Positions 1 through 64,000 of a stretch of DNA of 64,000 nt are shown piece after piece. The stretch covers positions 15,066,001 through 15,130,000 of the forward strand of contig OZ024753.1 in assembly GCA_964016885.1 (NCBI GenBank), written 5' to 3'. The stretch's first letter is position 1. Every line of letters begins with the position of its first letter. The notes below the pieces were generated by a model. That model saw only the letters and a list, made by a program, of their open reading frames with translations. It ran no database searches and was not told the origin of the DNA. This DNA is from Eledone cirrhosa (Eukaryota). A program made the position numbers and the translations under genes.

Positions 1-15754: not shown

Positions 15755-15819
15755 TATTTTATCTGATGAAAGCGTACCAATGTTGTCTTGGTTACCCTTG
15801 AAATATATATAATAAAATA
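15755..15819 (+). ncRNA. Type I hammerhead, family H1
   Basis: tattttat CTGATGA aagcgtaccaa...ttggttaccctt GAAA tatata TA ataaaata; island 15689-15955 is homologous to 442-690. Confidence 0.8.
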
Positions 15820-15952
15820 AATATGGTTTTATAAATATAGTTTCCATTTATTTAATATCATTGAATATTTACTCCAGTAACTTGTTGAGTGCTCTAAATC
15901 AGTTATAAACATTTATATTTGTCGGACTTCCAACAAATTAAATACAACTTCT

Positions 15953-15990
<38 letters not shown>

Positions 15991-16161
15991 CATACATACT
16001 TAGTGTGGTTACCTCCGATTGAACATGGGACTCACATATATATATACATATATCCATATATATATATATATATATATATATCCATATATATATATATATA
16101 TATATATATCCATATATATATATATATATTGATATGATTCTGTCATTACTACACCAGAGAT

Positions 16162-16242
16162 CCGACGAGCTTTTGATTCCAGAGTCGGGCCAGATCGATA
16201 CAAATCGAACCCTAAGCTGATCAACAGCGAAACGTGCGTCAC
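16162..16242 (+). ncRNA. Hammerhead-like variant (CCGACGA core, long stem II)
   Basis: CCGACGA gcttttga...tcaacagc GAAAC gtgc GTC; paralogs at 62990 and 31430. Stem I is weak. Confidence 0.5.
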
Positions 16243-16286
16243 CACCCAATAAACGTAATGAAGGTTTAACAAATTGTCCTTGTATT

Positions 16287-16339
<53 letters not shown>

Positions 16340-16780
16340 GCCTTTAGTTAAATCCGACAGTCTTCAATGGTGGTTTCCAAATATTTTTGTCTGGTTCTCT
16401 TCTTATCTTTAGAAATGAAATACTTTTCAGGTTTTTCTCATGGCGCAAATTTCTATGTGTCACGAAAGAATAGCGAATATCAAATATATGAAAGCCAATA
16501 TAAAAAGGCAATAAGCTGTTGCTTCGTATATTAGGTTTCATCTATTTTAATCATATTATTGCCAATAAGGAGAAACAGGCTAGCACTTAACCTGTATAGA
16601 AAAGGCTTCTGAAGAAAGAAAAGTGAAAATAAGGTATGTTTTGTTTTATGTGATTTGTTTTAATCTATGCAGACTATTCGATTGAGAATTGATTGCAGTT
16701 GGAATGATATCCGTGTTGCTATAATCTGCTACTGGATTTACCAATGCTGCCGGCTTTTAGCATGTCTTATTTCGCCTTCT

Positions 16781-17598
16781 TCCATTTTTAAAACACGAAC
16801 CTCAGTCACACCAACTGTGAATTTGCCTTCCATTTTTTTTTTAATACGAACCTCAGTCACACCAACTGTGAATTTGCCTTCCATTTTTGTTTTAATACGA
16901 ACCTCAGTCACACCAACTGTGAATTTGCCTTCCATTTTTAAAACACGAACCTCAGTCACACCAACTGTGAATTTGCCTTCCATTTTTTTTTAAACACGAA
17001 CCTCACTCACACCAACTGTGAATTTGCCTTCCATTTTTTTTTTTAACACGAACCTCACTCACACCAACTGTGAATTTGCCTTCCATTTTTTTTTTAAACA
17101 CGAACCTCACTCACACCAACTGTGAATTTGCCTTCCATTTTTTTTTTAAACACGAACCTCACTCACACCAACTGTGAATTTGCCTTCCATTTTTTTTTTA
17201 AACACGAACCTCAGTCACACCAACTGTGAATTTGCCTTCCATTTTTTTTTTAAACACGAACCTCACTCACACCAACTGTGAATTTGCCTTCCATTTTTTT
17301 TTTAAACACGAACCTCAGTCACACCAACTGTGAATTTGCCTTCCATTTTCTTTTTAAACACGAACCTCAGTCACACCAACTGTGAATTTGCCTTCCATTT
17401 TTTTTTTAAACACGAACCTCACTCACACTAACTGTGAATTTGCCTTCTATTTTTTTTTAAATACGAACCTCAGTCACACCAACTGTGAATTTGCCTTCCA
17501 TTTTTTTTTTAAACACGAACCTCAGTCACACTAACTGTGAATTTGCCTTCCATTTCTTTTTTAAAACACGAACCTCAGTCACACCAGCAGTGAATTTC
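16781..17598. repeat. About 51-52-bp minisatellite, about 16 units
   Basis: Unit aaacacgaacctcagtcacaccaactgtgaatttgccttcca(t)n with variable poly-T length. Confidence 0.95.
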
Positions 17599-17675
17599 CA
17601 GATATTTGAAGATGTGAAACGATTTAATATGGAACGACTAAGTTGAGAGACATTTCGATCTCGTTGTAGCTATAT

Positions 17676-17822
17676 CAGTCATGGGCAAACTGCGGCCCGT
17701 TTGGCTTTCTGAATGGCACGCCTAATTTCAAAAGTGCCTTGAATGTTTTTAGTAGTGCGGCCTACCTTATGATGAGGCACATACTATGCGGCCCACTACT
17801 TGAAAAAGGTTGCCCAAGCTTG
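17676..17822. mobile_element. hAT/Charlie-like MITE
   Basis: Ends cagtcatgggcaaactgcggcccg ... tgcggccc...aaaaaggttgcccaagcttg, typical of Charlie-type MITEs; TSD not clear. Confidence 0.6.
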
Positions 17823-17933
17823 ATCTCTATCAACAGCTGAAGTAGAGGTGAACGAAAGAGAACGAGAGAACTCGATATTGTTCATTTCAGCTGAATTCAA
17901 TTTATTGTAATACAAAATGTTATGCCACTGCAA

Positions 17934-18040
17934 TAATTGTTTCTACGTTAGGCACAAGGCCAGCAAATACCCAGTGTATTACTGGTACTTTATTTTATAG
18001 ACCCCGTAATGATGAAAGGCAAAGTTAACCTCGGCGGGCT
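17934..18040 (-). mobile_element. SINE family A, 3' half
   Basis: Homology to 101-290. Confidence 0.8.
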
Positions 18041-18205
18041 GCAATAATAATAAGTATTTGCATGAAGAAGTGACATGAAACAGTAGCGACAAATCTAAAG
18101 TATGAGGATACCATTGTATCGTAGACAAACCTCTCGATGACGTCATCATTGAGCTGTTTATCTGAAGTTCGGGTTTCTAGATGAGACCCTGTCAATGTTT
18201 ACTTC

Positions 18206-18394
18206 AGCGGTGGATTGGCAGTATCAGTAGAGGGTCGGATGCCATGCTTTCCAGCATAGATACGTCCCTTTACGGTCTGAGTTCAAATCGCGCCGAGGTT
18301 GACTTTGCCTTTCATCCTTACGGAGTCGATAAAATAAAGTACCTGTAATGTACTGCGTAATTGCTGGCCTTGTGCCAAAAGTAGAAACAATTAT
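18206..18394 (+). mobile_element. SINE family A, full length
   Basis: A box tggcagtatcagtagag, B box gagttcaaatc, core and tail agtagaaacaattat. Confidence 0.9.
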
Positions 18395-18639
18395 TACGAA
18401 ACACAAACATTGCAATATCTCTACTGTCTTTTAAAGTGATACAACGACATCATCATACATCACCGGTGCTTCATGTCACTGTTGTCTTTTAGTGAATAAT
18501 GATTGCTGCAGTCGCAGAAAAGTTTGATTGACCGTTACCTTGTCAAGGAAATTGTGAAACTGCAAAACTCCATCATATATATATATATATATATGAAAAA
18601 GAACACAAGAGCGTCTACAACATCAAAAGATTTTTATTG

Positions 18640-18684
18640 GCTTACAATGTTTCTTCCTTACGTAACCGTAGGATTCGTCAGAGC
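18640..18684 (-). ncRNA. Type I hammerhead ribozyme
   Basis: Minus strand: gct CTGACGA atcctacg-gtta-cgtaagga a GAAAC att GTA agc. Confidence 0.65.
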
Positions 18685-19302
18685 TATAAAAGGGGTTTGA
18701 TTGGTGTTATGGACTCTACCAACCAAACATTCAAGAACAAAGAGTAAAGAGAGTAAAGAGCAAAAGTAGGGGACGATAAGTCTAATTTTGGTGCGGGAGG
18801 GTGAGTGTGGGTCCTTGTTTACTAGCTGCGGTCATATTCATTCCCGGGGGTCGGGTGGTTAGCTGAACCATAGATGGGGTGGCGTCGATAGTATGGTGCA
18901 GAGGGTGCGCAGAGGCTACACAAACACAAAGGGCATACAATATATATGTATATATAGCGGAGGAGAAAGTACATGAGGTAATTAGAAATGGAAAAAGAGT
19001 AACAATAATAATCTATAATTAATAGTGTATAATGAGGCATGGGGAAGATTACACTATAATAAGGTATAAAAGTAAGAATATATATATATATATATATTCA
19101 GGTTTGTGGCTCACCACTGTACTGTATAGAGCTGGTCTATTCCGTATGGTCAATCGTAATGTAATAATATAGAGAGTACTCAACGTAAAGCAGTTCAACC
19201 GTCTTTGTTTTTGTAGTTGGTGGTGCTATTACGGAGTTAAATATTATAATGAAATGACAGCCCCATGGATTTTATCTATTACATTCACGTATTATATTTC
19301 GA

Positions 19303-19360
19303 ATACCTGATGATATCACCGGATTCATACGGAACCCGGTCATTGAAATGATCATAGTAT
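19303..19360 (+). ncRNA. Type I hammerhead, family H4
   Basis: atac CTGATGA tatcaccggattc-atacg-gaacccggtcatt GAAA tgatca TA gtat; palindromic helix III ATGATCAT. Confidence 0.75.
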
Positions 19361-19526
19361 AATAAACCTTTCAAGGATTTACACAAATCCAGCCTCCTGT
19401 CATTTCATTATAATATATATATATATATATACATATACACAGCTGTATCACATTCTCACCGGCTAATGAGATAACTGTGACATGATCACAGCTTAAAACA
19501 TGCTTATGTTAGTGTTACTGCTAATA

Positions 19527-19566
<40 letters not shown>

Positions 19567-19738
19567 CATATAAGGTTTTTGATCGATATCCAGTGATTTC
19601 GATATGTTACTCTAAATATAGTTTTTGAAGAATTCCCTTTTCTTTAAACCCATCAATCAATGACCTCCACCCATCCCAATCACCACCCTCTCCTTCCACA
19701 AGAACAGATATAAATACCACCATATTACTTGGACAGTC

Positions 19739-19789
19739 GGCTTCCTGATGATTTCTCCCGAATGAAACAGTTCTAGTCCTGTAGAAGCC
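19739..19789 (+). ncRNA. Type I hammerhead, family H3
   Basis: ggcttc CTGATGA tttc-tccc-gaat GAA ACAG-ttctagtc-CTGT A gaagcc. Confidence 0.8.
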
Positions 19790-20097
19790 TTTTCTATATT
19801 AAACATATTATATATATATATATATATATAATATGTGTATGTATTCACGTTTGTGTCTGTGTTTATGCTTCGTAATTTAGAGTTTCTACAATAAAGATCG
19901 ATGAATAATCACTAGACTAGATGCAATAATTATTGGAGACGGTATGATCGAAGATAAGAAGTTGCTCCAGCGTGGACACAGCAGATAACCGAAACCATTT
20001 AAAAGAATGGATATAGATACGTAGAATCATCGGTAAGAGGATCTGATTAATAGAGTTATCTACCTTTGTCAGCATCGAATCCTCAACAAAAGATAAT

Positions 20098-20362
20098 TCT
20101 ACTACTACTGCTACTACCACCATCACCACCACTACTACCACCATTACTACTACCACCACCACCGCCACTAATACTACTACTACCAACATTACTATTACCA
20201 CCACTACTACCACCACCGCTACTACCACCACCACAACAACTACTACTACTGCCACCACTGCTACTACCACCACCACCACTGCTACCACCATCACCACTAC
20301 TACCACTACCACCATTACTACTACTACTACCACCACCACTACCACTACTACCACTACCACTA
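20098..20362. repeat. (ACT/ACC)n triplet microsatellite
   Basis: Direct reading. Confidence 0.95.
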
Positions 20363-20685
20363 TGTTGAGACTACATTAAATTTAATACCTGAGGTTCGTC
20401 TGTTCCGATCATACATAAATATATATGGCTTCTGCTTAGGAAAAAAATGAGACTTTTCCAACGTATCTGATTTCCAGTAGAATCAGTAAATCCGTTTATA
20501 AAACGCTGTAAAGAGTTTACTGTGATTCCTTATTAGTCGAGCATGACAACATTTCCATATTGACTTAAGCAAGTCTTATAAACACACATTTAATGTGTAT
20601 ATATGAAGGCAACGCTATAAGTAAATATTCCCATATAAAGAGCTGCCATACGGTGTCTTTCAAACGTAGCTTTTATCATCAACGA

Positions 20686-21310
20686 TAGTCTTAGTCTAAG
20701 TCTTAGATTCTTCCGCGCCGTTCGGTGCATCGAGCAATAAGTACTCGCCAACGGTCACGATCAGCGAGTACTTATTGCTCGATGCACCGAACGGCGCGGA
20801 AGAATCTAAGTCTTAGTCTAAGTCTTAGATTCTTCCGCGCCGTTCGGTGCATCGAGCAATAAGTACTCGCCAACGGTCACGATCAGCGAGTACTTATTGC
20901 TCGATGCACCGAACGGCGCGGAAGAATCTAAGTCTTAGTCTAAGTCTTAGATTCTTCCGCGCCGTTCGGTGCATCGAGCAATAAGTACTCGCCAACGGTC
21001 ACGATCAGCGAGTACTTATTGCTCGATGCACCGAACGGCGCGGAAGAATCTAAGTCTTAGTCTAAGTCATAGATTCTTCCGCGCCGTTCGGCACATCGAG
21101 CAATAAGTACTCGCCAACGGTCACGATCAGCGAGTACTTATTGCTCGATGCACCGAACGGCGCGGAAGAATCTAAGTCTTAGTCTAAGTCTTAGATTCTT
21201 CCGCGCCGTTCGGTGCATCGAGCAATAAGTACTCGCCAACGGTCACGATCAGCGAGTACTTATTGCTCGATGCACCGAACGGCGCGGAAGAATCTAAGTC
21301 TTAGTCTAAG
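20686..21310. repeat. Tandem array of five 122-bp palindromic units derived from an RTE LINE 3' end
   Basis: Units start at 20701, 20823, 20945, 21067 and 21189; each is a 47-bp arm, a 15-nt loop and the inverted arm, plus a tcttagtctaag linker. Confidence 0.95.
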
Positions 21311-21630
21311 TCTTAGATTCTTCCGCGCCGTTCGGTGCATCGAGCAATAAGTACTCGCCAACGGTCACGATCAGCGGCAACTTTTTCGAGACCGTGTCAG
21401 GTGATGTCGACTGCCATCAGGTCCTTCCGTAACGTTCGTCGCCAGGTGATCCTTGGGCAACCTCCGCCTCCGTTTACTGCCGGACGGGGTCTAGTTCATC
21501 GCAGTTTTCGAATGCCGTTCATTTGGCAGACGCAGAATATGGCCAACCAGCCGGCACCGACGCTCCGTGACCACTCTCTGCAGTGTCCACGACTCGACTC
21601 TCCGCAGCGCCTCGTTTCGCACTCGATAAG
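21311..21630 (-). mobile_element. RTE-clade LINE 3' fragment
   Basis: Minus strand encodes ...RLVGHILRLPNERHSKTAMN...(frameshift)...AADRDRWRVLIARCTERRGRI*, followed by a taagac/tagact tail. Confidence 0.8.
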
Positions 21631-22321
21631 ATAGCATTAATAACGTTTGTTGCTAACTTCTGCTTTGTTTCATGACAAATATATATATTACAGTAAAGTA
21701 AAGAATTAGTAGTACTTGAAGTTTAATTAACGCTAACAGAACTGTTCTATTGACAAAGAAATAGGATTATAAGATGATCATGGTAAAGAGAACATCAGTT
21801 ACGAAACGACATTTCCAGTTGTGTCTCGTCTTGTACATACCTTATTCAAAATACAGTAGAAAACAATGCATTGTATCCTTTCCAAAAAGAAGATATGGTA
21901 ACCCTTAAAAAAATCTCAAATTTTAAAGTCATGTTATTCAGGGCCGGATTTAATGGGTTTGGGTACAAATGCCCTGGGGCCCCTGCGACGGTCGTAGTAA
22001 TTTATTTGTACCCTCAGTTGAGCTTTTTAGTTTTAGGATGGTTAGAATGTTTGATTTTATTACCTGTATGAACAATTTTTCAATTCCAATTACTTGCACG
22101 AAGCTAATTTTGTTATATATATATATATATTAGAAGCAAAGAAAATTTCAATAACGCGAAAGATTTCCTGGAAATTCAGGTGTACTCCGGGTTGGTACCT
22201 AGTTTCGGAGTGAAAATCCTATGTATGTATGTATGTAAAAGGTAAACAGAAATAACAACACAATCGGTACAATATATGGAAGGAATATATAAGGCTAACG
22301 CTTGAAATAGCAGGAAGAGGG

Positions 22322-22357
22322 TCTTAACGTTTCGGACGCTAGTCCTTCATCAGAAGA
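22322..22357 (-). ncRNA. Minimal PLE-type hammerhead, family H7 copy 1 (island 22225-22455)
   Basis: Minus strand: tctt CTGATGA a ggac-tagc-gtcc GAAAC GTT aaga. Confidence 0.8.
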
Positions 22358-22456
22358 AAGAATAAGAAATAAGATAGATTAAAGGGACGGGCGGGTTGGA
22401 ATTGGAAAAATGTCTTTAGAAAAAAAAAACAGGTAGATTCATGTTGACATATCTCA

Positions 22457-22533
<77 letters not shown>

Positions 22534-22599
22534 ATATATATATATATATATATAAACGAGCGACTTTCGTCAAATCGGACCGAGGAAACAATGTTTCCA

Positions 22600-22762
22600 T
22601 CGGTCTTTCCAATTGCTAATACAATCTATCGGTCGCAACTCCAGGTAGAAGGGGCAACGTGAAATAAAGTCTCTTGCTCAAGGACATAACGCATCACCTG
22701 GTCCGGGAATCGAACTCACCACCTTACGATTGTGAATCGAATTCTCTAACTACTCAGCCACA
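22600..22762 (-). mobile_element. tRNA/CORE-like SINE family B, 5' part
   Basis: Minus strand: gtggctgagtagttagag...gagttcgattccc...gtccttgagcaagagact. Confidence 0.7.
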
Positions 22763-22859
22763 CGTATGTATGTAAAAGGCAAACAGAAATAACAACACAA
22801 TCGGTACAGTATATAGAAGGTATATATTAGGCTAACGCTTGAAATAGCAGGAAGAGGGC

Positions 22860-22893
22860 CTTAACGTTTCGGACGTTAGTCCTTCATCAGAAG
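22860..22893 (-). ncRNA. Minimal PLE-type hammerhead, family H7 copy 2 (island 22764-22990)
   Basis: Minus strand: ctt CTGATGA a ggac-taac-gtcc GAAAC GTT aag. Confidence 0.8.
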
Positions 22894-23000
22894 AAAGAAT
22901 AAGAAATAAAATAGATTGAGGGGACGGGCGGGATGGAATTGGAAAAAATGTCTTTAGTTAAAAATAACAGGCCCATTCATGTTGACACACACACACACAA

Positions 23001-23044
<44 letters not shown>

Positions 23045-23258
23045 TTTACGTATCGAGAAAGAGGAAAAAAAGGGGGGATAGGTGATACATATAGTTATTT
23101 GCCAAGTAGCGTATGCCAAAGGTGCTCGATACTAGTGCCGGCAGTATTAAATATTCGAAGTGTTAATATTTAGTGGGCTAGAGAGTTAGCAGAGCGTAGG
23201 CACGTGGGAAAGTAAAAAATCGGAGAATAGACCGTTAAAACATGTTTATTTAAAACAG

Positions 23259-23297
23259 CACCTACGTACGTTTCGCCCAGTTGGGTTTCTCAAGGGC
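23259..23297 (-). ncRNA. Hammerhead variant (UUGAGAA core) within an inverted-repeat island
   Basis: Minus strand: cc TTGAGAA acccaactgggc GAAAC gtac GTA gg; flanked by about 50-bp inverted arms at 23201-23254 and 23371-23424. Confidence 0.6.
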
Positions 23298-23421
23298 ATA
23301 AATAATCACAAGTGTTCCTTATGTTGCTCGGAAAGAGTTTTTGGGGTTAAATCCACATCAATGATGTGGATTTAAATAAACATGTTTTAACGGTCTATTC
23401 TCCGATTTTTTACTTTCCCAC

Positions 23422-23456
<35 letters not shown>

Positions 23457-23690
23457 ACTGGAAACATCAACATCTCGCCCACCTCATATTAAACAAATTC
23501 GCATCACATCGCTTTTGTTGCGGCTCGTGTGCAGAATTTTTATTAAAGTTTGCTTTCATTAATGATTAAGCGTCATGGATGAATCAAAACCACACACAAA
23601 TATATATATATATATATATATATATGCATATATGTACGTTTGTATATATATGTATGGATATATGTTTGTATGTATACGTATGTTTGTACA

Positions 23691-23722
<32 letters not shown>

Positions 23723-24381
23723 CACACAATATATATGTACGCACACCCAGTTGTTTGCCATTAAACACACAGCTGGATCGATATCGTATAGGACTGGAAA
23801 AAGAATCGATTATTTTTATGTAAATAAAAGAAAGAAGTAACATCTTCATTTGTTTTGCTTGGAAAACCTTGCTACTGTCCTGCAAATGTCATCTACGAGA
23901 TTCATTTAAGTTATACAATAAAACACAACTTTAACATTGTTCCTACACACTTAACTATTATTCGGAAAACTAATAGGATTGTTTATGATCAACAATAAGG
24001 AATAACATGCCTAGCTCTGTGTTAAGTTTCCATGACATGACCATGGGTTTGCATCTGCGAAGTACAAGCCTATCAGACGTTGATTCGTGTTAGTATTTTC
24101 TCTCCACTACACTGATACATTCAGCAGTGTATATATATATAGAGAGAGCTGTGTAGTAACAGTGAAATCTTTAACTACTTAATGAACACAACTACAAGGA
24201 TATGGTCCGAACGTGGAAGAGACGAACTCCCACTGTCATCGCCTCCATCTCTCTCGCCCTCGCCGTCTCTCCGTACGGTGAGAAAATGGGGTCCCACGTT
24301 CTGGCCTCCCCGGTGGACTGATACATTGTCCAGGGGAAGCTAAAGGCCGATATAACCTGACGCTAGTTTCGTTGCATTTGG

Positions 24382-24567
24382 GGATTGGCAGTATCGGTAG
24401 AGGGTCGGACGCCATGCTTTGCAGCAAAGAGTTATGGCCCTTTATGGTCTGAGTTCAATTCCCGCCGAGGTTAACTTTGCCTTTCATCCTTACGGGGTCG
24501 ATAAAATAAAGTACCAGTAATACACTGGGATAATTGCTGGCCTTGTGCCAAAAGTAGAAACAATTAT
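24382..24567 (+). mobile_element. SINE family A, full length
   Basis: A/B boxes, core and tail present. Confidence 0.9.
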
Positions 24568-24785
24568 GTTTCCTTTGAGTGAACTGAAACAACTTGAAGA
24601 TACGTTCCTGCTCAAAGACACAACATGCCACCCAGTCCCAGGAATCGAACTCATGATGTCACGACCTTGGGGCTACCAAGACTCTCGCCTTCTCAATCAA
24701 CAATAATATAGAGCAACTGATCCCAACTTTCAACCGTCAAGGTTGTTTTCCACGGTTATGTCACTAATTTATAAAACAAATTTTG

Positions 24786-24842
24786 TATTTTATCTGATGA
24801 AAGCGCACCAAGGCTCCCTTGGTTGCCCTTGAAATATATATA
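24786..24842 (+). ncRNA. Hammerhead family H1, 3'-truncated into a (TA)n tract
   Basis: tattttat CTGATGA aagcgcaccaagg-ctc-ccttggttgccctt GAAA tatata...; the 3' strand of stem I is missing. Confidence 0.6.
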
Positions 24843-24903
24843 TATATATATATATATGGAGAAAAAATTTACGAAATGGAAATGCGGGTATATAGAATTT
24901 ATT

Positions 24904-25020
24904 AGGTAACAATTGTTTCTATAGTGTATGAGTTACCTATACTTCGCTACTTGAATAATACACAAATATTATCAAAAACCGAAAGTACACTGTAAGCCAA
25001 CACACCATGTCATCAGACCT
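24904..25020 (-). ncRNA. Hammerhead with about 90-nt stem II in the PLE 3' UTR
   Basis: Minus strand: aggt CTGATGA c atggtgt...acactat a GAAAC aatt GTT acct aataaa. Confidence 0.75.
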
Positions 25021-25430
25021 TTGTATTAGAATGATATGAAAATATTTTATACACTAGATAAAAGATAAAGAAGGCGGTAGGAAGAGAAGGGGAAGAGGGA
25101 AGTGAGTAAGGTCGAGGGAGTCTTAGGGTTTAAGACTGTCAGACTAGTAGAGATTGTGAAGAGAGAATGTTTTGGCAGCAGTTAGCTTAATGAGGCGTGC
25201 AAAGGTTGGCTGGGAAGTAGATTCTTCTAGTGGTGTTGTTCGGACAAAATTTAGTTAGAGGGGTCAAAGTAGTACAGTGTCACAGACAAGTTATTAGGGC
25301 TATTATAGTAGCAGGTTATTTCTAAAGGGGTCCAGAAAAACAGTGTTTAGTACTATTATTATAGAAAGCCATATCTAGTGTATAAACATATAAGACAGAA
25401 ATTTGCAAACGTTGGTGTAAAAAGGTAACA

Positions 25431-26617
25431 TTATATGCATTTAAAAAAAGAAAAAGTCGTTTTCAAACGATGGTTACAATATAGAGAACGTTCAATTTTG
25501 CTGTTCAAAAGTTTGTTTACCGACGTTAAAATGCAGTATATCTCTAAATTGCATAACTTGCAGAATCGATGATTTTGCTGATATGCAGGCGCAGCTGCAA
25601 TAATTTGCCAATCAAGGGAGAACGCTTGATTGTTCCTCCGAAGCTGCCAGGCTTTATCGGCGAGAGTTGTTACGGAGCGCATTTTCTCGTGCCTGATCGA
25701 AGATCGATGTTGGTATAGGCGAGCCTTGAAAGAAGTTGCGGTACATCCTACGTAATACCATTTGTTGGTCCCGGAATTTATTGTACACCGGTAGACAATA
25801 TTGCGTGCTAGGCACTGGTTATTCAGTGGGCATATACCTGGTTTGGTGCAGTTACAACTATTTTTATGTTTTGCAGTAGAATCCTGGATAGTTTGGTGGG
25901 GTTGTGGTTGCGTGTTAGTGCGTTGTATGTTGCTATGCTGGTGCGCTGAGTCATTAGGGATGTACTTATTCAGTATTGCTGAGTTGAGTTTTCTAATTAG
26001 TTGTTCTATGTTAGGTGCAGTGGAGTATGAGAGTCTAATGGTGCGCGAGTTAAAGATTTTATAGTATTTATGTGAAGTTGTAAAGTGTTTATTGATTAGT
26101 GTATAGAATTGTGAGATAATCTTAGTGCTAATAGAAGAATTGTACACGGGGTTATACCATATGTACTCTCTACGTCTGACTCTATTTGCTGGTTTGCACC
26201 TGTTAGTATGCCTATTGATGTGTGTGTGTGTGGTGCAATACTAGTTCGACTTAGATGTGTTTTATTCATAGTACTTATGTGGTTATCGTCTAGATATTCA
26301 ATTTTCTCGCAGTAACGAGCTTTTCTAAGTGCGTCATTATAATATTCAGCATGCTCGTTGAAGGTCTGCAAATTAGACGACAGTCGGGAGATCCTCATGG
26401 ATATATTTTTAGGGATAGATTTAATAATGGAATGAGGATGGTTCGATTTTACATTAACGTACTTAAGATTTTCATTAAGTTTGTGAAATGGCTCTATATT
26501 ACCGTTATTAAGGTTGAAGGTGACATCCAAGAAGTTGACCACCTTAAGATTGTGTTCAAAGGTAATATTAAGCCCTAGTTCTAAGAAAAGTTTCCTAATG
26601 TTTTTACGTCGCCTTTC
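25431..26617 (-). pseudogene. PLE ORF remnant: RT thumb plus GIY-YIG endonuclease, one frameshift
   Basis: The RT part reads in the 26096..26950 frame and the linker/EN part in the 25431..26147 frame; the frame change probably falls at the (TG)7 run near 26219-26232. Confidence 0.85.
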
Positions 26618-26630
26618 TATATATATATAT

Positions 26631-26900
26631 CTGGTTCCTTCTACCATCTGCAGGCGACGCCTGGGCTGGTTTGGACACGCTTTGAGGCTTCCCCCGCAGA
26701 GACTGGCGAACCAAGTACTTAAATGGAGCCCACAGGGAAGCAGACGGAGAGGGCGACCCAAAATGAACTGGCGCCAGACAGTTGAGAGGGACCTGCGAGC
26801 GACTAACAGACAATGGCGGGACGCTGTGCAACTGGGTGCTGACCGAACGTGATGGAACACTATGATTGCCTCATGCGTCGCATACGTGGGAGCTTCTGAG

Positions 26901-26904
<4 letters not shown>
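26631..26904 (+). mobile_element. RTE-clade LINE 3' fragment
   Basis: [48 protein letters not shown]...ADR. Confidence 0.85.
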
Positions 26905-26937
<33 letters not shown>

Positions 26938-27039
26938 TATATATGTACATAAATATGTATGTGCGTGGGTGTATGTATATATGTATGTATGAATGAATGA
27001 ATGAATGTATGTGCGTGTGTGTATGTGTGTGTGTGTGTG

Positions 27040-27096
<57 letters not shown>

Positions 27097-27177
27097 GTTA
27101 TTCCGGGTTGAATCGGAGGTAACCACAGTAAGTAAGGTACTCAATACATAGCAGAGTATAAAAGTTTTAATATAGAT

Positions 27178-27229
27178 GAGATTCTACAGGACTAGAACTG
27201 TTTCATTCATTAGAAATCATCAGGAATCT
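27178..27229 (-). ncRNA. Hammerhead family H3 (minus copy)
   Basis: Reverse complement of the H3 motif, with stem I agattc/gaatct. Confidence 0.75.
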
Positions 27230-27331
27230 GGAGATTCCTGATGATTTCTAAGGACTAGAACTGTTTCATTCATTAGAAATCATCAGGAATCTGGAGATTC
27301 CTGATGAATCAGGAGATTCCTGATGAATCAG

Positions 27332-27384
27332 GAGATTCCTGATGATTTCTAATGAATGAAACAGTTCTAGTCCTGTAGAATCTC
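27332..27384 (+). ncRNA. Hammerhead family H3 (plus copy)
   Basis: gagattc CTGATGA tttc-taat-gaat GAA ACAG-ttctagtc-CTGT A gaatctc. Confidence 0.8.
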
Positions 27385-27813
27385 ATCTATCTATATATAT
27401 ATATATATATAAACTTCGTTGGCAGTGTTTTCCTCTACGTGTGATGAGATCAGAATGTATGAGCGAGAGAGAGTAAATCAAGCGACCTGGTCGTTTGGAA
27501 GGTAGCTGAGCGGAACTGATTTCCTCTCTTCCAAGATGGCTGACTACGCTACGTCAATGAATGAATAAATAAAAGCAAGAAAATCTATTATCTTGTCGTT
27601 GGTCATGTGACATGGAGTTGACAGGCTTTCGCCAGTTTCCGCAGCAGTCGTTAGTTGCCATGACACTTAACGTAACATGGTTGTGTAACTAATCTGTTGA
27701 TTAAAGCTGAAAAGAGGAAAAACGATTTTTTTTTCTTTTGCTTAGTTTACTTTCGTTTCGTTTTATTTTGTAATGTATCTGGCTTGATACATTTCAATTG
27801 GAAACTAATATGT

Positions 27814-27905
<92 letters not shown>

Positions 27906-27911
<6 letters not shown>

Positions 27912-28186
27912 AAAAGTCTGTCTTAAGCCAGAAGTGTCATTTGGCCGGTGCTTATCCCGGTTTCATGGCATGAAGCGACTGAGAGTACAAGACTCCCCTC
28001 TGGACAAGACGCCAGTCCATTGCAGGGTTAAATTTCCAGCTATTGCTGGTACTCATTTTCAGCTGAGTATACTGGAGCAACGTGAAATGAAGTGTTTTGC
28101 TCAAGAACACAACACGCAGCCCAGGAATCGAACCCACGACATTATGATCGTAAGTCCAACACTCTTACCACTAGGCCACGTGCCTC

Positions 28187-28189
<3 letters not shown>
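27906..28189 (-). mobile_element. tRNA/CORE-like SINE family B, full length
   Basis: Minus strand: gtggcctagtggtaagag (A box), gggttcgattcc (B box), gtgttcttgagcaaaacacttcatttc core, tail agacttttagactt. Confidence 0.85.
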
Positions 28190-28280
<91 letters not shown>

Positions 28281-28397
28281 ACACACGCACATATATATAT
28301 ATATATATTCCCTTTTCTCACCCCCCCTTTTTTTTCTAAATGTCTCTCCACTACTCCCCCACACACCCTCGGAACTCTCTTTCTACCCACTTTTCTC

Positions 28398-28424
28398 CTG
28401 AAGAAGGGCTTATGTCCGAAACGT
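28398..28424 (+). ncRNA. Minimal hammerhead core (stem I not evident)
   Basis: CTGAAGA a gggc-ttat-gtcc GAAAC GTC. Confidence 0.5.
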
Positions 28425-28517
28425 CATTCCCCACCCCCACCCTTCACTCTCAAGAGCGTGAAACTAATAAACCTTTGTTTGTACTGCCTCTCTGTTTTTG
28501 TTCCCGTTCCAGTTTTC

Positions 28518-28877
<360 letters not shown>

Positions 28878-28931
28878 CATATATATATAAATTCAAAATA
28901 TTAACAAAATAGATATTCTCGTGATCAATTA

Positions 28932-28999
28932 TATTTTATTATACATATTTCAGAGGTACTGAGTTAATGTTCCACAGTAGGTCCTCATCAGATAAAATA
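28932..28999 (-). ncRNA. Type I hammerhead, family H2
   Basis: Minus strand: tattttat CTGATGA ggacctactg...cagtacctct GAAA tatgta TA ataaaata. Confidence 0.75.
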
Positions 29000-29049
29000 A
29001 AATGATATATGACATACCCTGACATAGTAGATGGTTAAGATTCAGTCAT

Positions 29050-29091
<42 letters not shown>

Positions 29092-29247
29092 CATAGATAG
29101 GGTGTGGTAAAATACAAGGTGGAATATAACCACCAGAGTACTTGATACTTGGGGTAGTAGAGTGGGTAATATGAGTTCGGATTTAGCTGTTGAAAGGGCC
29201 GGAACTCAGTCGCCCGGTGTGCTGAATCTTTTCATATATATATATAT

Positions 29248-29451
29248 AACGAAGGAAATGTGGTAAGGAACCAGGTGGACCATAACGTACCAAAGTACTC
29301 AATACTTAGGGTAGTAGAGTGGGTAATAAGGACGAGTAGGACCCCGACGGCTGAGCTCAAGCCGTTTCGACAGCTAATTCTGGACTCAATTCTGGACAGA
29401 ATTAGCCGTCGAAACGGCTTGAGCTCAGCCGTCGGGGTCCTACTCGTCCTT
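29248..29451 (-). mobile_element. Family P hammerhead element with fold-back end
   Basis: About 50-bp near-perfect arms at 29328-29380 and 29397-29451. Confidence 0.8.
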
Positions 29452-29809
29452 ATATATATATATAACTAATTACAACAGTGACATAAACTGAGTTCAGGGC
29501 CCCAATTTCTTCAGCCTGTCCTGAGAAAAATAATTTAAAAAAAAATGGCCACCACAACCAACACCACCACCACTAACATCGTCCCGTAGGTGTATCGAAA
29601 TCACACCTTCACAATTGTGAGCCCAATATTATGATCAGTACGTCACGCACCTACACACGCCAACTATCTACACAGAGTTACTTGTAACATTAGTGAGTAG
29701 ACGTCACCATTCTCTGAACAACATAAACATATGGAAATGCTTTCTTCGGTAATTTCAATGCGACATTCTCGCAACAAACACGACTTTAGCTACAACACAT
29801 ACATACGCA

Positions 29810-29810
29810 C

Positions 29811-29855
<45 letters not shown>

Positions 29856-29856
29856 A

Positions 29857-29889
<33 letters not shown>

Positions 29890-29905
29890 CACAAATATAT
29901 AAATA

Positions 29906-29949
<44 letters not shown>

Positions 29950-29961
29950 AATATATAAATA

Positions 29962-29999
<38 letters not shown>

Positions 30000-30017
30000 A
30001 ATATATAAATATATATG

Positions 30018-30049
<32 letters not shown>

Positions 30050-30050
30050 A

Positions 30051-30088
<38 letters not shown>

Positions 30089-30119
30089 AAATATATATAT
30101 ATATATGTATATATATATG

Positions 30120-30151
<32 letters not shown>

Positions 30152-30180
30152 AATATATATATATATATATATACACATAA

Positions 30181-30217
<37 letters not shown>

Positions 30218-30222
30218 CACAC

Positions 30223-30267
<45 letters not shown>

Positions 30268-30340
30268 AATATATAAATATATATGTATGTGTATATATGT
30301 ATATATATATATATATACACAAATATATAAATATATATAT

Positions 30341-30376
<36 letters not shown>

Positions 30377-30424
30377 TATACATATATATGTATGTATGTA
30401 TGTACATATATATATATATATATA

Positions 30425-30464
<40 letters not shown>

Positions 30465-30695
30465 AATATATAAATATATATTTATATATATATATATAAA
30501 CACATAAATATATAAATATATATGTATGTATATATAAATATATAAATATATATGTATGTATATATAAATATATAAATATATATGTATGTATATATATATA
30601 TATATATACATATATATAAATATATACATATATATGTATACATAATATAAATATATACATATATATGTATATATATATATATTTATATACATATA
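29810..30695. repeat. Long TA-based compound microsatellite
   Basis: Repeating cacaaatatataaatatatatg(ta)n-type units. Confidence 0.9.
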
Positions 30696-30926
30696 TGTTT
30701 CTATACGATTGAAACGACTCTTATAACTTATAAACGTACATTATAACCGAGTGACATTTATACATCAAACAGCTTTTTGATCTGCTCCTCAAAGTGCTAT
30801 TGCCATACCTATTTTAAATACTACGACCACCTCCACCTCCAACACAACTACCACACTACCACCACCGCTATTATATATATATATATATATATATAATAAT
30901 ATATATATATATATAAATTGTATATA

Positions 30927-30964
<38 letters not shown>

Positions 30965-31240
30965 CACAGAACGGGATCAGCAACTGTCAGCTTCAATTTC
31001 ACTCATACAGCATTATTCAAGCCGAGGCTACAGTAGAAGACAGTTTTCAAAGGAACGGCAGACCTCAACCTGTATCCATGCAATTGAGAAACGACATCAA
31101 CCACGCCACCATGTCAGGGCCTATGTCGTTATATTCTCTCCATAATCCTTAATAACAATATCGGGTGCATTATCCATCATGTAAAACGATTAAAAGTTAC
31201 TACAATGTACATATCGCAGTGTATGGCAACTTGATTTTTC

Positions 31241-31282
<42 letters not shown>

Positions 31283-31721
31283 TAAAATAACAGATTAAAG
31301 TTTAAGCAAAGAATCGCTGCTTTCACCCTTAACGGGATCTTCTGAATCTTTGAATTTTAGTCTTCAAATTTATTATTATTACTATATATATATATATAGT
31401 AATAATGTGGATTACACAGTCGGGTAAGATCGATACGGATCGAACTTTGAGCTGATCAGTGGCGAAACGCGCGTCACCAACCAATAAATGTAATAAAGGA
31501 GTAATCAATCGTCCTTGTTATCTTTTCACTATAATACACTCTGTCTAGCTCTACACCTCGACACTGAAGTGAACCTAAACTTCGAGATACACTCCTTGGA
31601 TATATATATATATATATATATGTAAAGGTAAACAGAAATAAAAACACAATCGGTACGTCTGTTTGTATATGTATACATGTTTACATGTCTACATATAGAA
31701 ACGATTGACAAATAGCTAGAT

Positions 31722-31780
<59 letters not shown>

Positions 31781-31786
<6 letters not shown>

Positions 31787-32080
31787 TGTATTAAACAACA
31801 TAAGATAATTATTTCATTTACCGGTGGTTTCTTGAAGGCAGATATTATATGTTTTCAGTCGTCAGAATGAATAAATAACATGGTGTTTTTATTAAATATG
31901 GATTTGAAAACACCATGTTATTTATTCATTCTGACGACTGAAAACAGATGTTTCTGCCTTCAAGAAACCACCGTTAAATGAAATAATTATCTTATGTTGT
32001 TTATTACATAACTAAAAAGCTCTGTAGCCTACATAGAGCACTCTTTTTTCCTTTACATTTCCTACGGAAATACTTCATTC
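31781..32080 (+). mobile_element. Family H5 element: about 230-bp palindrome with two back-to-back hammerheads
   Basis: Plus HHR 31925-31982 (ttcatt CTGACGA ... GAAACcaccgtta aatgaa) and minus HHR 31813-31871 (GAAACCaccGGTA); TA-flanked. Confidence 0.8.
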
Positions 32081-32783
32081 ATATATATATATATATATTA
32101 TATATATAGAGAGAGAGAAGGGGGAGGAGAGCTGGATGGATGGATGGATGGATAATGTGAGAGAAAGAGAGAAACAGTCTGCGTCATGTGTGTGTGCGTT
32201 GTGTGTGTGGGGAGGGGGGGCATACAGTTATTGCCATTGGCGAAAAAGAGAAGCCTTTTATAACTTTCGGAAGACTTACAGCCTCAATTTCTTGTCTTAC
32301 ATTTCTCTTTCATGAATTCGAAATTAAATTTTTAGAACGTTTTTATGAGACCGTAACGTTTGTATGACAGGTAAATCAACAAAAACAAACAAAAATAGCT
32401 AAAAACAAAGCAAACCAATACTTATAGAGACTGGACAATCCTTAATGCAATTACCTACTTCCTACTCCATCATATTTATGGAGATTTTCATTTCTCTACG
32501 ACAAGATTGATCAACCTGACACCCTTTCTAGGTCTAAAGTTGTTGCTGGTGGCTTTTAATGCCAGCCTCATTTACTTCTCAGTTTACAATTTAAAGTTGT
32601 TGTTTAGTTTCCATGTCAGTCTGACCGACGTCATAGTTAACAACTTATCCCTGGATACAGTACTGGACTTATCTATAAGCGAAATAAACTTAGCTTAGGG
32701 TCAAACACCCTCGGGGACCTCATTTTTTAAAATATATTTTTAGTCTATCATTAGTTTGGATAATTTTACACTAAATCATCAAA

Positions 32784-32838
<55 letters not shown>

Positions 32839-32843
<5 letters not shown>

Positions 32844-33097
32844 TGTAATAAACAGCATAAGATAATTAATTCATTTACCAGTGGTTTCTTGGAGACATAT
32901 ATTTATATCTGTCTTCAGTCGTCAGAAAGAATAACATGTTATTCTTTCTGACGACTGAAGACAGATATAAATATCTGTCTTCAAGAAACCACTGGTAAAT
33001 GAATTAATTATCTTATGTTGTTTATTACCTAACTTCAAAGCTCTGTAGCCTACATAGAGCACTCTCTTTTCCTTTACCTTTCCTACGGAAATACTTC

Positions 33098-33100
<3 letters not shown>
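32839..33100 (+). mobile_element. Family H5 element copy 2: loopless palindrome with two hammerheads
   Basis: Centre aacatgtt at 32933-32940; plus HHR CTGACGA c tgaagacagatat-aa-atatctgtcttca a GAAACCactGGTA aatgaa. Confidence 0.8.
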
Positions 33101-33130
<30 letters not shown>

Positions 33131-33131
<1 letters not shown>

Positions 33132-33443
33132 TCAGATGGTAGATGGGTGCTACACGAGAATGCTGAGGATGGCTCTGAACATTAATCAGTATACACTGAG
33201 GATGAAGAACTCAGAGCTGTACGGGAACCTCCCAAAAGTCAGCTCGAAAGTAACACAGAGAAAACTGAGGTTAGCTGGACATGCTCACCGACATTCAGAG
33301 TTGACACTGCACTCAGTGCTCCTGTGGGAGCCCCAACACGGACACACTAGAAGAGGGAGACGCTGGACGTGGCGGCAATGATGAAGAACAGAGACCGCTG
33401 GAGAGAACTCATTTATGGATCTCAGGAATTTTACCCGCCCTAG
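33131..33443 (+). mobile_element. RTE-like LINE 3' fragment between TA tracts
   Basis: VDGCYTRMLRMALNI...LYGNLPKVS...RKLRLAGHAHRH...LLWEPQHGHTRRGR. Confidence 0.8.
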
Positions 33444-33559
33444 ATATATATATATATGGCAAGCATCGGGATCCTGACTCTTTCATATTACCATACTCTA
33501 CTGCTCTAAGTATCGAATACTCTGGTGATTAATGTTCTAAACAGGTTTTTACTGCATCC

Positions 33560-33607
<48 letters not shown>

Positions 33608-33662
33608 ATGTGTGTGTGTGTTATTTATCAGTAACATTATATAAAAAATGATAATCTTGTAT

Positions 33663-33840
33663 TGGTGAATTGGCAGTATCAGTAGAGGGTCGGACGCCAT
33701 AGAGTTACGGCCCTTTCCATTCAGAGTTCAAATCCCGCCGAGGTTAACTTTGCCTTTCATTCTTACGGGGTCGATAAAATAAAGTACCAGTAATACACTG
33801 GAATAATTGCTGGCCTTGTGCCAAAAGTAGAAACTGTTAT
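33663..33840 (+). mobile_element. SINE family A
   Basis: A/B boxes, core and tail present. Confidence 0.85.
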
Positions 33841-34025
33841 TTAAGATTTATTTACTCGATTAGTTTTACCACCCAGAACAAATCTTCAAGTGAAACCTAG
33901 ACTGATGCCATCTTTGATAACGAACGACAAACGACAACAGAAATATCTACGATTTTGTTTTACTGAATAAGCATTGAATTTACAAAGAATGCGTTTTAGA
34001 ATTAGGATATTCGGCTCAAGATCAA

Positions 34026-34746
34026 AAGGTTGTCAGTTCGGTTCCAGGTAGCGCATTGAGTCCTTAAGGTTGTCAGTTTGGTTCCAGATAGCGCATTGGG
34101 TCCTTAAGATTGTCAGTTCGGTTCCAGGTAGCGCATTGAGTCCTTAAGGTTGTCAGTTCGGTTCCAGGTAGCGCATTGAGTCCTTAAGATTGTCAGTTTG
34201 GTTCCAGGTAGCGCATTGAGTTCTTAAGGTTGTCAGTTCGGTTCCAGGTAGCGCATTGAGTTCTTAAGGTTGTCAGTTTGGTTCCAGGTAGCGCATTGAG
34301 TCCTTAAGATTGTCAGTTCGGTTCCAGGTAGCGCATTGAGTCCTTAAGGTTGTCAGTTTGGTTCCAGATAGCGCATTGAGTCCTTAAGGTTGTCAGTTCG
34401 GTTCCAGATAGCGCATTGAGTCCTTAAGGTTGTCAGTTTGGTTCCAGGTAGCGCATTGAGTCCTTAAGATTGTCAGTTCGGTTCCAGGTAGCGCATTGAG
34501 TCCTTAAGGTTGTCAGTTTGGTTCCAGGTAGCGCATTGAGTCCTTAAGTGTTGTCAGTTTGGTTCCAGGTAGCGCATTGAGTCCTTAAGATTGTCAGTTC
34601 GGTTCCAGGTAACGCATTGAGTCCTTAAGGTTGTCAGTTTGGTTCCAGGTAGCGCATTGAGTCCTTAAGTGTTGTCAGTTTGGTTCCAGGTAGCGCATTG
34701 AGTCCTTAAGATTGTCAGTTCGGTTCCTGCACATTGAGTCCTTAAG
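34026..34746. repeat. 40-bp minisatellite, about 18 units, probably SINE-B-derived
   Basis: Unit aaggttgtcagttcggttccaggtagcgcattgagtcctt. Confidence 0.95.
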
Positions 34747-35280
34747 CACGAATTTCATTTATCGGTGTTCTAGTACATTCAGTTGCAAAAAAGAAAAAAG
34801 AAAAATGATTTGTATATGTTATTTAAAAGACCGGGTTTGCCACACATTGTGCCAAGGTGAATACTTCGGTAAGAGTGCACGGGAGATTCGAGTGCTCGGC
34901 CACTTCGACGTTAGTTTCAGGAACAAGATGTTCCATCGTTTATGTAACGCGAAGACTCGTCTTTGGAACCGACGGAGGTCCAACACACCGATTGTAAATA
35001 TAAACAGAATAAAATAACAGAAGATGTTTTGTGATTTTCTGTTTGAAGATCCAAATAACTGTAAAGTTGAAAGAAGTCATGTATTTAACTATGACATTCT
35101 AAACAAATGTAGCATATATTTAATGTTTTATTTTCATTATTTTCACATCAAAATAACAATAAATGTAGGAGAGACTTTATAATCTGTATTGGTTCTATTA
35201 GATTCTAAAGAGGAGTAAACATTAACAGAGATAGTATGGATTTTATACTGTTTTTGAAACAAAATGACCGCAAATAGTCA

Positions 35281-35327
<47 letters not shown>

Positions 35328-35582
35328 GGTCAGACATACACTGATATGCTTGCCCTCATATATGTACGTACGCACACATTTTTTCACTATACACATGCAT
35401 TTGTACATACACACATATGTTCATTTGTGAGTGAATATACACACATTTATACACATAACCTAACTATATTTCTTTATTTTATTTTTATATATCTCTTGCA
35501 TTACTTTTGTTCATATATTGTTTTGCCCGTTAAACTTTTGCCTTTTTTGAGGAGATTTTTCAAATATTTCACTATGTTTTAA

Positions 35583-35658
35583 ATTGCCTTGTCTGACGAA
35601 CGAATGAGGACGTTTCTTGTATTCGTCTTATTCGGGAAACCTCTGGTAATGAGGTAAT
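35583..35658 (+). ncRNA. Type I hammerhead ribozyme
   Basis: attgccttgt CTGACGA a cgaatgaggacg...cgtcttattcg g GAAACC tct GGTA atgaggtaat; 10-bp stem I including wobbles. Confidence 0.8.
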
Positions 35659-35825
35659 TATATTGTCTTGTTTATTATCCATTATATATATATATATATA
35701 TATATATGCCGGTCCTGGCATTGATAAATATGCTGGGTTCCTCAACTCCTTATTATATATATGTCGATAAAATAAAGTACCAGTAATGCACTGGGTATTG
35801 CTGGCCTTGTGCCAAAAGTAGAAAC

Positions 35826-35887
<62 letters not shown>

Positions 35888-36028
35888 TCACACCCACATA
35901 TATATATATATATATATGTATATCTATATATATACATGTATATACATATATACACATGTAAATAAATATATATATACATATGTATACGTATATACATATA
36001 TGTGTGTGTCTGTATATTATGTATATAT

Positions 36029-36070
<42 letters not shown>

Positions 36071-36428
36071 TGTGCAATGCAATAACAAATATGTGTATAA
36101 GTCGATTGATATAACTTTACGTATAATTACGTCCAGCATAGACATGACCTGCTTAGGGCTAAATATACAGATATCAATGAAGACACTTTTATTGAAAAAA
36201 CACAGACAAACTGCCATTAAAAGCAACAACCAGAACAGCAACATCCCCCTGTTCGTTTGTTTCGAGTGTCATACAATAAATTACACAGATGAATATTTAA
36301 AAATGATATCGATCCGACAGGATACTGTTTCAGGTCAGCCAAAGAAAATGGCGCTTATAGACATTGTTTCCCGCTGAGATAAAGAATCAGAAATCAGATG
36401 AATTTCTGAAGAAACATTTCTGTTGCAT

Positions 36429-36486
<58 letters not shown>

Positions 36487-36521
36487 TGTATGTGTGTGTG
36501 GGTGTGGGTGTGTGTGTGTGT

Positions 36522-36560
<39 letters not shown>

Positions 36561-36958
36561 TGGGTGTGTGTGTGTATATACATGTGTGTATGTATATATA
36601 TATAATATATATATATATGAATATATATATTCATGTATATATATATATGTATATATATATTTACATATATAATATATATATATGAATATATATATATTCA
36701 TGTATATATATATATATGTATATATATATTTACATATATAATATATATATATGAATATATATATATTCATGTATATATATATGTATGTATATATATATAT
36801 TTACATATATATATATTTACATATATATAATATATATGCACACACACACATACTCACGTGTGTGCGTGCGTGTCCGTATGTATGGGTGTATCTTTGCATT
36901 AGTGTTTCACGTGTAATGTATTCTCTATGAATGATCGGGAGTGACAGAAAGGGAGAGA

Positions 36959-37039
<81 letters not shown>

Positions 37040-37230
37040 ATCAATGAGGAATGTATCCAAGAATAAAAAGAGACACCTTTGTGATAATAATTCAAAGGAA
37101 TGCGCATCAAGCTGACAGCCATTGAAATGTTAATGAAAGGCCATAGAATATAATAATCTTGAGCGTTTCTCTCATCGTTAGTGACCAAACAAGTGGTTAG
37201 ATACATATATATATATGGATATAGATATAG

Positions 37231-37293
<63 letters not shown>

Positions 37294-37319
37294 TGTGTGT
37301 GTGTGTGGTGTGTACATAT

Positions 37320-37443
37320 GATGGCTGCAACTCGATTTCGAGTAATGCCTGTGCTTGAATCTTTTTAAAGTGAGGAACGGCTTTGCACGGAGCCAATTAC
37401 ACTCTCTGAACATCGAATGCATTTGTCCACAAAGAAGAACTGG

Positions 37444-37487
<44 letters not shown>

Positions 37488-37565
37488 GCATATATACACA
37501 CACACACACACACATATATACTCTCTGAACATCGAATGCATTTGTCCACAAAGAAGAACTGGTTA
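37320..37565. repeat. Unclassified dispersed repeat with a local duplication of about 121 bp
   Basis: gcctgtgcttgaatcttttaaagtgaggaacggctttgcacgg recurs at about 43260 and 62100. Confidence 0.55.
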
Positions 37566-37785
37566 TATATATATATATATATATATACATATACACACAC
37601 ACACACATATATACATACACACACACACACACATACACGCATGTATATATATATATATATATATTAAAGAGTTAAACAAGATTCAATGAGTACATCAAAG
37701 AATGAGTTTTACAGTAGATTGGAAGCACTCTACTGGACTAAAACTTTCAAGAGTTATTAATATTAAATTACAAATATTAATAAAA

Positions 37786-37838
37786 TTTTATTATACATAT
37801 TTCAGATGTACAACAGTACGTCCTCATCAGATAAAATA
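37786..37838 (-). ncRNA. Hammerhead family H2 with shortened stem II
   Basis: Minus strand: ttttat CTGATGA ggacgtac-tgtt-gtacatct GAAA tatgta TA ataaaa. Confidence 0.65.
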
Positions 37839-37886
37839 AAATGATACATGACATACCCTCAGATGTTAAATGGTTAAGATTTAATC

Positions 37887-38004
<118 letters not shown>

Positions 38005-38171
38005 TATGTACATATATATTTATAAATATAGCTTTTATAAAGAAGAAAAGAAGAAATCACTTTTACAGCACTAGAACTGTTTCATTCGTATGAAATCATC
38101 CGGAATGTATCTGATGATTTCATACGAGTGCAACAGTCCTAGTGCTGAACGTGACCTTATTATGTAAGAAA

Positions 38172-38244
38172 GAGTCTGATGAGATCATGACACTAGGTAC
38201 GCGGGATCGCGTGGCCACGGTCGTAATTGAAATATGTATCACAC
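38172..38244 (+). ncRNA. Type I hammerhead-like motif
   Basis: gt CTGATGA gatcatgac...tacgcg-ggat-cgcgtg...gtcgtaatt GAAA tatgta TC ac. Confidence 0.6.
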
Positions 38245-38294
38245 CCTTATCAATAAAGGACTTTAACATCTGAAACTTCTTAGCATCATCTTAT

Positions 38295-38326
<32 letters not shown>

Positions 38327-38681
38327 ATCTATATATATATATATATATATATAAATTTTGAACGTGGTAAAAATGACATAAATGGGACGAACTAACAAAA
38401 CCATCTAATTGCCTCATCGGTCAACTTGCCGCAATGACACTACCTCGATAAAGGTTTGATTACATCACATTGAGCCCAGAGTGCACGATGACTTGGACAA
38501 ACCACCGGAAAGAGGTATGTGAGAAAATAGAACAACACAGAGACAGAGCCACACTATCGGACTAATTTCATCTAGTATACAAGTGTAAGTAGATGAATAA
38601 ATAAGAAGACGAAGTCTAACGACTGGAAATAGAACAAGATATGGTAGAGACAAATGGTGCAAATGGTGTCAGAGGAAACAG

Positions 38682-38737
<56 letters not shown>

Positions 38738-39009
38738 AGGAGGTTCACTTGAAGCATTGTGTAATGAGGTATAAACGTTTGAATATGTATAATAAAGCCA
38801 AAACAATGCCTGACATTTAAATAAATCTAAGGTAAAAGACGAATTGTCAACAATATCTTTTGCAATTGCATTCTTTTTTTCTATGTCCATACCTGCATTG
38901 TTTTGGCTTTATTATACATATTCAAACGTTTATATATATATATATATTAGAAAGTGAGGTTTTTTTACAAAATGAAAAAAATAACCGAGGGGTCCTACAC
39001 GAGTGAACG

Positions 39010-39310
39010 TATAAGGAAAAAAGATGAAATCGAAAATGCAACTGGAGTCTTTTTAAGAATATTTATTTGGTTCCTTTACCGGTTTTACAGTTCTTATGCT
39101 TTTCAAAAGTAGAATTGAGATGGAGGGTTGGTGGTGCCAGTTGCATTTTCGATGTCATCTTTTTTCTCACAGATGTGACAAAAACCACAAACCCTCCATC
39201 TCAATCCTACTTTTGAAAAGCAGAAGAACTTCGAAACCGGTAAAGGAACCAAATAAATATATATTTAAAAAAAAAAAGACTCCAGTTGCATTTTTGATTT
39301 CATCTTTTTT

Positions 39311-39316
<6 letters not shown>
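39010..39316 (+). mobile_element. Fold-back island with a UUGAAAA-core hammerhead-like motif (39210-39245)
   Basis: About 125-bp inverted arms; ctt TTGAAAA gcagaagaacttc GAAAC cg GTA aag. Confidence 0.55.
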
Positions 39317-39355
<39 letters not shown>

Positions 39356-39606
39356 AATATATATATAGAGACTTTCTTCATAAAATGTAAGTGTAGAAGA
39401 GAAAGGAGCAGAGAACCGTGCCTGGACAGTGAAAGTAACAATAAGTGGGGCCGGAAACTGGGGCCAGTAATTGAGCAAGATGAGGGGAGAGAACAGGGAG
39501 AGATGAACTAGATGAAAGAGAGAGATAGTGAGAAAGTGTGAGAGAAAGGGTTGCGGCACTGGTCAGTTAGTTAATCAAACGAGCACATAGCCGTGCAGTA
39601 GTCTTT

Positions 39607-39952
39607 GGATTGGCAGTATCGGTAGAGGGTCGGACGCCATGCTTTGTAGCAAAGAGTTACGGCCCTTTATGGTCTGAGTTCAAATCCCGCCGAGGTTAAC
39701 TTTGCCTTTCATCCTTACGGGGTCGATAAAATAAAGTACCAGTAATGTACTGGGTAATTGTTGGCCTTGTGCCAAAAGTAGAAACGATTATCATTGGTAG
39801 AAGATCAATTGCGATGCTTTCCAGCATAGTTATGTCCCTTTACGGCCTGAGTCGAATGTCGTTGAGGTTAACTTTGCATTTCATCCTTACGGGGTCGATA
39901 AAATAAAGTACCAGTAATTTACTGGCCTTGGGCCAAACGTAGAAACAATTAT
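39607..39952 (+). mobile_element. Two tandem SINE family A copies
   Basis: Full copy 39607-39790 and a diverged copy 39795-39952. Confidence 0.85.
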
Positions 39953-40026
39953 TAGTAAAGTTGTACACATAAAAGAAGCAAAGACGTGAAACGAAGAAAA
40001 GGTGGAGCTATCAAAGACTGGTCATA

Positions 40027-40215
40027 TAATTATTTCTACTGTTGGCACAAGGCCAGCAATTATTCCAGTGCATTACTGGTACTTTATTTCATCGACCCCG
40101 TAAGGATGAAAGGCAAAGTTGACCTCGGCGGGATTTGAACTCAGAATGGCAAGGGCCGTAACTCTATGCGTCAAAAAATGGCGTCCGACCCTCTACCGAT
40201 ACTGCCAATCTACTG
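40027..40215 (-). mobile_element. SINE family A, full length
   Basis: Reverse complement of the family A consensus. Confidence 0.9.
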
Positions 40216-40262
40216 CCTTGGTCTAATAATGTATAAAAACCAATGAAAGTTTTACATACACA

Positions 40263-40560
40263 CATACACATACATATATACATAGTCAAAAAGTCTAAAG
40301 TCTGTCTTAAGCCAGAAGTGTCATTTGGCCGGAGCTTATCCCGGTTTCATGGCGTGAAGCGACTGAGAATACAAGACTTCTCCCTGGACAGGACGCCAGT
40401 CCATCGCAGGGTTAAAACTCCAGCTATAGCTGGTATTCATTTTCAGCTGAGTATACTGGAGCAACGTGAAATGAAGTGTTTTGCTCAAGAACACAACACT
40501 CAACCCAGGAATAGAACCTGTGGCATTATGACACCCTTACCACTAGGCCACCTGCCTCCA
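40263..40560 (-). mobile_element. SINE family B
   Basis: Homologous to 27906-28189, including the agactttagactttttgact tail. Confidence 0.85.
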
Positions 40561-40799
40561 ATGTATACATAGGCATACACACATATACACATACAGGCAT
40601 ACACATAACACACATACATAGGCACATATATACAGACACATACATACAGACACATACACACATTTACACGCACATATATACACACACATACACATATATA
40701 TACACACACATGCTCACACACACACATATATATACATATATATAGAGAGAGAGAAGGGGTGGGGTCGGAGAGAAAGAAAGTGGAGTGAAACAGAGATAA

Positions 40800-40982
40800 A
40801 ACGTGTGTGTGTATGAATGTGTGTGTGTGTGTGGGTGCAAATAAAGTGTATTTGTGTGTGTGCGTGTATATATATATGTGTATATGTGTGTATATATGTG
40901 TGTGTATGTATGTGTATATATATATATATGTGTGTGTGTTGTGTGTATGTATGTATGTATGTATGTATGTATGTGTGTATGT

Positions 40983-41027
<45 letters not shown>

Positions 41028-54928: not shown

Positions 54929-54988
<60 letters not shown>

Positions 54989-55055
54989 CTGCAAGATTCT
55001 CTTGGTAATATTGGCAACATTACCATCCACAAATATAACATTATATACATGCATG

Positions 55056-55086
<31 letters not shown>

Positions 55087-55137
55087 TTTATAGAAGGAGC
55101 TTCTAAAGGACTAGTACTGTTTCATTCAGATGAAATA

Positions 55138-55182
55138 TTCCTGAAGATTTCATTTGAATGAAACAGTACTAGTCCTGTAGAA
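55138..55182 (+). ncRNA. Hammerhead family H3 in fold-back island 55085-55270
   Basis: ttc CTGAAGA tttc-attt-gaat GAAACAG-tactagtc-CTGTA gaa. Confidence 0.65.
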
Positions 55183-55340
55183 GCTCCTTCTATAAAATAA
55201 AAAAATTTGCTCTGCCATGTATTGAGTACCTTACTTACTGTGGTTATCCCCGACTCAACCCGGGACCTACGTATATATATATATATATATATATATATAC
55301 GATAGTAAACAAATGGAAACTATATTTATAAAACCATATT

Positions 55341-55406
55341 TATTTCATTATACATATTTCAGGGATACCATATTAAAAATATGGCATGCCTTCGTCAGAT
55401 AAAATA
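55341..55406 (-). ncRNA. Type I hammerhead, family H1 (diverged)
   Basis: Minus strand: tattttat CTGACGA aggcatgccatatt-ttt-aatatggtatccct GAAA tatgta TA atgaaata. Confidence 0.8.
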
Positions 55407-55485
55407 CAATATATAAACTGTTTTACAAATAATTTTGACGTACCATAAATATAAGCGACCATTAAGGTAGGAAGCTGGCTTGGTA

Positions 55486-55528
<43 letters not shown>

Positions 55529-56078
55529 ATACAATAACAGAGATAGTTTAAAGCTAAACTCTGACTGGTAACCATCTCACTCAACAAACATTAGGTTATA
55601 TTTTAATATAAACCCAATTTAAGTGTTTGGGGTGCTAACAATATGTATTATGTGGAAAAGCCAGTTGTATTATTTTATGAGATATAATTAAAGTTAAAAT
55701 ATATATATATATATATATATATCATAACTTTAATGTTCATCTTGACTAACTGGAAGGGATCAACGTGTATTTACTTTAGGAAAGAATATTAAACCAATTT
55801 TCATTCGAATGTATTATTGTCTCTGGGTTATTAGTTTCGAGTGTGTTTCACCGTTCCTATAAGTCATCGCCAATTATTAAGTCATTGTTGGCGTTATATA
55901 TATAGCAATCTTTCATAGGATTTCAACTGAATTAGGTGGAAGTAGGTCGAAACCTGTGGCTCCAATAATTCAACAAAATACGATAACTTACGATTAATAT
56001 CCTGCCTCATTCTGATGTAGAAACTGTTGTAATGTTTCCATTTCTATGTATGTATGTCTCTCTCTCTCTCTCTGTCTC

Positions 56079-56126
<48 letters not shown>

Positions 56127-56204
56127 ACCACCCCACTCTCAAGAGCGTGAAATTAATAAACATTCGTTGTACTGCCTCTCTGTTTTGTTCCTGTTCAATT
56201 TTTC

Positions 56205-56270
<66 letters not shown>

Positions 56271-56666
56271 TATATATGTAATACTTTCATAGGTTTCAGC
56301 CAGTATCGAATCTGTCGATTCAGGCCATGCCACCCCCTCTCTTTCTCTCTCTGTCTGTGTGCGTGTGCGTGTGCGTGTGCGTGTGGAAGTAAGTAAGTAA
56401 GGAAGGAAGGAAGGAAGGAAGGAAGGAAGGAAGACCTATTCCTATGAAGTCATATAAAAGAGATTATACCAGACAATGATATTCGGAATGTTATATTGCC
56501 AAACATAAAAAAAAATGATTTCACACTGTCAGCTTATTCAATTAATATATCTATATATTGAAAGTGGGTGACTGAGAATCAAGAGACACTATTGAGAACA
56601 AGGATACATTAGCTTGCTAGAAACAGCAGCCATTCCTCCTGCAAATCACTGCATACCATCTTAAAA

Positions 56667-56915
56667 ATAATTGTTTCTACTTATGGCACAAGGCCAGCAA
56701 ATATACCAATATATTACTGGTACTTTATTTTATCGGCCTCGTAAGGATGAAAGGCAAAGTTAACCTCGGCGTGATTTGAACTCAAATAATGGTTTCTCAT
56801 TTAGGCACAAAGCCAACAATTTTGAGGTGAGGAGAAAGTCGATATAATGGACACCAGTGCGTTACTGGTACGTTATTTCATAGGCCTCGTAAGGATGAAA
56901 GCCAAAGCTAACTCG
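56667..56915 (-). mobile_element. Two SINE family A 3' fragments
   Basis: Homology to family A. Confidence 0.75.
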
Positions 56916-58180
56916 GTGTTATTTTAACAGAGGTTGATTCTTCTTCTCTATCTCGTTCTAACTTGTTCTCTCCCTTTCTATCCTTCTCTGGAAGAAATCT
57001 GGCGTACTCATGTCTGGAAGAGGATGGGTCAGCAAGATTTTAAATGCCAATACGCCCCCCCCCCCCTAGTCCATCAGGAGTTACTGAATCATATATACAT
57101 GCAACATAAAAAAGGGTGGGATGTCAGAAAGTATACTAATTTGTTTAATTAAAAGTAGTCATAAATGTTCTGTTTTATCCGAGTGTATATGTACTTAAAT
57201 CTTTAATCCTCTCATTATATAATCCAGTTTTTTGAGGGCTTGTTGGATTTGTGTTTCATAAATTTCGTTTCTCTAATAATCTTTAATCTATCATGATTAA
57301 AGGTAGTCATATTATATTAATTTTTTCTCAGAATATTTATCTAAATACAAAAAATTCGGTTACGTTTTGGTTGAAATGTCTAACATACAAGTATTTTCGG
57401 CAAACGTTCACATACGAATCATTCCGCTTCAGTGTTTCATTTAGTGCTATAGCGGCAGAATATTGCAAGTTTCTACTACAACTACACTGAAAACTATACT
57501 TTAAAACTGTATTTGAAAATCTTTACTGAAAAACGTGTATTTGTAATTCTAATTCACTTCTCATTTCTAGATGACCGACTAGGAACGGTTCCGTTAATCT
57601 TGTAATTACACATTCTGATGACGTATAAAGATATGTATGCTCTTGATTTATTTATAAAATATATAGACACGGTTTATTGTATCAAGGTGCATGCTCCCAT
57701 AGCTCCTGAGGGAATTGTAAGGGTGCCGTATTTATAAACTTGGCGGAGCCCATCTCCAGATCTGAACATAGCAGATTTCTTCCAGAGAAGGGCAGAGAAA
57801 GTGAGAGAATGCAAGTGAGAAAAAAGAGATATAGCGGAAGTATCGATCCCAGTACTAGACTGGTAGTTTTTTTATCGACCTCGAATGGATGAAGGGCAAA
57901 ATTGACCTCGGCGGGATTTGAACTAAGAGAACAGAGAGCCAGGAAGTATATTATAAAGCTTTCTACCTGACGTTCTAATAATTCTGTCAATCTGCCGCCT
58001 AACAAGGTAAGTTGGAAATACTAGAGATAAATTAGGGTGCCCCGGGGGACACAAACCCCTGCTGATAATCTTTTCTTTTCGCAAAAGTTTTGAATTGATA
58101 TTTTGAAATAAATGATTATACAAGAAAGAAAATAAGAATAAGATTTAATAATGAAATTTTGATTTGATATAATACAAAAA

Positions 58181-58372
58181 ATAATTGTTTCTACTTTGGG
58201 CACAAGGCCAGCAATTATCCCAGTACATTACTGGTACTTTATTTTATCGACCCCGTAAGGATGAAAGGCAAAGTTAACCTCGGCGGGATTTGAACTCAGA
58301 ATGGCAAGGGCCGTAACTCTATGCGTCATAGCATGGCGTCCGACCCTTTACCGATACTGCCAATCCACCGCC
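58181..58372 (-). mobile_element. SINE family A, full length
   Basis: Reverse complement of the family A consensus. Confidence 0.9.
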
Positions 58373-58679
58373 CTTGGATTACAAAAAAATAATGTTTTCC
58401 AATTTTTCATGCATTACATTTTACATTGAGTAATATTGAAATACAGAGTTTTTCTCCATAAATTATATCACTGATTTAAAATCAATCATCATTTTCTTAC
58501 AAAAAAATTGTGTGAAACACAGCAAGGCGCGGGTAATTCGGCTAGTATATATATATAAGCGTCTATGTACAGATTATAGGAATATCGGTTGCTATAGTTA
58601 CTAGTGGAAATATTCTCAATGGATATATATCGCTGTTATTCTCTCCCTCACTCTTTCCCCTTTAGTTTTATTTCTGGTT

Positions 58680-59103
58680 ATAGTAGTAGTAGTAGTAATA
58701 GTAGTAGTAGTAGTAGTAGTGGTGGAAGTAGTAGTAGAAGTAGTAGTAGTAGTAGTGGTGAAAGTAGTAGTAGTACTAGTAGAAGTAGTAGTAGTGGTAG
58801 TGGTAGACGTAGTAGTAGGTGGCAGTAGTTGTGGCAGTAGTAGTAGTAGTGGCAGTAGTAGTAGTAACAGTAGTAGTAGTGGCAGGAGTAGTAACAGTAG
58901 TAGTAGTAACAGTAGTAGTAGTGGCAGTAGTAGTAGTAGTAGTAGTAGTGGCAGTAGTAGTAGTAACAGTAGTAGTAGTGGCAGTAGTAGTAGTAACAGT
59001 AGTAGTAGTGGCAGTACTAGTAGTAACAGTAGTAGTAGTAGCAGTAGTAGTAGTGGCAGTAGTAGTAGTAACAGTAGTAGTAGTAGTGGCAGTAGTAGTA
59101 GTA
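58680..59103. repeat. (AGT)n compound microsatellite
   Basis: Direct reading; punctuated by ggc and aac. Confidence 0.95.
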
Positions 59104-59311
59104 GGTGTTATACTATAGTCGTATGTCATCCATGCTACAGCCAAGCTAAGATGGAAGTCGTTCAGTGATTACCTCGTCTCTCCACTGTATCAAGAGGCCT
59201 TATTAGAGATGGAAGATGGTAGCATGTAATTTGAGGCAGATTTAGCTGCTATATCCGGTAAATTGATCGGCCACGTCGACTGTCAGACACTACCTTACAC
59301 GGCCAGAACTA

Positions 59312-59762
59312 CGAGGGTCGGCTGAAAGCTTCATAGACTGACTACGAAGGAGTGATGCTAGGGCTGTGAAATCTTGCATGCATTAATAACTGCATGGTTT
59401 CTTTCCAGGAACTATGTTGAAAAATAAACCTCATTTGGTCATTCCATGAGAGTATCTTGGTCAGCCTATGAAGGAGTGATGCTAGAGCTGTGAAATCTTG
59501 CATGCATTAATAACTGCATGGTTTCTTTCCAGGAACTATGTTGAAAAATAAACCTCATTTGGTCATTCCATGAGAGTATCTTGGTCAGCCTATGAAGGAG
59601 TGATGCTAGAGCTGTGAAATCTTGCATGCATTAATTTCAATTCTTCTTATTAATAACTACATTGTTTCTTTTCAGGGACTATGTTGTGTTGAAAAATAAA
59701 TCTCATTTGGTCATTCCATGAGAGTATCTTGGTCAGCTTATGAACTTTTCAGCCTACCCTCG
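59312..59762. mobile_element. Mariner-like MITE with an internal 124-bp triplication
   Basis: TIRs cgagggtcggctgaaagcttcatagactgac / gtcagcttatgaacttttcagcctaccctcg; TA at the left end. Confidence 0.75.
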
Positions 59763-59919
59763 TTTAACGGCAGTGCGTGGCATAAAGGTTAGGGTTGTAA
59801 GGTTGTGAGTTCGATTAGCCTTGTGTGGACAGAAGGAGTTAATAGACACTGGTGTCAATTTTATTGACCTTTACCAGGGCAAGATATTTTATGGAAGACC
59901 AACAGTGACATATGGCAAG

Positions 59920-59999
<80 letters not shown>

Positions 60000-60524
60000 G
60001 GGGGGAGGAGAAAGAGAGATTACAATTCTATATCTTATTTTTCTTTTTCCGTATATATAAAACACCATTATGCTCAATACATCTTTGCCGAGAGTCTTGC
60101 AGTCCGTAATGTACGTGTGTTTATGTGTGTGGTGTGGGTGATTGTGATTGTGTGTGTGTGTGAATGTGTACGTGTGCGTGTCTTGCCAGTAGCTGCTTGC
60201 CTACATACATACCATGGCTTACCATGTATTCAAGTATTAAGGTATATTGACACAGCAATCTTAAATAGCTATATGCTGCCGTAAACCTTTCCATATACAA
60301 CTTCCATACCCGATATTATATATATATATGATATGATATTACCCATAAATGGTAGAACATGTTGCATACATCACCATAAATACATATGACACAGTTATAT
60401 AATATAGCTAACAGCAGTTTTATATGTAGGTGTAGCTTACCATATGTTTATGTTATGTTTATGTACACATTGTGTTGAAAATATACGTACATTGTCAGTG
60501 GTGAATGTGTAATATCTGTGAAAG

Positions 60525-60625
60525 CCTGTGGCTTAGTGAATAGAGCGTTGGGCTTGTAATCGTAAGGTTGCGAGTTCGGTTTTCAGACTGGATGATGCGA
60601 AACACTTTAATTTCACGTTGTTCCT
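60525..60625 (+). mobile_element. Diverged SINE family B head
   Basis: gtggcttagtgaatagagcg...aaggttgcgagttcgg...aacactttaatttcacgttg. Confidence 0.6.
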
Positions 60626-60946
60626 GTTTAATCAGATGTAGAAATGGGTTGCGACGTTACAGGTGCCAAGCTGTATCAGCCATTGTCTTTCCCTTTCACA
60701 ACATCATATATAGTGTATACTATACTGTACACAGTGTATATATATATATATATATATATATACTGTACAAACAGTAAATATAATGTATATATAGTGTATA
60801 TATATAGAGAGAGAGTGAGAGATAGGAAAAAGTTTGACCCCAGTACTCTGGTGCGTTATTGTCCATCTGGTTCCGTATGGTCCACCTGGTTTCTTACCAC
60901 ACCTCCTTCGTTATATATATATATATATATAGATAGTATATATATA

Positions 60947-61506
60947 CAGAGTGGTCCAAACATATGTATCCATTTTATTATCACTATCATTTCTAAGACA
61001 TGGATACTGTGATTTATCAGCAGGATGGAACAACACCCCATTGCTCCACTGCTTCACTCGAATACCCCCATCGTTACCCCCTGAAGACAGGCTCATCTCT
61101 CGTCGTACGGACCACCCTTGGCCTGCACATTCTCCAGACCTATCCCCTTTGGATTATTTTCTGTGGGGATACCTATGCTAACAACTCCCAAACTATTGAT
61201 GCGCTCAAGAATAACATTCGAACAGAGATCAGGAGAATTCCTCATGACATATTGGACAGGGAGGGTCACATTTAAAACTTCAATGTGCGAGTAGCCACAG
61301 TGATTCAGCGCCAAGGAGCTTGGATCGAGCACATTATAAACTATTGAGCTGTGCTCGAAAGATGGTGGCGATGCGAGGATAAACCTTACACCACACAAAA
61401 CTTACATGTCTGTAAGACAGGTCTATGAAAATAAAATTGCAAAGTTTTCCTTTCAATAGAAAATGCTACTTTATCAAAAATGGATACATCTTTTTGGACC
61501 ACTCTG
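60947..61506 (+). mobile_element. Internally deleted Tc1/mariner-superfamily transposon (DDxD type) with TA TSD
   Basis: TIRs cagagtggtccaaacatatgtatccatttt / aaaatggatacatctttttggaccactctg; frameshifted transposase remnants YQQDGTTPH, WPAHSPDLSPLDYFLWGYL and GAWIEHII. Confidence 0.9.
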
Positions 61507-61877
61507 TATATATGTTGTCACGCCACTGGTACCAAGCTGTATCAGCTATTGTCTTTCCTTTGAACAACATTGGTGGCGTAGAGAGAGAGAGGAGACTGAC
61601 ATGCTTGGGCGACTGGTCTTCCACAAACAACTTTGTACAACGAAGGAGAACTTTCTAGGTTAAAATCCCATGGTCGTTCGTGACTGAAAGGGCTCATTTT
61701 TATTAGTATTCTTGATGTCACAGCCTTAGTAGGATCCGTAGAGCGCCGGACAGCATTATTTCGCATGTGTCAACACTTGCCAATATTTAATCTTAACTCA
61801 AGGTGATTATTAATACAGTATTAGTAGTATAGTAGTTATAATTGTTGTCATTGTTTACTCGTGTGTGTGTGTGTGTA

Positions 61878-61921
<44 letters not shown>

Positions 61922-62890
61922 TACGCATGCATTTTATTTCTGTGTGTGTACACATAAACCTGTATATATATATCATCACCATTTAACGTCCATTTTCCCA
62001 CGCTATCATGTGTTAGACGTTGTATATATATATATATAGACACACAAACACACACACACACACACATTATTAATAATTATCAATTAATTCTATCGTGCAA
62101 TACCTGTGCGTGAAGATTTTTTTTTAAAGTGAGGAAAGACTGTGCACTGAGCCAATCCCACTCTCTGAGCGACAGTAGCTATAACCCGAAAATAAGAAAA
62201 GATCAACATCATCGGTATCTACTGAGCCGCAGGTTTTATGTCGGAGTTATCCCAGTTTCTTGAGTTGCCTTCTTCTAGAAGGGCTAGGGGTACTTCACTC
62301 TCAGTGGTTTAACTGCGCGATCTGGTATCCAGCCCGATTATTTCTATGTCCCCGCGTATATACATACACATGTATACATATATATATACATATTTACACA
62401 CACACACACATATTTATATATACTTCTCTGCACAACATAATGATCTGAAATTATTAATTAATTACTTATTTAACCACGTTATTGCTGTATGTAATGTTAC
62501 GCTAATTAGATTAGTTATTTGAGCCGAGATCTGGTTAATGCTTGTTTTAATTAATTATGTTACCAATCTGTCCGGGAAAAGAAAATGAGGATTCACTTTC
62601 CTTCTGACGAGTCTCCAAGTAGAAATGAAACTATTCACACTAGTCATAAATATAAAATATATGGTTAGATTTGTTTGACGTCGATACTTATTGGTTTTGA
62701 ATAGCGTAATAACATTACAAGTATACCTAAACAGGTACCCTCGTCTGTTCTTGATGAGGCTCGGTGTGTGACGATGGTCACAACCTCAAAGAATTCATAG
62801 CGAAAGGTCTTCAAATGTTTTTCATAAACATCCCGTATATTATTCAATATACAATATGTACATTCATATACATATCGCTATGTTGGAGCA

Positions 62891-62962
<72 letters not shown>

Positions 62963-62987
62963 TAATTCTGTCGTTACCATAGCAGAA

Positions 62988-63070
62988 GTCCGACGAGCTT
63001 TTGATTCCAGAGTCGGGCCAGATCGATACAGATCGAACCTTGAGCTGATCAATCGCGAAACGCGCGTCAC
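62988..63070 (+). ncRNA. Hammerhead-like variant (CCGACGA core)
   Basis: gt CCGACGA gcttttga...tcaatcgc GAAAC gcgc GTC ac; paralog of 16162. Confidence 0.5.
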
Positions 63071-63371
63071 ACCTCAATAAACGTAATGAAGACCTAACAC
63101 GTCGTGCTTTTTATTATTAATATATATATATATATATATATCACAGAAAAAAGAGAATCAGTGTTGCGACGAAGGGATATTATTGAACATATTACAATTG
63201 TTTCTCGGGCGACCAGCTCGAGGTACGATCGATATGGTGATCAAACCTGACTCTGAAATCGCGCGGTTGTCGGATACGTCTCGATTCTACGAAGCAGATT
63301 TTCCTCTATAAGGGCATTGCGTGCTCATACGGCCTACCGCATACGGACGCTTTAAGCATCCAACACCAATT

Positions 63372-63411
<40 letters not shown>

Positions 63412-63413
<2 letters not shown>

Positions 63414-63600
63414 CGAAGAAAATGTGGTAAGGAACCAGGTGGACCATAACGCACCAAAGTACTCAATACTTGAGGTAGTAGAGTGGGTAATAGGAACCAG
63501 TAAGACCCCGACAGCTGAGCTCAAGCCGTTTCGACGGCTAATTAAGTCCAGAATTAGCCGTCGAAACGGCTTGAGCTCAGCTGTCGGGGTCTTACTGGTT

Positions 63601-63602
<2 letters not shown>
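63412..63602 (-). mobile_element. Family P hammerhead element with fold-back end
   Basis: About 55-bp perfect arms at about 63491-63544 and 63552-63604; TA-flanked. Confidence 0.8.
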
Positions 63603-63644
<42 letters not shown>

Positions 63645-64000
63645 GTGCAGATGAAAATTTAAGCAAAGAATCGCTACTATTACGGGATCTTCTTATCGAA
63701 CCCTATTCGGGTTTCATCCTCATGTTTACTATTACTATATATAAATGCATTGAAACACATTTTAGAGATCCTATTGTATAGTGTTTCTTCGAATTTCAAC
63801 AGAAATTCCCAAGTTGTTCCTAGCACCATGTTCATGTTAAATTACACCGTGAAATACTTGTTGGAATCCATGTACCTCATATCAAGATATCTATGTTATA
63901 CAACACCACCGACCACGTTGAGCACAATTAACCAGTAGGATACCTCTTCTACTTTCTGTTACATATATACACTTTACACAAACATAAAGCGGATACATTT

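What the first reader, a model, noticed from the sequence alone, without database searches (positions are those of the whole stretch)
20686..21630. RTE LINE 3' end converted into a tandem array of perfect 122-bp hairpins
Seen: five near-identical units (47-bp arm, 15-nt loop, inverted arm, tcttagtctaag linker) continue directly into an RTE fragment. The turn occurs at a gcg microhomology (gatcagcg|gcaac in the LINE versus gatcagcg|agtac in the array), and the linker is the partly self-complementary LINE tail. Inference: iterative snap-back synthesis (rolling-hairpin or dumbbell-circle copying) at the start of reverse transcription. It would be a strong cruciform or dsRNA source.
Basis: partly seen in the sequence, partly recalled or inferred. 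Interest (0 to 1): 0.7.

Follow-up and report, generated by a model that had tools for sequence, protein, structure and literature searches.

The report
Inverted triplication grown into hairpin minisatellite
Five head-to-tail copies of a 122-base DNA hairpin sit at the tail of one dead jumping-gene copy and all carry that copy's own mutations, so they likely arose long after it inserted, from a DNA-copying U-turn that was then repeated, not during reverse transcription.

Summary
The array is real: five 122-bp units (20687-21296; 47-bp arm, 15-nt loop, inverted arm, 13-nt linker) plus an 80-bp sixth piece that is the 3' end of a 5'-truncated LINE on the minus strand. Both junctions occur only here in the 3-Gb assembly. 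Contigs from two runs of one sample hold the tail junction at about six times flank depth. The reverse-transcription reading fails on timing. The LINE copy differs from its family at 18 of 315 sites plus two indels and has no sister copy. The five added units differ from the original at only 3 of 610 sites and carry the copy's rare variants in both orientations, including the tail change that makes the tail self-complementary. All 6 loops and 6 linkers point the same way, which excludes rolling-hairpin copying. The anatomy is a small inverted triplication (80/47/80 bp, 2- and 3-nt junction homologies), a known product of replication template switching, whose new unit was then amplified fivefold, likely by slippage or unequal exchange. 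Copying round a 122-nt dumbbell circle is not excluded. The scan noted similar miniature triplications in other genomes. No function is indicated.

The parts
20687..20766 (-). First direct copy (DUP) of the LINE's last 80 bp: tail, arm, loop and GCG; joined to the left flank
   Evidence: Identical to 21297-21376; the flank-to-tail join is held in contigs of X1, X2 and X3
20702..20748 (+). 47-bp arm of unit 1 (antisense to the LINE)
20749..20763 (+). 15-nt loop (spacer 1); same orientation in all 6 copies
   Evidence: 6 forward, 0 reverse
20764..20810 (+). Inverted segment (IN), exact reverse complement of 20702-20748; begins with the 3-nt junction homology GCG and ends with the 2-nt homology AG
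20811..20823 (+). 13-nt linker (spacer 2) from the variant tail; quasi-palindromic (14 of 17 positions over 20809-20825); same orientation in all 6 copies
20687..21296 (.). Five tandem 122-bp units (DUP plus IN)
21069..21093 (+). The only differences in the array, all in one arm of unit 4 (21069 T>A; 21092-21093 TG>CA); no exact donor elsewhere in the genome
21297..21627 (-). 5'-truncated, decayed LINE copy (end of the RT-bearing ORF, stop, tail); 18 substitutions in 315 sites and 4 gap columns against the majority base of 29 copies
   Evidence: RT (PF00078) and DUF6451 in a longer copy
21308..21308 (+). Tail variant (family CTAAGA unit read as CTTAGA on the LINE strand) that makes the tail foldable; copied into all 6 linkers
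21336..21347 (-). Two arm variants of this copy (21336, 21347); the exact 22-mer holding both matches 10 of the 11 arms and 1 other locus (85% identical)
20684..20688 (+). Candidate 5-bp target-site duplication GATAG, left copy (weak; overlaps the tail's AG)
   Evidence: flanks; shorter than the 7-11 bp seen in 4 other copies
21630..21634 (+). Candidate target-site duplication GATAG, right copy (CGATA at 21624-21628 / 20683-20687 fits as well)
   Evidence: flanks

Best explanation
This is a single-locus tandem array whose unit is one small inverted triplication (80-bp direct copy, 47-bp inverted copy, 80-bp direct copy) of a dead LINE's 3' end, likely made by DNA-replication template switching long after the LINE inserted and likely then multiplied fivefold by slippage or unequal exchange. 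Steps: (1) shown: an ordinary 5'-truncated copy inserted and decayed; (2) shown: one tail base differs from the family and turns the tail into a quasi-palindrome; inferred: this supplied one turning point, and the native CGC-15 nt-GCG the other; (3) inferred: a polymerase turned at one point, copied 42 new bases backwards and returned to the original template at the other; (4) inferred: the resulting 80-bp perfect direct repeats let the 122-bp unit be re-duplicated in register, recently. It is most likely an unselected by-product. Cruciform or dsRNA formation is only predicted from folding.
For: Geometry: 20687-20766 equals 21297-21376 and the 47 bp between are an exact inverted copy with 3-nt and 2-nt junction homologies. 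This is the DUP/IN/DUP, spacer, junction anatomy of PMC13334657. Timing: the body has 18 of 315 substitutions against the majority of 29 copies, 6 shared with none of them, plus a 3-bp deletion and a 1-bp insertion. Two body 21-23-mers spanning its own changes occur once each in 3.0 Gb, and the best other copy is 93% identical. The five added units differ at 3 of 610 sites, against 11.6 expected at the lowest rate (6/315; Poisson P 0.003) and 34.9 at 18/315. Rare arm variants sit in arms of both orientations (10 hits here, 1 elsewhere). The tail variant has 5 hits here and 2 elsewhere, against 170 for the family form. Not a family trait: loop junction 5 of 5 hits here; tail fold-back 5 of 6 places here, the sixth non-LINE chance. 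Loops and linkers are 6 forward, 0 reverse. Local amplification is common in this genome: 134 repeat-finder rows of period 30 or more in 864 kb. So are perfect hairpins: 108 inverted-repeat rows outside the array in 972 kb. Sequencing data: tail junction depth 48 against flank 8.6 in X2, 16.4 against 2.7 in X3.
Against: No allele without the array, or with a single triplication, was seen, so the two-step order is inferred. The junction hairpins of the pre-event sequence are weak (-1.3 to -2.5 kcal/mol, z about 0), and the homologies (2, 3 nt) and spacers (13, 15 nt) are shorter than the medians of PMC13334657. The units share no variants that would record stepwise growth, so one burst fits as well. 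Unit 4 reads CA where the other arms read TG and the family CG, which could mean the array predates that CpG change and was later homogenised. X1 lists no contig with the joint. X1-X3 are one sample, possibly the assembly's own, with library not on record. PMC13334657 found such structures unstable in plasmids and absent from 15 human genomes, so persistence of five copies is not explained.
Confidence: 0.72

Rival explanations
1. After the same decay, the two junctions closed a 122-nt single-stranded dumbbell (a miniature hairpin-capped 'dog-bone'), which was copied round five times in one burst and the product patched back in place.
For: The unit is exactly a closed dumbbell (47-bp stem, 15- and 13-nt loops). 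Four of 5 units are identical, with no hierarchy of shared variants, and all loops point one way. Hairpin-capped extrachromosomal intermediates are proposed for larger inverted amplifications (PMC10766183, PMC4689423; search listing only).
Against: It needs a circle, priming and exact in-place reintegration; the 80-bp direct repeats explain the same product more simply, and tandem amplification is common in this genome. 'Rolling' and 'dog bone' do not occur in PMC10766186.
Confidence: 0.12
2. One reading: repeated snap-back during target-primed reverse transcription, so the array is as old as the insertion; its uniformity would come from a divergent source or later homogenisation.
For: The + strand is the first-strand cDNA strand, the array lies at the 3' end inside a candidate 5-bp target duplication, and the GCG turn lies at the base of a possible RNA stem-loop. 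The odd CA in unit 4 could be a relic of an older state.
Against: No source or sister copy; body aged while units have not; no other family copy matches the fold-back patterns; the family tail does not fold; five independent returns to the same 2-3-nt homologies would be needed; self-templated rolling-hairpin copying would invert the linker, and 0 of 6 are inverted. The RNA stem-loop is not better than shuffles (z -0.8).
Confidence: 0.06
3. Library or assembly artefact (fold-back chimera or mis-expanded repeat).
For: X1-X3 are one sample of unknown library type and may be the assembly's source; no contig spans the array; RAD runs of three other individuals laid 0 reads, which is no test.
Against: Junction contigs have about 5.6 and 6.1 times flank depth in two runs, so many molecules carry the same junction several times; both flanks are intact genomic sequence; a random chimera would not repeat one junction pair. 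A 151-nt contig in a run of another study (X5, depth 3) holds both junctions without a mismatch, though it is probably a stray molecule and counts little.
Confidence: 0.06
4. A Penelope-type reverse transcriptase, suggested by an earlier unchecked note to make two-armed insertions in this genome, used a break or transcript at this dead copy and wrote the fold-backs.
For: Many perfect hairpins in the sample share a few recurring repeat sequences, and one at window 27172-27390 shows iterated fold-backs.
Against: No such repeat sequence is in or at the edges of the array; the product is an in-register duplication of resident DNA; irregular turns at 27172-27390 differ from five identical units here.
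Confidence: 0.04

Closest known systems
Small inverted triplications (SIT; Lei et al. 2026, PMC13334657; read: abstract, introduction, sections 2.1, 2.3, 2.4, 2.6, Discussion; supplements not opened)
   Same: DUP/IN/DUP with spacers and short reverse-complement junctions; size within the reported ranges (DUP from 7 bp, IN from 20 bp); proposed fold-back or sister-strand switch and return; slippage between the direct copies can add or delete units.
   Different: Here DUP 80, IN 47, spacers 13/15, junctions 2/3 nt (medians there 148, 160, 30, 6); the unit is repeated five times; it lies in an assembled animal genome, not in rad27-mutant yeast or tumours.
Four-point short template switch model (Loytynoja and Goldman 2017, PMC5453318; passages)
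   Same: One switch-and-return copying a segment in reverse complement; includes cases that create inverted and direct repeats.
   Different: The model explicitly leaves out successive rounds; the fivefold repeat needs a second process.
ODIRA and DUP-TRP/INV-DUP inverted triplications (PMC4689423, PMC10766183, PMC11293582: search listing; PMC10766186: passages; Aspergillus TRP/INV, bioRxiv 10.1101/2025.01.14.632981: passages)
   Same: Inverted central copy between direct copies, starting at short interrupted inverted repeats; the Aspergillus preprint mentions complex forms from multiple rounds (data not shown there).
   Different: Those are mostly far larger, and ODIRA needs a replication origin in the amplified piece; none is expected in 122 bp.
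Retrotransposon-derived tandem repeats and satellites (PMC7004042; search listing only)
   Same: A tandem array grown in place from part of a retroelement copy.
   Different: The unit here is a newly made perfect hairpin; only 1 of 134 repeat-finder rows in 864 kb has an internal inverted repeat above 20 bp.
Rolling-hairpin replication (parvovirus type; recalled)
   Same: Alternating forward and inverted arms.
   Different: That process flips the loops; here 6 of 6 loops and 6 of 6 linkers have one orientation.

Membership tests
Small inverted triplication (SIT) | Two direct copies flanking an inverted central copy | tested here: met
   80-bp direct copies and an exact 47-bp inverted copy; the DUP+IN unit is present five times, not once
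Small inverted triplication (SIT) | Short reverse-complement homology at both junctions | tested here: met
   GCG/CGC (3 nt) and AG/CT (2 nt, inside a 14-of-17 quasi-palindrome)
Small inverted triplication (SIT) | Spacer at each turn | tested here: met
   15 and 13 nt
Small inverted triplication (SIT) | Derived from a single-copy reference allele | tested here: inconclusive
   Family copies give the single form, but no array-free allele of this locus was seen
Small inverted triplication (SIT) | Origin in Okazaki-fragment or flap processing | not testable with these tools
   Needs genetics or nucleosome data
Rearrangement made during target-primed reverse transcription | Rearranged part as old as the insertion, matching the source element | tested here: not met
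   3 of 610 differences in the units against 18 of 315 in the body; copy-specific variants in the arms; no sister copy
Rearrangement made during target-primed reverse transcription | Whole structure inside one target-site duplication | tested here: inconclusive
   Only a weak 5-bp candidate; an in-place later expansion lies inside it too
Rearrangement made during target-primed reverse transcription | Recurs in other copies of the family | tested here: not met
   Exact gapped patterns hit only this locus among LINE copies; turns at other positions were not searched
Rolling-hairpin replication product | Loops alternate in orientation (recalled) | tested here: not met
   6 forward, 0 reverse for both loop and linker
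RTE-clade LINE (parent element) | Non-LTR reverse transcriptase ORF | tested here: met
   PF00078 E 4e-27 and DUF6451 in copy L011
RTE-clade LINE (parent element) | Short 3' end in short tandem repeats (recalled trait) | tested here: met
   ORF stop runs straight into (CTAAGA)n
RTE-clade LINE (parent element) | Groups with RTE elements in an RT tree | not tested
   No reference RTE proteins were fetched; PMC9115989 (passages) reports RTE LINEs in octopus but was not compared by sequence

The most novel reading that the evidence does not exclude
A 122-nt closed DNA dumbbell, formed at two micro-palindromes, was copied round five times in the germ line and written back in place: a natural rolling-dumbbell amplification that turns a small inverted triplication into a perfect-hairpin minisatellite in one step, in a genome that tolerates about 100 perfect hairpins per megabase.
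Probability: 0.12. Interest if true: 0.55.

Novelty: new variant of a known kind. Interest (0 to 1): 0.3.

Why it matters
It is a clean, datable case of a hairpin minisatellite being born. The parent sequence is known from hundreds of family copies, both switch points resolve to 2-3 bases, and one tail substitution likely created the trigger. It extends small inverted triplications, described in mutant yeast and tumours as unstable, to a multiplied form in an animal assembly. Three searches on template switching and inverted triplication and one on hairpin-unit minisatellites listed no paper on this multiplied form; I saw listings only for most hits. It says nothing new about LINE reverse transcription, it is a single locus, and no function is indicated.

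Tried and rejected
No RNA holder was listed by the run search, so expression and small RNAs were not tested. RAD runs X6-X8 laid 0 reads each: no test. X4 (another organism label) holds family copies only, without flank or joint: no evidence on the locus. The X3 loose end before 21297 is the left flank joined to unit 1, not proof of an array-free allele. A donor copy for the three unit-4 differences was sought: 1 hit, the unit itself. L059 (second tail-pattern place) has no LINE similarity and was dropped as chance. L041 and L042 share the tail variant and L043 the two arm variants, but they are 71, 80 and 85% identical to this copy and show no array. A significant RNA stem-loop at the turn was not found (z -0.36, 0.05, -0.81). 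Rfam: 0 matches in the window. No obvious host exon among 14 long frames in 10000-34000 (read by eye, short exons not excluded). Earlier notes by sequence and by nearby place: none. The target-duplication scan was crude and confounded by AT repeats in most copies; 4 of the 24 other copies with a 5' end in view gave a clear 7-11-bp duplication.

Full report
Observation. The sequence and repeat scans show a 122-bp tandem array at 20687-21376, 5.7 copies. Unit by unit, units 1, 2, 3 and 5 are identical, unit 4 differs at three positions in one arm, and the sixth piece matches for 80 bp before running into LINE sequence. Each unit is a 47-bp arm, a 15-nt loop, the exact inverted arm and a 13-nt linker. 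One unit folds at -71.7 kcal/mol as DNA, with 0 of 200 shuffles as good; the whole array as RNA folds at -562 kcal/mol, 0 of 20 shuffles.

The parent element. The fragment 21297-21627 lies on the minus strand. A search of the own genome (3.0 Gb) found 871 candidates, of which 40 were scored; the best other copy is 93% identical. A longer copy encodes a reverse transcriptase (PF00078, E 4e-27) and DUF6451. The ORF stop runs directly into a (CTAAGA)n tail, and the exact family tail 22-mer occurs 170 times. The RTE label fits motifs I recall but was not tested by a tree. Earlier scan notes call this genome an octopus (unchecked AI notes).

The array is unique to this locus. The loop junction occurs 5 times, all here; a gapped pattern that also allows the family base gives the same 5 places. 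The tail fold-back pattern gives 6 places, 5 here and one without LINE similarity. Turns at other positions of other copies were not searched.

Timing. Against the majority base of the 29 closest other copies, the window copy has 18 substitutions in 315 sites and 4 gap columns; the others have 2-15 substitutions (they were chosen for likeness to this copy). Six of the 18 substitutions and both indels are shared with none of the 29. Two exact patterns spanning the body's own changes occur once each in the genome, so the assembly holds no source or sister copy. The five added units differ from the original at 3 of 610 sites; 11.6 would be expected at 6/315 (P 0.003) and 34.9 at 18/315. The two arm variants (21336, 21347) are in arms of both orientations: the exact 22-mer matches 10 of the 11 arms and one unrelated, 85%-identical copy. 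The tail variant at 21308 is in all 6 linkers; its 19-mer has 5 hits here and 2 elsewhere, in 71% and 80% identical copies without hairpins. The simplest reading is that the array was copied from the already decayed genomic copy, recently. The one awkward fact is unit 4, which reads CA where other arms read TG and the family CG; no donor was found. It may be a local micro-inversion, an error, or a relic of an older, later homogenised array.

Geometry. Bases 20687-20766 equal 21297-21376, and the intervening inverted copy starts in GCG and ends in AG. Removing four units leaves direct copy (80) / inverted copy (47) / direct copy (80), with spacers of 15 and 13 nt. The family tail does not fold (0 kcal/mol), whereas the variant tail and the CGC-15-GCG site form weak hairpins of -1.3 to -2.5 kcal/mol, no better than shuffles. 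Both loop and linker occur 6 times forward and 0 times reversed. A purely self-templated rolling hairpin would invert them (recalled), so each cycle must return to the original template, be a tandem copy of the first unit, or come from a closed circle. The direction of synthesis cannot be told from the product.

Is it real? Three runs of one sample hold 0.77 of the sampled words. In X2 a contig carries the joint 20808 to 20687 at depth 48 against 8.6 for the flank; X1 holds the flank-to-tail join at 11.4 but lists no joint. In X3 the tail junction contig has depth 16.4, the tail-plus-arm contig 19.4, the arm-plus-loop contig 33.4 and the right flank 2.7. These ratios fit about five to six copies, but the tool warns that contig depth is no copy number, and the sample may be the assembly's own. 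X5, from another study and organism label, has a single 151-nt contig with both junctions and no mismatch; its other part joins at a GATCGATC, which I recall as a Hi-C ligation mark, and the run holds neither flank nor other family copies, so it is probably a stray molecule. RAD runs of three other individuals laid 0 reads.

Background. In 972 kb (window, 80 fetched 10-kb stretches, 33 search loci) there are 120 rows of perfect inverted repeats of 20 bp or more with spacers up to 120; 12 belong to this array. Of the other 108, 3 rows at 2 places were flagged as having a direct copy beside them (window 27172-27390 and an AT-rich one in L137). In 864 kb there are 134 repeat-finder rows with period 30 or more and at least 2.5 copies (rows overlap); 3 have an internal inverted repeat of 10 bp or more and only this one exceeds 20 bp. 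Hairpins and tandem growth are each common here; their combination is rare. No Rfam match and no obvious host exon lie nearby.

Comparison. The anatomy is that of small inverted triplications (PMC13334657): DUP/IN/DUP, medians 148/160/148 bp, spacer 30, junction 6, proposed to arise when a 3' flap folds back or invades the sister and then returns. That paper notes that slippage between the direct copies can add or delete units, that the structures are lost from plasmids, and that none was seen in 15 human genomes. The four-point model (PMC5453318, passages) covers the single event but not successive rounds. An Aspergillus preprint mentions complex forms from multiple rounds without data. Supplements of these papers were not opened and may hold multiplied examples. 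Earlier scan notes describe a miniature inverted triplication in another animal genome and a LINE inside an amplified palindrome in this one; I did not check them.

Verdict. A real, single-locus, recently multiplied small inverted triplication at the tail of a decayed LINE (0.72 for switch followed by slippage or unequal exchange; 0.12 for one burst round a dumbbell circle; 0.06 for origin during reverse transcription; 0.06 artefact; 0.04 another reverse transcriptase acting in trans). New variant of a known kind; interest 0.3.

Noticed in passing
window and 113 fetched or search loci: 108 rows of perfect inverted repeats (arms 20-195 bp, spacer up to 120) outside the array in 972 kb, about 100 per Mb; many share a few recurring repeat sequences. 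Long examples: L100 2279-2671 (195-bp arms, 3-nt loop), L002 406-731, L123 7704-7975.
   Followed up: partly
window 27172-27390: Iterated, irregular fold-backs: 58-bp outer arms, a 63-bp direct duplication and three 19-bp repeats, in a repeat that resembles hammerhead or Penelope ends (recalled), next to a Penelope-like ORF pair.
   Followed up: partly
window 25431-27097 (minus): Broken frames resembling a Penelope-type reverse transcriptase and GIY-YIG endonuclease (recalled motifs, not scanned).
   Followed up: no
   Followed up: no
window 23201-23424: Perfect 54-bp inverted repeat with a 116-bp spacer between TA runs.
   Followed up: no
window 16785-17597, 34026-34746, 47432-51399: Minisatellites of 52, 40 and 74 bp (16, 18 and 54 copies) without internal hairpins.
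   Followed up: partly
L140-L145 (G000:C13:15170128-15230000): A 49-bp satellite of at least 60 kb begins about 40 kb right of the window.
   Followed up: no
L002-L030: Most copies of this LINE family end next to (TA)n or other AT-rich repeats; the window copy does not.
   Followed up: no
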